From positions 32,001 through 96,000 of IMG/VR virus record IMGVR_UViG_3300010373_000002: a stretch of 64,000 nucleotides of DNA; one strand, written 5' to 3'. The notes under the pieces are model-generated. The model made no database searches and was not told the origin of the DNA. It was given only the letters and a program-made list of their open reading frames with translations. Source of the stretch: a virus. Position numbers and translations under genes: made by a program. Of this stretch, positions 1 through 64,000 are shown one piece after another; within the stretch, counting starts at the first letter, position 1; the number at the start of each line of letters is the position of its first letter.

Positions 1-255
1 CATTCTCAGTTTTGGATGCTTGTAGTGTTCGAACTCCTCGATGCGGCCGGCGTAGGCTTTCAAGAGTTCCGTTTTCGCGGCATTTGTCGCGGCGGCGGCC
101 CCTTCCGCTGAAGCCTTGGCGTACACTTCCCGAACATGCGGGTAGCATACACGCTCCCATGTCGCGGTATAGTGGCTGGATTCACCGTCGCCGGAGATTA
201 TCCGCGACAAGTGACAATGCACGCGGATCGTACCATCAATCACGTAATCTTCCAT
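1..255 (-). CDS. hypothetical protein (partial, runs off window start)
   Basis: ATG at 255 preceded by AAAGAGG; frame open to position 1 (MEDYVIDGTIRVH...); absent from ORF track. Confidence 0.65.
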   Translation of the reverse strand, partial: MEDYVIDGTIRVHCHLSRIISGDGESSHYTATWERVCYPHVREVYAKASAEGAAAATNAAKTELLKAYAGRIEEFEHYKHPKLRM

Positions 256-272
256 AGTCGCCTCTTTCGTGG

Positions 273-926
273 TTAGTCGTCTTTCGTGTCAAATACGATA
301 TCAAGTATATCTTGCGCCAATACGTCGGCGCGATCATCGGTATCCTCGTCCTGCTCGTCGGCTAGTTCGAATAGCCGCCGCAAGAGCACGAGAAGCGACT
401 CGGGAGATACCGAACATTCGAGGGTGGAGGTATGCGGGATACCGTTGCATAGCCTTACGCTCGGCGTGTAGCTATCCCCGCGATTGGGACAGTTACACGA
501 TTCTAAATGCGAGTCGATCCCTTGGTTGGCCGCGTGGATAACCCATTGCCGCTCTTGACCGACAAGGGACATCGGGAACGGTTTGCCCTTGCGAGCCGCG
601 ACGATATCGGCGTAGGGGATTCGCTTGCAATTGATATCGGTTAGGTAGTTCGACGGCGGAGCGGACTCTTTGCGCTCGATCAGTCCCGAGACATGGGCGC
701 GGAGTTTGCCGAGCGATTCCGCGTCAAGGTCGCGGTCATCTCCCGCGTACCGTTCCGAATCGACGTAGGACCGGCGAGCGTCAATCTCGCCGATGAGTCG
801 AGTTAAGTTTTCCGGGGTCCGCTCCCATGATTCGGACCCGAAGTTGTATAAGCATACGCCATCGGGAACGCTTCCCCATAGCGCGGCGTATTCTTCCGGC
901 GTAGAACCTTCGATAAGTCGAGACAT
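273..926 (-). CDS. hypothetical early-region protein
   Basis: 3' part of track ORF 273..1190; ATG 926 (MSRLIEGS...) preceded by AAGAGGAA. Confidence 0.7.
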   Translation of the reverse strand: MSRLIEGSTPEEYAALWGSVPDGVCLYNFGSESWERTPENLTRLIGEIDARRSYVDSERYAGDDRDLDAESLGKLRAHVSGLIERKESAPPSNYLTDINCKRIPYADIVAARKGKPFPMSLVGQERQWVIHAANQGIDSHLESCNCPNRGDSYTPSVRLCNGIPHTSTLECSVSPESLLVLLRRLFELADEQDEDTDDRADVLAQDILDIVFDTKDD

Positions 927-984
927 TGCTAGTTCCTCTTGTGAATTCAAAGCGGAGTTACCGGCCCGACGATCGGGCGCGGAG

Positions 985-1179
985 TTATCGGCGGAATTCC
1001 TCGTAACCGTCGAACCAGTCACCCTTAGCCTTCGTTCGTCGCTTAGCGGCGGAACTAGTCGCGGTTCTACTCGACGTTTCGGGGTTGCGGCAATGGGCTT
1101 GCGCTTCTTCCAGGGTAAGGCCGGTTTTGATGGTTCGATGCGAGTAGTCGTTGCGGTAGTGGCGAACGATCTTATACAT
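985..1179 (-). CDS. small phage hypothetical protein (MYKIVR...TGLTLEEAQAHC type)
   Basis: RBS GAGGA before ATG 1179; motif TIKTGLTLEEAQAHC..PETSS..WFDGY recalled from phage early genes. Confidence 0.75.
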   Translation of the reverse strand: MYKIVRHYRNDYSHRTIKTGLTLEEAQAHCRNPETSSRTATSSAAKRRTKAKGDWFDGYEEFRR

Positions 1180-1231
1180 GGAATCCTCATTGTTAAGTGT
1201 TGCGGGAGTGGTCAAGAAAACTGCTTGCGGG

Positions 1232-1711
1232 TTAATCGTAAGAACTATCGCTTGCGCCGAATGGGCCGATAGCCGACAATGCGGCGTCGAGTGTTTTTTT
1301 GGCTAAGTCGTATACTCGACGCTTAGCCTTCACGTCCTCGAAATTGTAGTCCTCGCGGTATTGCTCCGCCGATGACAAGTTTATGAGCACGCCGTTTGAT
1401 AACGATCCGATATAGACCGTCGTTTCATGGTATAAGCACTTAGAAGTTCCGTCGATTGATTCGCCGGCCTTGACCGTGAAAGAGAGAGAGTATTCCGATC
1501 GGTTTTTGTAGACCATGAGATCGAAGTCGTTTTTAGTTCCGAAGTCGGGGAAGTTTTTCGCGACCTCCTTCATTAACTCCCCGTCCGCTCGGATGATCTT
1601 GCATCCAACGAACGGGGTTAATGCTTCGGTTAGAGCGGTGTAGAGTCGGTTCGCTTCACGGTTCGCCCGATTGACGGCGCGGACTTTGGCCTTGAGTTTC
1701 TCTTCTGACAC
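1232..1711 (-). CDS. hypothetical protein
   Basis: 159-aa ORF, GTG start with GAGGG RBS, co-oriented with neighbours. Confidence 0.75.
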   Translation of the reverse strand: MSEEKLKAKVRAVNRANREANRLYTALTEALTPFVGCKIIRADGELMKEVAKNFPDFGTKNDFDLMVYKNRSEYSLSFTVKAGESIDGTSKCLYHETTVYIGSLSNGVLINLSSAEQYREDYNFEDVKAKRRVYDLAKKTLDAALSAIGPFGASDSSYD

Positions 1712-1783
1712 GGTTCCCTCGTTCGGTTAAAGATCGGTGCGCGGGGTTAAGACGACTTGAGACTGTCCTTGATGCTCCACGCA

Positions 1784-2107
1784 TCACTCCTCGTTAAGAT
1801 CGTATTCGAAAATGAGACGGCGGGTTAGTTCGGTCGGGTTGTTGCGGTGCTGTTCTCGGATCGACTCCGCGCCATCGACGGTAAGGTCGAATCCCATCAA
1901 GGCCGGCGAGTAGACTCCTGAACCGATAGGGAAAGAATTAAGACAACGCTTCTGGGCGGCGCAGTAGACCGGAAATTCCACCGGATCATATCCGGCAAAA
2001 ATCGGATCGTCGCAACGGCGGTTCAATTGTTTCGACGCTTCACGCTCGGCACACGCTTTACAGTAGACTTCGCCGGCATACTCGAAAGGATCACGCATCA
2101 CTGACAT
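1784..2107 (-). CDS. hypothetical protein with CxxC motif
   Basis: ATG 2107 after AAAGGAG; VYCKAC. Confidence 0.7.
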   Translation of the reverse strand: MSVMRDPFEYAGEVYCKACAEREASKQLNRRCDDPIFAGYDPVEFPVYCAAQKRCLNSFPIGSGVYSPALMGFDLTVDGAESIREQHRNNPTELTRRLIFEYDLNEE

Positions 2108-2187
2108 TTCATTCTCCTTTGTCGGGTTGAAAAAGATGGACGGGATTAGCGCCACCATCCTAAGAGTGGCGCGGGAGTGTCGGAACG

Positions 2188-3303
2188 TCAAGCGATCTTG
2201 CCGGCCGTTCGCAATTCGGCAATCAGCCGGAGCGTTTCCTCTTTCGGCACACGGTGACAACCGGCGACGATCGTACCGTCGGACGTGATTGCATCAATCG
2301 AGTAGTGGCCTAGATTGATGACTCGCCCGTTCGGCTTGAATGATCGACCCGAAGCAAGCGCGGACTCTATGAAGGGCAAGGCTTGAACGGCGGCGGCAAG
2401 GGGAAAGTTAGCTCCGTGCGAAGTTTCGAGGGTCTCTCCCCGAAGCCTGAGCAATGTGGGAGTGTTAGGCGGGAGTGAAGCGTAGGAAACGTCTTGACGC
2501 CATTGGTCGATGCGTTCGGCGATTTCTGCTAGCCGTTTTTCCTCTTTGCGCTTCTGAAACGCGGCGTTATACTCCGCTCGCAATTCACATGGGAGATACC
2601 ACGAACCGATTTTAATCTCTTCCCTCTTGCCCTCTTGCCACTCGGCGAATTGCTCTAACGCGGTCGCACGGTCCGCGATGTCTTCGAGTCTTTCACGTTC
2701 GGCTTGTTCGGCCTTTCTTTTCTCGCGGCGATCACGAAGGATCGTATCGTATTGATCGAAAGCCGACTCATGCGCGGCGTCATCTTTCGCTGTAGCGTAC
2801 CGGGTCGAGAAACCGAACGCTTCCGAGAAGCGAACAGCTTGCGCACGAACCGAGGCATATGCGCGGAATGCGTTGCGCCGTGTTGCGAGTCTGCTCCCTT
2901 TTGCGGCCGATACCCTATAGAACGAGTCGATGGCTTCGCGGACCTCTTTTTTGAAGTATACGAGGACATCGGCCGGCCTCATGCTAGCCGGGTCGGGAAC
3001 AAGGATAACCGGCATGGACGGCGGGATTGAGTGGCGAACATGCGAGCAATGGCCGGCCGTCGTGATGCTTGCCGATCGCGTTGAGAAGAATACCGCTTTG
3101 CGTTTCGACTTTCCGATATCGACGATGCACGCAATCGGGAAATGGCCGCCATAGCTATAAATCGTTCTGTTCTGAAAGAAGAAATTGCCTTGAGGGTTAC
3201 GAGCGCTCGCTTGCGTCTGGTGCGCCCATAAATGGGCAATCTCTCTAGTCGGGAAAACTTCGCGTGTTCTCTTGCGTTTCGCGGGAGTGGCGAAAGTGGA
3301 CAT
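2188..3303 (-). CDS. phage early hypothetical protein (HLWAHQ/IYSYG.HF type)
   Basis: 371-aa ORF, AGGAG RBS; motifs AHLWAHQTQ, TIYSYGGHFPIA, ETSHGA, VAGCH. Confidence 0.8.
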   Translation of the reverse strand: MSTFATPAKRKRTREVFPTREIAHLWAHQTQASARNPQGNFFFQNRTIYSYGGHFPIACIVDIGKSKRKAVFFSTRSASITTAGHCSHVRHSIPPSMPVILVPDPASMRPADVLVYFKKEVREAIDSFYRVSAAKGSRLATRRNAFRAYASVRAQAVRFSEAFGFSTRYATAKDDAAHESAFDQYDTILRDRREKRKAEQAERERLEDIADRATALEQFAEWQEGKREEIKIGSWYLPCELRAEYNAAFQKRKEEKRLAEIAERIDQWRQDVSYASLPPNTPTLLRLRGETLETSHGANFPLAAAVQALPFIESALASGRSFKPNGRVINLGHYSIDAITSDGTIVAGCHRVPKEETLRLIAELRTAGKIA

Positions 3304-3371
3304 GGAAACTCCTAAGCCGGTTTAACCGGCGACGGTAAAGGAAAGTAAGGACTTGTGAATTGAAACGGGAA

Positions 3372-3860
3372 TTAGTCGTTATCTTTGGATGGGACCACGT
3401 TTCCTTTAATCCAATCCCACCCAGTCGCGCCCATCGCGTTTTGTTGCTTATCCATGTAAAAGCCGAACATGAAATCGGCTTTTTTCATCTCCAATCGAGC
3501 CGACGCGAGAAGCGCGGATAGATTGTTGCCGGATTGCTCTTGGAAAGTCACGCTCGCGCCCGAGTCGATCAAGACTTGGCATCGGCCCTCGTCCGGCATG
3601 GCATCCCATTCCTCTTGGTCGACACCGCAGGACTCGCGACAAGTCTCGACTTGATCGGCTGAACCGACAACAGAGACAATGCCCATCTCAACGAGGTGTT
3701 TTCCCGTTTCGACCGCTTCTCTCGCGCCGACTAATTGATCCCGGCGTCGAACCCGGACATAGAAGCGAAACGGCCAGTCGTAGGACTCGCTATTTTCGCC
3801 GATGATTCGCGACAGCATGATTTTTTCGTCGCTAGTGTCGCATACAGTGTAAAGGCGCAT
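3372..3860 (-). CDS. hypothetical protein
   Basis: 162-aa ORF with AAAGGAG RBS. Confidence 0.75.
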   Translation of the reverse strand: MRLYTVCDTSDEKIMLSRIIGENSESYDWPFRFYVRVRRRDQLVGAREAVETGKHLVEMGIVSVVGSADQVETCRESCGVDQEEWDAMPDEGRCQVLIDSGASVTFQEQSGNNLSALLASARLEMKKADFMFGFYMDKQQNAMGATGWDWIKGNVVPSKDND

Positions 3861-4087
3861 AGCATCTCCTTTGTCGGCGTAGAACGATCGCGACCGTTTA
3901 CGCCGGCCTTTAGGTGGAGTGTCGAACTAGGTTATAGTGATGCGTTTCGCGGTCGCGTCTTGCTCTTTAGAGAAAAACGCGGGGACGAGACAAGAGAGCG
4001 ACACGGTAGCCTGAAGCCTACAAAATGAGACTCAAGGCTAGGGAGTGGCGCGAGCGCGATTAAAGAACGATGATAGAGTCAACGTCT

Positions 4088-4393
4088 TCAATCCGACTCC
4101 GGCCTAGGATCTTCAATCCCGTATCTTGCGAGCAATTCACGCTCCGCGTTCATCCATGCGCAGTGTCGATTACTTGGATCGTTTGCGAGATCGCGAAGCG
4201 TTAGCGCGAATTCTTGCGCGGACTTGTGAACCTCGTTCCCCGCGTTGGTGTAGAAAAAAAGAGAATCGTCGGCGAAGACGAGGTATCCCCAGCCGTCACT
4301 TCTTCCGTTCGGGGAGTGAAATTGCGCGACCGAACGAACATCGTTAGGCTTGATTGATTCTAGCCTTTTGGCGTATTTCTGCGCGAGCGTCAT
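4088..4393 (-). CDS. hypothetical protein
   Basis: 101-aa ORF with GGGGAG RBS. Confidence 0.7.
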   Translation of the reverse strand: MTLAQKYAKRLESIKPNDVRSVAQFHSPNGRSDGWGYLVFADDSLFFYTNAGNEVHKSAQEFALTLRDLANDPSNRHCAWMNAERELLARYGIEDPRPESD

Positions 4394-4593
4394 TGTCGGA
4401 TTCTCCCCTAGTCTAATTGTTGAACATTCTCGTTTATTATTCCGACTCTCGGAATAAGCGAAACGAGGTAGATTATCCCATCGGAGTTATGTTGCTATGT
4501 TGCCGTAAACATCGGCCTCGAAACGGTTTGCGGGATTGATCCTAGAGAGTGTCGGCGCTGATAGGGTTTGATGCGTCGATTTCGTCGGACTCA

Positions 4594-4809
4594 TCACGTT
4601 CCCAGTCGTCGGCTTGCACTCGATTCTTCGGCGTCACGGTCGATCATTGCGCGGGCTTGGTTCGCCCTAGCTTCGTGCCAATCGGCAAGCCGGTTGTTGC
4701 GGTCGCGAGAGTCGCGCTCGGATGCAAGCAGGGCGGCGTAACGCGCGGTCGCACTGTACGCGGACTCGGATGATGCGAGGTAGGATAGTTCGACGACAGA
4801 CATATTCAC
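4594..4809 (-). CDS. hypothetical protein
   Basis: 71-aa helical ORF, GAGGG upstream, co-oriented. Confidence 0.55.
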   Translation of the reverse strand: MNMSVVELSYLASSESAYSATARYAALLASERDSRDRNNRLADWHEARANQARAMIDRDAEESSASRRLGT

Positions 4810-4818
4810 CCTCTCTCG

Positions 4819-5304
4819 TTAGGCGACTTTGAGCGCGTCGATCGCGGTCACTTGGCTCGACATCTCACGCATGATTGTTTCGTACCACCGAACGATGGCA
4901 GAATAACCGCTTGGCCGATGCTTTAATCCGATGAAGGATTCACCGACAGGTAGCATGGATGCACGATATGCATCGACGACCGCCATCGCCGCCGACAAAC
5001 CGAACGATTCGAGCGCGGACCGCTGAAGCTCGCGGACAGCTTGCGGCGATTGAAAATCCTGGCAGTACTTCGCCACAATGTCGCGATCCGCCAAGTCGGC
5101 CTCGCGATGGTACGTGCGCAGCTTGTCGCGAAGCCATGTCCATGCTTGAAAGCTCAAATTTGTTGATCCGTACACTGACGATCCAACCAGTTTGACGAAT
5201 CCGCACGCATTCAGTCTCAACTGAATGTCGGCTTGATCGCACACTTGCAAGATGCGGTCGAACGATTCGAGCGCACTTGCAACACTCTTGTTCACCGGTT
5301 TCAT
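4819..5304 (-). CDS. hypothetical protein
   Basis: 161-aa ORF, AGGAG RBS. Confidence 0.7.
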   Translation of the reverse strand: MKPVNKSVASALESFDRILQVCDQADIQLRLNACGFVKLVGSSVYGSTNLSFQAWTWLRDKLRTYHREADLADRDIVAKYCQDFQSPQAVRELQRSALESFGLSAAMAVVDAYRASMLPVGESFIGLKHRPSGYSAIVRWYETIMREMSSQVTAIDALKVA

Positions 5305-5630
5305 GGTATATCTCCTGTGATCTATAAGCCGGCCGATGGAACCCTCTCACAACAAGAGGGCTTCAATGGCCGGCCTAGCGTGATGAGGCCAGGCCGGATT
5401 GTTGATTCGTTTGGGCGATGTTGGCCGCGCGTGCTATAGCCGGCCAGTGCATCGCATCCTTGGACCGATTCGGCCCGCGACGCGGGCTAGACGGTTAGGA
5501 CTGGCGTCTCACTTCGCTCGCCCGATCACGTATCTTGTGTACGGTGGAGACGCCCCGACAATCGAATTATCAAAGAACATGGATGGCTTGTATTCAGCCA
5601 TCGGATTATTGCTTCCCCATGCGGGGAAAT

Positions 5631-5684
5631 TCGCCCGGTCGGATTCGAACCGACTAGCCGTTTCGGCTCACTCCGTCAGCGCGG
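5631..5684 (-). ncRNA. minimal tRNA-like element (T-arm, short stem, imperfect acceptor stem); not a full tRNA
   Basis: minus strand reads CGCGCTG-ACGGAGTG-AGCCGAAACGGCT-A-GTCGG-TTCGAAT-CCGAC-CGGGCGA; canonical T-loop, no D stem, anticodon arm or CCA. Confidence 0.4.
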
Positions 5685-5695
5685 GGAAAGATGGA

Positions 5696-6058
5696 TCACA
5701 ACCAATAAGCTTCGCGGCCGATCTTGATGATCTCCCCCTCCATCTTCAGCTTTTCGAGCCGCGAGGAGTCCGCGACAGCCTCTTCTCGCGTCGAAAAGCG
5801 CCGCCCGTCTTGCCGACGTTTCCACTCGCCGGAGTGATTTCGGGCGATGTAGGCGAACCAGTCGACGATCGAAACCCCATCGTCGTCGCCACTGATTTCT
5901 TCCCAAGTCGGCTCCTCGATGGCCGGCCCGTGGCACAATGCGATGCATTCTTCCGATTCGGCCACGATTCGTTCCACTTCCGCCATGTCGATCTTGATCG
6001 CGTCCATCTCACTCCCCTTTTCGGTTAGTCGCTTCCATCGTCCACTCCCCTTCGACAC
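5696..6058 (-). CDS. hypothetical protein, first gene of leftward operon (start may be 6007)
   Basis: ORF directly downstream of the strong leftward promoter; AAGGGGAG precedes ATG 6007. Confidence 0.7.
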   Translation of the reverse strand: MSKGSGRWKRLTEKGSEMDAIKIDMAEVERIVAESEECIALCHGPAIEEPTWEEISGDDDGVSIVDWFAYIARNHSGEWKRRQDGRRFSTREEAVADSSRLEKLKMEGEIIKIGREAYWL

Positions 6059-6061
6059 TGT

Positions 6062-6090
6062 AGTTTACGCCGCGAACGATCTACTGTCAA
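6062..6090 (-). promoter_or_regulatory. sigma70-type promoter for leftward early genes
   Basis: TTGACA-N17-TAAACT on minus strand. Confidence 0.75.
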
Positions 6091-6166
6091 GGGAAAATTA
6101 GGAAAACTGGAAAATAGTTCCAAACGGGTCGATTTCCGGTGTACAGTCAAGTGTACAGCGCCCGCC

Positions 6167-6195
6167 TTGACTCTTTGCTATCCAACCTATACACT
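6167..6195 (+). promoter_or_regulatory. sigma70-type rightward promoter
   Basis: TTGACT-N17-TACACT. Confidence 0.6.
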
Positions 6196-6618
6196 CTATC
6201 TATCCAATAGTAAACGTCGATATCGGCCCGTCTCATTGCGCCGTTTCCGCGTAGAATACGTCATTTCGGCCTAGTTCGCGGCCTGTTTTCTCGCTAGACT
6301 AAGTGTCCAACAAAGTACACTATGCCGTACAGTATTGACTTTCCCAGTCAGGCCGGCCTCATGCCGCCGATCGCTCCTTGGTCGGATGATCCACCCCCCG
6401 CGTCTAACGCTCCACAACGGCCTTGGTGCGATCGGCGGCCTTAGCGTGGTCGATTCCATCGCTTGCGGTCCTACGCTCACGTCGTCGCGACCTACGCCGG
6501 CCCTGGGGAATCCGACCTCTTGCGGTCGCGACCTTCGCCGGCCTCCGCCGGTCATCCCGACGCCGATCGCTCCCCTTAATAATGCTCGCGCGCGTGCGGT
6601 TCCTTATAGCTGTCGGGG

Positions 6619-6655
6619 AAGTGATCCGGTGGGTCACAAATTTTAACATACTGAT
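6619..6655. repeat. degenerate inverted copy of the palindrome-containing site at 47769-47805
   Basis: 32/37 identical to reverse complement of 47769-47805; exact 20-mer TGGGTCACAAATTTTAACAT. Confidence 0.8.
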
Positions 6656-6760
6656 ACGTCGATGGTGTAACATCGAACGTATGGTGATGAGAATATATAA
6701 GGGGGTCCCAAATCCGTTGTTGGATAGGATGGATGGGTGGGCGTGGGGGGCGTGCCCCTC

Positions 6761-7020
6761 CCTCTCCCGTGAGTCCCCTCTAAAACATCCTATATCATGA
6801 TCTCTGCGTACTTTGTCCTTTATCAGTTGGCATTCTATATAACAACAAGTTCCTCTCCCGTGAGCAACGCCTAAAACTCTCGTACCTGATTCTATTTATA
6901 TACCTTACCCTTTATTAGTTAGCATTCTATAAAAGAGCAGGTTCCTCTCCCGTGAGTCCCCTCTAAAACATCCTATCCGATGTACTCTTTATATGTACCT
7001 TTACCATTGACATTATTCGA
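6761..7020. repeat. three diverged tandem copies of a 91-92 bp unit
   Basis: CCTCTCCCGTGAG at 6761, 6852, 6944; copies 1 and 3 share CCTCTCCCGTGAGTCCCCTCTAAAACATCCTAT; intervening parts also similar. Confidence 0.9.
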
Positions 7021-7096
7021 TAAATAATATCAGTTATCAAGAGTTTATAAATCTTATCGTCCAACACGATAAACTCTGTATAAATTTGGAGTCCCT

Positions 7097-7332
7097 GATT
7101 CCTTGAAAAAGATAGTTGCCATAAAAGAGACACCCCCCCCTAAAAATTTTTCACTCAGATGTTAGTGGTTCATATTTTCTTAATGATGTTCACAGTAACG
7201 ACTTACGAAAAAAAAGAGCGAGTGAGAAGTTACACTCAAATCACTACATTATAGAAGAAGAGAAATATTCCGGGATTCCTTGAAAAAGGTTTTCGCCCAC
7301 AAAAGAGACCCCCCCCTCTAAAAATTTTCACC
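7097..7332. repeat. two copies of a ~58 bp direct repeat with C-tract, upstream of terS
   Basis: GATTCCTTGAAAAAG..GCC..AAAAGAGAC-C-tract-TAAAAATTTT(T)CAC at 7097 and 7274. Confidence 0.85.
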
Positions 7333-7357
7333 TAAATACTCGCATCAGTGCAAATAC

Positions 7358-7855
7358 ATGAGTGATCTTCCGCAGCTAGGACACGACGGCAAGTTCAACT
7401 TGCCCACGAAGGACTTGAAGCCTTCGCTGACGGAAGCGCTCAACCTGGCGCTCAAGGGTCAATACTACCGCGACGGCGAAGGGAAGCTGGTCGATGTCGG
7501 CGAGAAGGGAGTCATCCTCAAGCGGATCGCCGAGCGGGTTCTCGGCATGGCGCTCGAAGGCAACGAGAAGATGATCGCCTTGGCTTGGGACAGGTGGGAC
7601 GGCAAAGTTCCCCAAAACGTCGCCTTGGACCAATCGACCGTCTTCCACGAGCACATTCATAAATTCCTAGTGTCCGAGGAAGACATCGCCGAAACGGCCT
7701 TGATCCTGGCGAAGATCGGCATCGGCCGCGTCGCGACCCAATCGCTCATGGACCCCACCATCGTCATCGACGCGGAGTGCGAGGATGTCACCGGAGACGG
7801 TCAAAAGCAAATTGGAACCGCTGTCAAGAATGACGATCTCCCGGCATCTCCTTGA
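7358..7855 (+). CDS. terS: putative terminase small subunit (DUF5681-like)
   Basis: SLTEAL..IAERVLGMALEGN..AWDRWDGKVPQ pattern; first gene of the arm upstream of terL. Confidence 0.65.
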   Translation: MSDLPQLGHDGKFNLPTKDLKPSLTEALNLALKGQYYRDGEGKLVDVGEKGVILKRIAERVLGMALEGNEKMIALAWDRWDGKVPQNVALDQSTVFHEHIHKFLVSEEDIAETALILAKIGIGRVATQSLMDPTIVIDAECEDVTGDGQKQIGTAVKNDDLPASP

Positions 7856-7959
7856 TCCGAACCCTTGGGGCATGAAACTTATCAGGATGTCTTGTCCTGA
7901 ATTCACGATCAACTTCTTGAACGCCGCAACCTTTGTAGATACGCGAGAATTAAAAAGCG

Positions 7960-8205
7960 ATGGAAGTAACTTCTACGCTGACGCCGGAAGAGATAGAGAA
8001 ATCGAAACTGAATCAGCTTTCACTGGGCAATTCGATTCTCGGCATGACGGCTAAAATCGGCGACTCTTTATTCGTGGACTTGCCGCCCGACTTCAAAGGC
8101 AAGGTCGAACTGAAATACGACCCCGAGTCGAACCACTGGAAAAGCGATTGGTTCTCGCCGGAAACTTTGGAGCGGAACGATGATCCCGATGATTCCCAAT
8201 CCTGA
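7960..8205 (+). CDS. hypothetical protein
   Basis: 81-aa ORF in operon orientation. Confidence 0.5.
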   Translation: MEVTSTLTPEEIEKSKLNQLSLGNSILGMTAKIGDSLFVDLPPDFKGKVELKYDPESNHWKSDWFSPETLERNDDPDDSQS

Positions 8206-8392
8206 GCCTTACAGGATCGGCGAGACTCCTCCTGTTTATCCGTATGAGGTTTCGACGATTTACGATCCTCAGTTCGTTTGGCGAATCGCCACTTGGGACG
8301 TGCCTGTTAAAAAGTATGGACTTCCGATTCCGATGAATCCGAACATCACCTACAAATATACCTTCACTGAACAATACAGTCACACTTACTAA
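8180..8392 (+). CDS. hypothetical protein
   Basis: 70-aa ORF, GGAG RBS. Confidence 0.5.
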   Translation: MIPMIPNPEPYRIGETPPVYPYEVSTIYDPQFVWRIATWDVPVKKYGLPIPMNPNITYKYTFTEQYSHTY

Positions 8393-8416
8393 TTTCTCTC
8401 TTTCTTTGAGGTACGC

Positions 8417-8788
8417 ATGGCTCGTAAAAGCGCAATGATCGTGGACAATGATGCCGATGTGGAAACGCCTGAATTCGACATTCCCGAAGTCGAGACCGAC
8501 GACGTTGACGGCGATTGGGTTGAAACAAACGAAGACTTGAACCGCCGCGAACCGGATCGGAACGTGACCCAGGTCCGCATGTTTAGGTACTTGAAGCCGT
8601 CCAAGGAAATGTACCGGACGCTCTTGGAACTCAAGAAATGCGGTTCCTTGTCGCGAATCCGCTTCGTGGGCAACCAGTACATCGCCACCGACGACAAGAC
8701 GCAACAGGAATGCGTGCTGCCGTTCCATGTGGTCGCCGAACGCTACTTCCAGAACACCGGCAAGAAACTGAAACGGCCGGTGAGCTAA
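8417..8788 (+). CDS. hypothetical protein
   Basis: GAGG RBS; ends 1 nt before terL. Confidence 0.7.
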   Translation: MARKSAMIVDNDADVETPEFDIPEVETDDVDGDWVETNEDLNRREPDRNVTQVRMFRYLKPSKEMYRTLLELKKCGSLSRIRFVGNQYIATDDKTQQECVLPFHVVAERYFQNTGKKLKRPVS

Positions 8789-8789
8789 C

Positions 8790-10196
8790 GTGGAAGCCGG
8801 CACGGATTTCTTATCTCAGATGCCGGCATGGATCGCCGCCAAGCTCCCGGAAGCGATCGCGGCGACCTCGCGGATTCCGTATTGCCCCGTCAAGCCGACT
8901 CCCACGCAGCGAGCGTTTATCGCCCTAGACCGAATCGGCGTCAGGGAAGCTCTCTACGGCGGAGCGGCGGGCGGCGGCAAGTCGTTCTGTCTCTGCATGA
9001 TGGCCTTGAAGTATGTCGATATCCCCGAATACCGCGCTCTTTTAATGAGAAGGACATTGGCCGACGCCGACAAAGCGGGCGGGTTGATGGAAGTGCTCTG
9101 GGAGTGGTTGCGGGGAACGAAAGCGAAGTATGACGGCGAAGGCAATCGCTGGCGGTTTCCATCGGGAGCGGAGATTCACTTCGGCTACATCGACGGGCCG
9201 AACGATCACTTTAACTACGCCGGGTCCGCATACCACTTTATCGGTTGGGACGAACTCACTCAATTTAGACAAAATCAATATGAATACGTCTCGTTCGCTC
9301 GCCAGCGGAGAAGGAAAGAGTCGGTCATCCCGCTGATCGTGCGAGCGACCTCGAATCCAGGCGGCACGGGTCATCAATGGGTCTTCGATCGGTTTGTAAA
9401 CCCCGACAATACTTCGAAGCGCGTCTTCCTTCCGGCGAAGCTGGACGACAACCCTCACTTGGATCGCGAGTCATACCGCGAATCACTCGCGGAACTCTCA
9501 GAGGTAGAGCGGCAACAACTACTCCACGGCAACTGGTATGTCAAGCAGCAAGGCTTGGTCTATCCCAACTTCGAAGAGTTCGTAGCGCCGATACCGTCAA
9601 GAGTCAAGGGCAGGAGAGTAGGCGGGATCGACTGGGGCTGGCACAACCCGTTCGGAGCGTTGGTGGGCACGCTGGATCATGACGACGTTCTTTGGATCAA
9701 CTATGAACGTCACGGAAGCCACATCACTCTCTCCGATCACGCCAAGGAATTGCCCAAGCCTTGCGAGTATTGGTGCGATCCGGCCGACCCTTCCGCCGCT
9801 TCCGAGTTGAGACTGTCGGGCCATGTGGTCATCCCTTGCACGCACAAGGGCAAAAACGCGATGGAGTCGGGGATCGGCACGGTCACCGCTCGAATGCGAA
9901 CCGGACGCCTCAAGTTCTCGCCGAAGTTGAAGGAACTCCGCAAGGAAGCCGGGTCTTACCGCCGCGATCCGCATACCGGAGTCCCTATCGACAAAGACAA
10001 CCACTTGGTTGCGGCTCTCAGATATCTAGTCGTCGGCTTAGACAGAGGCCATGTTGTCAACCAGAGAGAGACGGCGACGGCTCAAGTGATCAAAGAACGA
10101 GAGGAAGCCGAGGTCCGCGAGAAGTTGCTCAACGAACAGTTGATCGAGTGGCGGCGAATCGACAACCCGGCATGGTGGGAGACGACCGAAGCATGA
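8790..10196 (+). CDS. terL: terminase large subunit
   Basis: Walker A GGAAGGGKS, Walker B IGWDE, ATSNPGG, nuclease GGIDWG..NP, WCDPAD, DKDNH. Confidence 0.95.
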   Translation: MEAGTDFLSQMPAWIAAKLPEAIAATSRIPYCPVKPTPTQRAFIALDRIGVREALYGGAAGGGKSFCLCMMALKYVDIPEYRALLMRRTLADADKAGGLMEVLWEWLRGTKAKYDGEGNRWRFPSGAEIHFGYIDGPNDHFNYAGSAYHFIGWDELTQFRQNQYEYVSFARQRRRKESVIPLIVRATSNPGGTGHQWVFDRFVNPDNTSKRVFLPAKLDDNPHLDRESYRESLAELSEVERQQLLHGNWYVKQQGLVYPNFEEFVAPIPSRVKGRRVGGIDWGWHNPFGALVGTLDHDDVLWINYERHGSHITLSDHAKELPKPCEYWCDPADPSAASELRLSGHVVIPCTHKGKNAMESGIGTVTARMRTGRLKFSPKLKELRKEAGSYRRDPHTGVPIDKDNHLVAALRYLVVGLDRGHVVNQRETATAQVIKEREEAEVREKLLNEQLIEWRRIDNPAWWETTEA

Positions 10197-10360
10197 AACC
10201 GACAGGGAAAGGGCCGATCGGTCAATCGGGAGTCGAGCCTTCTAACAGGGCCTCCGACTACTCGCCGTATAACGAAAGCGGCGTCGCCCTGCTGATTTTG
10301 CTCGCGTGCTTCGGAATCATCATCGCACTGACGTTCGCCAAAACCATTGGACTACTTTGA
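10193..10360 (+). CDS. small membrane protein
   Basis: ATGA overlap with terL stop; C-terminal hydrophobic helix ALLILLACFGIIIALTF. Confidence 0.6.
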   Translation: MKPTGKGPIGQSGVEPSNRASDYSPYNESGVALLILLACFGIIIALTFAKTIGLL

Positions 10361-10379
10361 CTTAACATAGGAACCAACA

Positions 10380-11285
10380 TTGCAAGTACACCTTCAAAGA
10401 GTCGTCTCTGAGCTAGGTCAACCGCATCGCCAGTTCCTTATGTCCGACACCCATTTGGGCAGTCCTTATGTTGACAAGAAAAAGATCGTCGAGGATTGCG
10501 AAGCGGCCGCAAAAGCCGACGCGGCGATCATCATCAACGGCGACGTTTTCGACGCGATCAATCCTAAAGACAAGCGGTTTATGCCGAGTTGCTACGACAA
10601 GGAATTGCTCGGCAAGGATGACGTCGGCGAATCGATGGTCGAGATGGGGTTCAAGATTTTCGCGCCATTCGCCAACCGCATCAAAGTGATCGGGGTCGGC
10701 AATCACGAAGAGTCTTGGTTGCGCCGTTCCGCCGAGGATTTGGTCGGTCGCTTGATCGCCAAGTTGAACGCGGAACTCGACAAACAAGGTTGCTCTAATC
10801 GTGTTCGTCACGGCGGCATCTCCGGCTTCTACAGGACCATTTTCCAGTTCCCTCGGCCCGGCGGTCGATCGTCTTCGACTTCTCATACGCTGATGTACGC
10901 CCACGGAGCGGGCGGAGACAGCCCCGTGACCAAGGGCATGACCGCCTTCTACCGCAAGTCGAACGAATACTTCTTCGACGCGATCACGATGGGACACCGC
11001 CATCACCGCAACTTCGACCATAACACGATCATGGTTTGTTCTCCGGCCGGTCATATCACGCACCACGACCGCTATTACATTCAAACCGCCAGCTATATGT
11101 ACAATATTGTCGAAACGAACCAGTCGAATCCCATGAACTATAGCTACGCGGAATCGGCTCTCCACGCGACCAAGCCGCTCGGCGGCATGTTCTTGACCGT
11201 GATTCCCAAGCGAGAGACGCGGGTGATGGAGAAGGGGAACACTTCCCTCTATAAAGTCCAACAAGAGGTCGCCACGGCGGTCTGA
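10380..11285 (+). CDS. calcineurin-like metallophosphoesterase
   Basis: motifs SDTH, GDVFD, GNHE, AHG, GHRH. Confidence 0.9.
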   Translation: MQVHLQRVVSELGQPHRQFLMSDTHLGSPYVDKKKIVEDCEAAAKADAAIIINGDVFDAINPKDKRFMPSCYDKELLGKDDVGESMVEMGFKIFAPFANRIKVIGVGNHEESWLRRSAEDLVGRLIAKLNAELDKQGCSNRVRHGGISGFYRTIFQFPRPGGRSSSTSHTLMYAHGAGGDSPVTKGMTAFYRKSNEYFFDAITMGHRHHRNFDHNTIMVCSPAGHITHHDRYYIQTASYMYNIVETNQSNPMNYSYAESALHATKPLGGMFLTVIPKRETRVMEKGNTSLYKVQQEVATAV

Positions 11286-11370
11286 ATGGTCTTCCTTTGA
11301 ATCGAGAACTTTTGGTACAATTCATCTAGTAGATTCCAACCACTGAACGCGATCTTGGAGCCTTTTTCGT

Positions 11371-12981
11371 ATGCGATCGAAATGGTATCTGTATTACATC
11401 TCCGGTCCCATGACCGGCCTTCCCGAGTACAACTACCCCGCATTCAACCACGCCGCAAAAGTCGCCAGAGAGATGCTTGCCGACGCCGAGTTGGCGAACT
11501 CCTACGAGTTGGTATTCAACCCTGCCGAATCGTTCGGCGGCGACACGACGAAGGCCCGCGAAACCTATTTCGTCGAAGACATGCTCGCCCTGGCTCGGTC
11601 GGAACGCATCATCTTGCTGCCCGGTTGGGAGAAGTCGGCCGGAGCGAGATTGGAAGTGGCGGCGGCGAAGGAGATGGGACTCGGCTTCCACAAGTTCATT
11701 CTCAAGGAAGACGGCGAGTGGGACATCGGCGAGATGCGAGAAGCGCCGGATATCGAAGTGATCTGCAAGGAAGACACCCTGGCGATTCCAAGGACGGCAT
11801 ATTCCGCTTACTGTCCCCGAAACTACACGACTTGGTTGATCGGCGGCGATTGGGATAAAGCTCTAACCAAACCTCTGCCTCCGACCGACACGCTTCCTCA
11901 TGAGAAGGCCGAATACTTCGTCGATTATCGCGAGAAAGAAGATGATCCGCCGAAACCGGCTACTCCCGGAACTCACGACATCGGCCACGGCATCATCGCG
12001 AAACAAGTCGGCGGGATCGGCGGGACGATCGAGTTCAACGGCGTCCGCCTTCCGTTCACGAACTGGGAAGCGACGAAAGAGAGGATCGACGACGGCGACT
12101 CCGAACCGCCGCCGACCTCGAACTCCTTCTCCGACAAAATTAAAACGACTGTCGAGTTCACGGAATCCAGCAAAGATTGGATTAAAGAATTTCTGCTCGA
12201 AGAAGCCAAAAAGCAAGCGTCGTGGGGTGAACCGTTCCCGACCTCTCCGCCTGACGATGACACTGTTTATGATGAGGTTGGCGCTACTTTATGCGACAAG
12301 ATAGCGAAAGACTTCACCAAATACAGTGACGAGATCATTCTCGGAAAACTGGAAGGCGCAATCCGAGAGAATCCTTCTTTCCATCCCTCGGAAAAGAATC
12401 TTTCTTCTCTTTTCGGTTGCGGCGAACCATTACCGACGAAGCCGCCTAGAGATATTTCGAGCAAGAGAGAAGATGGGGTTTCTCTCGCGAGGGATCAAAT
12501 GAGAGACGTATGGAGAACTGTTGGTATCAGTGATTTATACGGCTATCCTTGCGTTGTTCAGTCGGACTTCGAACACTTCCCTATTCCAAAAGAATTCACT
12601 CCTCCGCCGAATCCTCCCGAGTCTCCTCCTTCGGACGGCATCAAACGCTTTGAGACGGGCGCAGTCAGATCGACCGACGCGGAAGGATTTCGCTACGACC
12701 TCATCTCGCCGATCGCTCTCAGGGAACTCGCCAGAACCTACGCGGAAGGTTCGCTCAAGTACGGCGACTTCAACTGGGAAAAGGGTATGCCGGTTCACGA
12801 TCTCTTGAACCACGCCATCCCGCACACCTATGAAGCCTTGGCGGGCGAAGACGTGCTCTTGAATCTCACTCACGCCGCTTGGGGATTGATGGCCGCGATC
12901 CACTCTTACATCCTCTGGCCGCATCTCAACGCCGGTCATCTTCGCGGTCCCGGTTGCACGCCGCCGACTCCGACTGAATAA
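11371..12981 (+). CDS. DUF4406 (nucleoside deoxyribosyltransferase-like) fused to DUF5664 dATP/dGTP diphosphohydrolase domain
   Basis: N-term YISGPMTGLPEYNYPAF..FNPAE..LPGWEKSAGARLE; C-term FETGAVRS..RYDLI..GSLKYGDFNWEKGM..HAAW. Confidence 0.85.
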   Translation: MRSKWYLYYISGPMTGLPEYNYPAFNHAAKVAREMLADAELANSYELVFNPAESFGGDTTKARETYFVEDMLALARSERIILLPGWEKSAGARLEVAAAKEMGLGFHKFILKEDGEWDIGEMREAPDIEVICKEDTLAIPRTAYSAYCPRNYTTWLIGGDWDKALTKPLPPTDTLPHEKAEYFVDYREKEDDPPKPATPGTHDIGHGIIAKQVGGIGGTIEFNGVRLPFTNWEATKERIDDGDSEPPPTSNSFSDKIKTTVEFTESSKDWIKEFLLEEAKKQASWGEPFPTSPPDDDTVYDEVGATLCDKIAKDFTKYSDEIILGKLEGAIRENPSFHPSEKNLSSLFGCGEPLPTKPPRDISSKREDGVSLARDQMRDVWRTVGISDLYGYPCVVQSDFEHFPIPKEFTPPPNPPESPPSDGIKRFETGAVRSTDAEGFRYDLISPIALRELARTYAEGSLKYGDFNWEKGMPVHDLLNHAIPHTYEALAGEDVLLNLTHAAWGLMAAIHSYILWPHLNAGHLRGPGCTPPTPTE

Positions 12982-12990
12982 GGTCACACC

Positions 12991-15072
12991 ATGTATATTC
13001 GCCGTGGCGGAAGCCTACCGAAACCTCGTTGGGCGACCGGAACCACGGCTCGGAAGGGGCCGGGCGGTTATGGCGGCTCCTTCGGTTTCGGTTTCGGCGG
13101 TTCCACTTCCGCAGACGCTTTCGGCAAGAAGCCGGCTCCGACTCCGGCTCGCTTGGTCGATTGTTATAAACAGATCATCTATTCCTGCATCACCCTCAAT
13201 CAAGGCGCGGTCTCCTCGAACCCCCTCCGTCTCTACGCCTATCTCGACAAGAGCGACAAGAAGAAGGCGTGGGACGGCAGACCGATCGAACGCAAGCATC
13301 GGCTCCGCACCAACGAAGCCTTGAAGTCGATGGGGTCGCGATATATCAGCGACGAGGTTGAAGAGGTCACTTCCCACGTCGCCTTGGACGTCATCTCGCG
13401 GCCGAACAAATACTTCGACGGCAACAGCCTACTCCAATATATCGTCGTGTCGATGGATGTCGTCGGCGCGTTCTACGCGGAACCGTTGGGATCGCGACTC
13501 GGCAATCCGGTCAAGGAACTCTGGCCTTTGCCGCCGCATTACGTGTTTCCGGTTCCCGAGGTCGCCGATTTCGCCGAAATAGATTACTACCTCTTTGGTT
13601 CGCTCCGCTTCGAATTCGAAGAGTTGATCCGCATCCAATGGAACGACCTTCGCAATCCCTACCTCAACAACTACTCGCCGACGCGAGCCGCCTTTCAGTA
13701 TGCCGGACTAGAAGACGAGTGGGTTTCGACCCAACGCCAAACCTTCGAGAACGGCCCCGGTCCCTCCGCAGTCTTCTCGCCTAAAGACCCCGAGTTCACC
13801 TTCTCGCCCGAGACTCGGGTTCGCCTGGAAACCGCCCTTAACATCAAACACACCGCCGGAGGGCGGGGCAGAGCCTTAGTGACCGACGGTGCGTTGGATA
13901 TGCACCCGATCACCTACCCGCCCAACGAGGTCGCCGAAACCGGAGTCGCCGAGTACGACCTGGAGAGAATCTGTAACTGTTTCGGCGTGCATCCCGCTCA
14001 GATGTCGCGCGACACGAATATGGCGAACATGCAGGCGGCGAACGAGCATCACGCCAAAAGAGCCGTGCTTCCTCGCTGTATCGCCATCGCCAACGGTCTC
14101 ACTCGCGAGGTCGCTCAGAGATACGACAAGCGTTTATTCTTCGCCTTCGATCCCGTCGTCACGCCCGACCTCAAACTTCAAGCCGAGATTCACGACAAGT
14201 ACATATCCAACGGCGTCTACACGATCAACCGCGTGCGAGCGGACTTGGGCGAGCAACCGAGCGATTACGGCGAACTGCCTTGGTTCAGCAACAAACTGAT
14301 CCAGCCGGACGCGATGGCCGAGCAGATGGATCACGAGCAAGAGATGGATCGCGCCCAACTGCGGGAGTCGCGAGCGGCCAGATTGGCTCAACAAGCGGCG
14401 GCGACGGCGGCGGCGACGGCGGCGGCGAACAAACCGAAGAAGCCCGCAGGAAAGTCGTTCCCCGATCACTTGGTCGAAACGGTCGGCAGGTTGGACGAAC
14501 GGTTGCGAGTCATCGCCAATAAACTTCTCGCTTCCGAAGGGACCGACAATGGCTTCGGTCTTAGCGATGCTCTTACTCTCGCCGCTTATCTACGCAACCT
14601 TGACCGTCGCGTTGACGATTCCTCGCTCGATACGGTCCCTGTTCAAATCCCCGAGGCAATCACCTTGAATTGCGGCGCAATCAACGAGCCTCCCGAAGAA
14701 CCTTTGCCGGCTCCGGTCGTCGCTCCCGACGAGACCCCTTCCGAGAGCGTCGCGATCGAGCAAGCCGACGAGGAATTCGACTGGACGCACGACGGCTTCT
14801 TGGCTCGCCGCGTCGCCGAGGAAGCGGACATTTCCAAAGCGGTCGAAGTCGAAACCGAGGCTTTCGATATAGAGAACCCCGTTCACGTCTTCGGCTATTC
14901 GACCGACCCGGAGACGCCTGCGGCCGAAGAATCCAATGAATCCGAAACAATCCAATCGTTAATCCAGACCGCCGCCGAAGAAACGCCTCCCTCCGAGCCT
15001 GAGAAGGCGGTTGCTCCCAAGAAACGCAAACGTCGCAAGAAAGCCAAAGAGGAGGCCGAAATTGCCCCTTGA
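12991..15072 (+). CDS. HK97-type portal protein with long acidic C-terminal extension
   Basis: ISRPN..ELWPLPP..SPTRAA..FENG..ICNCFGVHP..YTINRVRADLG; position after terL. Confidence 0.9.
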   Translation: MYIRRGGSLPKPRWATGTTARKGPGGYGGSFGFGFGGSTSADAFGKKPAPTPARLVDCYKQIIYSCITLNQGAVSSNPLRLYAYLDKSDKKKAWDGRPIERKHRLRTNEALKSMGSRYISDEVEEVTSHVALDVISRPNKYFDGNSLLQYIVVSMDVVGAFYAEPLGSRLGNPVKELWPLPPHYVFPVPEVADFAEIDYYLFGSLRFEFEELIRIQWNDLRNPYLNNYSPTRAAFQYAGLEDEWVSTQRQTFENGPGPSAVFSPKDPEFTFSPETRVRLETALNIKHTAGGRGRALVTDGALDMHPITYPPNEVAETGVAEYDLERICNCFGVHPAQMSRDTNMANMQAANEHHAKRAVLPRCIAIANGLTREVAQRYDKRLFFAFDPVVTPDLKLQAEIHDKYISNGVYTINRVRADLGEQPSDYGELPWFSNKLIQPDAMAEQMDHEQEMDRAQLRESRAARLAQQAAATAAATAAANKPKKPAGKSFPDHLVETVGRLDERLRVIANKLLASEGTDNGFGLSDALTLAAYLRNLDRRVDDSSLDTVPVQIPEAITLNCGAINEPPEEPLPAPVVAPDETPSESVAIEQADEEFDWTHDGFLARRVAEEADISKAVEVETEAFDIENPVHVFGYSTDPETPAAEESNESETIQSLIQTAAEETPPSEPEKAVAPKKRKRRKKAKEEAEIAP

Positions 15073-16579
15073 TATCACTTGCTCGAAATCGTCCGTCGCC
15101 AAGGTCGATGTCTCCGTCGAAGCCGTCCAAGAGAACGAGAAGCGTTGGGCCGTATTCACGATCACGACCGACGACGTTGACCGTACCGGCGACGTGATTA
15201 TCGCCACCGGCGGCGACTACGCCGATTATTTGAAGAACCCTGTCGTTCTAGCCGTTCACGATATGTACTCGTGGCCGGTCGGGACCGCCGAAACGATCGA
15301 GGTTCAGCCGGATAAGCGGTCGGTGAAGTCTAAAGTCGTATTCCCGGACGGCGACCCCGAGATCGACCGGCTCTACAACCTGATCAAACAAAATGTCGTC
15401 AGAGGTTGCTCGGTCCAAATTCGCGTCCACTCGCAAGGGCCTCCCACCAAGGAAGAGTTGAAGGCTCGTCCCGATTGGGCGGGGGCTTCCAACATTATCC
15501 GCCAGTGGTCGCTGATCGAATGGTCGATCTGTCCGATCGGCATGAACCAGAACGCCTTGCTCGAAGCCGTCAAAAAAGGTCTGACGATCGAAGGCAAAGT
15601 GGCCGAATGGATCGAACCGCCGACGTGCGAGGTTCCCTTCAAGGAAACGAAGATTTCCGAGAAGCATTGGGACGAGGACGGGGCGGTCGCTCGACTCAAG
15701 CGTTGGGCGTCCAAAGACGGTTCCGGCGATCTCGATCAGATGGATTGGGATAAGTACCGCGAAGGTTTCGCGTGGTGCGATTACGAGAATCGAGAATCGT
15801 TCAAATCCTACAGGTTTCCACACCATGATGTCGTTCACGGTGAACTTGTAGTCGTAAGAGAATACCTTGATAACATTTTAACATACGGAATATTCGATTC
15901 ATTCAAGGTTTCGGAATACGAAAAAGTCGGAAATCATCTCGCGAAACACTATGGACAATGGGGTGAAAAAGCTCCCTGGGATCATGAACAACCAAAGGAA
16001 GACGATATGAGCCTGTTTGATGCCAAGGGGCCTGTTCCCCACGAAAAACAAAATCACATGGACGGCAAGTTCGACCATAGGGAGGCTTTGAATCGGGTCC
16101 GAAAAATGTGTTCGATCGACGGCACGGCGAAACAAGAGGACATGAACTTCTCTCTATACGCCAAGGCTTTCGCTCACGTTAATCCCGAAAGAGTGGACAA
16201 ATTCGACGGCTACTCTTTGCTTCACCACGACGTTGATAAAAAAGGCGTTATGTGTATGCACAAGATGGGGTTGCAGGATGCCGACATGAAGCTCGTCAAG
16301 GGAGATCACAATATCCCCGAGGAGCACATGGAAGGCGTCAAGGACCACATCCGCAAGCATTATCAAGAAATGGAATCGAAGCCCGTCTTCGACGATCACG
16401 GCCACAAAGCCTTGGATCAACCGGCCGAATTGGACGCGAATAAAGCCAAATTGGATGAAATCGCCGCCCGCCTCAAAGCGACGTCGAGAATCAAGAAAGC
16501 GGCCGAGAAGCCGATCGAAGTCCCGATCGAAGACACCGTGAAAACCGTGCTCGATCGCCTTCGTGGTTACACTTCCTAA
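15062..16579 (+). CDS. prohead maturation protease with two C-terminal repeat domains
   Basis: ITTDDVDRTGDVI, KNPVVLAVH, GCSV, LIEWSICPIGMNQNAL; TTG 15062 after GAGGAGG. Confidence 0.9.
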   Translation: MPLDITCSKSSVAKVDVSVEAVQENEKRWAVFTITTDDVDRTGDVIIATGGDYADYLKNPVVLAVHDMYSWPVGTAETIEVQPDKRSVKSKVVFPDGDPEIDRLYNLIKQNVVRGCSVQIRVHSQGPPTKEELKARPDWAGASNIIRQWSLIEWSICPIGMNQNALLEAVKKGLTIEGKVAEWIEPPTCEVPFKETKISEKHWDEDGAVARLKRWASKDGSGDLDQMDWDKYREGFAWCDYENRESFKSYRFPHHDVVHGELVVVREYLDNILTYGIFDSFKVSEYEKVGNHLAKHYGQWGEKAPWDHEQPKEDDMSLFDAKGPVPHEKQNHMDGKFDHREALNRVRKMCSIDGTAKQEDMNFSLYAKAFAHVNPERVDKFDGYSLLHHDVDKKGVMCMHKMGLQDADMKLVKGDHNIPEEHMEGVKDHIRKHYQEMESKPVFDDHGHKALDQPAELDANKAKLDEIAARLKATSRIKKAAEKPIEVPIEDTVKTVLDRLRGYTS

Positions 16580-16670
16580 TATCACTTCCTTTTAAGTTCT
16601 CATTCGATTTTTCCCACCCAAATAGTCGCACGGCGCTATTCGTGCGCCTACGCGCAAAGGATTCATTTTC

Positions 16671-18083
16671 ATGCGTCAAATCGAAATGCTCAAGTCCTAC
16701 AACGGACTCGAAAAGGGCAGCAAATACGAGGTCAACGACGACGAAGCGGATTTGCTGGTCAAAGCCGAAATCGCCAAGTTGGTCGTGGAAGAGAAGGCCG
16801 CTCCGGTCGCCGGCATGACTCAAGAGGACTTGATCAAAACGATCACGGGCGTCTTGACTCAACTCGACGCGGTTTCCGAGCGTAAAAGCAAGGTCGCCAA
16901 CCCGGCCGAGGCCAAAGAGCCGCGTTCCTTGGGCGAGTGGTTCAAAGAGTTGGCGTTCGCGAACTCTCAGTCGATGGATATTCCCGCCGACCGCAAAAAG
17001 AGCGCCGTCAATATTTTGGTGAAGAAGTACGAGACGGAGTTCAACCGCTCGTTCGACAGCGACTTCAGCGAAGGTCTCAACCGAGACGCCGCCAAAGTGG
17101 CGAAGTCGATGGGTTACGCCGGCGACACCGTTCAGAAGGCGTCGGCCTTGGGCGAAACGTCGAGCGGCTTGGGCGGAGCCTTGGTTCCGTTCGAATTCAT
17201 GCCGCAACTCATGACCTTGATCGAGAATCAAGCCGACCTGATGCCCAAGTGTCGCCAAGTGCCCATGAACGGGACTTCGCTCACCTTCCCCGCCCTCGAT
17301 TACTCGCTCGGCGGCAGCGGCGCGAACCCCTTTCTGGCCGGCATGAAGGCGTCGTGGGGAACCGATGGGGCCACGTTCAACCAACAGAACCCCAACTTCC
17401 GCCAGATCGAACTCAAGCCGAACATCTTGAGCGGTTACACGGTCGCCTCGAAGAATTTGGTCGAAGATTCGCCGGAGACGGTGGGCGCGATCTTGAGCGA
17501 GTTGATCTCTCAGACCGCCGCGTTCTACATCGACTACGCGATCCTCTTCGGCTCGGGCGCGAACCAGCCGCTCGGCGTCTTCAACGCTCCGGCGACGATC
17601 AGCGTCAACCGGGCGGGGACGGCCAACGGCAACTACAACACCGACTTGACCGCGATGAACGCCAAGATGCTCCGCTCCAAGGGCAAGTCTTCGCCGTTCT
17701 GGATCACGTCTCCCTCGGTCGAACAACTCATCTTGGAGATGACCGACTCGACCGGCCGCTTGATCTTCCTGCCCAACTTCCCGAACCCGACCGGCGGCCA
17801 GGTTCAGTCGAACTACGGCGATCGGCTCTACAAGTACCCGTACATCGTCTCGCAACTCGCCGCTTCGGCCGCGACCGCAGGCGACTTGTTCCTCTTGGAC
17901 TTGGACAAATACTTCCTCGGTATGCGCAAGCAGCTTGAGGTTCAAGTGTCCGATCAGGTCAACTTCCTGAGCTACCAACTCGTGTGGCGGTTCATCCTCC
18001 GTTGCGACGGCAAGCCGTGGCTCAACACCAGCTTAACCTTGCAGAACGGCGACGTCGTTTCCCCGTTCGTCTACCGCAATTGA
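16671..18083 (+). CDS. major capsid protein (HK97 fold, with N-terminal scaffold-like region)
   Basis: GGALVP, F..IEL.P, S..L.EDS, AILFGSGANQPLGV, TDSTGR, R.DGKP. Confidence 0.95.
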   Translation: MRQIEMLKSYNGLEKGSKYEVNDDEADLLVKAEIAKLVVEEKAAPVAGMTQEDLIKTITGVLTQLDAVSERKSKVANPAEAKEPRSLGEWFKELAFANSQSMDIPADRKKSAVNILVKKYETEFNRSFDSDFSEGLNRDAAKVAKSMGYAGDTVQKASALGETSSGLGGALVPFEFMPQLMTLIENQADLMPKCRQVPMNGTSLTFPALDYSLGGSGANPFLAGMKASWGTDGATFNQQNPNFRQIELKPNILSGYTVASKNLVEDSPETVGAILSELISQTAAFYIDYAILFGSGANQPLGVFNAPATISVNRAGTANGNYNTDLTAMNAKMLRSKGKSSPFWITSPSVEQLILEMTDSTGRLIFLPNFPNPTGGQVQSNYGDRLYKYPYIVSQLAASAATAGDLFLLDLDKYFLGMRKQLEVQVSDQVNFLSYQLVWRFILRCDGKPWLNTSLTLQNGDVVSPFVYRN

Positions 18084-18157
18084 TCCGCACTTCAAACCCC
18101 GTTCCATTCGGCTCGGGGTCTCTATTCATATATTCATTTTTGGGAGATGATTAAGCA

Positions 18158-18628
18158 ATGCCCGCCACTCTGCAACTGCGGATCACCGATCGGATGGCTT
18201 GCGTCGGCAATGTCCTGGCGCAAAGCGTCACCACGATCCAATCGACCGACGCGATCAACTTGGGCCTCTGGAACCGGGTTCTGTTCGTCGTCAGCGTCGG
18301 AGCCATCGGGGCCAGCGCCACGGTGACGTTCACGGTCACTTCGTCCACGACTTCCGGCGGCAGCTATACGGCGCTGACCGGCGTCAATATCGGCAACGAT
18401 ACGACCGGCACGCACGTCTGGCTGGTCGAAGTCGATACCCAAGCCGTCTACAACGCGCTTAACCTCGCCAACGGCACGGATATCTTCATTAAAGGCAACG
18501 TCACCAGCACGACCGCCGCGACTCCTTGCGCCGTCGTCGCCCTGGCCGAAGGCGGACATTACTTGCCGCCGGTCTCCAGCACCTACGGCTCGCACGTCCA
18601 AACGCCCGTCGTGGTCTTGGGCGGTTAA
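18158..18628 (+). CDS. putative head decoration/cement protein
   Basis: beta-rich 156-aa ORF directly after capsid gene. Confidence 0.6.
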   Translation: MPATLQLRITDRMACVGNVLAQSVTTIQSTDAINLGLWNRVLFVVSVGAIGASATVTFTVTSSTTSGGSYTALTGVNIGNDTTGTHVWLVEVDTQAVYNALNLANGTDIFIKGNVTSTTAATPCAVVALAEGGHYLPPVSSTYGSHVQTPVVVLGG

Positions 18629-18639
18629 TATTGCTTCAG

Positions 18640-18678
18640 CCGCCGCCCGGCCCATTTCGCAAGCCGGGCGGCGGTTTT
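18640..18678 (+). terminator. rho-independent terminator
   Basis: CCGCCGCCCGGC-loop-GCCGGGCGGCGG-TTTT. Confidence 0.8.
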
Positions 18679-18702
18679 CTCAACGACGCAAAGGAGTCCG
18701 TC

Positions 18703-18843
18703 ATGTCTTGGCTCTCAAGCGTCGTCGGTAACGGAACCGGAGTGTCGGTCTCCTTGGCCGCGCTTTCGTTAGTCCTTATTACATCATTATTTAATACTGC
18801 TTGTTTGTCTATCGTCTTATTAAAGGCGATCGGCAAAAAATGA
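18703..18843 (+). CDS. small membrane protein (holin-like candidate)
   Basis: AAGGAG RBS; 46 aa, hydrophobic with basic C-terminus. Confidence 0.6.
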   Translation: MSWLSSVVGNGTGVSVSLAALSLVLITSLFNTACLSIVLLKAIGKK

Positions 18844-18860
18844 AATAAGAAAGAGAAACC

Positions 18861-19169
18861 ATGTCCGCTTTGCTCACGCACACGCTCACTCCCGAAGGTC
18901 CGGTCGGCGACAGCGCCCAAGTCGAACTCGATTACACGGTGGACGGAACCGGGGCCGCTCCCATCGTCAATCCCGTCTCCAGCCCGTTCGAGATCGACCT
19001 CGCTCCCGGCCAAGTCTTCACGGGAACCGCGTCGTTCATCTCGCCGACCGGCGTCAAGAGCGACCCGACCCCGGTCCTCTCTTTTACCGCCGTTGACGAC
19101 ATCAAGCCGGCCGCGCCTTCCGATCTGAAAGTGACCGGCAAGGTAAAAAAATTGCAGGCGGCGGTCTGA
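18861..19169 (+). CDS. putative Ig/FnIII-like virion protein
   Basis: beta-rich; DDIKPAAPSDLKV resembles an FnIII linker. Confidence 0.55.
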   Translation: MSALLTHTLTPEGPVGDSAQVELDYTVDGTGAAPIVNPVSSPFEIDLAPGQVFTGTASFISPTGVKSDPTPVLSFTAVDDIKPAAPSDLKVTGKVKKLQAAV

Positions 19170-19189
19170 AACTTTGGGTTGCTCTTGCC

Positions 19190-19393
19190 GTGTCCATCGC
19201 CACGTCTCTTTACGAGGTTTCCCATCCCGGCGAAACCGTAACCACGCCGGACGCACCGCCGACCGCCGCCGCAGTCAAAGCGCTTGAGGACGAATTCGAG
19301 GGCTTGCTTCGCCTCAACGCCCAACTCTCCAAGGCGGCGGAGGCGGCGAAGCAAGAGAAACAACCCGTTAAAGCGACCACCGGACCTTCATAA
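19190..19393 (+). CDS. hypothetical protein
   Basis: 67-aa ORF in operon orientation. Confidence 0.45.
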   Translation: MSIATSLYEVSHPGETVTTPDAPPTAAAVKALEDEFEGLLRLNAQLSKAAEAAKQEKQPVKATTGPS

Positions 19394-19415
19394 AACGACT
19401 TATAAAGGGAATAAG

Positions 19416-19748
19416 ATGTCACTACTCACCGACGCGCCCTCGGTTAATTTTTGCAACAACCAAATCCGGCCGTTTTGCGACGTCTACGGCAAGGCAATCC
19501 AAGCGGCGATGCTCTTGGACGCCCAGTGGAACGCCAAAGGTCTTTCGGTTTCCATCCCCAACGACGCCGCCGTGATCATCGCGGACGGTTCTCAGGCCGG
19601 AGCCTTGCCCCAACCGGACGGGCGCACCTCGATCACCGGGGCCGACGTTCACAACGTCATGCTCGACGCCGAGGCTTTGATCGCGAACGTGCAAGCGAAT
19701 CAAGGCTTGATCCAATCGCAAATCGTCAAGCCCGCCGTGAATATCTGA
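19416..19748 (+). CDS. hypothetical (probable virion) protein
   Basis: ATG 19416 after AAGGGA; DGRTSITGADV motif. Confidence 0.7.
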   Translation: MSLLTDAPSVNFCNNQIRPFCDVYGKAIQAAMLLDAQWNAKGLSVSIPNDAAVIIADGSQAGALPQPDGRTSITGADVHNVMLDAEALIANVQANQGLIQSQIVKPAVNI

Positions 19749-19752
19749 AGTC

Positions 19753-19917
19753 TCAAGTCTCGACCAAATAAGCCGTCAAGAAAAACAGCGAGACGATCGC
19801 CGCCGCCGAGCCGACAAGCAGCGGAGTCGCCCGCTCGAATACCGCGCCCGCCGCTCCCAATAAAAGCAATCCGGCGAAGCAGAAAACCGGAATCAAATCG
19901 AATGCTTTTGATCTCAT
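19753..19917 (-). CDS. 54-aa two-TM membrane protein, antisense to the late operon
   Basis: MRSKAFDLIPVFCFAGLLLLGAAGAVFERATPLLVGSAAAIVSLFFLTAYLVET; AAAGGA RBS; fills an intergenic gap; absent from ORF track. Confidence 0.65.
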   Translation of the reverse strand: MRSKAFDLIPVFCFAGLLLLGAAGAVFERATPLLVGSAAAIVSLFFLTAYLVET

Positions 19918-19996
19918 AAAATTATCCTTTTGTGAATCCGCCGAACACGACGACTCTTCTCCATTCTACGCGCGGAAACGGAAATAGGGACACCCC

Positions 19997-21688
19997 ATGG
20001 CCTTTAATGTCAAAGCCGCCGTCGAAGTCAACTCGTCGGGGGCCGATACCAACGGCGGCGGTTTCGACATCGGGGCCACTTTCGCGACCGACTTGGCCGC
20101 GACCGTCGCCAATACGTCCGCTCCGGTCGTGACCGCCGCCTCTTACACCGGCGGGTTCGTCGCCGGAGACGTGGGAGCCTTTCTTTATATCGCCTCGGGA
20201 ACCAATTGGATTCCGGGATTTTATCAGATCGCCTCCGTCGCGGGCGGAGCGGCAACCCTTTCGGCCGCTTGCGCCACCGTGGCATCGCCGACCGCCGGAA
20301 CTTGGGGTCTCGATTACTCGCGATCCACGTCGCCGCGCATCTCCTACGTCGATATGGCGATCGACCCGACCACTAACACCCAATTCACTTCCTCCACTAA
20401 CGCCGTCCTGCCGAATATCGTCGGCAACTATATCAAGGTCGCCTCGGGAACCGGATTCACGGTCCAAGTCGTCGAAGTCGTCTCCGTTTCCGGCGGAAAA
20501 GCGACATGCGACAAATCGCTGGGAACCCTCTCATCGACCGGAGGACACGGCGCTCTCGGCGGGGCCTTGGCGACGATCAACGCCGGGTTTGCTCTCATCA
20601 TCGGCTCGAACCACCTTTGGATCAAGAGCGGCAACTATACGACGGCGACCACGATCTCCACGTCCGTCTCCGGCAACGATACGCTCACGACCGGGCCGAC
20701 GATGATCTCCGGCTACAAAACGGTGCGCGGCGATATCGGTTATGGGCCGCTCGGCCTGAACGCTTCGAGCAGGCCCGTCGTGACGGCCACCGCCAGTTCG
20801 TTAAACGTGATCCAGACCAGCGGTCAATTCACGATCATCGAAAATCTTGTCGTCGATTCGGTCGGCGTCACGTTCTCGGCGAACACTTGCATTACCGCCA
20901 CAGGCGCTTACACGAAAGTAAGAAACTGCCTGTTGAAAAACGGATCGAACGCAGGCGTTGCGCTCGGAGGCCAATTCCAGGCGCTTGAATACAGCGAAAT
21001 CCTCGGCATGGTCGGCTCGAATCCCGCGATCAACGTCACCCAAGTCAGCACCATTGTTTACGGCTGTTCGGTCCACGACAACGCGGGCGACGGCTTCCAC
21101 TCGACGAACACCGGCGACATCATTCTCAACTCCCTGTTCGCCAACAACGCGGGCGTGGGCATCAACCTGGGGACGTTCGGCGTCGGCCACTTCATCATCG
21201 GCAACACGATCGTCGGCAGCGGCTCGCACGGCATCGGCAACCCCTCGCTCGTGTTCGGCCAGTTGGTGATCCGCGACAACATCATCGCCGACAACGGCGG
21301 CTGGGGCATCTTGGCCGTATCCTCGGGAAGCGTTCCCGACGATCCCATGTGGGACGGCAACCTCTACTACAACAACACGTCGGGCGCGATCGGCAACCTT
21401 GTCTCCGGCGCTCTCAACGCGGTCCCTTACACTCATGTCTACGACGTCAATCCGGCCTCGGCCGATCCGGTCACGTCGCACACCTCGGGCACGGCCAATT
21501 TCCCCACCGATAACTTCGGCCCGGTCACGACAGCGGGACCCAAGGCGGCGACATGGCTCTCCGCGTTCCCCGGCAACACGGCCACGGCCAACTATCGCGA
21601 CATGGGAGCCGTCCAGCATCAAGACGCGGGAAGCGGCGGTTCGCCGGGCAGACCGTTCTTCGTGCGGGGCAGCGTCATGCCGACCTAA
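19997..21688 (+). CDS. right-handed beta-helix spike/fibre protein
   Basis: repeats SVHDNAGDGF, LFANNAGVGI, IRDNIIADNGGWGI; C-terminal DMGAVQ. Confidence 0.8.
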   Translation: MAFNVKAAVEVNSSGADTNGGGFDIGATFATDLAATVANTSAPVVTAASYTGGFVAGDVGAFLYIASGTNWIPGFYQIASVAGGAATLSAACATVASPTAGTWGLDYSRSTSPRISYVDMAIDPTTNTQFTSSTNAVLPNIVGNYIKVASGTGFTVQVVEVVSVSGGKATCDKSLGTLSSTGGHGALGGALATINAGFALIIGSNHLWIKSGNYTTATTISTSVSGNDTLTTGPTMISGYKTVRGDIGYGPLGLNASSRPVVTATASSLNVIQTSGQFTIIENLVVDSVGVTFSANTCITATGAYTKVRNCLLKNGSNAGVALGGQFQALEYSEILGMVGSNPAINVTQVSTIVYGCSVHDNAGDGFHSTNTGDIILNSLFANNAGVGINLGTFGVGHFIIGNTIVGSGSHGIGNPSLVFGQLVIRDNIIADNGGWGILAVSSGSVPDDPMWDGNLYYNNTSGAIGNLVSGALNAVPYTHVYDVNPASADPVTSHTSGTANFPTDNFGPVTTAGPKAATWLSAFPGNTATANYRDMGAVQHQDAGSGGSPGRPFFVRGSVMPT

Positions 21689-21698
21689 AGGAGTTGCC

Positions 21699-21791
21699 GT
21701 GCTCGCCGATTCCATGTGGGTTCTCGGTTCCTGTTACGTCCTCGTTTTGACGCTCGTTCTATTCACGTTCGCGGCGAGAGAGGGAGACTAA
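21699..21791 (+). CDS. 30-aa single-TM peptide
   Basis: AAGGAG RBS, GTG start, WVLGSCYVLVLTLVLFTF; ends 1 nt before protease gene. Confidence 0.55.
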   Translation: MLADSMWVLGSCYVLVLTLVLFTFAAREGD

Positions 21792-21792
21792 T

Positions 21793-22683
21793 ATGTTTGT
21801 TCCCGGATGGAATCCCGACTTTCGCGATCAAGCCTTGGAGACGATGAAGACGGAAGGCGTCAAACTCTACCGCTCCGGTTTTCGAGCGACGCCCATCCCC
21901 AAGGCGATGTCTTTGTCATCGAAGATGATAAGATATGCAAACCAATTATCCGCAGGAACGTGCTGGGTCCACGGTCCTATTCAGGCGGTTGAAACGACCG
22001 GCAATCGTTTCGGCTTGGACGTCTTCCCGATCTGTCGGCGATTAGTCGGCTGGATCGGCAAACAGTTGGAAGGCGACGACGGCAATCCATCGGACGGCGG
22101 CAGCGGTTATGACGCCTTTATGGCGATGACTCGTAGGTTCGGCGGCGTCGCTCACGAATCGCTCTGTCCGTACACCGACAACGAAACGATCCTCGGCAAA
22201 AAGCCGCCCAAGAAAGCGTTCGAGGACGCCAAGGATCATTGGCTGGACACGATCGTTCGCGTCGAGAACTTGGACGACGCGAAACAGTGGATCGCACGCG
22301 GTCACGCGGTCGCGATCGGCTCGTGGTGGCCGACCGACTGGCAGGAACCGGACGCGATCAAGCGGTATGTCGGCGACGGCGAGTACGGCCACGAAAGATG
22401 CTTGGTAGGCTATGCCGAGGCGGGCGTGTTCGACCGGCACGAATACTTCGAAGAGATCAACTCTTGGGGCCTCGTTTACGATCCGTTGCCTACCGATCTC
22501 GCCGCCAAGGTTCCCGGCTACAAGTCGTGGACGCCCGATAAATCGGCCGGATTTTGGGTCCAAAGGGAATGCGAGGAAGAGATCACCGAAGGCAAGGGAA
22601 ACGCCGAATTCTCGACGATGACGAATCTGGACAATTTCAAACCTTTGGGCGAGGAAGTCTTCGAAATCATGGGAGCGTACTAA
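21793..22683 (+). CDS. papain-family (C1) cysteine peptidase 1
   Basis: NQLSAGTCW (oxyanion Q, catalytic C), GHERCLVGY (H), INSWG (N). Confidence 0.85.
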   Translation: MFVPGWNPDFRDQALETMKTEGVKLYRSGFRATPIPKAMSLSSKMIRYANQLSAGTCWVHGPIQAVETTGNRFGLDVFPICRRLVGWIGKQLEGDDGNPSDGGSGYDAFMAMTRRFGGVAHESLCPYTDNETILGKKPPKKAFEDAKDHWLDTIVRVENLDDAKQWIARGHAVAIGSWWPTDWQEPDAIKRYVGDGEYGHERCLVGYAEAGVFDRHEYFEEINSWGLVYDPLPTDLAAKVPGYKSWTPDKSAGFWVQRECEEEITEGKGNAEFSTMTNLDNFKPLGEEVFEIMGAY

Positions 22684-23280
22684 GTGAAACTTCTCATTCT
22701 CTTGGCCGCGATCCTCGGACTAGGGGCCGGCCCTAAGACTCCGGTCTCGGGCACGATCCACGTCACTCAAATCTACTCCGACATGGCGACGACGCGGAAC
22801 TCGGTGGACCTGCAAATCGACAAGCCGACCCGCCGCTCGCTCGCCGCCGGCCAATGTATCTTTCGCGGTCTGACTATTTCCGACCCCTTGGTGACGAGTC
22901 TCGGCTATCAACCGACGATCCAGAACACTTTGATTCCCTTGGTCGTGTTTCAGGATAACTCGGGAGCTATCCTCGGGGCGATCCACGATCCCACTCCGGC
23001 TCAAGTCGTCGCTTATGTCGCCGGATTGCGGGCGATCACTCCGACGCCGACTCCCAACCCGACACCCACGCCGCCGCCGACTCCCGTTCCTCCTCCCGTG
23101 CCGCCGCCGATTCCGCCTCCGGTCCCGACGCCGACGCCGACGCCTCCGCCTAGTCCCTCGCCTTCTCCGTCGCCTTGCGTGATTTACGTGTACGTGACCG
23201 TGAACGTCAACATGGCCGCCGCTCAAGCTCCGACCTATTATCCTACTCCGACTCTTTATTATGTTCCGTGGTATAGATAA
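22684..23280 (+). CDS. secreted protein with Pro/Thr-rich linker
   Basis: signal peptide MKLLILLAAILGLGAG; ~45-aa PT/PPP tract; lies between the two peptidases. Confidence 0.8.
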   Translation: MKLLILLAAILGLGAGPKTPVSGTIHVTQIYSDMATTRNSVDLQIDKPTRRSLAAGQCIFRGLTISDPLVTSLGYQPTIQNTLIPLVVFQDNSGAILGAIHDPTPAQVVAYVAGLRAITPTPTPNPTPTPPPTPVPPPVPPPIPPPVPTPTPTPPPSPSPSPSPCVIYVYVTVNVNMAAAQAPTYYPTPTLYYVPWYR

Positions 23281-23293
23281 CATAGGAAGTATT

Positions 23294-24112
23294 ATGTTTT
23301 ACATATCATCGGATACATCTCAAGTAAAACCGACCCCGAGCATCTACGCCGGCGGCAATTGGCGGTCGCTCTCTCGGAAAGTCTCGAAACATCAGAAACC
23401 GTGCCGCCATTTCGTCGCCGACCCGGCAACCGTTCTTCCCGCGTCGATCGACTTGGACGTGCTTAACGCGCCCATCTTGGATCAAAGCCAATACGGCTCG
23501 TGCGGCGGTTGGTCCACTGCAGGGGCCTTGATGCTCGCCAGGAACCTTGCAGGCCAAGACGCCGAGGAATTGTCGGGTAGTTATATCTACTCGTATACCA
23601 ACGGCGGCGTCGATCAAGGCTCGGCGATTTCGGACGACGTGGACGCGGCGACGACATACGGAACCTGTAGCGATTCGCTTTGCACCGCCGACATGATCTA
23701 CCGCTATCAGATTCCCGCCGGAGCCGACACGCAAGCGAAACGGTTCCGCATCGGCGACTCTTTGGCGCTCACCGACTCCACGCTGTTCCAAGCGGCCCTG
23801 GCGGCGGGGCGACCGATCGTCTGCGGTATCGAGGCCGGGCCTGACTTCTCGAACCTGGATGCAGAAGGCGTGCCGCCGGTCTCTCAAGGTCAAGGAAACC
23901 ACGCGGTCTGCCTGGTCGGCTACTTGACGCTTCCCTCGGGCCGATTCGCCTTCAAGATGCGGAACAGTTGGGGAGCGGATTGGGGCGTGAACGGCTACTG
24001 CTACTGCTTGCCGCAACACTTCTCCTCGGCCGATCAATCCGACTCAAGAGCGATCGTCTCGGCCTTGGACGATCCCCAAGATTCCTCGATACCTCCAGTC
24101 GTGTCCGCCTGA
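23294..24112 (+). CDS. papain-family (C1) cysteine peptidase 2
   Basis: LPASIDL, DQSQYGSC, GNHAVCLVGY, RNSWGADWGVNGY. Confidence 0.92.
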   Translation: MFYISSDTSQVKPTPSIYAGGNWRSLSRKVSKHQKPCRHFVADPATVLPASIDLDVLNAPILDQSQYGSCGGWSTAGALMLARNLAGQDAEELSGSYIYSYTNGGVDQGSAISDDVDAATTYGTCSDSLCTADMIYRYQIPAGADTQAKRFRIGDSLALTDSTLFQAALAAGRPIVCGIEAGPDFSNLDAEGVPPVSQGQGNHAVCLVGYLTLPSGRFAFKMRNSWGADWGVNGYCYCLPQHFSSADQSDSRAIVSALDDPQDSSIPPVVSA

Positions 24113-24166
24113 TATTCGCCAATTCGCATCTCTCTGAACTCGCGCAAAGCGAGAGCGAGCGCAACC

Positions 24167-26899
24167 ATGAGCAACGCGATCGGCAATATGTCCGCCGGAG
24201 GCGGCGGCGGTTCGTCCACCGCTTTAAGTTCGGGGCAGAACGTCTACGACGTATCGAAATACGGCGCGCTTCCCGACCCCGGCCACAGCAATTCGCTCAA
24301 AGGGGCAATCGACACGATCAGCGGTCTCGTCGGGTCCGGCGACCCGGTGACGATTTATATACCATCGGGCACTTATACGATTTTCGACTCGATTTGGCTG
24401 CCGTCCAATCTCTGTTCCGTCGTCGGCCAAGACATGCAAACGACGGTGATCAACGGGTTCGGCTTGCCCGCGTTCATCGTCGGTTTCCCCAAAGAGTACG
24501 GCAACCAACCGATCACGGCGGGTCACTGGCCGGCGATGCCCACCGCGCCGGGAGTCACGAACGGCATGGATTCGGCGTGGGCCAACGGCATTATCGGCAA
24601 TCGCAAGGGATTCGCGATGTACGACCCGGCGACGGGTTTAACGAATCCCGATTTGCGGTACTTTTATTTTCAGAACACGCCGATCACCCAAGGTCTCACG
24701 AACGACTATTGGACCGTTACGAATAAGTTCACTTTAGAACTTGCCGCCCTTCATCGCACCGCTTCGCCGACCGCGAGCGTGCCCGCGATCGGGCCGGGAC
24801 TGCCGCCGCTCGGCTACGGCGTCTGCTTGGCGAATTTCACCAGTCCGAGCATGACTCGGCCTTGGTCCGTCTTGGCTCAAGGAATTCAAGGGAACGTCGT
24901 CTCCAGCGCCGCCAACTCGGTCACGATCACGAAAACCTCGTCGGTCTTGGGGATCAACGGCGGCAATATTCCGGTCGGCTCCTTGATCCAAGTGACGACG
25001 GGAACCGGCGCGGGCCAGATCAACCAAATTACCTCGATCACTCCCTCCGGCGGCAATTTGATTTTTGCCGTCCAAAACTCATGGAACGTCAACCCCGGAG
25101 CAGGCGCGACCGTGGTGGTTCTTTGCGGCTTCTCTATCTCGGTCAATATCGCCACGACGCCGCTTTGCGATGGACAAATCCCCGGATACGACCCCTCGCA
25201 AGACGGCACTCAAAGCGGAATCGGCTTGATGTTCCCGACCGGCATGGGTGCTCAACTCTCGGCATTGACGTCGGCGAATTCGATCTGGCGGTTCAAGTTC
25301 CAACTCGATCTCACCGCGTCTTCCTTGGCGAATCTCGCTCAAGGCTGGGTCTCCATCAATGGGTCGGCGTCGGGAAGTTTCGCGCAAATGACGGCGGTCA
25401 GCGGTCCCGCGCTGCCTTTGCCCAATCCGCATTTCGTCGAAGCGTCGTTCGGCTTCGTCAGCGTCGGCGCGCCGATCTTGCAACCGCAACTCCAAATCTT
25501 CCCCGGCTATTCGATGGTCCCGTTCGTCTCTTGGAACGGCGGCGTCACCCCCACGTTTACCGCAGACCAAAAGGCCGCTCTGCCGGGTTGGGACGTCACC
25601 TTGCTCGGTATGTCGCTGGTCGCGGGAAACTCCGGCGGCAACGTCTACACGACCGCCGCGACTCTGGCGCTCAACACGAGCGGACCTCGGCCGACCGGAA
25701 CGATCGGCGACAACTTCTCTTACGGCCCCTCCGGCGTGGCGAACATGCTGGCTTGGCTCCCTTTCTCCGACCCCGGCCTTACCGACTCGTTCGGCGGGCG
25801 AATGGCGGCGATCACCCCGCTCGGCGGCTCGGGAACTCGGGGCATCGTCTTGCCGATGATCTATTTGGGCGACAACTCGACGCCGATCGGCAATCAGTGC
25901 AGCGTGTCCAATCTTACCGTCAGCGGCAGTTCCAACCCCTCGGTCGGCATGGCGTTCTGGGCCGGTCCTTGCTACGACATGCACTTCGATAACATCTATG
26001 TGAATTCGTTCCAGAACGGCATCTGCCAAGTCCCGTTCAACAACGGCTACATCTTGGACGTCAGCTTCCTCGGGACCAAGAGTTGCGCCGACGCGGGAAT
26101 GTTTCTCTTCAATACATACGGTCGGATCAAGAATTACCACACGACCTCGCAACGTACCGGACTCCGCTGCGTCTCGGCGACCTTGGAGGTCGGCACATGG
26201 ATCAACGGCAACGTGGTGGCGGGCCTCCATACGGCGAGAGGCCATACCGGCGAGTATAGTTCCTCTTGCTTATTCATGGAATCGTTCATCAACGACAACG
26301 AGGCGCAGTTCGGCACGCCGGCCGCGTCGATCGCCATCATCGACTACGACAACGGGCCGACCAATTCGGTCACGGCCTTGCGACTGCCGAACCTCAATCT
26401 TTCGAGTCCGAGCGGCATCGCCCCTTATATCAAGCTCCGCAATATCGTCCCCGCCGGTTGCAGTACGCTCCGCTTGACCGGCCCGGCCTGTTCGCCTAAA
26501 GGCGCTCCACTGGTCCAGATGGTCGGCGGCAACACGGGATGGGACGGCGTTATCGAAGACGTCAACTTCAACACCGTCTCGCCCGACTTCGACTACACGC
26601 CCATTCTCGATTGCACCTTCGGACCCCGCACCAGCCGCATCCGGCTCGAAATTTACTTGGACGGCCTACCGATCGCCGGACCTTGGGCGGCGGGAGCGAC
26701 CGTAATCAAGATTCGCGCGAGCGCCTTGCTCCCCGGTATGCCGACCTCTTTCGTCTGCGTCCAAGGGGGTCAATACGGCACGAACTCGCCGCCGGTCTGG
26801 GACGCTCGCGACCCTTACTCGCCCGATGGAACCAACAACGCCATTTGGATGACGACCACAAGAACCAATTATGGTTCATGCACCATTACAGGTTTATAA
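24167..26899 (+). CDS. large tailspike-like protein with pectate-lyase-3-type N-terminus
   Basis: VYDVSKYGALPD..AID..IYIPSGTY..I.LPS; G/S/T/N-rich 910 aa. Confidence 0.75.
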   Translation: MSNAIGNMSAGGGGGSSTALSSGQNVYDVSKYGALPDPGHSNSLKGAIDTISGLVGSGDPVTIYIPSGTYTIFDSIWLPSNLCSVVGQDMQTTVINGFGLPAFIVGFPKEYGNQPITAGHWPAMPTAPGVTNGMDSAWANGIIGNRKGFAMYDPATGLTNPDLRYFYFQNTPITQGLTNDYWTVTNKFTLELAALHRTASPTASVPAIGPGLPPLGYGVCLANFTSPSMTRPWSVLAQGIQGNVVSSAANSVTITKTSSVLGINGGNIPVGSLIQVTTGTGAGQINQITSITPSGGNLIFAVQNSWNVNPGAGATVVVLCGFSISVNIATTPLCDGQIPGYDPSQDGTQSGIGLMFPTGMGAQLSALTSANSIWRFKFQLDLTASSLANLAQGWVSINGSASGSFAQMTAVSGPALPLPNPHFVEASFGFVSVGAPILQPQLQIFPGYSMVPFVSWNGGVTPTFTADQKAALPGWDVTLLGMSLVAGNSGGNVYTTAATLALNTSGPRPTGTIGDNFSYGPSGVANMLAWLPFSDPGLTDSFGGRMAAITPLGGSGTRGIVLPMIYLGDNSTPIGNQCSVSNLTVSGSSNPSVGMAFWAGPCYDMHFDNIYVNSFQNGICQVPFNNGYILDVSFLGTKSCADAGMFLFNTYGRIKNYHTTSQRTGLRCVSATLEVGTWINGNVVAGLHTARGHTGEYSSSCLFMESFINDNEAQFGTPAASIAIIDYDNGPTNSVTALRLPNLNLSSPSGIAPYIKLRNIVPAGCSTLRLTGPACSPKGAPLVQMVGGNTGWDGVIEDVNFNTVSPDFDYTPILDCTFGPRTSRIRLEIYLDGLPIAGPWAAGATVIKIRASALLPGMPTSFVCVQGGQYGTNSPPVWDARDPYSPDGTNNAIWMTTTRTNYGSCTITGL

Positions 26900-26908
26900 G
26901 GACACATC

Positions 26909-27328
26909 ATGGTTTCCACGGGCTTTCTCACCGATTTGATCGCCAACGATTTGCAGGCGTCGATCTTCCACGGCGCATCTTTTCCGGCGTTCCCGACGAA
27001 CCTCTATCTCGCCCTCTCGCGGGTGAACCCGAACCGGCAAAACGCGATTCCCGCTCCGTTTACCGAACTAACCGGCAGCAATTATTCGCGAACCTTGATC
27101 GCTTGCACTTCGGGAAATTGGACCTTAAACGCGACCGGCCAAGCGTACAACACGCTCCAAATCACGCTTCCCGTGCCGACCGCTCCTTGGCTGACCGTTT
27201 TCGGCTGGGGCCTCTACGACGCTCCGACCGGCGGCACTCTTTGGTGGTGCGGAAATCTGCCCGGATTAGTGTTCACGACGACTTCGGCCCCGATCATCGC
27301 CGCAGGCGCTCTCATCCTCCAAATCTAA
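26909..27328 (+). CDS. virion minor/fibre-associated protein
   Basis: LYLAL..ELTGSNYSR..ITLP..W.TV..GLYDAPTGGTL pattern common in phage structural genes. Confidence 0.75.
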   Translation: MVSTGFLTDLIANDLQASIFHGASFPAFPTNLYLALSRVNPNRQNAIPAPFTELTGSNYSRTLIACTSGNWTLNATGQAYNTLQITLPVPTAPWLTVFGWGLYDAPTGGTLWWCGNLPGLVFTTTSAPIIAAGALILQI

Positions 27329-27341
27329 GAAAGAGGAAACG

Positions 27342-29216
27342 ATGCCGCTCAGCGTCATATTTTGCGATGCCGGAGTCGCCGGTTCCTACTCGGTTCGGAT
27401 CAGGCAACTCTACGGCAGCCGTTTCTTTTTCGACTTCGGCGCACTCGCCTTTTCCGCCAGTCCCGGAACCCCGTCGCACGCCTTGACGGCGACCTCGGGA
27501 GCGATCGCGGGCGCGCTCGAATACTTCCTGGCCTTGACGCCGGTCAGCACTTGGATCGACGGCCAATACGCCGCCTATATAGATAACGGTTCCAACACGG
27601 TCGATATCGCCGGTTTCATTATGATCAACGGCGACTCGATTCCGTTAAGCCTCGCCCTGATTACCTCGTCGATCTTCGGAGCGACCGCCTCGTCGTTCAA
27701 TACCGGCGGCACGATGGGAGCCAAGATCAACGCGGCAGGATCGGCCGGAGACCCATTGGCGAACCCGACCACGACCTACTCGGCCGGCGGCACGGTCGGC
27801 AACCTGATCGTCACCAACCTCAACGAGTCGATCACGGCGGCGGCTTCCGCAGTCACTCTGGCGGCGGGACAAGTTCCGGCTCACTTCACCGCTTTGGCGA
27901 TCGACTTGGCATCGGGCGGCGTGACCGTCAAGACGAACAACGACAAGTCTAATTATGTCTTGGCGGCGGGACAAGTTCCCGGCAATTTCACGAGCCTTCA
28001 AATCGACGCTTCCACGGGCGGCGTCACGGTCAAAACCAATAACGACAAGACCGGCTACGCCTTGTCGGCGGGCGAGCATAACCAGATCGCCGTCGATGTC
28101 TTGGACGCTCCCGCTTTGACCCACGACATCAACCTTACGATCGGCGCGAAGATCAATCTCTCCGGTTCCGCCGTCGATCCGCTCGCCAACGCGCCTTCGG
28201 TGTACGCCGCTCCCGGCACGGTCGGTCATCAATTAGTGACCAACCTGGATGAGATGATCAGCGCCGCCGCCGCCTCGGCCACTCTGGCGGCCGGTCAAGT
28301 GCCGGCCAACTTCACCGCCTTGGCAATCGACTCGGGAACCGGCGGCGTGACGGTTCATGCGAACTCGGACAAAACCGGCTACGCCTTGACCACTTCGGAG
28401 CATACCGCCATCGCCGGGGACGTCTTGAACGCTCCGGCGGCGAGCTACGACACGAACTTGACGATCGGGGCCAAGATCAACCTTTCCGGTTCCGCCGTCG
28501 ATCCGCTCGCCAACGCCCTTTCGGTGTACGCGAATCCGGGAACGGTCGGCAACCTGATCGTGACCAACATCGACGAGAAGATCACTCATGCCGGAGACAG
28601 CGTGACTTTGGCTCCCGGTCAAGTTCCCGCCTTCTTCACCAGTCTCGCCATCAATCAACAGACCGGCGGCGTGAACGTCTTCGAGAACCTTGATAAATCC
28701 GGTTACGCCTTGACCTCGGCCGAACATCTCGCCGTTTCCTCGGACATCTTGAACGCGGTCGCTTCCACTTACGACGTCCCTTTTTCGATCGGAGCCAAGA
28801 TCAACGCTCTAGCGGTACTTGCCCCCGGCCAACTGCCGACCAACTTCTCGGCGATGGCGATCGACGCTTCCACGGGCGGCGTGACTGTTCACACGAACCA
28901 AGACAAGACCAACTACACCATTCTCGGCTCGTCGGGAACCGGCGGCATCTCGATCAATCACAACACGCCGACCACGGACAACCTTAGAGCGGTCAACACG
29001 GCCGGAGTCGGTATTCCCAACGTCCAAATCTTCGCCTTCCTGGCGAGCGATTACCAAGCCGGCAACATCGGCTCGGCGTTCCTGCAAGCGACGGCGGTCA
29101 CGGGACCGGACGGACGCTGGCTGAACACGATGATGCTCGCGCCGCAGACGTACACGTTCCTCTTCGGCGACCCCGGCGAATTCCAAACCGGCGCGAAAAC
29201 CTTAACGATCACATAA
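27342..29216 (+). CDS. repetitive fibre-like structural protein
   Basis: GAKIN repeat at 27714, 28140, 28464, 28788 (324 bp period); five GGV.V..N.DK..Y motifs. Confidence 0.85.
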   Translation: MPLSVIFCDAGVAGSYSVRIRQLYGSRFFFDFGALAFSASPGTPSHALTATSGAIAGALEYFLALTPVSTWIDGQYAAYIDNGSNTVDIAGFIMINGDSIPLSLALITSSIFGATASSFNTGGTMGAKINAAGSAGDPLANPTTTYSAGGTVGNLIVTNLNESITAAASAVTLAAGQVPAHFTALAIDLASGGVTVKTNNDKSNYVLAAGQVPGNFTSLQIDASTGGVTVKTNNDKTGYALSAGEHNQIAVDVLDAPALTHDINLTIGAKINLSGSAVDPLANAPSVYAAPGTVGHQLVTNLDEMISAAAASATLAAGQVPANFTALAIDSGTGGVTVHANSDKTGYALTTSEHTAIAGDVLNAPAASYDTNLTIGAKINLSGSAVDPLANALSVYANPGTVGNLIVTNIDEKITHAGDSVTLAPGQVPAFFTSLAINQQTGGVNVFENLDKSGYALTSAEHLAVSSDILNAVASTYDVPFSIGAKINALAVLAPGQLPTNFSAMAIDASTGGVTVHTNQDKTNYTILGSSGTGGISINHNTPTTDNLRAVNTAGVGIPNVQIFAFLASDYQAGNIGSAFLQATAVTGPDGRWLNTMMLAPQTYTFLFGDPGEFQTGAKTLTIT

Positions 29217-29226
29217 GGAGTTTTAC

Positions 29227-30207
29227 ATGCCGGTCGTCTTAAATCCGATCACGGAAAACGACAATTCGCTGATCACCTTGAGCCAGTTGACGACGGCGAT
29301 TCCCAACCTGTCGGCGGCCCAACTGGCGGATGCCCCTGCGGCCATCGTCGCCGCGTCGATCGCCATCAATCAGTGGACTAAAAATATCTTCGTTTTGACC
29401 GATTACGACGAGATTTATAGTCCGTCCGTGACCGACGGACGACTGATCCTCAAACACTTTCCCGTCAACACGGTCTACCGGGTCTCCTCGGGGAAGACGC
29501 AAGCCGCCGCCGTCTTCAACTTCGCGACCACGCTCAACCAGCGAGCCTACATGGCGTTCTCCTACACCGGCGACGTCGCCTCGGGTCTCACGTATACCGG
29601 CCTCAACCTCACGCGAGTCTCCTCGGCGGTTTCGACGACGGTCAACCTCTTATTTTCAACTTACTTGACCATTCAATCTTTGGTCGATGCGATCAATGCC
29701 CTTGGAAGCGGCTGGGACGCCACGGTAACAACCGGCATGGGTCAGTGGCCCACCACCGAGCTAACCGGCGGCGAAGCGTCTCAGGGATGTATGGGAGGCA
29801 CTGGGGCGTGTCTGGCCGTGTTCGCTCAAGACATCGCCTACACGTCGCTTGATCAGCCGACCGGCGTCATCAACATCGTCTATCCCCAGTTCACCAACTT
29901 CCTTTATCAGAACTCGGGATCGCTGATCGAGTATTTCGACGGCGAGTTGCCAGGCCAAGGCGTCATCCCTTCGTTGTCTCCCAGGCAGGTTCGAGTCGCC
30001 TACAACTCGGGATACGCGACGATTCCCGCCGACGTTCAAAGGGCGTGCATTTTAGCGGTGAACAACATCCTCAACTTCAGTCAACAAGATATCACGCTTC
30101 TGAAAGAGGATGTGCGAAATCATAAGATCGAGTTCAACACAAAAGGCATGATCCTCACGAAAACCGTTAAGCAAATCCTCTCGCCTTACAAAGACTGGAG
30201 GGTTTGA
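29227..30207 (+). CDS. head-tail connector (adaptor) with inserted domain
   Basis: LITL..AASIAI..LKHFPV..VRVAYNSGYATIPADVQRAC..ILSPYK. Confidence 0.8.
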   Translation: MPVVLNPITENDNSLITLSQLTTAIPNLSAAQLADAPAAIVAASIAINQWTKNIFVLTDYDEIYSPSVTDGRLILKHFPVNTVYRVSSGKTQAAAVFNFATTLNQRAYMAFSYTGDVASGLTYTGLNLTRVSSAVSTTVNLLFSTYLTIQSLVDAINALGSGWDATVTTGMGQWPTTELTGGEASQGCMGGTGACLAVFAQDIAYTSLDQPTGVINIVYPQFTNFLYQNSGSLIEYFDGELPGQGVIPSLSPRQVRVAYNSGYATIPADVQRACILAVNNILNFSQQDITLLKEDVRNHKIEFNTKGMILTKTVKQILSPYKDWRV

Positions 30208-30554
30208 TGCGAGCCGTTTCCAACCGGATGACGCCGAACACGACGACGGTCTCTCCCTTCATCAACATCAACCAAGACGTCTCCGGCGGCAAAAACTACG
30301 AGTTCGGCGACGCGGGACCGCCGCTCAAGTGCTCGGTCCAACCGAAGTACGCGGTACGCATGGACGAGTTAGGCCGTGAAAACTTAGTCGTTTATTACGA
30401 CATCATCTACCCGCTCGATCCGGGGATCAGGCCCCGCGACCAAATCAACTGGGTCGATAAGGGCAAGACTTTGTGGTGCGACGGCTCGATCGACGACTGC
30501 GGCATCGACAACGTGTGGCTGGTCACGGCGACGGAGCGGCCGATCTTGTCATAA
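30204..30554 (+). CDS. head closure (stopper) protein
   Basis: size, synteny, LKCSVQP..GIRPRDQI. Confidence 0.7.
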   Translation: MMRAVSNRMTPNTTTVSPFININQDVSGGKNYEFGDAGPPLKCSVQPKYAVRMDELGRENLVVYYDIIYPLDPGIRPRDQINWVDKGKTLWCDGSIDDCGIDNVWLVTATERPILS

Positions 30555-30564
30555 GGAAACATAA

Positions 30565-31008
30565 GTGGCAACGAAATGGCAATGGTCCGGCGACTCGCTT
30601 GAGAAAAAGATCAAGGCGCGGATCGCCGCCAACATGGCGATCGCCGGGAAACTGGTCAAAGAGAACGCTCGGAGATTGGTTTCGACAAAAGGCTACCGCA
30701 TCGTCCGAGCCGTGATCAACGTCGGCGGCGTCAGAAAAACCCGATCCCATCGCCATCTCGGCGTCACGACCTCGCGTCCCGGCCAATCGCCGTTCAAGCA
30801 GACCGGCGACCTCCAAAATGCGATCGAATACAAGGTCGATAAGGACCAATTGATTCTCAAAGTCGGCACGAACGTCGATGCCGACGTTTATGGATACGCC
30901 CGAGCCTTGGAAGACGGGACCGCGAAGATGTTGCCGCGTCCTTGGCTCAAGAAAGCCTTCCTCGAAAAAGAAACCGAAGTCGTCAAGATCATCACCAACC
31001 TCTCCTGA
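30565..31008 (+). CDS. HK97 gp10-like neck/tail completion protein
   Basis: SRPGQSP..QTGDLQNAI..VGTN..YARALEDGTAKMLPRPWL. Confidence 0.88.
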   Translation: MATKWQWSGDSLEKKIKARIAANMAIAGKLVKENARRLVSTKGYRIVRAVINVGGVRKTRSHRHLGVTTSRPGQSPFKQTGDLQNAIEYKVDKDQLILKVGTNVDADVYGYARALEDGTAKMLPRPWLKKAFLEKETEVVKIITNLS

Positions 31009-31051
31009 TTTCAAATCTCTATTAGTTCATTTTTCACAAGGAACGACCTTC

Positions 31052-31516
31052 ATGGCCGCCATCGACCTTTTCGTCAATTTGCCGTCCACCCCCCTGAGTG
31101 CCGGCGTTGCCAAAACCTCTTTGCAGATTACCGCGCCGACCAATCAGCGCTTGAAAGTCAAAGAATACGGCTTGTTCTTCGACGGGACCGTTTCGAACGC
31201 CTCTCCGGTCGAAATCAAGATCGCTCGCCAATCGAGTCCGGGCGTTTCTTTGGTGTCGGCGACCCCGGCCCCCAACGAGCAAGAGTTGACCGAATCGGTG
31301 CAATCGACCGCATTGACCGGCTCGCTCACCACTCAAACGGAACCGACCACCGGCTCCATTCTTGAGACGTTTACCTGTCCCGCGTTCCAAGGCCAGTACC
31401 AATACGTCGCCACGCCGGGCCAAGAGATCATCGTCAAGGGCGGTCAGTCGCTCGGCTTCATCTGTAACTCGCCTTCCGCCATCAACGTGCGCGGCTTCGT
31501 GAAATACGAAGAGTGA
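31052..31516 (+). CDS. hypothetical virion protein
   Basis: AAGGA RBS; beta-rich, ends VKYEE. Confidence 0.75.
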   Translation: MAAIDLFVNLPSTPLSAGVAKTSLQITAPTNQRLKVKEYGLFFDGTVSNASPVEIKIARQSSPGVSLVSATPAPNEQELTESVQSTALTGSLTTQTEPTTGSILETFTCPAFQGQYQYVATPGQEIIVKGGQSLGFICNSPSAINVRGFVKYEE

Positions 31517-31567
31517 TCCACATAGACGACCCCGTTTTTCATAATCTTATCATAAAGGGGTCGATCT

Positions 31568-32593
31568 ATGCCCAATATCATTAAACGCCGTTCCGTTTTG
31601 ACGAACAATCCTAGCGACCCGAGCACGGCTCCGGTTCCCAGCGATCTATTGATCGTCAACAAGAGGCAGATTCCTCGCCGCAGGCCGACCGAGTTATTGG
31701 AAAGCCCCGGCGAGGATTTAACCTTGCTCCGGCGGATCGGCATAGAGTTTCCGCACGCCAGGGGAGCGGTCGCCAAAAAGGGAAACGTCTTCTTGGATCA
31801 TCCCTTTGTGGTGATCAAGCAAGATTTATTTGTCGAATTCAACATGGCTCGGGCGGCGTCTCGTTACGTCGCCAAAAAAGGTTCGGTCTTCATGGCCGAT
31901 CCTTTGATTCAAGCGATTCCGCCGCCTCCCAACCCGCAGCTTGCCGTCTTCAACGCGGGATATAAAGCCGCTCGCTTGGCTCGATTTGATCAGGGTAAGG
32001 CGTTCGCCGAAAGTCCGGTATTGCAAGCGGTCGGTCCAGGCGACTTTCCGGTTTCCTCCGTCTTTCGAGCCGGATACGACGCCGGCAGATTCGCCCGATT
32101 CGATCGGGGCAAGGCGTCCTCGGCGAGTCCGCTCCTTAGGTTGATCCTGCCTCCCCTGGACCTCTTGGAAGCGACGATCTCCTACCTCCAAGGTCAAACC
32201 AGTCTCAACGCCTTATTCGGCCCTCCGCCGTGGATTTGGGACGTCGCGCCGATGGGGCAGCAATTCCCCTTCGTCCGCTTGGTCGATGTCAACGAATCGC
32301 CCTATTACTATGCTTCCTCCGGGACCGAAACCGGCAACGAAATCGACCGCAACCACTTCCAAATCTCCGTGTTCACCCTCGGCTCGAAACTGCAAGCGAT
32401 TCAACTCGCCAACGCGATTCGTTCCGTACTCAACGACGCGCCGCTCAACTTCCAAACCGGCACGCTGCTCATGATCCGCTGCTCGTCGCGAGCGGTGGCG
32501 ACCTTAGACCCCGATCCAGGTCCGGGCGGCCAAAACGTCTGGCATTCCACGCTCATGTTCGTCGCCGACGTCCATCGGCAACTCCCGACTTAA
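31568..32593 (+). CDS. tail terminator-like protein with repetitive N-terminal extension
   Basis: C-term DVAP..FPFV..FQISVF..A..LANAIRSVL; four ~37-40 aa N-terminal repeats. Confidence 0.65.
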   Translation: MPNIIKRRSVLTNNPSDPSTAPVPSDLLIVNKRQIPRRRPTELLESPGEDLTLLRRIGIEFPHARGAVAKKGNVFLDHPFVVIKQDLFVEFNMARAASRYVAKKGSVFMADPLIQAIPPPPNPQLAVFNAGYKAARLARFDQGKAFAESPVLQAVGPGDFPVSSVFRAGYDAGRFARFDRGKASSASPLLRLILPPLDLLEATISYLQGQTSLNALFGPPPWIWDVAPMGQQFPFVRLVDVNESPYYYASSGTETGNEIDRNHFQISVFTLGSKLQAIQLANAIRSVLNDAPLNFQTGTLLMIRCSSRAVATLDPDPGPGGQNVWHSTLMFVADVHRQLPT

Positions 32594-32621
32594 TCATCAT
32601 TTCTATCAAAAGAGGCTCATT

Positions 32622-33137
32622 ATGGGTGCTGTCGTCAGCGGCTCGTGCGCGTCCAATGCGCAAGCGACGCAAATTCCCGCCAATCCCAACCTGCCCGCGT
32701 ATGCCATCTCGCCGATCGTCTACACGTCATCATTCGGCAACGGCACGCTCGCCGACCAGATCGACTTCGTGTTCTACACGACGCTCTCTCTGGTCGCTTC
32801 GACGCCGCAGACGATCACCGTCAACAGTCCCGGCAGCGACATCCTGGGAAACACCGTCACCTTTACGAAGATTCGCCGCCTGAGGATTCGCAACAACGCG
32901 AACGCGGACGGCAAGATCGTCACCATCTCGCCGGGAGCCTCGAACCCGTGGCTGGCGATCATGGGCACTTCCACTTCGACCGTGATCATCCAGCCGAGCA
33001 CGGCCAACAACTCGGGATGGGTCGAGTTCGTCTCGCCGAACACGTCCGGCTACGCGACCAGCGGAACCAGCACCAGCCTCAAGCTCGATCCCGGCACGAA
33101 CACGATGACCGTGGACATCGAAATTTGGGGTATCTAA
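32622..33137 (+). CDS. hypothetical virion protein
   Basis: D.LGNTVTFTKIR..I.N motif; synteny in tail cluster. Confidence 0.75.
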   Translation: MGAVVSGSCASNAQATQIPANPNLPAYAISPIVYTSSFGNGTLADQIDFVFYTTLSLVASTPQTITVNSPGSDILGNTVTFTKIRRLRIRNNANADGKIVTISPGASNPWLAIMGTSTSTVIIQPSTANNSGWVEFVSPNTSGYATSGTSTSLKLDPGTNTMTVDIEIWGI

Positions 33138-33162
33138 TTTTCATATCTAGGAGATTTTCTCG

Positions 33163-33576
33163 ATGACTCCCCAGAATGCTCGCGCCGCGTTCGTCACGTT
33201 CGGCGGGGTTTCCTTGCCCATCACCAAATGGGACGTTGACTCGCAAAGAGTGTTGACGGACACGACCAGTTCGGTCAATTACGATCCCACTTCCGACCTT
33301 GTTTGGTCCGCCCAATTGCCGGCGGCGGTCCACATGGCGGGCACGGTCGAAGTGATTTTGGATATCGCCACTTACGTCAGCCGATTTTCCGCCGACGTCT
33401 TCACTTCGGCCGGTGCGGTCGCCATGATTTTCGGCATCGACGCGACCCACACTTATTGTCACGGCAATTTCGACATTTCCGACTTCAAAAGCGGGGCGAC
33501 GGTCGGCCCTCAGCCGGACACGATTAAAGCGACGTTTTCGTTCAAGTCGAACGGCGTCGTCACCTTTGGTTCTTGA
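33163..33576 (+). CDS. putative tail tube protein
   Basis: AGGAG RBS; ITKWDV..DTT..GTV..FSFKSNG; followed by hairpin, then tape measure. Confidence 0.7.
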   Translation: MTPQNARAAFVTFGGVSLPITKWDVDSQRVLTDTTSSVNYDPTSDLVWSAQLPAAVHMAGTVEVILDIATYVSRFSADVFTSAGAVAMIFGIDATHTYCHGNFDISDFKSGATVGPQPDTIKATFSFKSNGVVTFGS

Positions 33577-33580
33577 TCTT

Positions 33581-33613
33581 ATGCGGAGCGGTTCATATCG
33601 GGCCGCTCCGCAT
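33581..33613 (+). terminator. hairpin/terminator after tail tube gene
   Basis: ATGCGGAGCGG-loop-CCGCTCCGCAT. Confidence 0.65.
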
Positions 33614-33635
33614 TCTAGTATCGCGAGGATAAGCT

Positions 33636-36600
33636 ATGGCCTCTAGCACGCTCGGATCAGTCGGTTCGGCCACGGTCGAAATCCTCGGCGATATTGCGCC
33701 TTTACAGGCGGCTCTGGCGACGGGAAAGGCGAACATTCAAAACTTCGCCAAGGAAGTAAATTCCGGCGGAAAACTCGCTCCGTTCAAGTCCGTCATTCAG
33801 GAACTCAAAGAGTTGTCCGCGAGTTCCAAGCAGATTCGGCAAGACTTCAAGAACGCTCAAGTGAGTTCGGCGGCCTTTGAGCTTTCTAATTCTAATCTAA
33901 GTTCAAGTTTAGATGTTCTATTCGAAAAGATTCATGCCGCCGCCACCGAATCCCAAAAGCTCGGGGCTTCCGAGGAGTCCGCGAATCTAGCGAGAAGTCG
34001 ATCGCTGGACATGCTTCATTCCCTGGAAAATAAAGTAACCGCGAACCGAAAGATATTAAGAGACAAAGACTCGTCCGAAACAGCTAAAGCATTCAAAGAA
34101 AAACAGAGGATTGCCGAGGAATCTTCTCAAAGGCTTTTGGATTATTCGAAAAGAGAGAGTAAATCTCGAAGCGAAGCGGCGAAAGAATTGGAGAGGATCG
34201 CTAAAAACAACGCAAGCAAAATCTCTTCTGCTTATAAAGAATCCGAGATCGAATCCGGCAAAACGGAAAAAGACTCCATCAAAGAGAAACAGAGGCTCGC
34301 CGACGAAGCCTCAAAAAGAATGATGGAGGGGTATGCTAGGCAAAACAAAGCAAGAAAAGACACAGAAGAAGAAGCGGCTCGGATTGTCGAGAACAATTCA
34401 AAGAAGATGCTTCAAGCCGAAAAAACTTCGGCGAAAGAAAGAGTGAGGACGGCAAAGGAGAGTGCGAAGGAAGAGAAGCGAGTTCGTATTGCGGCATTCG
34501 AAGAGATTACAAATAAAATTGTCGATCTTGAGCGTAAAACGGCTATTGCCGAAAGGAAGTTTACTTCCGGGAGCACGCCGACCAAAGAGTTTGCGAAACA
34601 GACTCAGGAATTAAAGATAGCGTCGTCGAGACTCTATAAGCCCCTAGAAGACGCCGCGCTAGCCGCTCGCGATCTCGGGGTATCCTCCGAGTTCGCCGAC
34701 AAGAAACTTGGCGACCTCAAATTCCGCCTTGATAAAATCAACGCGGGAATGCACAACGTCGCCAACACGACCAAGAACCGCCTCGGCCAAGGGATGCTTC
34801 AGGCCGCCTATGCCATCGACGACTTGCAGTACGGCTTTAGGGCGATCGTCAACAACATCCCCGGCGTCGTCATGTCGTTGGGCGGAGGAGCGGGCGTCGC
34901 GGGTGCGCTCGGAATCTTGGCGGTCGCGACCAACCTGGCGATTAACAATTGGGATAAGTTGATCGAAACCGGATTCCGCTGGGAGAACATCTCCGACGCG
35001 ATCGGCAAAAAGTTCAAAGAAGTCGGCGACGGAATCGCGCATATGTTTGACCGTCAAGTCAACATCAAGTCTAAACTTGAGGAACTTGAGGAGACCGTCA
35101 AAAAGTTGACGGACAAAAAACATAAAGTCGTCTTTGAACTTGATCTCTTGGATCAGGCCACCAAAAAACTAGAAGAATTCAAGAGCGCCGTCGATGAGTA
35201 CAAGTCTCTCGTCAACAAACCTTCGTCTCTCCAAGAGGCACGCGGAAAAATCATTAAGGAAGGTCTCGACGAAGAGAGCGACGAGGAGAGAACCGGCGCG
35301 GAGAAACTTGAAGACTCAATCCGCCGATATTTGACCGCGCATCCCGAAGAAATGAAAGACGAAGAGAAGTACGTCGAGAAGAAAAAGAAAGCCGACGAGA
35401 CCGAAAAGAAGCTCCGGGGAACCCAAGAAGCCTACCGCCAAGCGAACGAAGAAGCCGGAGCGGACATTTACAGCGACAAGTTTATCGAGTCTAAAACAAA
35501 GCAGATAAAAGAAGACTTGGATTTCCAGAGAAAAGAAGAATCCGAACAACTCAAACTGAGCACAAAAAACCGTAGCGAATTCCTCGCAGGGAGTCTCGCC
35601 AAAGGAAGCGCCGCGTCCTTGGCCGAAGTACGGGCGATGACCGACGCGGAACCGGGAGTATTCAAGGAAAACCTCTCTCCCGACTTCATTAAGTCTCTAG
35701 GCCAAGCCGGAGCCGCCGCCAAAAAGTTCAAGGAAGACAAGGCCATTGAAAAAGAAAAGAAGAAGAACAAGCCGATCGTCAAGGAATTCGAGGACAAGTA
35801 CAAAGAAGCCTTCCAAGACGTCCCCATGATGATCCATAGGGACGTTCCCCGAGCCGAAATCGTCAAGACGATCGAAGGCAGGTTGGCGGCGTCGGGCGTA
35901 AATCCTAAATCGGTTCCCATTATGGCTCAGTTGGCGTTCAAGCAAGAGAGCGACCAATATACCGCAGCGGTCGCCAAAGACAAGACGGCCGCCGGAATGG
36001 GAGGAACTCCGGGAGAGGTCGATAAGGTGGTCTTCGGGCCGATCGCCAAAGACGTAAAATCGCTCGATAAAATCACCGACATGATTCCCGGTATGATCGC
36101 TAAAGGTCTTACCAAGGAAACGATCGAATCGGTTGTCGGTGGCTTGATTAGCAACACGGGGATTTCCAAGGCGAACGCCGGTCCTCTCGCCGCCAGAGCG
36201 TTCCTTCGTGGTCAAGCGAAATTGAATGCGGCGAAAGACGCCGACAATCTCGCTATGTTCAGCGGTAAAAAAGCTACCAAAGTTCAGTCTCTTTTGGGCA
36301 ATCCCGGCGCGAAAGCCGATAGGGAACTCAAGCACGACATCTCCGCCCTCAATCGCCAATACGGCAAAAACTTGGGCAGAAAGATCGCCCTTGAGCAAGA
36401 GAAGTCGGCGAGAAATAAAGAGTCGAATGACAGGCTCAAGAGGCAGATATCCGGGAAAGATAAAACCCAAAAAAGGATCGCCGAAAACGTCCTTAGAAAA
36501 CAACACGGATTCCTCCCCGAACTCTCCGCCGACGACATCCGAAGGAACTTGACCGGGGAACTCGCCGCCGGACTCGAAGGGGAACCCGGCGTCGATAAGG

Positions 36601-36908
36601 GTACTGAGTCCGCGATTGCCTCCGGCATCTACGACCGTGCCTTCGGCGACTTGGAGCATGGGAAAAAAGCCAAGTCTCTCGGCGGTCTGAAGCCTACGAA
36701 GCAAGTCAAGCCTCACCACGTCAAAACGAAAAACACCCCGGCAAGATTCGGCAAGCCCGGTAAAGCGCCTGCGGTTCCTCACGCTCCCGCGATGAACGTC
36801 TCCATGCTTGATAAATTAAATAAGGAAGTCATGAAGACAAATAAACTCCTTAGGGATGTCGTCGCGAACACCGGGAAAAACACGGTCGGCGTGGCCGCGT
36901 TCGTTTGA
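33636..36908 (+). CDS. tape measure protein
   Basis: 1090-aa helical protein; N-term VGSATVEILGD; DDLQYG..AIVNNIP followed by G/A-rich hydrophobic segment. Confidence 0.8.
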   Translation: MASSTLGSVGSATVEILGDIAPLQAALATGKANIQNFAKEVNSGGKLAPFKSVIQELKELSASSKQIRQDFKNAQVSSAAFELSNSNLSSSLDVLFEKIHAAATESQKLGASEESANLARSRSLDMLHSLENKVTANRKILRDKDSSETAKAFKEKQRIAEESSQRLLDYSKRESKSRSEAAKELERIAKNNASKISSAYKESEIESGKTEKDSIKEKQRLADEASKRMMEGYARQNKARKDTEEEAARIVENNSKKMLQAEKTSAKERVRTAKESAKEEKRVRIAAFEEITNKIVDLERKTAIAERKFTSGSTPTKEFAKQTQELKIASSRLYKPLEDAALAARDLGVSSEFADKKLGDLKFRLDKINAGMHNVANTTKNRLGQGMLQAAYAIDDLQYGFRAIVNNIPGVVMSLGGGAGVAGALGILAVATNLAINNWDKLIETGFRWENISDAIGKKFKEVGDGIAHMFDRQVNIKSKLEELEETVKKLTDKKHKVVFELDLLDQATKKLEEFKSAVDEYKSLVNKPSSLQEARGKIIKEGLDEESDEERTGAEKLEDSIRRYLTAHPEEMKDEEKYVEKKKKADETEKKLRGTQEAYRQANEEAGADIYSDKFIESKTKQIKEDLDFQRKEESEQLKLSTKNRSEFLAGSLAKGSAASLAEVRAMTDAEPGVFKENLSPDFIKSLGQAGAAAKKFKEDKAIEKEKKKNKPIVKEFEDKYKEAFQDVPMMIHRDVPRAEIVKTIEGRLAASGVNPKSVPIMAQLAFKQESDQYTAAVAKDKTAAGMGGTPGEVDKVVFGPIAKDVKSLDKITDMIPGMIAKGLTKETIESVVGGLISNTGISKANAGPLAARAFLRGQAKLNAAKDADNLAMFSGKKATKVQSLLGNPGAKADRELKHDISALNRQYGKNLGRKIALEQEKSARNKESNDRLKRQISGKDKTQKRIAENVLRKQHGFLPELSADDIRRNLTGELAAGLEGEPGVDKGTESAIASGIYDRAFGDLEHGKKAKSLGGLKPTKQVKPHHVKTKNTPARFGKPGKAPAVPHAPAMNVSMLDKLNKEVMKTNKLLRDVVANTGKNTVGVAAFV

Positions 36909-36920
36909 AAGTAAAACATT

Positions 36921-37628
36921 ATGGCTTTGCACGCTTCCGCAGGAATCAAACGGCTATTCACCGATCCGGTTCCGGTTTCGATCGGCGGTTCCGTGTATTT
37001 GGCTTCCGAGTTGACTCTCCGCGACATGGCGAGAATCGAACGCGATTGGGCCGATTCGTTCGCCGATCCGACTCTCGATATTCCCGCCGAGGACGAAGAC
37101 CCGGAGCCGAACACTCGGAAGCGGCGGTTGCGTGCGGCCCTCGTTGTTTGCCGCGACAAGATGCCGCGTTGGGACAACGATACCGGAAGGACGATGCTGG
37201 CGACGGCCGAGGGGATCGCGACTCTCCTGCGTTACTCGATCGGCGGAAACCATGACGAACTCACTTTGGAAGACTTCGACGTAATGGCGTCCGAGATCAC
37301 CGCGACCGAGTTTGCTCGCTTCGAGAAAGCCGCGTTCAACTCCGACCCGATGGACGAGATCGTCGAAGCCGCCGACCCCAAGCAATCGACCGAAGATAGC
37401 GAGCCGACCAACTGGGAAGAAATCCTCTCCGCGCTGGTTAAACAGTACGGCTTCAAACCTAAAGAAGTCGGCGATCTGACCATCTCCGAACTGACGATGA
37501 TCCTAGGCGACGGCAAACCAAACCATCGGCCCGTATTCACGGATATGGCCTCTTTGCTCGCTTACCACGAAGAACAAAAACGAATCTGGTTCGACGACGA
37601 AGAGTTAAAAGCGAAAGAGATTCAATAA
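36921..37628 (+). CDS. putative tail assembly chaperone (G- and T-like parts in one frame)
   Basis: V.IGG..Y....LTLRD....E N-terminus; W..I...L...YGF.P.EV.DLT..E C-terminus. Confidence 0.55.
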   Translation: MALHASAGIKRLFTDPVPVSIGGSVYLASELTLRDMARIERDWADSFADPTLDIPAEDEDPEPNTRKRRLRAALVVCRDKMPRWDNDTGRTMLATAEGIATLLRYSIGGNHDELTLEDFDVMASEITATEFARFEKAAFNSDPMDEIVEAADPKQSTEDSEPTNWEEILSALVKQYGFKPKEVGDLTISELTMILGDGKPNHRPVFTDMASLLAYHEEQKRIWFDDEELKAKEIQ

Positions 37629-38518
37629 TGGCAAGCGGCAATATTCAAGTCGGCTCGACTGTTTGCTCCTTTTTCTACGGCGATCCTGAGGCGAGAGATA
37701 CCGTCGTCGAGCGTGTGACCGAGTACGGGCCGGAAGCCGTCGTGAAATTCCAATGCCCTTACGCCTCTCGATTGCAAGTCGCTCAGACCTTGATGGGTAC
37801 GGTCGTTTGGACCGGCAGTCAAGTCGTTCGCTTGAATCCGTTCCAATACCCGCCGCTCCCTTACCTTTATTGCTTGGAAATCGCCTCGATCGTCGGCTTG
37901 AATCCGATCGTTGACCACACGGGTTGGCAGAGTTACAAGAGCGCCGTCATCACGGCCGTATTCCGCAGGCCGCTCTATCCTTTCATTAACGCCAGCCCAG
38001 CCACGACTCAAGCGGACCCCTCCGGTCAGCCCTACACCGTGACGCGGTTCTCTTCGACCGTGGATATGGTTCCGGCGGTCAGCGGTTCTTTTAGGTGGGC
38101 GAGCGGCAGCACTACCGGGGCGAACGCGATAGTACCCGACAACATTATTACCCAACTGCAATCTCAAACCCAAATAACAATGACAAGGTATATGATGCCA
38201 TATATACCTTTGAATTATTTTGAGCAATTCAAGTGGAACGTCAATCTCAATCCGATCGCCTTCTCCGATCACACTTACCCCAAGGGAACCGTTTTGTTTT
38301 GGAATATCGAGTCGGAACCGACCGCCGACTCCGCCGGTAATTATTCCCAAAACGTGACCTATGTCATGCTAGCAAAAGCACATGACTGGAATATGTTTCC
38401 GAACCCTAAAGATACGGCGAACCCCGGCGCTCTCGACTTTGCCACAAGTACCGGATCGTTAAGCGGAAGTCCCGTCTATCCGTATCCATATTCAGACTTC
38501 TTCACTAACTTGCCCTGA
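37628..38518 (+). CDS. putative tail-tip hub/distal tail protein
   Basis: VNLNPI..YPKGTVLF..V.Y.M...DWN..VYPY..F..L; synteny. Confidence 0.6.
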   Translation: MASGNIQVGSTVCSFFYGDPEARDTVVERVTEYGPEAVVKFQCPYASRLQVAQTLMGTVVWTGSQVVRLNPFQYPPLPYLYCLEIASIVGLNPIVDHTGWQSYKSAVITAVFRRPLYPFINASPATTQADPSGQPYTVTRFSSTVDMVPAVSGSFRWASGSTTGANAIVPDNIITQLQSQTQITMTRYMMPYIPLNYFEQFKWNVNLNPIAFSDHTYPKGTVLFWNIESEPTADSAGNYSQNVTYVMLAKAHDWNMFPNPKDTANPGALDFATSTGSLSGSPVYPYPYSDFFTNLP

Positions 38519-38530
38519 TTTGGTGGTCCC

Positions 38531-38929
38531 ATGCCTCGCAACGGTCTTCCGCCATCGAAACAGAAACCGGGCAAGGCGATCACCGCCTCAAGGATTAACG
38601 AATCCTCAATGGGCGTCTCCGCGCTCAATAGGATTCGCGGCGGCAACGGCGTCAACGTTCAGAATTTCGGCGGTATGCCGCTGATTACGGGGATGCCGTT
38701 CGAGGCTCTTGCCTTGGCTCAAGCCGGGGCAAGCGGCATTCTTGCAAGATCAGGCTCGACACCGAATAGCGGCGCTGTTACACTGTTATCATTGAGTGGC
38801 GGAGTTCTAGTCAACGGAAGCGCCGATATTGCGTGGAATATATCGAGCCAAGCCGTCTCGGCGAACGCTTATATCATTCTCGGAAAGATCGACGGCAACT
38901 GGTGGGTTCTGGTGGAGTCGTGTACCTAA
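38531..38929 (+). CDS. tail-tip associated protein
   Basis: KPGKAITASRIN N-term; C-term IDGNWWVLVESC. Confidence 0.7.
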   Translation: MPRNGLPPSKQKPGKAITASRINESSMGVSALNRIRGGNGVNVQNFGGMPLITGMPFEALALAQAGASGILARSGSTPNSGAVTLLSLSGGVLVNGSADIAWNISSQAVSANAYIILGKIDGNWWVLVESCT

Positions 38930-39162
38930 CAGGGGAGTTCGATGCGCAACTTCATTGCGAAGATCGGGCCGAATCAATCAAGGCGAACAAGAAGTCCGGC
39001 GAAGTGAACGCTTTCGCCTATGAGATCATGAGCGACACGCTCGTTCAAACCAAACCGATCGAAATCACAAACGATTGCCGGAATCACGATATCGCGGCAA
39101 ACTCTTTCGTTCTTGTCTCCGAAATCGCCGGTCAACTTATCGTAGTCGTGGAGGCGCTTTGA
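38920..39162 (+). CDS. paralogue of the C-terminal domain of 38531..38929
   Basis: GTG 38920 after GGAG; SGEV..IAANSFVLVSEIAGQLIVVVEA vs SGAV..VSANAYIILGKIDGNWWVLVES. Confidence 0.6.
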   Translation: MYLTGEFDAQLHCEDRAESIKANKKSGEVNAFAYEIMSDTLVQTKPIEITNDCRNHDIAANSFVLVSEIAGQLIVVVEAL

Positions 39163-39602
39163 GCACGGCACGCGGAACATGGAAAGCCGTCGAGCGGAGG
39201 GTGGCGACCTTCTTCAAGACGAAGCGGGCCTACGGCTCGGGCAGCGGCGGCAGGCCCGACATCAGCAAGTCGGACACGACGCACCCGACCCTCTACATCG
39301 AAGCCAAACTCCGCGAGACTCATGCCGCCAGGACGCTCCACGACGACGTTCGCGAGAAGGCCAAGAAAGAGGGCAAGACTCCCGTCTTGGTCATGGCCGA
39401 CAAGTCTCGCCCCGGCTTCCTCGTCTGCGTCCATTGCGACGACTTGGCCGAGTTCATGCGGATCATGAACGAACAAGGCTTCATCGAAGACGACGATAAC
39501 GAAGCGACCGCGAGAGCCGAGCGGATCACGCCGAGTAGAGAGAGAATCAGGGAACTCGCCAAAAGGTTTGCCGCGTTGCCTCCCAGGGAAGACTTGGACT
39601 GA
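39159..39602 (+). CDS. PD-(D/E)xK Holliday-junction-resolvase-like nuclease
   Basis: WKAVERRVA..GSG..SD..LYIEAK..GKTPVLV; TTGA overlap with upstream gene. Confidence 0.75.
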   Translation: MSTARGTWKAVERRVATFFKTKRAYGSGSGGRPDISKSDTTHPTLYIEAKLRETHAARTLHDDVREKAKKEGKTPVLVMADKSRPGFLVCVHCDDLAEFMRIMNEQGFIEDDDNEATARAERITPSRERIRELAKRFAALPPREDLD

Positions 39603-39683
39603 CTCTGTCGATCATCGGCGACACATAAAATAGTTTGTCGATCATATTTCGCGTTTCATGACACACAAAACAAAGACTTACTA

Positions 39684-39935
39684 ATGAAAACTGCCTTCGC
39701 TTGGACCAAAAACAATCGGATCATTATCGTTCCATTGAATCGCGTCGATCCGAGACCCGCGTATCCCTTCGCTTCGTGGATTCCGACCTTGATGTCCAAT
39801 CGAATCGCCGATCAAATGGAAACCGAATTCGAGGTTCGGGTTTACGAGGACGACAACCCCAAACCCTCGGTCCAGACTTTGTTCGTCATGGATCACGACA
39901 ATCAGCGTCATTCGATCGCCATCTTTTCACATTAA
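39684..39935 (+). CDS. hypothetical protein
   Basis: 83-aa ORF. Confidence 0.55.
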   Translation: MKTAFAWTKNNRIIIVPLNRVDPRPAYPFASWIPTLMSNRIADQMETEFEVRVYEDDNPKPSVQTLFVMDHDNQRHSIAIFSH

Positions 39936-39939
39936 ACGA

Positions 39940-40138
39940 TAGACTCTCGTCTTCGGACGGGTTTAAGCCCTCTCTCTGGAGACTGTTTCCCTTGGGAATA
40001 GTATTTCCAAGCAACAGCAGCGGGTAGACCGGACCCACGTAACAGTGGGAACGCCTCGGAGCCGGAAACAATCTTTGGGACGAACAAGGATCGTAAATAG
40101 CCGCCGGTCGGGTTGCCAGAGAAGAACCATGGGTTCTT
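39940..40138 (+). ncRNA. candidate structured non-coding RNA
   Basis: cUUCGg hairpin plus nested long-range helices (39973-79/40116-22; 40027-32/40104-09), ending at a terminator. Confidence 0.5.
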
Positions 40139-40140
40139 GG

Positions 40141-40173
40141 GGGACGCTTCGACGAGGGGCGTCCCTTTCTTTT
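40141..40173 (+). terminator. rho-independent terminator
   Basis: GGGACGC-loop-GCGTCCC-TTTCTTTT. Confidence 0.8.
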
Positions 40174-40211
40174 CTCGCCCTTTGGATCGTTGCCTGCGCC
40201 GAGGGCGAGAC

Positions 40212-41894
40212 ATGCAGTTTAAGCCGATTCAGCGCAAATCCACGTTCGCGCCTGGGAATCTTTCCGGGTCCGCAGGCTCATCGACTACGAACAACGGGCC
40301 GTCGAAACTCTTCACGCCGACGAAGCGGAAGAGTCCGTCTACCCCAGGTATGTCCGCAGGCGGTTCCTCGGGAGGCGGAGGGGGAGGCGGCGGCGGGACG
40401 GGATGGAAGAAGAACTCGCCCGGTTGCCCTTGCTGTAGCTCCGTGGGCACGTTCACGCTGACCGTGACGGTCGAAGGTTGCGACAACACTTTGCCGGAAC
40501 TTCTCCTCTCGGGCGTCACCGTCACGCTTCTCCTGGGCGGATCGACGATCGGCACTTGCACGACTTCCTCGCTCGGTCAGTGCGTCTTCACGGCACTTTC
40601 CAGCGGCACGTACACCGTCCAAGTGACGGGATTGCCGACCGGATACGCCTCATTCACTTCGGCGAGCGTTTCGGTGACGGCGAACACGAATTACACCGCT
40701 CAATGCACTCCCGATTCCACCCATATTTGTTGCGGAGTCTGTCCGGGACTACCGATCCCCAAGACGCTCACCTTCAACGATTCGATCGGCGATCTCACCG
40801 CGACATGGCAATCGTCTCTCTTGGGCGGCGGCGTCATGTGTTGGGCGGGAACTCAGAACTACACGATATCGACTTGCACTTATGATTCTACTTGCACGAC
40901 TTTTTCCGCGCCGAGTTCTCAAACGATACCGATTCATTATGAATTGTACTGCCATCACGACGTCGTATCCGGTCTCTATTCGTTTCAGATGGATGCCGGC
41001 TTCTGGCCGACTTGCCCATCGCTCGGGTGTTATGTTCCCGGCGGCGGCGGGTCAAGCGCCTTGTTTATCCAAGGCCCCTTCTCGCCCGCGAGCGTTTCCT
41101 GTTCTCCTTTCTGCGCCCAGGGGTTCACCGTCAATCCTTTGGGACCGCTCTACACGGTTTCCGTTCGCGACCCGGCGGTCTCTTTTTCGAGTTGCAACAA
41201 CCCCGCTCAGTTGACGGTAAACGTCCAGGGTTGCAACGCCTTGAACTTGTCGGGAGCGACCGTCACGGCATCGCTGACCGGACAGCCGAACGTCGTCGGC
41301 ACAACGGACGGCGGCGGCAATGCCACGCTCTTGTTGCCCGCCACCGGCACTTGGACGATCACGACGACATCTTCTCGATTCGGGACGGACACTTCCTCGA
41401 AGACGGTCACTGGAAACGGTCAGATTTTAACCCTGGCCGTCGTACTGACTCCCACATCCAGTTATGTCTGCGTTTCCGGGTGCGCTCAACCTCTGTCGAA
41501 GACGCTGAAACTCACCGATCCCAACAACACGATTACGCCGCTGACGCTGACCTATGACGCCGTTTCTACGACTTGGATCGGTTGCTACGTCAAGTCGGCG
41601 GTCGTTTGCCAGCAGAACGTCGGTCTTGGTTGCAATGGAGCTATCGGCGGTTGCGCGGTCGCTTACTCGTACAATACCGCCGGATTCCTCACCGCCTACT
41701 ATAATGCTTGCGACGGGGCCGGAGTGCCCACGCCGACGAATTGTCCTCGCGGAGCGGGATTCACGAACGAGTTCACCGGCTTTCCGTCGAGCGTGACCAG
41801 CCATTGCCCGACCGCATTCGCCTACTCGGCCCACTTGGAACTGCCTTCGACTACCGGAATCTTAGTGAACGGGACCGTCTCGATCTCCGAATAA
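40212..41894 (+). CDS. Cys-rich tail fibre/receptor-binding protein with two carboxypeptidase-regulatory-like beta-sandwich repeats
   Basis: KNSPGCPCC; two copies of LTV.V.GC..LSG.TVT..TT...G....GT.T each followed by C..C..P..KTL. Confidence 0.7.
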   Translation: MQFKPIQRKSTFAPGNLSGSAGSSTTNNGPSKLFTPTKRKSPSTPGMSAGGSSGGGGGGGGGTGWKKNSPGCPCCSSVGTFTLTVTVEGCDNTLPELLLSGVTVTLLLGGSTIGTCTTSSLGQCVFTALSSGTYTVQVTGLPTGYASFTSASVSVTANTNYTAQCTPDSTHICCGVCPGLPIPKTLTFNDSIGDLTATWQSSLLGGGVMCWAGTQNYTISTCTYDSTCTTFSAPSSQTIPIHYELYCHHDVVSGLYSFQMDAGFWPTCPSLGCYVPGGGGSSALFIQGPFSPASVSCSPFCAQGFTVNPLGPLYTVSVRDPAVSFSSCNNPAQLTVNVQGCNALNLSGATVTASLTGQPNVVGTTDGGGNATLLLPATGTWTITTTSSRFGTDTSSKTVTGNGQILTLAVVLTPTSSYVCVSGCAQPLSKTLKLTDPNNTITPLTLTYDAVSTTWIGCYVKSAVVCQQNVGLGCNGAIGGCAVAYSYNTAGFLTAYYNACDGAGVPTPTNCPRGAGFTNEFTGFPSSVTSHCPTAFAYSAHLELPSTTGILVNGTVSISE

Positions 41895-41909
41895 GGAGTT
41901 TCCTCTTAA

Positions 41910-42317
41910 ATGTCGTTTGTTGATAAGTGCCCCGCGTGTCCGCTGCGCCAATCGACCTTGGCGTGTCCAGCAGTCACGACGGGGCATTTTCGTTTTTGCG
42001 AATTAGTGGCGGAAGGTCGAACCGACTATATTGACTATCTCCTAGAAGAAGCCGGAGTAAAGCCGACTATCATTCCGATAAAACCGCCGTGCGATCCCTC
42101 GGAAGACAAGAGATTGGCGGCGAGAGCACTCATGGAACTCTCCCGAGAAGCCAGGTCTTGCCCGCACCGCGAGGCTTGCGGTTGCGTCTACGCCTACTGT
42201 TTGCCCGGCGGTTTCAGGCCGGGAGAGAAGGTTTCGCTCCAAGATTGCGTTGAATGTATAAAAAATAACAAATACGATACGGCGGAAAAAGAAAAATCTC
42301 AAACAGCGCTTGACTAG
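41910..42317 (+). CDS. small Cys-rich protein
   Basis: AAGGAG RBS; CPAC..C..RFC; CPHR..CGC....C..DCVEC. Confidence 0.75.
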   Translation: MSFVDKCPACPLRQSTLACPAVTTGHFRFCELVAEGRTDYIDYLLEEAGVKPTIIPIKPPCDPSEDKRLAARALMELSREARSCPHREACGCVYAYCLPGGFRPGEKVSLQDCVECIKNNKYDTAEKEKSQTALD

Positions 42318-42390
42318 GCGTCCTCCGTCTGCTACTATGTGGGTATGGAATTTAGCCCACCGAAATGAAACAAACCTTTCGGAGCCGCCC

Positions 42391-43041
42391 ATGCCGCCCG
42401 CCGAACGAGTTCTCGTTACCGACTCCAGCCTAATCAACACCTTCGAAGGCTACTCGTCCGAGTACCAATCCTTCCTCAATCGCTTATCGACTCCTAAATG
42501 TCGATACGAGTTCATGGATCGAAAAGAAGCCGAAGGGGATGTCAAGCACAAACAAATCATCCCTTATATCGCCGCTTACAAGGATGGAAAAGTTTTCTGT
42601 TACCGCCGCAAAGGGAACGAGACTCGGCTCCACGGCCTCTGGTCTCTCGGCATCGGCGGCCACATCGCCACCCTGGACGCGGCGGGAATGCTCAACGATC
42701 TAGGCCGGATCATCCAAAAGGCGACGATCCGCGAGATGAACGAGGAAATCAAGATTATCACGCCGATGGGAAATTATTCCCAGCGGGTCAACTTCGCCAA
42801 TATCGGCATCATCAACGACAACTCGAATCACGTTGGACAAGTCCACGTCGGCGTCCTAGTGATGATGGAGATTTTGCTCGACAACGCCACGATCAAGCCT
42901 CGGGGCCGGGAGACGAGCGTCTACGAGATGATGCCGCTCGACAAGATCGCCAAGGAGATCGACGACTTCGAGAATTGGTCCAAGATCGCCTATCCGGCCG
43001 TTTCGGCGTACATCGCGACAAAAGAGAGAGTGTCCGCATGA
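42391..43041 (+). CDS. predicted NUDIX-family phosphoesterase (COG4112-like)
   Basis: R..AE.D..KQIIPY, E.RLHGLWSLGIGGHI, RE..EE, IND..N.VG.VH.G. Confidence 0.85.
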   Translation: MPPAERVLVTDSSLINTFEGYSSEYQSFLNRLSTPKCRYEFMDRKEAEGDVKHKQIIPYIAAYKDGKVFCYRRKGNETRLHGLWSLGIGGHIATLDAAGMLNDLGRIIQKATIREMNEEIKIITPMGNYSQRVNFANIGIINDNSNHVGQVHVGVLVMMEILLDNATIKPRGRETSVYEMMPLDKIAKEIDDFENWSKIAYPAVSAYIATKERVSA

Positions 43042-43238
43042 CTCCCGAGGACGTGAGACGACGGGTCGCCGAGATCAAGAAACCCAAAGTAAACGACGAC
43101 GAGACGAATCACGTCCTAGAGGACAGGCTTTGGGCCGACGTCCTCGAAGCGATATGGGCAGGCTCGCCGTGGCCCGAGGCTTTGGCAGAGGAAGCCTTGA
43201 AAACAAGGGAGATCAAATTCGATCGCTGGTACTCTTAG
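43038..43238 (+). CDS. small phage hypothetical protein
   Basis: ATGA overlap; DDE..H..ED.L..DVL.AI..ALKT..I.F.RWY. Confidence 0.75.
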   Translation: MTPEDVRRRVAEIKKPKVNDDETNHVLEDRLWADVLEAIWAGSPWPEALAEEALKTREIKFDRWYS

Positions 43239-43817
43239 TCACTCGGCGTAACCTGGATCGCCCATCGTGTAGTTGATGATCCTGCCGATAAATTTGTTCT
43301 TCCATTGCTTATCGTTCCACCAAAGAGACGACAAGACGGTGTGCCCAAGCCAAGAGTCTTCCGTCTTAGCCGACTGCGCTCCGTGAATCGCGAACGGACT
43401 GTCTTTTGTAGCGCCGACGATCAAGAGTTCGGCAACTCCTTTTTCGGCGTCGATGTTCTCGATTCTGAATATGCACCCGTAGTCCAACTCCGTCTCGTCG
43501 GACTCTTTCTTTTTGTATGGATTCTTGATCGGAAGCGGATTAGTCTTCTCCCAAACCAGCGCAAGGAAAGGGCCGGTTCCAATCGTGCGGACCAATCCAT
43601 CCAACCTCTGTCTCTGTTCCGGCGTCAGACGTTTTTGCGAGCCGAGCCAATCACGCTCCTGTTCCTCGGAACCGAAATATGGCGACTCGGCATCTGGTTT
43701 AGGCATTCCTTGTTTGGCGATTTCCGCCGGTTTCTTCGCCGACCTGGCGTACATGAGGGCGGCCACGCAAACGACCAGCACAAGGATTATGGCCGCCCGC
43801 ACTCTCGAACGTAACAT
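43239..43817 (-). CDS. membrane-anchored/exported hypothetical protein
   Basis: GAGGAG RBS; N-terminal TM AAIILVLVVCVAALMYA; convergent with late arm. Confidence 0.7.
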   Translation of the reverse strand: MLRSRVRAAIILVLVVCVAALMYARSAKKPAEIAKQGMPKPDAESPYFGSEEQERDWLGSQKRLTPEQRQRLDGLVRTIGTGPFLALVWEKTNPLPIKNPYKKKESDETELDYGCIFRIENIDAEKGVAELLIVGATKDSPFAIHGAQSAKTEDSWLGHTVLSSLWWNDKQWKNKFIGRIINYTMGDPGYAE

Positions 43818-44012
43818 ATCTTCTCCTCTGAAAATCAAACAATCCAAGAAAAACAGTTGACTTATGACACACGGTTAGCGAAGATGGAAGTTAGTAACCC
43901 CCCACGCAAGTCGCCAAAGATGGCGAGTTATTCGACGCATAATGCCTATTCTTCCCCACCACGCCTAAACTACAAATCGCCACGATGCGGCGATCAACCT
44001 AAGAAAGCAACG

Positions 44013-44252
44013 ATGCGACACAACACGAATGCTTGTCGGGGTTACGACGTCAAGGGCGACTTTCGCCTGCGCATCCCGGCATCGGCCAAGGAGACGGTCG
44101 TCTATGTGCGCAGGCTTCCCAACGGAGACCTGGATGCAGTCACGGAAGACGGAATCCGTTTCGAGAAGAAGCCGACAATTAAAGTCGATTTAGGACGACA
44201 TTTTGAGCGTCCGTCTCTGCGCTTGTTTGCCGGTATCGTCGATCTTAGCTAG
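44013..44252 (+). CDS. hypothetical protein (possible AbrB-like regulator)
   Basis: DVKGDFRLRIPA resembles swapped-hairpin start; weak. Confidence 0.4.
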   Translation: MRHNTNACRGYDVKGDFRLRIPASAKETVVYVRRLPNGDLDAVTEDGIRFEKKPTIKVDLGRHFERPSLRLFAGIVDLS

Positions 44253-44798
44253 CTCGAAAGAGCCGGAGTGACCCGGATTGTCGCCGATCGAGAGGTCGTA
44301 TCCGTTGGCTTTCTCAATGGATTCGACCATCTCTTTGATCTTGACTAACCGCATATGCGGCTTGTAGTCGAGAAAATCGTAGAGCGTCGCGGCAAGAAGC
44401 GTGGCCGAGGTCCAGTGGAAGTTAGTCTTGTCCAATCCGGCGTCCGCAAGAATCTCGTCCACGAAAGGCTTCACGGCCTTGCGCACGCGACGCAGGCCGG
44501 CCAAGCACTCTTCGACGCCGTTGGTGCGGACCTTCTTGAGTTCCCGGCCCTCGGCGATCTTCTGGTACAGCTTGGGGAAGCCTCCCTTGAGAATCTGGAA
44601 GATTTCCTCGGTGCGGCGTGAGATCAGGTCGAACGCGAGCGCATTGAGAACGCCCGTCTTGGCGAGAGGTTCGCCGAAGCACGACAACCCTTCAGTGGTT
44701 CGGAACGTGCTGATCATGTCCTCGAACCGCTTGAGCGTGGCCGGATCGAGGTTGACGAGCAAGGAATAGGCGGAACTCCAGGGCTTAGGCTTGCGCAT
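44190..44798 (-). CDS. hypothetical protein, candidate repressor
   Basis: 202-aa ORF divergent from replication operon; two strand-helix-helix-like segments. Confidence 0.65.
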   Translation of the reverse strand: MRKPKPWSSAYSLLVNLDPATLKRFEDMISTFRTTEGLSCFGEPLAKTGVLNALAFDLISRRTEEIFQILKGGFPKLYQKIAEGRELKKVRTNGVEECLAGLRRVRKAVKPFVDEILADAGLDKTNFHWTSATLLAATLYDFLDYKPHMRLVKIKEMVESIEKANGYDLSIGDNPGHSGSFELAKIDDTGKQAQRRTLKMSS

Positions 44799-44848
44799 GT
44801 TGGAAAGGCTTTCTGTTTGGCGGTGTTCGAAATTCTTTCAGTGTCCCC

Positions 44849-44877
44849 TTGACACTGGCTTTCGAATACCGTATGAT
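44849..44877 (+). promoter_or_regulatory. sigma70 promoter for replication operon, embedded in inverted repeat 44821-44871
   Basis: TTGACA-N17-TATGAT. Confidence 0.75.
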
Positions 44878-44936
44878 TGGTCGTGGGTGGAAGAGGAAAC
44901 AATATTCTTCCCAGATTACCCACTTCCTCAGACAGT

Positions 44937-44964
44937 ATTGTAGACCGTGACAACAATAAGTCAA
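44937..44964 (-). promoter_or_regulatory. leftward sigma70 promoter facing the 44849 promoter
   Basis: TTGACT-N16-TACAAT on minus strand. Confidence 0.6.
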
Positions 44965-45007
44965 TATGGTGGTTGTCTTTTTTTCTCAAAATGGTTGAGG
45001 TAGGTAA

Positions 45008-45394
45008 TTGAAAGACATAAAAAAATACAGCGGCCCCGTCCTCTCCAAGATGGTACGCGACGGAATCGCCGCTAACAGCGATCTCGCCAAGATCGGCCGG
45101 CTTCCCGACAGCGAACGTTATAGCCGCCCGAACTTGGATCGTCAAGAGACCTTGAAGGCTATTCGTGAAAAATCCCTTACCTTTATTTGGGACTTTTTCG
45201 AGGAAAACCCCGAAACCGACGTCGTGAACACGGAATACGGAACCGCGATCCGCATGATGAACGACTCCGGCGAAATGACCATTCAGATCGTGCCTCCTCG
45301 TGGAGTCATGGATGTAATGGACAGGCTTTCAGATGATCCGCGTGAGTTGCTTCCAGCACCTATTAAACACCGCCTGCAAAGGGGATGCCGTTGA
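45008..45394 (+). CDS. hypothetical protein
   Basis: GAGGT RBS, TTG start; first gene of replication arm. Confidence 0.65.
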   Translation: MKDIKKYSGPVLSKMVRDGIAANSDLAKIGRLPDSERYSRPNLDRQETLKAIREKSLTFIWDFFEENPETDVVNTEYGTAIRMMNDSGEMTIQIVPPRGVMDVMDRLSDDPRELLPAPIKHRLQRGCR

Positions 45395-46533
45395 GCGACC
45401 GTTACCCTTCGATCGAAGACGAGCAGATCGACCAAGCATTCATCGACGAGTTTATCGACGCCACCTTCGAGTTCGGCCGCGATTACGGCCCGCTCGGCGA
45501 ATTCGAATACCCCAAAGACCTCCAGAAAGCCGCGAACGCGAAGTGGCGAATCCACTTGAGCGGCTATCAAAAATTAGGCAACTTCGTTCGGGTTGCACCT
45601 AAGTACGACCCTTTAACGACCGAACTCGACAACGGGCACGCCACCTTCTTTACGCAATGCTCCCTATTGCACTCCAAGGAAGGCTACTTTCGCGGGGCGG
45701 CTGTCGGTGAGTGTAACACGCGGGAGAAGCCCAGTACGGCAAAAGTTTGCCCGAAGTGCAATAAAGCGGCAATCGCCAAGTCTTCATACGAAGGCGAGGG
45801 CTACTACTGTAACGGCAAAAAAGGCGGCTGCTACGCCAAGTTCGGCCTAAACGATAAAGCGATCACCGAACAATCCGGGACGGAATTGCCGGGCTGGGAG
45901 ATGCGCAATAAAGCAGTCAAGATGGCGATGATCCGCAGCTACGAGAGCGCGGTCGGCTTCTTGACCGGGACCGGCGACTATTTCTCGGGCGAGGCCGGCA
46001 TCCGTCTCAAGGCGAAAGCCCTCGGCCTCAAAGCGCCGCAGCAGACTCCACGCAAGGAAGTCGCCAAACCTTCACCCAAGGCCCCTAGCGAGTCTCCCAA
46101 GGCATCGACGCCGACTCCCAAGCCGGATACCCCTAAAGAGGAGACGAAGCCTACAGCGTCAAAGGCGGACGCCAGGGCGGAAGTCGAGAAGGTAGCCAAA
46201 GAGGTATTAGAGTCTAAACTCGGCCAAGCGTCCAAGGAAGAGGTTTCGGCCCACATCAAGAAAGCGCTCGCGGATTGCGAGGCGATCTTCAAGGTCAACC
46301 ATCCCAAGATCGCGCCGCCGGTGATTAAGATCGCCTATGTCAGCGGCGAACTCTACAAGAAGATTCTCGGCGACAAGGCCGTCGAAGCCGCCGGAAAAGA
46401 CGAATGGTTCGCGGCGATCTCGGCCGACTACCAAGCGTCGCCGGCGAAGGTCAAGGATCGGATCACGGGCATCTACCAAGAGTACGTCTCCATGTTGCTC
46501 GGTGACCAATCCGAATTCGGGAAGGGGATTTGA
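45385..46533 (+). CDS. putative ssDNA-annealing/recombination protein with Zn-finger insertion
   Basis: VGECNTRE..CPKC..YYC..KKGGC.AKF..N.AVKMA..R..A....TG..DYF; P/K-rich linker. Confidence 0.55.
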   Translation: MPLSDRYPSIEDEQIDQAFIDEFIDATFEFGRDYGPLGEFEYPKDLQKAANAKWRIHLSGYQKLGNFVRVAPKYDPLTTELDNGHATFFTQCSLLHSKEGYFRGAAVGECNTREKPSTAKVCPKCNKAAIAKSSYEGEGYYCNGKKGGCYAKFGLNDKAITEQSGTELPGWEMRNKAVKMAMIRSYESAVGFLTGTGDYFSGEAGIRLKAKALGLKAPQQTPRKEVAKPSPKAPSESPKASTPTPKPDTPKEETKPTASKADARAEVEKVAKEVLESKLGQASKEEVSAHIKKALADCEAIFKVNHPKIAPPVIKIAYVSGELYKKILGDKAVEAAGKDEWFAAISADYQASPAKVKDRITGIYQEYVSMLLGDQSEFGKGI

Positions 46534-46541
46534 GTTGAACT

Positions 46542-47483
46542 ATGAGCAAAGAAGAACCTACCGCAGACCACATCTTCAGCGAAGAGGATGTGGAGGCCGC
46601 ACGGATGCTGGCCCGCTTCTACCGCTCGATCGGCTTGAATCCGCTCCCGTCCTTGGGCGGCAGGCCGATGTTGAAGTTTTCCAAGTATCGCGAGGAATTG
46701 GTCCGCGACGAATTGTTTGATAAGTTTTGGACTCCCCAACTGGACGGCAGGTTTTACACTCCCTCGATCCAAGTTCTGACGGGTCGGCGTTGGCGATTGC
46801 TAGTAGTGGATTGCGACGGCGAAGAAGGCAAAGAATGGTGGTTCTCGAACCACTATCACGAGCGAACGTGGGTCATTGAAACAGGCGGAGGCGGCGTTCA
46901 TGTCTGGTACAGGCTCCCCAAAAACATTCCCTTCGAAGTCGGCTTTGCAACCCTCTGGAAAGGGGAAGGCAAACATAACGCCGTCGAGCGATTGTGCGAC
47001 GGAAGACAAGCCGTCTCGCCGCCGTCGATCCATCGGAAGACAGGCGTCAAGTACCGATTCCGATCAAAAGCGGAAAGCTACGAACGGCTCAGTCAACCGG
47101 CCTTATGTCAGCCTTGGGTGTACGAGTTCCGACATGAAGTCAAGGAAGCCGAAAACCCTATTCTCTTGAAGAGGCGTCCCAACGAGGATGTCGGCGACGT
47201 CCGCGATTTGATCGACTCGATCCATGACAAGGCCGCGTTGGCGCGATCATGGGGATTGGACATCGTTGGCGACCGCGAGAACTCGGACGGCTGGATTCCT
47301 TGCCGAGTCTTCTACCGCCAAGACCGCGATCCCAGCGCGTCGTTCTCGCCGTCCACCGGCAACTATTGGGACGCGGACCAAGGTAAAGTAATCACCTTCT
47401 TGGAACTCGCCGTGATGCTTGGTCCTTACACTGATAAGCGAGACGCGGTTCAATCCTTCCAACAATACTATGGCTCTCAATAG
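46542..47483 (+). CDS. bifunctional primase-polymerase (Prim-Pol) domain protein
   Basis: G.NPLP, LTG..LLVVDCD, TGGGGVH.WY, V.PPSIH..TG..Y. Confidence 0.88.
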   Translation: MSKEEPTADHIFSEEDVEAARMLARFYRSIGLNPLPSLGGRPMLKFSKYREELVRDELFDKFWTPQLDGRFYTPSIQVLTGRRWRLLVVDCDGEEGKEWWFSNHYHERTWVIETGGGGVHVWYRLPKNIPFEVGFATLWKGEGKHNAVERLCDGRQAVSPPSIHRKTGVKYRFRSKAESYERLSQPALCQPWVYEFRHEVKEAENPILLKRRPNEDVGDVRDLIDSIHDKAALARSWGLDIVGDRENSDGWIPCRVFYRQDRDPSASFSPSTGNYWDADQGKVITFLELAVMLGPYTDKRDAVQSFQQYYGSQ

Positions 47484-47491
47484 GAGTTTTT

Positions 47492-48460
47492 ATGCGATCG
47501 GCGATTATGATGGAGTTGGTGGACGAGCAAGAACTTTTGGCGACGTTGGAATCTCGGCTTGAAGCCAAGCTGTCCGCGTTCATGGAGGTAGGCGAAATCC
47601 TTTCGGAGATCATGGAGAAGCGACTCTATCGGCATGAGTACGCCACCTTCGAGGATTACGTCGAAGGCCGTTGGGATTTAGGAAAGAGACAGGCTCATCG
47701 AATTTTAAGCGCTCACGAAACTTCTCTGGCGATTGCCAGGGAAGTAAATGGAACAGAACTCGCAAACAATAAGCATGTTAAAATTTGTGACCCAGTGGGT
47801 CACTTTTCGGAACCCGCCGAGAAACCAATCGTGGTTCTCCCGAAGTCTGAAAGGCAGGTTCGTCCGCTGACAAAACTTCCTAAAGACGAAAGGACGGCGG
47901 CGTGGAAAGAGGCGGTCGAGAACGACGGCGGACAACCTACGGCGAAAACGATCGAAAGAGTGGTTGCCGCGAAACGCGACAATAAACGTGACAAAGACAA
48001 AGAGAAAAGTGACAATCCTGAAACGAAGTTGACTTGCGTCGTTGAAGACTCTATCGACGATTTCGCGGAAGCGACCGCCGCTCCCGAACCCACTCCGGTT
48101 CTCGCTCCCGTCATTCCGCCGGAACCGACCGACGAAGAGTGGGTCCAGTCGCTCCATCTCTACAAGCGGCTTGCCGGCCAACAGCGGGATTGGTTCGTCG
48201 AAGACGCGCTCGCTTATCGCAAGATGGAGCCGACGATCCGGCGCGATGCCGAGGAAGCCAGGGCGAAGCTGCCTAAACCGAAGAAAGGGGAGCGTCAGCC
48301 GCCGTTCTTGTACCGAGCGTGGCGCTGGGCGAGAAGCGAGCATCCTCGTCACTGGAACCTTTGCCCCGGTCCCGAGGACGGCGGATGCAACGGGACGGGA
48401 GTTCGGCCTGTGTGGAACGATACCTGCCTCAAGTGCAGAGGAGCGGGGTACTTCGCCTAA
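47492..48460 (+). CDS. putative DNA-binding protein with in-gene palindrome and C-terminal Zn finger
   Basis: F.EVG..L.EI...RLYR..YATFEDY...RW, SERQ.RPL..L, AW..AVE..PTA; CPGP..GCNGTG..C..CRG.G. Confidence 0.75.
   Translation: MRSAIMMELVDEQELLATLESRLEAKLSAFMEVGEILSEIMEKRLYRHEYATFEDYVEGRWDLGKRQAHRILSAHETSLAIAREVNGTELANNKHVKICDPVGHFSEPAEKPIVVLPKSERQVRPLTKLPKDERTAAWKEAVENDGGQPTAKTIERVVAAKRDNKRDKDKEKSDNPETKLTCVVEDSIDDFAEATAAPEPTPVLAPVIPPEPTDEEWVQSLHLYKRLAGQQRDWFVEDALAYRKMEPTIRRDAEEARAKLPKPKKGERQPPFLYRAWRWARSEHPRHWNLCPGPEDGGCNGTGVRPVWNDTCLKCRGAGYFA
47769..47805. promoter_or_regulatory. perfect palindrome GTGACCCA-G-TGGGTCAC (47787-47803) with AT-rich flank; candidate operator/parS-like site
   Basis: 8-bp arms, 1-bp spacer; second copy at 6619-6655. 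Confidence 0.55.
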
Positions 48461-50253
48461 TGATCGCCGGAATATTCGGCGATCCCTTTTCCCTCCGTCC
48501 GACCGATATCAAACTCCATTATTACCAGCGTGAAGCCTTTGACGGCGTAAGGGAGGAATTCCTACGCGGCGTTATGAGGACGCTTGTCGTTATGGCGACT
48601 GGTACGGGCAAGACGATCGTCTTTGGGGCAATCGCCAGAAGCGCGGTGGAGAAGCGGAAACGAGTCTTAGTGGTAGTGCCCTGGGACTCGCTCGTAAACC
48701 AAGCCATTGAGACCTTGACCGATTACGGCATGGAGCCGGCATTAGAAAAGGCCGAGTCTTACGCCCGCGCATTCGACGATCCGGCGGTCGTTGTCGCCTC
48801 GAAGCAGTCGATGGTCGGCGAGCGGTTGGCGTCCTGGCCGAAGGACTATTTCGATTTGATCATCGACGACGAATCGCATCATATCGTCTCATCGACGGGC
48901 ATCTCCCTTATTAGCCATTTCTCCAAGGCTCGACTGGTCGGATTCACGGCGACTCCCGAGCGAGCGGACGGCGAGAACCTGGGCGATGTCTTTGAGTCGA
49001 TCGCTTACCAATACAATATGTGGAAGGGGATGGATGATCCGCAGGGACCGTTCCTGTCCAAGATGACCATCGTCGATATTCCGACCGGCGTCGATCTCCG
49101 CAACATCAAGACGACGCGGAAGAACGACTTCTCTATCACCGAGCTAGAAGAGGCGATCGGCCCTCACGTCGCCACCCTGGCGAAAGCGATCGTCGCGGCC
49201 ACGGGCGACCGCCAGACTGTTATATTCACGCCGGACGTGGGATCGGCCACCGCTTTCTATTCGGCGATGGTGGGGAACGCGGAGCGTGGCTTGAAGGGCT
49301 TGGGCGTGACTGCGGATTGGATCAGCGGCGACCGGCCGGACGGGGCCGACGTAACGAAGGCGTTCAAAAAAGGCAACATTCAGTACGTCGCGAACTGCAA
49401 CAAATACACGGAGGGGTTCGACCACGAAGGAATCCAAGCCATTGCTTTGTGCCATCCGACCAAATCAAAGTCGCGACTCATCCAGCAAATCGGCCGGGGA
49501 ACGCGGATCGACCGGAGGCCCGGTTCGAGCAAAAAGAACTTTCTTGTCTTAGACTTTCAATGGATGATGAAAGACATCAGAGATCGCATTCGGCCGGTGG
49601 ATTTAATTTACACTGGACGGTATGAACTGAAAGATGGTAAGATACAAGAAGAGTCGTGCTCGGAGAAGACCACGAAGAAACGCCGCGAAGTCATGGATAT
49701 GGCCGACCAAATCATCAAAGAGAAGCCGGGGATCGAGTTGATCCAAGCGATCCACGCGGCCAAAGAGCGGATTCGCGAGCGAAACAAGAAGTCGCTGCCC
49801 GGCATCGCCGAGGACGAAGAGACGAAGCGGGGCAAGGCAAAGGGCCGGCAGGTTCTCTTGGTGGACGCGAAACCGGATGAGAAGCAAGAGTTCCGCATGA
49901 CGACATGGGAGCCGGTCGAGTACGGCGCGACGAACACGGAGACGGTCCCGACGACGAAGCGGCTCCAAGAGGCCGATCGCTGGCAAGGGACGATCACCGA
50001 ACCGCAAAAGAAAGCCTTGATGGCGCGAACCAAAGGGAAGATGCCGGACCTGGACAAGTTGTCCAAGCGGCGAGCGGGTTACTTGATCGGCTGGCTACTT
50101 GAGAGGAGCAATAAGGGATTGGCGACATACCCTCAGATGATTTCCTTGATCAAATCCGGCATCCCGGAGAACGTGGCAAACAAGTACACGTTCGAGGAAG
50201 CCGATAAACGCCTTGAGGCGCTTTTTGGAAGCAAGAAGAAGCGGAAGGCGTGA
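48460..50253 (+). CDS. superfamily 2 DEAD/DEAH-box helicase
   Basis: YQ, MATGTGKT, DESHH, GFTATP, TEGFD, QQIGRGTR. Confidence 0.95.
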   Translation: MIAGIFGDPFSLRPTDIKLHYYQREAFDGVREEFLRGVMRTLVVMATGTGKTIVFGAIARSAVEKRKRVLVVVPWDSLVNQAIETLTDYGMEPALEKAESYARAFDDPAVVVASKQSMVGERLASWPKDYFDLIIDDESHHIVSSTGISLISHFSKARLVGFTATPERADGENLGDVFESIAYQYNMWKGMDDPQGPFLSKMTIVDIPTGVDLRNIKTTRKNDFSITELEEAIGPHVATLAKAIVAATGDRQTVIFTPDVGSATAFYSAMVGNAERGLKGLGVTADWISGDRPDGADVTKAFKKGNIQYVANCNKYTEGFDHEGIQAIALCHPTKSKSRLIQQIGRGTRIDRRPGSSKKNFLVLDFQWMMKDIRDRIRPVDLIYTGRYELKDGKIQEESCSEKTTKKRREVMDMADQIIKEKPGIELIQAIHAAKERIRERNKKSLPGIAEDEETKRGKAKGRQVLLVDAKPDEKQEFRMTTWEPVEYGATNTETVPTTKRLQEADRWQGTITEPQKKALMARTKGKMPDLDKLSKRRAGYLIGWLLERSNKGLATYPQMISLIKSGIPENVANKYTFEEADKRLEALFGSKKKRKA

Positions 50254-50274
50254 GTAGCGAAAAACGCAGAGGAT

Positions 50275-50619
50275 AGACACAAGTTGGTTCGCCTGAAAAC
50301 GGCGACAGGTTCGGGACGGCCCTTCCTGACAAAAAAAGTCTTGGCCGTGCAGTGAAAAAAGCTGCTGGGGTTACAACCTCCCCCAGCGATTGCCAGAGGT
50401 ATATCTAGCCGGGGGCCTCGTTCGCACGCCCGAAACCACCTATTATCCCGAGAAGGGTTTTCCAAGCAACGCGGAGCAGTAACGATCTGCCACAGGGGCC
50501 GCGTCTTGGTCGATATGGCATGTAGCCACTCTGATTGCCGGAGTGGTTTGAAAAAATGGTGGGTCAGTACGGTTAGTAGTGCGGGAATCTGCAATAAGTT
50601 TTTGGTAGTGCTTGTGTCT
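50275..50619. other. 345-nt densely structured non-coding element (candidate ncRNA or replication origin)
   Basis: closing helix AGACACAAG/CTTGTGTCT encloses at least six hairpins; no credible ORF. Confidence 0.45.
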
Positions 50620-50721
50620 TAACGAACGAAGAAGCAAAGCCTCCGCATAATACTAATATGCCGGGGGGATGACCCCACTCTGTATTGGTGAAATTAACTA
50701 ATTAGTTTTCAAACCAGACTC

Positions 50722-50750
50722 TTGACTTTTCATCGTGACACTGTTACTAT
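50722..50750 (+). promoter_or_regulatory. sigma70 promoter
   Basis: TTGACT-N17-TACTAT. Confidence 0.65.
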
Positions 50751-50806
50751 TATTGAGTAGAGATCGTCGAGTGGATTTCAAGCACTTCGCGAGAGGAGTG
50801 AAAGCC

Positions 50807-51484
50807 GTGAGCTACGCCAGAACAGTCACCGGCCAAAAAATCGCGTTCCGAGTAAAACTGAAAGAGATGGGTTTCTCTTCCTATGCCGACTATCTTCGAT
50901 CCGCCCACTGGCGACGCATTCGAGAAGAGTACGTTGCCTCTAAACTTTCAGAGCGATGCGCTCTTTGTGGTCGCGACGAATACCAACTCCACCACAAGAG
51001 CTACGCCCGTCTGGGTCGGGAACTCTTGATGGATTTCGTCGCATTGTGCGGCCAATGCCATTCGGCTTTACACAGAGAGTCGGAATCCGAAGGAATCCAA
51101 CTCTCGACTCCTCATGCGGCGATCCGGTCAATGACTGGCATGGGCAAAGGTAAGGCGAAAAGGACGGCGTACTCTTCGACGCTGTATGGAACCCGATGGA
51201 TTCCGCGAGGGCTTAAAGACTTAAGAAGGATGTATTGCAAACTCGGGAAAACCGGAACAACGATGCAGCACGAGCGGTTAGTGGGTGGAGACCTTCCTAA
51301 TTTCTGTCTCATGACAGAAAGGAACGCTTCGGAATACTGCCGAGTTTTAACGGGAGTCGAATACAATACCGATTTCAATCCAAAGGTGGCCGACGAGAAA
51401 CCAGCCAATATTCTAATTTTTGACTCCACCCGGCCACAATCCGACAAACGGCTTTCCTTTGGAGGTTGTCTCGGCGATGACTAA
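50807..51484 (+). CDS. HNH endonuclease-like protein
   Basis: Y..YL.S.HW...R..CALC..QLHH.SY.RLG.E...D..ALC..CH...H; GAGGAG RBS. Confidence 0.85.
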   Translation: MSYARTVTGQKIAFRVKLKEMGFSSYADYLRSAHWRRIREEYVASKLSERCALCGRDEYQLHHKSYARLGRELLMDFVALCGQCHSALHRESESEGIQLSTPHAAIRSMTGMGKGKAKRTAYSSTLYGTRWIPRGLKDLRRMYCKLGKTGTTMQHERLVGGDLPNFCLMTERNASEYCRVLTGVEYNTDFNPKVADEKPANILIFDSTRPQSDKRLSFGGCLGDD

Positions 51485-51749
51485 GCCTAAGTGGTATCAA
51501 ACCGGCTGGTTCCGACTCGCCTTCGTGCTCGCTCTCGGCTTTGAGGCCTGCTACGCACTCGGCGGGTTGCGGTTCTTCGGTCTCGTTTCCTTGCATGTCG
51601 GCATCGGCCTTCTGATTTTGGCCGGCGTCTTGTTGACGATCGCCGCCACATTGGCGCTTTTCTATGTCGCCGTCTCCGAGGTCTGGGAGTGGTTTCGGGA
51701 GAGGCGTTTCAAGCAGGAAGCCCTCAAAGGAAAGGCTGACGAATTATGA
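51477..51749 (+). CDS. membrane protein
   Basis: GGAGG RBS; 2-3 hydrophobic helices. Confidence 0.7.
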   Translation: MTKPKWYQTGWFRLAFVLALGFEACYALGGLRFFGLVSLHVGIGLLILAGVLLTIAATLALFYVAVSEVWEWFRERRFKQEALKGKADEL

Positions 51750-51922
51750 AAATTCTCAAGCGGATATTACGAAACTTGCTCTTGGTCTCTCCGATCCCGA
51801 TCTTTTTCTTTATTCTCTATGCCGTTTTCTACGCCTTTCCTATTCTCGGAGGCCCTGTTTATTTCCCGGCGATATGCCTTATTGTCGTCCTTTTCGGCCT
51901 ATTACTCGGAATGAAAGTATAA
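51746..51922 (+). CDS. 58-aa two-TM membrane protein
   Basis: MKILKRILRNLLLVSPIPIFFFILYAVFYAFPILGGPVYFPAICLIVVLFGLLLGMKV; ATGA overlap; absent from ORF track. Confidence 0.65.
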   Translation: MKILKRILRNLLLVSPIPIFFFILYAVFYAFPILGGPVYFPAICLIVVLFGLLLGMKV

Positions 51923-51924
51923 CT

Positions 51925-52155
51925 ATGACACTATTGACAGCGATCCGCATCTACGGCCCCATAGACCCCGACGTGGCGTTCTCGAAGTGTACGGGGAGTC
52001 TTCGCCAGCTCTGTGCCAGGTCGATCATCTTGGAGCGCATAGGCCACATCAAGACACTCCGGGACGGCAAACTGGACGTGACCGAGAAGGGTCGGAAATG
52101 GTGGGCCGAGACATACGCTCGGCGACGTGCCGAAACCGAATGCTGCGGGGTCTGA
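51925..52155 (+). CDS. small winged-helix-like protein
   Basis: LERIGHI....GKLDVTEKGR wing motif. Confidence 0.55.
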   Translation: MTLLTAIRIYGPIDPDVAFSKCTGSLRQLCARSIILERIGHIKTLRDGKLDVTEKGRKWWAETYARRRAETECCGV

Positions 52156-52275
52156 AAGGGGATGGCGATGGTTTGTGTTCGAGAGTCGCTTAGGCCGGGG
52201 TCATGTTTGCCTGAGTGCGGTTGCCGTCAAAGATCGGAAGATTTTGATCGTTATTGGGAAGGAGTTTTTGGAACC

Positions 52276-52704
52276 ATGAGAAAGTTTTTCGGTCGGTTAT
52301 GGGATTGGTTTCACCGCTGGATTCTCTGGGGTCCGGACGACTCGGTTCCCGAGTGGCAACCGGGATACGATAAGAATTCCGATCTTACGTGGGTCGAGGC
52401 GATGCAAGCGGAAATCGCCGCGTCGGAAGAGAACATCCAAAAGACCAAAGAGGAATCGCCGCCTCCGCTTGAAGTGGAAACCGAGTACACGTTCGAGAAC
52501 GAGCCTCTGACGGCTGAAGAAGAGGCGATCCTTAACGCCCTGCCTAAACCTGGCAGCCAAGACCCTAGAGAATTGTCTTTGGAGGAGTTTGCGAAAGCGC
52601 GGTACTACGCCTTTGTCGGCGATGGAATTTGGGTTGGGCCTTTCGTGGTCAAAGACGGCGATTTCAAAATAATTTGGGAACCGACTTTTCTGGCTTGCCT
52701 TTGA
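52276..52704 (+). CDS. hypothetical protein
   Basis: AAGGAG upstream of ATG 52276. Confidence 0.6.
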   Translation: MRKFFGRLWDWFHRWILWGPDDSVPEWQPGYDKNSDLTWVEAMQAEIAASEENIQKTKEESPPPLEVETEYTFENEPLTAEEEAILNALPKPGSQDPRELSLEEFAKARYYAFVGDGIWVGPFVVKDGDFKIIWEPTFLACL

Positions 52705-52767
52705 CGAGTGGTAAGCGTATACTGTGTTTGTGGCAGAGAAACGATCCGCATAGAAACGGGAGCGGTC

Positions 52768-53124
52768 ATGACCGACAGACATTTCACCGTAGGCCAAGTC
52801 GTCTGGACGTGCGAACAACCTTATGAGGGATCGGCCACGGACAAGAGCGGAAAACCGGCTCGTCCGCACGAAGTCAAGATTTTAGAGGTCGCCTTCGACG
52901 GAGAACGTCTTCGGTGCGATATGGACCATATCTATAGGAAACCAGAGTCATTTCATGCGGCCCGCCTTGAAGCGTTGAGAGTTTACGTCAGATTACTTTG
53001 GGAGGAGTGGGATCGCCTCGAAGACAAAATGAGAGCCGTTGACGACGAAGAAGACTGGGTTGACTCCGAGTTGGAGACAATGCTGAATCTTGAAGACAAG
53101 GAAAGGATCGCCAATGCCTCGTGA
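52768..53124 (+). CDS. hypothetical protein
   Basis: GGGAG RBS; FTVGQVVW start, acidic coiled coil. Confidence 0.7.
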   Translation: MTDRHFTVGQVVWTCEQPYEGSATDKSGKPARPHEVKILEVAFDGERLRCDMDHIYRKPESFHAARLEALRVYVRLLWEEWDRLEDKMRAVDDEEDWVDSELETMLNLEDKERIANAS

Positions 53125-53539
53125 ACGAACGCCCGTCTCGTGTGCTTTGGAACCGGAAACCGAGTCCGATAAGGCGTTCTTGAACAAGATCGGCCAACTG
53201 TTCAATCTTTACATGAGGCAGAGAGCCGTGCCGAAATACAAGGCCGCCGCCGAGAAAACCCGCAGAGAGGTCGCCATGCGGCTGTACGCCAGGAATTATA
53301 ACGACATGATCGACTCGCCGATCAACGTCAATCGCCATGTGCGCGTCGGTTCGTACAGGTTGACGGCGATCTCTCTGAATGACTTCGACATGATTAGAGC
53401 GCCGTTCGTGAACCACGCCCGAGTCAAGGGAATCAAGTGTAGAGACACGGAATCCCTTGAATATAAAGAGAAGAATAAGTGGACCCCGACCGATCCAAGA
53501 AATCTTTACCGCTTGAGGTTACATGAAGACTTTCAATAA
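53114..53539 (+). CDS. hypothetical protein
   Basis: AAGGA RBS; overlaps neighbours. Confidence 0.7.
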   Translation: MPRERTPVSCALEPETESDKAFLNKIGQLFNLYMRQRAVPKYKAAAEKTRREVAMRLYARNYNDMIDSPINVNRHVRVGSYRLTAISLNDFDMIRAPFVNHARVKGIKCRDTESLEYKEKNKWTPTDPRNLYRLRLHEDFQ

Positions 53540-54011
53540 GTTGGTTTTTTTGTCGGTATTATCTCTGATCGGCGTTACCTTTATCGGTCAATCGGCGGCG
53601 GGATTTCCTAAGCGGTTTGTCGTCACGGAAAATCACCAAAAGGCAACGATTACTAAAGGGGTCGAGTTGCATGTGAAATTACCTGAAATAAAACTTGGGT
53701 ATACGTGGCGTATGAAGCGTAAATATATCCAGTATACGGAATACCAAAGCGAGGACGAGAACCAACCGTTCGTTTCTACCCGAATGATTCCCACGGACGA
53801 TTTTGTTTTTCCCGATGAAATCCTTTCCTTCGTGGCCGTGACGACGAACCGTGTTAAAGCCAAAAGAAAGAAGGATTATCGGCAATCGGTCATCTATTTG
53901 TTCAAAGGAAAGAAGGTCGGCTCGGGTGTGATGGAGTTTGAGAGCACGTCTTTCTCGGCCGATTTTGTCCCGCACACGCAGCGATTCGAGGTCGAGGTCG
54001 AAGTCCAATAA
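53523..54011 (+). CDS. secreted protein, divergent chagasin-like (I42) cysteine-protease-inhibitor fold
   Basis: signal peptide; VTEN..ATITKGVELHVKLP....GYTW; YLFKGKKVGSGVMEF; RFEVEVEV match chagasin strand pattern; canonical loops altered. Confidence 0.5.
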   Translation: MKTFNKLVFLSVLSLIGVTFIGQSAAGFPKRFVVTENHQKATITKGVELHVKLPEIKLGYTWRMKRKYIQYTEYQSEDENQPFVSTRMIPTDDFVFPDEILSFVAVTTNRVKAKRKKDYRQSVIYLFKGKKVGSGVMEFESTSFSADFVPHTQRFEVEVEVQ

Positions 54012-54020
54012 GGATCAACA

Positions 54021-54443
54021 ATGTCTTCATCCACTTTCAGGCAAAACCCTTGCGATGGCGAACACGAGAGTAAGTATCACCGACGAAGCTATAACCGAAA
54101 GAAGCGAACCAAACCAAAAGGCATGAATCGGACGGAGGTCGCTTACCGCAAGGTTCTCGAACTAAGGAAAGGATTGGATGTCGGCGATATCGAGAGTTGC
54201 GTGTTCGAGGGTAAGACGTTTGTTTTGAGCGATAAGTACGAATGCAGTTACACGCCCGACTTTTTCGTTAAGCTGGTCGGCGGCGGAATCGAGTGCCACG
54301 AGGTCAAGGGTGGGCCGGCCAAAGACGACTCTAAGGTCAAGTTCAAGTGGGCGGCGGAAACTAATCCAACGATTAAGTTCTTTTGGTGCGTCGGCACTCG
54401 GGTAGACCGGGACATCCAATTCGATATTCGCGACCGTCCTTGA
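54021..54443 (+). CDS. DUF1064-like PD-(D/E)xK nuclease
   Basis: MNRTE..Y, FE...F.L, YTPDF, HEVKG, K.K.AA...P. Confidence 0.8.
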   Translation: MSSSTFRQNPCDGEHESKYHRRSYNRKKRTKPKGMNRTEVAYRKVLELRKGLDVGDIESCVFEGKTFVLSDKYECSYTPDFFVKLVGGGIECHEVKGGPAKDDSKVKFKWAAETNPTIKFFWCVGTRVDRDIQFDIRDRP

Positions 54444-54455
54444 AAGGAATCTTTT

Positions 54456-54647
54456 ATGTATCAATGTTTAACGTGCGGTGAAATCAGAGGCGTCTACTAC
54501 TCGCCGATCCAAAAGATGATGTGCTGTAGTAAGTGCGGACTTCCCGTCACGATCGCCGCCTCGAAGAAGACAGACATGGCGAGAATTCAGATGGATAGCC
54601 TGCTCAAGACAATGACGGCCGATACCCATGAGGAGTTAAAGGACTAA
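54456..54647 (+). CDS. small zinc-ribbon protein
   Basis: CLTC..CSKC; AAGGA RBS. Confidence 0.7.
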   Translation: MYQCLTCGEIRGVYYSPIQKMMCCSKCGLPVTIAASKKTDMARIQMDSLLKTMTADTHEELKD

Positions 54648-54648
54648 A

Positions 54649-55485
54649 ATGAAGCAATACCTTGATCTTTTACGGAAGATTTGCTTTGACGGAGAAGAGA
54701 AGGAGTCTCGGGCGGTCCTCCAAAGCACGGGGACCAAGCCGAAGACTCGGAGCATCTTCGGGTATCAGTGCCGGTACGACCTTCGCGAAGGATTCCCGAT
54801 CGTCACCACGAAGCATGTCCCGTTCCGCCAAGTCGCCGTCGAATTGATCTGGTTCTTGCGCGGCGACACGAATATCTCGTATCTTCGTGGTCACGGGGTC
54901 AAGATTTGGGACCAATGGGCAGACTGTAACGGCGAACTTGGCCCGATTTATGGGAAGAAATGGCGCAAGTGGGAAGGAGGCTACGGAGAACAAGTAGATC
55001 AGATTGCGGAACTCTTAAAGGGGATCGAGGAAGTCAAAGCGGACCCGACCGCCTCTGCGTCCAGAAGGCTTATCGTGACGTCTTGGAACCCTTCCGACGT
55101 GAAAGAGTTCAAGGGGCCGAGCGGTTGTCACACGCTCTGTCAATTCTACGTGCTTAACGGTCGGCTGTCTTGCCATCTCTACCAGAGGTCCGCAGATGCC
55201 TTCCTGGGCGTTCCTTGGAACATCTCGTGCTACGCCTTGTTGACGGAGCTAGTCGCCAAGGTGACGAAACTAGAGGCTTACGAGTTCATCCACACGTTCG
55301 GCGACGCACACGTTTACGAGAACCACTTCGAGCAAGTAGCCGATCAGATGTCTCGGGAACCCAAGAAACTTCCACGGCTGATCATCGAAGAACCTCTTGA
55401 TAATTTAGATCGCATTTTTCCGTCTCAACTTAGACTCTTGAACTACCAACACTGTCCACGTCTTACCGGGGAGGTCGCCGTATGA
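54649..55485 (+). CDS. thyA: thymidylate synthase
   Basis: MKQYLDL, FP..TTK, ELIWFLRG, LGPIYG, SRR, CH, YQRSAD.FLGVP.N, GDAH.Y.NH. Confidence 0.97.
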   Translation: MKQYLDLLRKICFDGEEKESRAVLQSTGTKPKTRSIFGYQCRYDLREGFPIVTTKHVPFRQVAVELIWFLRGDTNISYLRGHGVKIWDQWADCNGELGPIYGKKWRKWEGGYGEQVDQIAELLKGIEEVKADPTASASRRLIVTSWNPSDVKEFKGPSGCHTLCQFYVLNGRLSCHLYQRSADAFLGVPWNISCYALLTELVAKVTKLEAYEFIHTFGDAHVYENHFEQVADQMSREPKKLPRLIIEEPLDNLDRIFPSQLRLLNYQHCPRLTGEVAV

Positions 55486-56174
55486 TAATCTCCGCAATCG
55501 CCGCGATGGACGTGAACGGCGTCATCGGCTCTGGCGGAAAGATTCCTTGGCATCTCCCCGAGGACTTGAAGCGGTTCCGAGAGATCACGCTCGGATACCC
55601 GGTCATTATGGGCAGGAAGACGGCCGAGTCCTTGCCGGGACCGCTTGAGCGACGGCTGAATATTGTGTTGACTTACGATGAGGCTTATTGGAAGAAAGGA
55701 TTCGATACGGCCAATTCTATTGAATACGCTATCAAGATCGCCGAGGAGTATTCGGACGGCAAAGAAGCTTTCATCATCGGAGGCGGCAGAATCTTCACTA
55801 TGACGCCTCGATTCTGGGACCGACTATTTCTCACGGTGGTTGATGACGAAGAGGTTTCATGGGACGGAAACGACGCGACGCTCACTAAGCCGGAAGTCAA
55901 TGGCGACACTTTTTTCCCAGTCGAGTGGGCGTTAAGTCAAAGGTGGAGTCCGAGTTTCTTTTGCGAATTTCGTGATTGGTCGAAGACGAACACGAGGCGT
56001 AACTGGTTCCTTGAACTAAACAAGCGAGAAGATGCAATATGGGATGAAGGTGGGGCCTACTTCGACATCCACAAATTCATCAAGTCCAGGCACACGCTCT
56101 TTGGAGGCAAGATCGAGTTCGGATCGGTCAAGGGAAGCACGTTCGATCACTCGGAACAGGAGCCATACGTATGA
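55482..56174 (+). CDS. folA: dihydrofolate reductase
   Basis: GVIG..G.IPWHLPEDLKRF, VIMGRKT.ESL, R.NIVLT, IIGGG, GDTFFP. Confidence 0.95.
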   Translation: MIISAIAAMDVNGVIGSGGKIPWHLPEDLKRFREITLGYPVIMGRKTAESLPGPLERRLNIVLTYDEAYWKKGFDTANSIEYAIKIAEEYSDGKEAFIIGGGRIFTMTPRFWDRLFLTVVDDEEVSWDGNDATLTKPEVNGDTFFPVEWALSQRWSPSFFCEFRDWSKTNTRRNWFLELNKREDAIWDEGGAYFDIHKFIKSRHTLFGGKIEFGSVKGSTFDHSEQEPYV

Positions 56175-56467
56175 GCGGCGGCTACTTCGACTACAAGCAG
56201 CACGAAATTACCGACATCGCCGATAGCGTCGAGCAGTTGATTCTCGACAACGAATCTACCTATGAAGACGAATATAATGATTCCAAGGGAAGGAACTACG
56301 GCCCGAAAGTGATTACGGCCTTCATGGAAGGGCTGGTGGCGCTCAGGGTGGCTCAGGTCTATGCACAACGCATCGACTATCTATTGACCGGCGATGACAG
56401 CGAAGAGGAGGTTCTCGGAGCGGCTGAAGGAAGAACTCGAAGGATTGACGAAGGGAGGTCCGCTTGA
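56171..56467 (+). CDS. phage hypothetical protein (MSGG.FDY type), possible 3' frameshift
   Basis: MSGGYFDYKQ..I..IAD..A.VYAQRIDYLL.GDD. Confidence 0.75.
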   Translation: MSGGYFDYKQHEITDIADSVEQLILDNESTYEDEYNDSKGRNYGPKVITAFMEGLVALRVAQVYAQRIDYLLTGDDSEEEVLGAAEGRTRRIDEGRSA

Positions 56468-57510
56468 GCGTCACCCTTAAAGCTCCCTTTCCGTACTGGG
56501 GAGGCAAACAGAAAGCAGCGTCTCTCGTATGGGAAAGACTTGGAGACGTAGACAATTATTGCGAACCGTTTTTCGGCTCTGGCGCCAACCTTTTATCGCG
56601 TCCGCATGAGCCGAAGGTTGAAACCGTCAACGATATTGACGCCATGATCGCAAACTTTTGGCGGGCGACTCAAGCCGATCCAGAAGCGGTGGCGAAGTTG
56701 GCGAACCGTCCCGTGAATGAGACCGATCAACATGCAATCCATCGTTGGCTTGTTCTGTCCGAAGAGTCTAAGCGGTTCCGCGAGAGGATGAAGACCGACC
56801 CCGACTATTTCGACGCCAAGATCGCGGCGTGGTGGTGTTGGGGAATGTGCGTGTGGATCGGCAGCGGGTTTTGTAAGAATCCAGAATCTCAACAAATTCC
56901 ACGGTTAGCCAGCCATGATGGGCGCGGAGGCGAAGGTATTCATAATGAAAATTTGCCGACTGGGAACCGCCCTCAACTCGCGGACGCCTACTCTCGCGGT
57001 CGCGGAGTTCACGGCAATGACGCTATGGGAACTTGCGAAAAACGCGAGCGGTGGTTGATCGAATGGTTTTCCGCCCTTCGTGATCGACTTCGAGCCGTCC
57101 GAGTTTGTTGTGGCGACTGGTCGAGAATCTGCGGATCGTCTTCCACTACAACAAGATTAGGACTTACTGGTTTGTTTATGGACCCCCCTTATGGTGACGC
57201 AGCCAGTCGTAATATGAGCCTGTATGCTCACGACTCGGGAACCGTTGCCGGTGAAGTTTTATCTTACTGCCTTGAACACGGCGATGACCCAATGTTCCGT
57301 ATTGTTTTGGCCGGCTACGAAGGCGAAGGCCACGACATCTTGGAAGAAAAGGGCTGGGATGTCATCGCGTGGAAGGGCGGTGGCGGTTACGGCAACCGAA
57401 CAGAGGCCGGAAAGGCGAACTCGGCTAAAGAGCGGCTATGGTGTTCACCGCACTGTATCCAAAAAGAAGAGTTGGAACTAGGCATGTTCGCGAACTGCGG
57501 ATTCAAATAA
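56464..57510 (+). CDS. DNA adenine methyltransferase (D12/Dam-like)
   Basis: PFPYWGGK, EPFFGSGA, ETVND, NFW, DPPY. Confidence 0.9.
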   Translation: MSVTLKAPFPYWGGKQKAASLVWERLGDVDNYCEPFFGSGANLLSRPHEPKVETVNDIDAMIANFWRATQADPEAVAKLANRPVNETDQHAIHRWLVLSEESKRFRERMKTDPDYFDAKIAAWWCWGMCVWIGSGFCKNPESQQIPRLASHDGRGGEGIHNENLPTGNRPQLADAYSRGRGVHGNDAMGTCEKRERWLIEWFSALRDRLRAVRVCCGDWSRICGSSSTTTRLGLTGLFMDPPYGDAASRNMSLYAHDSGTVAGEVLSYCLEHGDDPMFRIVLAGYEGEGHDILEEKGWDVIAWKGGGGYGNRTEAGKANSAKERLWCSPHCIQKEELELGMFANCGFK

Positions 57511-57520
57511 GGAGAATAAC

Positions 57521-57721
57521 ATGAAGACTGTTTATCGTTCAATAAACATCGATCTCTTCGAGCCTGGCGATTGGGTTTCGATTTGCGGTAACAAAAATAT
57601 GATGGGGTATGTCCGAGAAGCCATATATCGAGAAGGGAAAGAAGAATATGGCCGCGTAAAGGTCTCTAGAAGAGAGTCTGATATGGTAGTTATTGGCACG
57701 ACTCGAAAGATTTGGTTTTAG
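57521..57721 (+). CDS. hypothetical protein
   Basis: AAGGAG RBS; FEPGDWV. Confidence 0.65.
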   Translation: MKTVYRSINIDLFEPGDWVSICGNKNMMGYVREAIYREGKEEYGRVKVSRRESDMVVIGTTRKIWF

Positions 57722-58035
57722 CGAAACGACGACTGCCGCGAGAAGACCCTCTATTTGTTCGGGCGAACTATATAGGCGGAGAACTATGGGAGATGGTTTT
57801 TACGCACGGAGATCACAACGGAAACTTCTATCTAGGTCAGCCATGTTGCGATCCCGTTAGTGAATATGCGACAGTTTTAGTTATGGATAAATCAGGGAAT
57901 CTCGGAGGAGTGTTCCATAAGGGTTTCCTTCCCGGCCTCTTTGAAGGCGATGACTTTCCGTTGTTGTCCCAGTTTCTTGAGAGAGCCAACAAGCACGGAT
58001 ACCGAGTCTTCCGAGAAGTGAAAGGGAACCTATGA
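57712..58035 (+). CDS. hypothetical protein
   Basis: 107-aa ORF, ATGA overlap with next gene. Confidence 0.55.
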   Translation: MVLAKRRLPREDPLFVRANYIGGELWEMVFTHGDHNGNFYLGQPCCDPVSEYATVLVMDKSGNLGGVFHKGFLPGLFEGDDFPLLSQFLERANKHGYRVFREVKGNL

Positions 58036-58502
58036 ACCAAGATCATATTGACGCCGCCTTGAAGCAAATCGAGTCGGCTGACGACTGCGTTGAGATCAAG
58101 TCGATCACGGGCGAAGACTGCGCTCGGGCGATGGCGAAGTTCGGATGCACGGTGACTGACAGTCTCATGTTTGAGGTTGGCGGCCAATCGCATCCCTTAT
58201 TGGCTTATGTCGCGACGAATGACGTTGGCCCGATCAGTCATATCCCCCTCACGAAGATTGACTATCGAGACGTTTTCGAACCGGAGTATTACATCGCCTT
58301 ATCGTTGGCGTCATCGAAGGCTTATATTCAAGGTTGGCTTGCCGGCTGGGACGATAGGTGGCCTACGGAAAACAATATTTACTTGAAAGACGCCGAGACT
58401 CGATACGAAATGGCCCTCGGCTTCATCGACGGGATGGAAGCGAAAGGTTTCTTTGAACTATTGAAGGAGATCGAAGTTGGATCAAGTGAATCCTCTGATT
58501 GA
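58032..58502 (+). CDS. hypothetical protein
   Basis: 156-aa ORF, AAGGGA RBS. Confidence 0.7.
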   Translation: MNQDHIDAALKQIESADDCVEIKSITGEDCARAMAKFGCTVTDSLMFEVGGQSHPLLAYVATNDVGPISHIPLTKIDYRDVFEPEYYIALSLASSKAYIQGWLAGWDDRWPTENNIYLKDAETRYEMALGFIDGMEAKGFFELLKEIEVGSSESSD

Positions 58503-59604
58503 ATACTTCTCCGGCGGCGGGACCGTGGCCGACTTACAAGCGAACCGCTGTATCCAAGTGATTCCGCACGCCAAGTTGCCGCTCGACATCCTTCTCGCCC
58601 ACAAGACGGATTCCAACAAGATCGACCCTGTGACTCGCGAGTGTCGCGGTACGGTCATTGAGCGTGGGACCAACCGGATCGTCGCCAAGTCGTTCAAGCG
58701 GTTTTTTGATTACCGCCACGCAAAGGCCGGCGACTTCGACTGGGAAGACTTCATGGCTACAGTCAAGGAAGACGGCATCATGACGCCGGTCTACTCGTGG
58801 GAAGGCCGATGGTTCTCCGGGACCAAAGGCACATTCGGCGACCGGGTTGTCTCCGGCGACAAGACTCATCAAGAGAACTTTTGGCATGTCTCGCGGATCG
58901 ACCCGCACGGACTCGATCCGGCGTGGACCTACGTCTTTGAGTTATGCGTGGACTTCCCCGGCAGGATCAAGCGGTACGCCAGGCCAAAACCAATCCTCTT
59001 GACGATGTTCGACCCGGTGACGTGCCGGGAACTGAGCGACGGCGAGATTGCGAAGGCGGCTCGTTTTATCCGGGTGGCACGGCCGACGAAGATCGAGTTT
59101 GATTGGGACGATCCGATCGCTGAGATCAAGAGATTTCTCGGCGACAACGATATCGCCAACGGCATGTCTCCGGCGGTCCCAGGTATCGAAGGTCTCGTCG
59201 TCAAGGACTGTAACGGCGAGCGACTGAAGTTCAAGACAAAGACTTGGGAATATCTCCACAGGCTCAATAACAACGGAATGGAAGTGGAAGATTCCGCGTT
59301 GGCCGAGTTCCACTTTAAAGTGAACAGCGGATTTCTCTGGGACTTCCCGGTGGAACGTCTCCAATTGCAAGCGGTGCAAGTTGCCGTGAAGATCGGCGAC
59401 GCATACGACGAACTCAAATATGTTTGGCTTCGAGTGAAAGATATCGAAGGCCAAAAAGAATTCGCGGAGGCAGTCAAGGATGAGCCGTTTTCCTTTGTCT
59501 TATTTAAGGCGAGGAAACTCAGAGATTTCCCTGCGGCGTGGTACGATTCCGGCAGTCAGATCGTCAAGAAGTTGTTCGGCGAGAAGAAGGAGAACGCTCA
59601 GTGA
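58477..59604 (+). CDS. T4 Rnl1-like RNA ligase
   Basis: RECRG..F.RFF, motif I KEDG, T.VFEL, EGLVV, RLKFK..Y..LH. Confidence 0.88.
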   Translation: MDQVNPLIEYFSGGGTVADLQANRCIQVIPHAKLPLDILLAHKTDSNKIDPVTRECRGTVIERGTNRIVAKSFKRFFDYRHAKAGDFDWEDFMATVKEDGIMTPVYSWEGRWFSGTKGTFGDRVVSGDKTHQENFWHVSRIDPHGLDPAWTYVFELCVDFPGRIKRYARPKPILLTMFDPVTCRELSDGEIAKAARFIRVARPTKIEFDWDDPIAEIKRFLGDNDIANGMSPAVPGIEGLVVKDCNGERLKFKTKTWEYLHRLNNNGMEVEDSALAEFHFKVNSGFLWDFPVERLQLQAVQVAVKIGDAYDELKYVWLRVKDIEGQKEFAEAVKDEPFSFVLFKARKLRDFPAAWYDSGSQIVKKLFGEKKENAQ

Positions 59605-59921
59605 CCGATACGGAAAAGCATGAATTCTTAGGAGAACTAACTGAACTTGTAGGTAATTTGAACTACAAAGGCTTTGAGTTTATCTTGAGGCCGGATCAAA
59701 GTTTTGACGGTCTTCTGGAATTTACAGTTCAAAAGAAAACATACAGCAAAGACATGGTTCTCGATAGGTCGATTTCAAGAATCTGCTTTTCCGTGGAGAC
59801 TGCGTTCCACTCGAAATACTATTTCACTCCTGATTTTGTTTTCAACATGATCATGGATGTCGAGCGACTAATTTCTCGGAAGTTATTCGACGAGAACAAC
59901 GCCAACCTTTTCCAATCCTAA
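59601..59921 (+). CDS. hypothetical protein
   Basis: GTGA overlap, AAGGAG RBS. Confidence 0.65.
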   Translation: MTDTEKHEFLGELTELVGNLNYKGFEFILRPDQSFDGLLEFTVQKKTYSKDMVLDRSISRICFSVETAFHSKYYFTPDFVFNMIMDVERLISRKLFDENNANLFQS

Positions 59922-59950
59922 TCATCCCGCACGTCAACACAGAGGCTAGA

Positions 59951-62900
59951 ATGCTCAACGATAGCGTTTCCACGTCCAACGGTCACAAAAACGGCCAAGT
60001 TGCCGACGATTATCTTCACCGTCATTGCGGTATGAAGTTCGAGGCTACGTTCAACCAGACCGACCCCTTAATCACGAATAAGGATCAATTCAAGTGGGGC
60101 AAGAGGCCCATCAAGATCACGGCGGCTGACGGTAAGGTCGTGTTCGAGCGGAAAGAGTGCGAGTTCCCCGAGTCATGGTCCGACAACGCTTGCCAAGTGG
60201 TTGCGTCGAAGTATTTCTACGGGACTCCCGGCAAGGAGCCTTGCGAGAACAGCGTTGACGAACTCGTGACTCGCGTGGTCAACACGATCGCCGACTGGGG
60301 CTTCAAAGACGGTTACTTCGACCGAGCCGAGGCGTGGCGATTCGAGCGGGAATTGTACTCGCTCTGCGTCGGCCAGTATGCCAGCTTTAACTCGCCGGTT
60401 TGGTTTAACGTCGGTCTTCACGATCACTATGGAGTCTCAAGCGATTCAACTGGGTCCCGATGGGATGACGAGAAGAAGCAGGCTGTTCCTGCCGAGGATG
60501 GATATAAGTATCCACAGGCAAGCGCATGTTTTATCTTGGGTGTCGATGACAACATGGATAGCATTCTCGAACTCGCTAAAACCGAGGGAATGTTGTTTCG
60601 TTATGGGTCTGGCGCTGGCTCTGATCTTTCCACGATCCGATCAAGTAAGGAATTTCTTACCGGCGGCGGCAAGCCTTCCGGTCCTCTTAGTTTTATGATA
60701 ATCTACGACGCCGTGGCTAGCGTAGTTAAGTCGGGTGGAAAAAACCGTCGCGCCGCGAAGATTCAGACATTGAAATGTTTTCATCCAGACGTTGTAGATT
60801 TTATCGAATGTAAGCAGAAAGAAGAGAAGAAGGCTAAAGCCCTTATCGCTCAAGGCTACGAGGCGAACTACAACGGCGAAGCGTACTCGTCTGTTTGTTT
60901 CCAAAACAGCAACCTCTCTGTTCGTCTCAGCGACGACTTCCTTTACGCCGTCGAGAACGACTTGCCGTGGACCACGAAAGCGGTGACGGACGGTCGCGAC
61001 ATGGAGACGTTCCAGGCTAGAGACATCCTCCGCAAGATCGCCGAGAACGCTTGGCAATGCGGAGACCCCGGCGTCCAGTACGAGGACACGATCCAGAAGT
61101 GGCACACGCTCCCGAACACGGCCCCGATAAATTCGTCGAACCCATGCTGTTTTGTCGGCGAGACGTTAATCAAGACTTCTTTTGGTAGCCTATCTATCGA
61201 GTACCTGGCAAGCCGAGACTCCGAGGGCGGCTGTCCTCTTCCGTCCGTGGTTTCTTACGACAAAGAAGATAAATGCACGCAATGGGGAGAAATCGTTAAG
61301 GCTTGGAAGTCTGGCGAGACAACTGAACTTGTGGAAGTGACGATCCGCTCGGGAGAAAAATTTCGTTGCACGCCGGAGCACGTTTGGTACGTGGATGGGT
61401 TCCATCCATGCGAAGCTAAAGACTTAATGGGTCATCGGGTAGATTTCTACTTGGATTCCTCTAGTGCGACACAAAAAGAATTAGTTGTTTCCGTCGAAAC
61501 ACTGAAATTGGCCGATCCTGTTCCGGTTTACGATATCGAGGTTAGGGACAATCACAATTTCACAATCACATCTGAAAATTCTCTTCGTGGGTATTTCGTC
61601 AGTAATTCGGAATACATGAGCATTGATGACAGCGCTTGCAATTTGTCTTCTTTGAACCTCGTTAAGTTTCTGCGTGCCGATGGAACCTTCGACACGGATC
61701 GCTATCGTGCCGCTGCTCGCCTCATGCTAACTGCCCAAGAGATTCTTGTTTCCCGTTGCGGCTACCCCACGAAGAAAATCGCCGAGAACGCACACCGCTT
61801 CCGCCAGCTTGGCCTTGGGTATGCGAACCTCGGCTGTCTCTTGATGCGTATGGGACTCCCCTACGACTCCGACGAAGGTCGCCACGTCGCCGCTTGCCTC
61901 ACGTCGCTGCTAACGGCCGAGGCGTACCGAACGAGTGCGGAGATCGCCGGAATCAAGGGACCGTTCGAGGGATTCGAGGTCAACAAAGATCCGATGCTTA
62001 ACGTGCTAGCGATGCACGCCCAAGCTGGAGACGATTTATTGAGGGCCGGAATTCCTGGAAGGCTTGACTACGCTCAGTCTGAGGCTTGGACGGAATGCTC
62101 GAAGTTGGCGCAAAAGTATGGTGTCCGCAATTCGCAAGTCACTGTTATAGCTCCAACTGGCACGATTGCACTCATGCAAGATTGCGACACAACAGGCATT
62201 GAGCCTGACCTCGGCCTTGTGAAAACTAAGTATCTTGCCGGCGGCGGCACAATGAGGATCGTCAACCAGAGCGTCAAGGCGGCGCTCAAGAACCTCGGCT
62301 ACTACGACGCACCTGTCTCGGACATCCTTGAATATATCGAACAGCATGGAACCGTCGAAGGTTGCAAGTCGATCGAATCGAAAGACCTTGCCGTCTTCGA
62401 CTGCTCGAATCCCGGCACGAAGGGCGGCCGGGCGATTCACCACATGGGCCACGTCAAAATGTTGTCGGCGGTCCAGCCGTTCGTCTCGGGCAGCATCTCG
62501 AAGACGGTCAACATGCCCGAATCCGCTACCGTCCAAGACATCTCCGATACCTATCTTGAAGGGTGGAAACTCGGCCTGAAGTGTATCGCCATCTACCGGG
62601 ACAATTCCAAGGGAAGCCAACCCCTCCAGATCGGTGACACTAAGGAAGGGGAGAAGACGGAACGGATCAAGGTCTCTACGCCGAAGGAGACTCCCGAGGA
62701 ACAACTTAAAAGGCTAATGAAGGCTCTGAATCCTCATGCGAGTCCGTCGCTAATCGAAGGCGGTATGAAATATCTCCCGGTCCCCAACAAGCGAGAGCGG
62801 CTTCCCGACACTCGCGAGAGCATCACTCACAAGTTCAACATCGGCGGCCATGAAGGCTACTTGACCGTTGGACTGTTCCCCGATGGACGCCCTGGGGAGC

Positions 62901-63394
62901 TATTCGTGACCATCAGCAAGGAAGGCAGTACGATTGCCGGTCTAATGGATATGATCGGCGTGACGGTCTCCCTGTGCCTCCAGTACGGCGTTCCGCTGCA
63001 AGTGCTGGTGGACAAGTTCAGTCATACGAAGTTCGACCCATCCGGGTTTACAAAAGAGAAGGACATTCCGATCGCGTCCAGCATAGGCGACTATGTGTTC
63101 CGATGGTTGGCGATGAAGTTTATTCCCGGCTACCGCGAGGCGAACACACCGAAGCGAGAGGAGAAGGCGGTAATTGCCGGCGACTTATGCGACGGTTTGG
63201 CCGAACGAGAGAAGCAAGAAGAAATGTCCGACCGAGCGATGAAGAAACTGACCGACAGGCTTCATGAAGTCAAAATCTCCCATCCCAAGCCTCAGACCGA
63301 CGCCCCGATCTGTGACGTGTGCGGCTCTCTGACGGTTCGATCGGGAACCTGCTACGCTTGTCGTAATTGCGGCTCCAGCATGGGTTGCTCTTGA
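59951..63394 (+). CDS. nrdJ: class II (B12-dependent) ribonucleotide reductase with intein, TSCPD domain and C-terminal Zn ribbon
   Basis: FNSPVWFN, SACFI, SGG..RRAAK, NPC[intein]SEY, ACNL, IAPTGT, SKTVN, YRD, CDVCG..CRNCG. Confidence 0.95.
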   Translation: MLNDSVSTSNGHKNGQVADDYLHRHCGMKFEATFNQTDPLITNKDQFKWGKRPIKITAADGKVVFERKECEFPESWSDNACQVVASKYFYGTPGKEPCENSVDELVTRVVNTIADWGFKDGYFDRAEAWRFERELYSLCVGQYASFNSPVWFNVGLHDHYGVSSDSTGSRWDDEKKQAVPAEDGYKYPQASACFILGVDDNMDSILELAKTEGMLFRYGSGAGSDLSTIRSSKEFLTGGGKPSGPLSFMIIYDAVASVVKSGGKNRRAAKIQTLKCFHPDVVDFIECKQKEEKKAKALIAQGYEANYNGEAYSSVCFQNSNLSVRLSDDFLYAVENDLPWTTKAVTDGRDMETFQARDILRKIAENAWQCGDPGVQYEDTIQKWHTLPNTAPINSSNPCCFVGETLIKTSFGSLSIEYLASRDSEGGCPLPSVVSYDKEDKCTQWGEIVKAWKSGETTELVEVTIRSGEKFRCTPEHVWYVDGFHPCEAKDLMGHRVDFYLDSSSATQKELVVSVETLKLADPVPVYDIEVRDNHNFTITSENSLRGYFVSNSEYMSIDDSACNLSSLNLVKFLRADGTFDTDRYRAAARLMLTAQEILVSRCGYPTKKIAENAHRFRQLGLGYANLGCLLMRMGLPYDSDEGRHVAACLTSLLTAEAYRTSAEIAGIKGPFEGFEVNKDPMLNVLAMHAQAGDDLLRAGIPGRLDYAQSEAWTECSKLAQKYGVRNSQVTVIAPTGTIALMQDCDTTGIEPDLGLVKTKYLAGGGTMRIVNQSVKAALKNLGYYDAPVSDILEYIEQHGTVEGCKSIESKDLAVFDCSNPGTKGGRAIHHMGHVKMLSAVQPFVSGSISKTVNMPESATVQDISDTYLEGWKLGLKCIAIYRDNSKGSQPLQIGDTKEGEKTERIKVSTPKETPEEQLKRLMKALNPHASPSLIEGGMKYLPVPNKRERLPDTRESITHKFNIGGHEGYLTVGLFPDGRPGELFVTISKEGSTIAGLMDMIGVTVSLCLQYGVPLQVLVDKFSHTKFDPSGFTKEKDIPIASSIGDYVFRWLAMKFIPGYREANTPKREEKAVIAGDLCDGLAEREKQEEMSDRAMKKLTDRLHEVKISHPKPQTDAPICDVCGSLTVRSGTCYACRNCGSSMGCS
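61148..61606 (+). mobile_element. 153-aa mini-intein in NrdJ (no homing endonuclease)
   Basis: begins CFVGET, block B CTPEH, block F VYDIEV..NHNF, ends VSN with +1 Ser; removal restores NPCSEY. Confidence 0.93.
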
Positions 63395-63403
63395 TAACGC
63401 CGT

Positions 63404-63437
63404 GGGCCGGTCCTCTTTATGGGGATCGGCCCTTTTT
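63404..63437 (+). terminator. rho-independent terminator after nrdJ
   Basis: GGGCCGGTCC-loop-GGATCGGCCC-TTTTT. Confidence 0.85.
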
Positions 63438-63449
63438 CACCGCCAGGGA

Positions 63450-63478
63450 TTGACTATGTGTTTCGTCTAGTGTATAAT
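63450..63478 (+). promoter_or_regulatory. strong sigma70 promoter
   Basis: TTGACT-N17-TATAAT. Confidence 0.85.
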
Positions 63479-63499
63479 TGGAACAGAAAGGGAGAATTC

Positions 63500-63718
63500 A
63501 TGGACAAAGGCTGGGTCGCTTGTCTTGCTTTCTTTGCGATCTCCGCCGCTTCGGTGGCGTGGACTACATGGCATCTCGGCGCTCTTTGGGGATTAGGTAG
63601 TGCCCAGAAGATACTGACCGACTTCGTTGAAAAGGTCGAGAGGATTTCCGAGCAACGCAAAAGTCGAATAGATCAAAGAATCGCACATTTAGAACAAAAA
63701 CTCAACAAGAAGGACTGA
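63500..63718 (+). CDS. membrane-anchored coiled-coil protein
   Basis: AGGGAG RBS; N-terminal TM. Confidence 0.7.
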   Translation: MDKGWVACLAFFAISAASVAWTTWHLGALWGLGSAQKILTDFVEKVERISEQRKSRIDQRIAHLEQKLNKKD

Positions 63719-63722
63719 TTCA

Positions 63723-64000
63723 GTGGCTAACGTGAACAAGGTGATGCTCATCGGCCGTTTGACCGCCGATCCCGAACTTCGGCACACGGCCAACGGGACT
63801 GCCGTTTGCGACCTTCGGATGGCGACCTCGCGAGTGAGCAACAGTAAGACCGGCGAGAGCAAGGAAGAGAAGCTGTTCATCGACGTGACCGTGTGGCAGC
63901 GGGACGCCGAGAACGCTTGCCAGTATCTCGCGAAGGGTTCGATGGTCCACATTGAAGGTCATCTCAAGATGGAGCAATGGGAGGACAAGAACTCCGGCGA
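63723..64000 (+). CDS. ssb: single-stranded DNA-binding protein (partial)
   Basis: MANVNKVMLIGRLTADPELRHT..FIDVTVW..AENACQYL.KGS.V.IEG.L; runs off window end. Confidence 0.95.
   Translation, partial: MANVNKVMLIGRLTADPELRHTANGTAVCDLRMATSRVSNSKTGESKEEKLFIDVTVWQRDAENACQYLAKGSMVHIEGHLKMEQWEDKNSG

Follow-up and report, generated by a model that had tools for sequence, protein, structure and literature searches.

The window analysed here, a stretch of 64,000 nucleotides, is part of a complete phage genome of 113,401 bp with a 123-bp terminal repeat. Between positions 21699 and 24112 of the window, a cassette of four co-oriented genes is found on the + strand, the genes being separated by 1, 0 and 13 nt. 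The open reading frame list and an independent codon-usage gene call agree on the same four genes and their bounds, and no promoter-like or terminator-like sites were seen between them. The genes of the cassette, its neighbours and one further candidate are as follows.

21699..21791, + strand: membrane peptide of 30 aa with a single pass (MLADSMWVLGSCYVLVLTLVLFTFAAREGD), its gene coupled in translation to that of C1a
21793..22683, + strand: C1a, probable divergent xylellain-type papain-family cysteine protease, 296 aa (family alignment, fold)
22684..23280, + strand: exported partner protein, 198 aa (composition and hydrophobic segment)
23294..24112, + strand: C1b, C1A papain-family cysteine protease, 272 aa (Pfam, phrog, cathepsin L alignment)
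Flank of the cassette, one side: 563-aa fibre-like gene
Flank of the cassette, other side: 910-aa fibre-like gene with a weak pectate-lyase-like match
26909, same side as the 910-aa gene: 139-aa protein, GP4 gp80 fibre-I-like
Same side as the 910-aa and 139-aa genes: 624-aa gene
53523..54011, + strand: candidate exported chagasin-like (I42) protein outside the cassette (ESM Atlas), a lead only

The late genes of the phage encode TerL, a portal protein, an S78 protease, an HK97 capsid protein, an adaptor, a tail completion protein and a tape measure protein, and an integrase gene identifies the phage as temperate. The cassette is located inside the structural block of the 113-kb genome, between capsid/fibre-like genes and the head-tail adaptor, and lies neither beside the terminase nor at the end of the tail genes. 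Annotation is absent for more than half of the phage genes, and many of these open reading frames are of endolysin size.

Relatives of the TnpB encoded by the phage were confined to Planctomycetota genomes in a protein-level search, and C1a is present in 4 of 121 genomes of the order Isosphaerales; both observations fit with a Planctomycete host. At the DNA level, the IS/TnpB sequence had no match in 401 Planctomycetota genomes, and the cassette had none among phage records. The cassette is absent from IMG/VR loci with a related capsid (about 32% identity), so that these provide no close relatives for synteny, and a metagenome scan yielded short contigs only.

The four gene products

The gene for the 30-aa peptide has an AGGAG sequence 5 nt before its GTG start at 21699 and received a score of 9.2 in the codon-model gene call. 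Its stop codon lies 1 nt ahead of the ATG of C1a at 21793, and the GGGAG preceding this ATG is located within the end of the peptide gene. The peptide contains one hydrophobic segment (residues 6-24) followed by a 4-residue tail, and no homologues of it were found. Two-TM proteins with charged tails, which are more holin-like, are encoded at genome positions 20525-21100, 33 kb from the cassette; in the related cassettes described below, several proteins of this kind are encoded beside C1a. The holin-like gene at genome position 20525 resembles membrane proteins of the prophage cassettes described below only weakly (blastp 7e-4, hhalign probability 16%).

C1a scored just below the Pfam threshold for Peptidase_C1 (E 8.5e-4, 19.9 bits, cut-off 20.7), and a PDB sequence search with it gave no match. 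Its AlphaFold (AF2) model, however, has a pLDDT of 90.9 and a pTM of 0.90 and shows the two-lobe papain fold. The top match of the model (Foldseek, VIA) is xylellain from Xylella fastidiosa (3OIS; Z 27.0, rmsd 2.2 A over 239 residues), and Z values of 22-24 are seen for pro-Der p 1, procathepsins and papain. In an alignment with 16 homologues, the catalytic residues Gln51 and Cys57 are invariant and His200 and Asn223 nearly so; Cys57 is found in the motif AGTCW, His200 in YGHE and Asn223 in INSWG. From fold and motifs together, and with an HMM score under the cut-off, C1a is probably a member of peptidase family C1, with proteolytic activity predicted.

C1a has no signal peptide and begins with a short prosegment-like stretch. 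Structural alignments of the model start at residue 1 for zymogens and at about residue 25-35 for mature enzymes. Xylellain likewise has neither a signal peptide nor an I29 propeptide, and in both enzymes the short N-terminal segment aligns with the part of zymogen propeptides that occupies the active-site cleft. C1b also matches xylellain in sequence (E 2e-6). The identity to xylellain is, however, only about 20%, and C1a differs from it in that about 60 further residues (LYPPLP...AKVPGYK...DFWV) are conserved at its C-terminus and in being phage-borne, with genes for membrane and exported partners. According to a survey, xylellain-type C1A genes have been taken up by tailed phages; no function is assigned to them there (PMC10380794).

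C1b is recognised by Pfam Peptidase_C1 (E 2e-12, 48.1 bits, cut-off 20.7) and by phrog_16701 'peptidase' (5e-11), and it aligns over residues 48-239 with cathepsin L (3F75; 3e-10) with the catalytic motifs matched. A papain fold is predicted from this sequence alignment. The catalytic residues are Gln64, Cys70 (GSCGGW), His203 (GNHA) and Asn224 (RNSWG), and C1b is likewise predicted to be proteolytically active. It has no signal peptide and no I29 propeptide, and carries about 47 extra N-terminal residues.

The 198-aa protein encoded between the two proteases consists of a signal or anchor segment (residues 1-20), a globular domain (about 21-115), a proline stalk (116-166) and a Tyr/Val-rich C-terminus of 32 residues with 7 Tyr. 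No Pfam or phrog family matched it, a PDB sequence search gave nothing meaningful, a collection of 5.8 billion proteins contained only Pro-rich noise and no real homologues, and ESM Atlas returned weak, unnamed viral clusters only. The globular domain does resemble the C-terminal domain of an exported protein from LR756511, a 595-kb phage, in which the gene of this protein immediately precedes that of the C1b homologue (blastp 27.7 bits, pairwise E 9e-5). The Smith-Waterman score of this pair is 89, compared to 30.5+-5.2 for shuffled sequences, with 0 of 2000 shuffles reaching 89. The domain appears to be an exported companion of C1b that has been conserved, and its sequence pattern gives the impression of a thioredoxin-like domain.

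The first-pass annotation had described these genes as tightly coupled, the proteases as strongly divergent from each other, lacking signal peptides and keeping Gln, Cys, His and Asn, and the protein between them as having a signal-like N-terminus and a proline-rich stalk. This description was borne out by the two gene calls, by 26% identity over 156 aa (E 9e-4) between C1a and C1b, by the missing hydrophobic N-terminus of both proteases, by the alignments of the catalytic residues (within the C1a family, and of C1b with cathepsin L) and by the 28 prolines counted in the 51 stalk residues. The same annotation had also proposed holin- and spanin-like roles for the two small proteins, and these are not supported: the usual marks of a holin were not recognised in the 30-aa peptide and no convincing holin adjoins the proteases, and in the proline-stalk protein the signal segment is not followed by a lipobox Cys and a coiled coil is missing.

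Gene neighbourhoods of the protease relatives

The C1a family comprises proteins of about 300 aa in 51 representative clusters at E<=1e-30. The closest homologue (P0006, 67% identity) is encoded on a 58-kb contig. In two family members an intein is inserted exactly before the catalytic Cys, a placement which argues for selection on the catalytic activity of the family.

A comparison of synteny in relatives, which the first-pass annotation had suggested, was carried out with C1a homologues of 31-42% identity (L020/L024, L021, L022, L023, L040 and L041/L042). At five independent phage or prophage loci (L020, L021, L022, L023 and L041), including two Singulisphaera prophages, the C1a gene lies in a group of genes for small membrane proteins immediately ahead of terS/terL, which is the classic lysis slot. 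The recurring gene order is a coiled-coil protein, a TM protein (often Pro-rich), C1a, a protein with an N-terminal TM segment or signal peptide and several 1-2-TM proteins, followed by terS, terL and portal. The upstream TM protein of the prophage cassettes has an i-spanin-like topology; no lipoprotein partner for it was seen there. At a sixth locus (L040) the same membrane partners are present and phage genes are absent nearby, and in one Isosphaerales-order genome (L043) the C1 homologue stands alone, with no membrane partners.

Mosaic exchange between prophages is typical of lysis cassettes. In the Singulisphaera prophage pair the C1a module is 77-89% identical whereas TerL and portal share only 22-25% identity, so that the module behaves like a lysis cassette in this respect. 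The L021 cassette additionally contains genes for a CAP-domain protein and for a trypsin-like protease that is exported, and this second, unrelated protease in the slot parallels C1b in the 113-kb phage.

For C1b, a relative with 33% identity is encoded in LR756511, where the exported partner and C1b likewise form an adjacent gene pair. Extensin-like exported proteins adjoin this pair in LR756511. Burkholderia phage FLC9 gp163 (30% identity) stands alone, with no membrane partners. A further relative is the N-terminal domain of the 'endolysin' of Alicyclobacillus phage MMB025 (25% identity, pairwise E 4e-12), a protein of 753 aa (XXN61434.1) in which a Peptidase_C1 domain with Gln, Cys, His and Asn retained is combined with an Ig-like domain, an Rv2525c GH-like (GH25-like) domain and PG_binding_1. 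The C1b matches in IMG/VR (L006-L010) are ordinary cathepsins with signal peptides and I29-like propeptides on giant-virus-like contigs, and are uninformative on phage function.

Muralytic enzymes and known lysis systems

No muramidase, amidase, M15 or M23 gene had been recognised in the window by the first-pass annotation, and this absence now holds, at Pfam sensitivity, across the whole 113-kb genome. Neither a Pfam scan of all called phage genes of at least 40 aa (E<=0.01) nor six-frame searches with seven families (GH24, SLT, Amidase_2, GH19, M15_4, NlpC/P60 and GH25) revealed a peptidoglycan-hydrolase family; M23 was covered by the gene scan and is not among the seven six-frame families. 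CHAP and NlpC/P60 matches were absent from the phage as well. The search of the rest of the genome for endolysins, also suggested at the time, thus yielded no recognisable muralytic enzyme. A 536-aa protein at 11371 matches phrog_2252 'endolysin'; this match falls on a dGTP-diphosphohydrolase domain and the protein is no lysin.

The related C1a cassettes contain no peptidoglycan-hydrolase family either, and their sole other enzyme-sized soluble proteins are those of the L021 protease and CAP genes. In the two Singulisphaera prophages none of the seven families was found in six frames, and no peptidoglycan-hydrolase family was among the 25 families listed for 87 downstream proteins, a listing that ends before 17 weaker families.

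Every well-studied tailed phage, to our knowledge, opens its host with a peptidoglycan hydrolase. As in lambda S-R-Rz/Rz1-type cassettes, a soluble enzyme without signal peptide is here clustered with small membrane and exported proteins, and the C1a relatives share with such cassettes the location immediately upstream of terS/terL and the mosaic exchange between otherwise different prophages. In contrast to the lambda type, the enzyme is a C1 protease and no glycosidase, amidase or known peptidoglycan endopeptidase, the 113-kb phage has no lipobox o-spanin and no confident holin, and its cassette is located in the structural block and encodes two C1 proteases.

CHAP/C51, NlpC-P60/C40 (D29 LysA N4), Amidase_5 and PeiW/PeiP resemble C1a and C1b in being clan CA enzymes with Cys-His catalysis, but they belong to other families than C1, whose members have the full two-lobe papain fold with Gln, Cys, His and Asn and are classically protein endopeptidases. 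We know of no C1 peptidase that cuts peptidoglycan. The cysteine-peptidase domains of endolysins cut wall peptide bonds in phage lysis (PMC10318531; bioRxiv 10.1101/2025.01.22.634383). The MMB025 'endolysin' is encoded in a lysis position, after tail fibre genes, and shares the C1b-like domain with its catalytic residues. It differs in being a multidomain lysin of Gram-positive type, annotated automatically, whereas C1a and C1b are free-standing and have no muralytic or wall-binding domain.

Possible functions of the cassette

In our favoured reading, on which we are evenly balanced, the cassette would be a lysis module that works through proteases, carried in its late operon by a temperate, siphovirus-like phage that infects a Planctomycete. 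The first-pass annotation had left lysis and entry side by side. Lysis has gained from the C1a relatives in terminase-proximal membrane-protein cassettes lacking peptidoglycan hydrolases, from the lack of a recognisable muralytic enzyme in the phage, from the fusion of a C1b-like domain to GH25-like and peptidoglycan-binding domains in the MMB025 'endolysin' and from the conserved pair of exported partner and C1b in LR756511. For entry, the position among fibre-like genes speaks in one phage only, and this role appears less likely. The accompanying premise of a Planctomycete protein wall is outdated: Planctomycetes possess peptidoglycan (PMC4432640). The target could thus be peptide stems, envelope proteins or both.

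For the timing, localisation, latency and activation of the proteases, their substrates and the lysis phenotype, as well as for the role of the 30-aa peptide, we infer the following sequence of events. C1a and C1b would be synthesised in the cytoplasm without signal peptides and would probably be latent in the manner of xylellain, with a short N-terminal segment occupying the active-site cleft. The 198-aa partner would be exported via its signal or anchor segment and would present its globular domain, the stalk of about 51 residues and the Tyr-rich tail in the envelope. As infection comes to an end, the membrane would be permeabilised by the 2-TM holin-like proteins of genome positions 20525-21100, by the 30-aa peptide or by both, which would give the proteases access to the envelope. 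There they may be activated and cut envelope proteins and/or peptide links of the peptidoglycan, either replacing a muralytic endolysin or acting beside it.

A more far-reaching proposal, which we put forward tentatively and regard as rather doubtful, is that C1 proteases with exported partners are the actual lytic enzymes and have replaced muralytic endolysins altogether in a widespread set of uncultured phages, among them both phages and prophages from Planctomycetes. If so, the rate-limiting barrier to lysis in such hosts would be cut at peptide bonds, in envelope protein or peptidoglycan stems, by a class of enzymes not previously linked to phage lysis. A real papain-type C1 lysis module would be a new enzymatic solution to host opening and would supply candidate lytic enzymes of a new class together with their partners. 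It would also inform what holds the Planctomycete envelope together, which has been debated since the 'protein wall' era, and would provide a function for the xylellain-type C1A genes noted in phages without explanation (PMC10380794). In our literature search, no paper dealt with phage lysis by proteases or with lysis by Planctomycete phages, and there was nothing on Planctomycete phage biology, with phages mentioned in passing only in one 2025 review.

Among the alternatives, the one that survives best, although we consider it unlikely, is that the proteases are accessory lysis factors comparable to LysB or spanins, which strip a protein layer or the tethers between wall and outer membrane while the product of an unannotated open reading frame cuts the glycan or peptide part of the peptidoglycan. 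With more than half of the genes unannotated, many of them of endolysin size, a novel muralytic enzyme may indeed be hidden in the phage, and the presence of peptidoglycan in Planctomycetes (PMC4432640) agrees with this reading. Mycobacteriophages meet extra envelope layers with extra lysis enzymes (PMC6116114). However, no muralytic family appeared in six frames in the phage or the two prophages, and the conserved cassettes encode no other enzyme-sized soluble protein apart from the L021 pair.

It is improbable, in our view, that the proteases are virion-associated entry enzymes on neck or tail fibres which digest a protein surface layer at adsorption (S-layer, crateriform or holdfast proteins), in parallel to the depolymerases that act on polysaccharides. 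Such a role would agree with the location of the cassette amid fibre-like genes of the structural block and with the lack of signal peptides, which virion proteins share. In the five other loci, however, C1a is found ahead of terS, amid membrane proteins and apart from the structural block; the proteases of the cassette are coupled in translation to a TM peptide and a signal-peptide protein, both unexpected in virions, and neither C1a nor C1b showed a fibre-docking domain.

We give similarly little weight to an intracellular function of the proteases in host takeover, anti-defence or protein processing, with the membrane neighbours being unrelated. The missing signal peptides, the mostly intracellular nature of xylellain-type bacterial C1A enzymes (PMC10380794) and the solitary FLC9 and L043 homologues would be in line with it, but it leaves unexplained the repeated coupling to membrane and exported partners, the terminase-proximal slot and the C1 fusion to peptidoglycan-binding and GH25-like domains, and the phage already encodes an S78 prohead protease.

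Most improbable is envelope remodelling or exclusion, such as a superinfection block in the infected or lysogenic cell, in which the exported Pro/Tyr-rich partner and perhaps a chagasin-like inhibitor would modify periplasm or wall: the temperate nature of the phage, the exported partner with extensin-like proteins beside its LR756511 counterpart and a possible exported I42-like protein speak for it, whereas the cassette lacks a separate promoter and lies within the late operon, and the I42 assignment is weak.

The presence of two proteases, of an exported partner and of a possible chagasin-like protein points to proteolysis that is regulated. The chagasin-like candidate (53523-54011) had no match to Pfam I42 (PF09394) by hmmscan or in six frames at E<=10, no PDB sequence match and no match in a protein search of 401 genomes, and its single-sequence AF2 model reached a pLDDT of 42. 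Compared with Inhibitor_I42 clusters in ESM Atlas, it has a feature score of 0.88 and structure TM values of 0.55/0.62. The chagasin loop motifs NPTTG, GXGG and RPW are unconserved apart from GYTW, the open reading frame having LGYTW at the position where chagasins have NPTTGY[TQ]W.

Four coupled genes in the late region

The window covers positions 32001-96000 of the phage record, one contig of 113,401 bp whose terminal repeat measures 123 bp and which IMG/VR classes as a complete virus with direct terminal repeats. Gene calling from codon usage yielded 188 genes. The four tightly coupled genes proposed in the first-pass annotation were recovered with gaps of 1, 0 and 13 nt:

21699-21791, + strand, 30-aa TM peptide
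21793-22683, + strand, protease C1a (296 aa)
22684-23280, + strand, middle protein, the exported partner (198 aa)
23294-24112, + strand, protease C1b (272 aa)

A strong AGGAG lies 5 nt upstream of the GTG start of the peptide gene, the ribosome-binding site of C1a falls within the end of this gene, and no promoter-like or terminator-like site was found inside the four-gene block. As had been stated, the proteases are very divergent from each other (26% identity over 156 aa) and neither carries a signal peptide. The middle protein does have the signal-like N-terminus and proline stalk ascribed to it; the N-terminus is followed by a domain of about 95 aa, the stalk of 51 residues (28 of them prolines) and a Tyr-rich tail.

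Late-region genes, in order (window positions)
8790, TerL
12991, portal
15062, S78-type prohead protease
16671, HK97-type capsid, followed by small genes
19997, 563-aa protein, before the four-gene cassette
24167, 910-aa protein after the cassette, weak pectate-lyase-like match
26909-27328, 139-aa protein like fibre-I protein gp80 of podophage GP4 (Pfam 1.8e-17; PDB 8JOU 1.7e-4)
between the 139-aa gene and the adaptor, 624-aa protein
29227, head-tail adaptor
31568, tail completion protein
33636, tape measure

The stretch 19997-29216, between capsid and head-tail adaptor, thus holds the GP4 gp80-like gene and three large genes of fibre or depolymerase type (563, 910 and 624 aa). Fibre genes are unusual at this spot when the layout is siphovirus-like, and their position suggests neck or head fibres.

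The two proteases and their relatives

C1b is an unambiguous C1A peptidase (Pfam 2e-12; cathepsin L 3F75, 3e-10) with Gln64, Cys70, His203 and Asn224 in place. The Pfam score of C1a is under the cut-off and a search against PDB sequences gave no match. Its catalytic residues are nevertheless as first described: among 16 homologues Gln51 and Cys57 never vary, and His200 and Asn223 hardly do. An AlphaFold model built on the alignment of these homologues (pLDDT 90.9) has the papain fold, with xylellain 3OIS as the top structural match (Foldseek E 1.7e-12; VIA Z 27.0, rmsd 2.2 A over 239 residues). In VIA, mature C1A enzymes align to the model from residue 25-35 on, whereas zymogens align from residue 1, via the last part of their propeptides. 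Because of this difference, the N-terminus of C1a is probably a short cleft-occupying prosegment like that of xylellain, and the enzyme is likely produced in latent form.

When 1.84 billion representative proteins were searched with a profile, 51 clusters fell in the C1a family at E<=1e-30, nearly all of about 300 aa. Inteins occur in two members (P0014, 444 aa; P0061, 669 aa), a mini-intein in one and a long form in the other, and each is inserted immediately ahead of the catalytic cysteine (QAGT / intein / CW; junction QAGT / C...VHN / CW). The nucleophile of the protease thus also serves as +1 extein residue. In proteins under strong functional selection, inteins sit at sites of this kind.

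Close relatives of C1b are few. In the 595-kb uncultured phage LR756511, the gene of a homologue with 33% identity follows that of a 251-aa exported protein, and the two overlap by 4 nt. The C-terminal domain of this exported protein is similar to the middle protein at residues 21-113 (BLASTP 27.7 bits, pairwise E 9e-5; Smith-Waterman 89 versus 30.5+-5.2 for shuffled sequences, with 0 of 2000 shuffles reaching 89). The exported protein is the sole one of this locus that scores against the middle protein. Since the match was missed by tblastn at database scale, we regard the sequence similarity as modest, though the position is consistent. Just downstream of the LR756511 pair, two exported Pro/Tyr/Val-rich extensin-like proteins are encoded at L051:9984-11402, one of them matching Extensin_1 (4.7e-6); in composition they are reminiscent of the Tyr-rich tails seen in the middle protein and in a protein at L040, a C1a-family locus. 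A second relative, gp163 of Burkholderia jumbo phage FLC9, stands alone. The third is a 753-aa protein of Alicyclobacillus phage MMB025, automatically annotated as endolysin, with a C1 domain (Gln/Cys/His/Asn kept), an Ig-like domain, an Rv2525c-type GH-like domain and PG_binding_1. Although its annotation is automatic, it shows that a C1b-like domain has been taken up into a wall-directed lysin architecture. IMG/VR matches to C1b were rejected as informative relatives, being ordinary cathepsins on giant-virus-like contigs.

C1a blocks upstream of terminase genes

Synteny was examined at C1a-family loci on a 23-kb IMG/VR contig (L020, the contig of L024), on a 6.7-kb contig (L021), in two Singulisphaera sp. 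PoT prophages (L022, L023) and in another three genomes from that order (L040, L041, L042). At L020-L023 and L041, C1a is part of one type of block. A coiled-coil protein and a bitopic membrane protein, often Pro-rich, come before it; a protein whose N-terminus bears a TM segment or signal and several 1-2-TM proteins of 40-120 aa come after it, and then terS, terL and portal. The L040 block, surrounded by host genes, comprises a TM protein, C1a, a Pro-rich/Tyr-rich protein with signal peptide, and 2-TM proteins. The modules of the two prophages are 77-89% identical, whereas the adjacent TerL and portal share just 22-25%; the block thus travels as one cassette. Lysis cassettes look this way in textbooks, with a signal-less enzyme surrounded by numerous small membrane proteins immediately ahead of the terminase genes.

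No PG-hydrolase family was found in these cassettes, none of the seven muralytic families searched in the two prophages, and no PG-hydrolase family among the best 25 of 42 families for 87 downstream prophage proteins. Among the 87 proteins of these prophage regions (L044-L047), two contain a lipase/acylhydrolase domain of GDSL type (2.6e-14), and one has AhpC/Redoxin/Thioredoxin_8 matches. Upstream of terS, the L021 cassette has additional genes for a protein with a CAP/SCP domain and for an exported protease of trypsin type (Trypsin_2):

L021:211-714 and L021:3267-4043, CAP/SCP and Trypsin_2 ORFs (Pfam matches, assignment to the two ORFs inferred from sequence)

This second, unrelated protease in the same slot parallels C1b in our phage. 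The four-gene cassette of our phage looks like two fused modules: the half with TM protein and C1a (plus exported Pro-rich protein) resembles the lysis-slot cassettes of Planctomycete prophages, and the half with exported partner and C1b resembles the gene pair of LR756511.

Likely host, proposed lysis role and alternatives

Among 185,579 species genomes, TnpB relatives turned up solely in Planctomycetota, and within the order containing Singulisphaera 4 of 121 genomes have a C1a-family member; a Planctomycete host is therefore likely. The earlier premise of a protein wall in these bacteria is outdated, as peptidoglycan has been demonstrated in them (PMC4432640; PMC12673574). Three host genomes of the Isosphaerales order (G001, G453, G477; 5.6-10.5 Mb) gave no match to NlpC/P60, GH24 or GH25 in six-frame HMM searches, and just one of them matched SLT; for genomes this large, common families of peptidoglycan hydrolases are unusually sparse.

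The first-pass annotation saw no endolysin in the window, and the whole genome gave the same result: within the sensitivity of HMMs, and with more than half of the genes unannotated, no recognisable endolysin was found among called genes of at least 40 aa (Pfam) or in six frames (Phage_lysozyme, SLT, Amidase_2, GH19, Peptidase_M15_4, NlpC/P60, GH25). Together with the lysis-slot context of the relatives, this supports the lysis half of the proposed "lysis or entry" module, and a protease-based lysis module is the best-supported explanation, at roughly even chances. Latent proteases would accumulate in the cytoplasm and the partner would be exported; membrane permeabilisation, by the 30-aa peptide and/or two holin-like proteins, would then free the proteases to cleave envelope proteins and/or peptidoglycan peptides. 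The holin-like pair is adjacent at genome 20525-21100 (L002:1525-2100), 11 kb upstream of the window start: 91 aa with two TM segments, and 92 aa with two TM-like segments and a highly charged C-terminal tail. Between the former and one membrane protein from the C1a cassettes of the prophages there is a weak similarity (blastp 7e-4, but an hhalign probability of only 16%). The pair would thus be candidate holins whose genes lie at a distance from those of the proteases.

That the proteases are accessory lysis factors beside a muralytic enzyme which the searches failed to recognise is unlikely. Virion-borne entry enzymes, the other half of the earlier proposal, are less probable still, the sole pointer being where the cassette lies in this one phage, amid fibre-like genes; purely intracellular roles for these signal-less enzymes are about equally improbable. 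Envelope remodelling or exclusion we consider the least plausible reading.

To our knowledge, the cysteine peptidase domains described in endolysins to date are CHAP, NlpC/P60 (e.g. D29 LysA N4), Amidase_5 and PeiW/PeiP; they share clan CA with the C1 proteases, but none belongs to family C1. Our literature search found no paper on protease-based phage lysis; a papain-family survey reports xylellain-type C1A genes acquired by tailed phages, function not given (PMC10380794).

ORF 53523-54011 encodes an exported 162-aa protein which the ESM Atlas, by features and predicted structure, puts close to the chagasin (I42) family of C1-protease inhibitors. Pfam, six-frame HMM and PDB sequence searches were negative, and the chagasin loop motifs are mostly missing (LGYTW in place of NPTTGY[TQ]W). 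The assignment is only a lead; if true, it would suggest a periplasmic brake on C1a and C1b. The phage also encodes an integrase, three TnpB/IS605 genes and nucleotide-metabolism genes. An Intein_splicing match fell in a protein set including the 1147-aa ribonucleotide reductase (59951-63394), which probably contains an intein.
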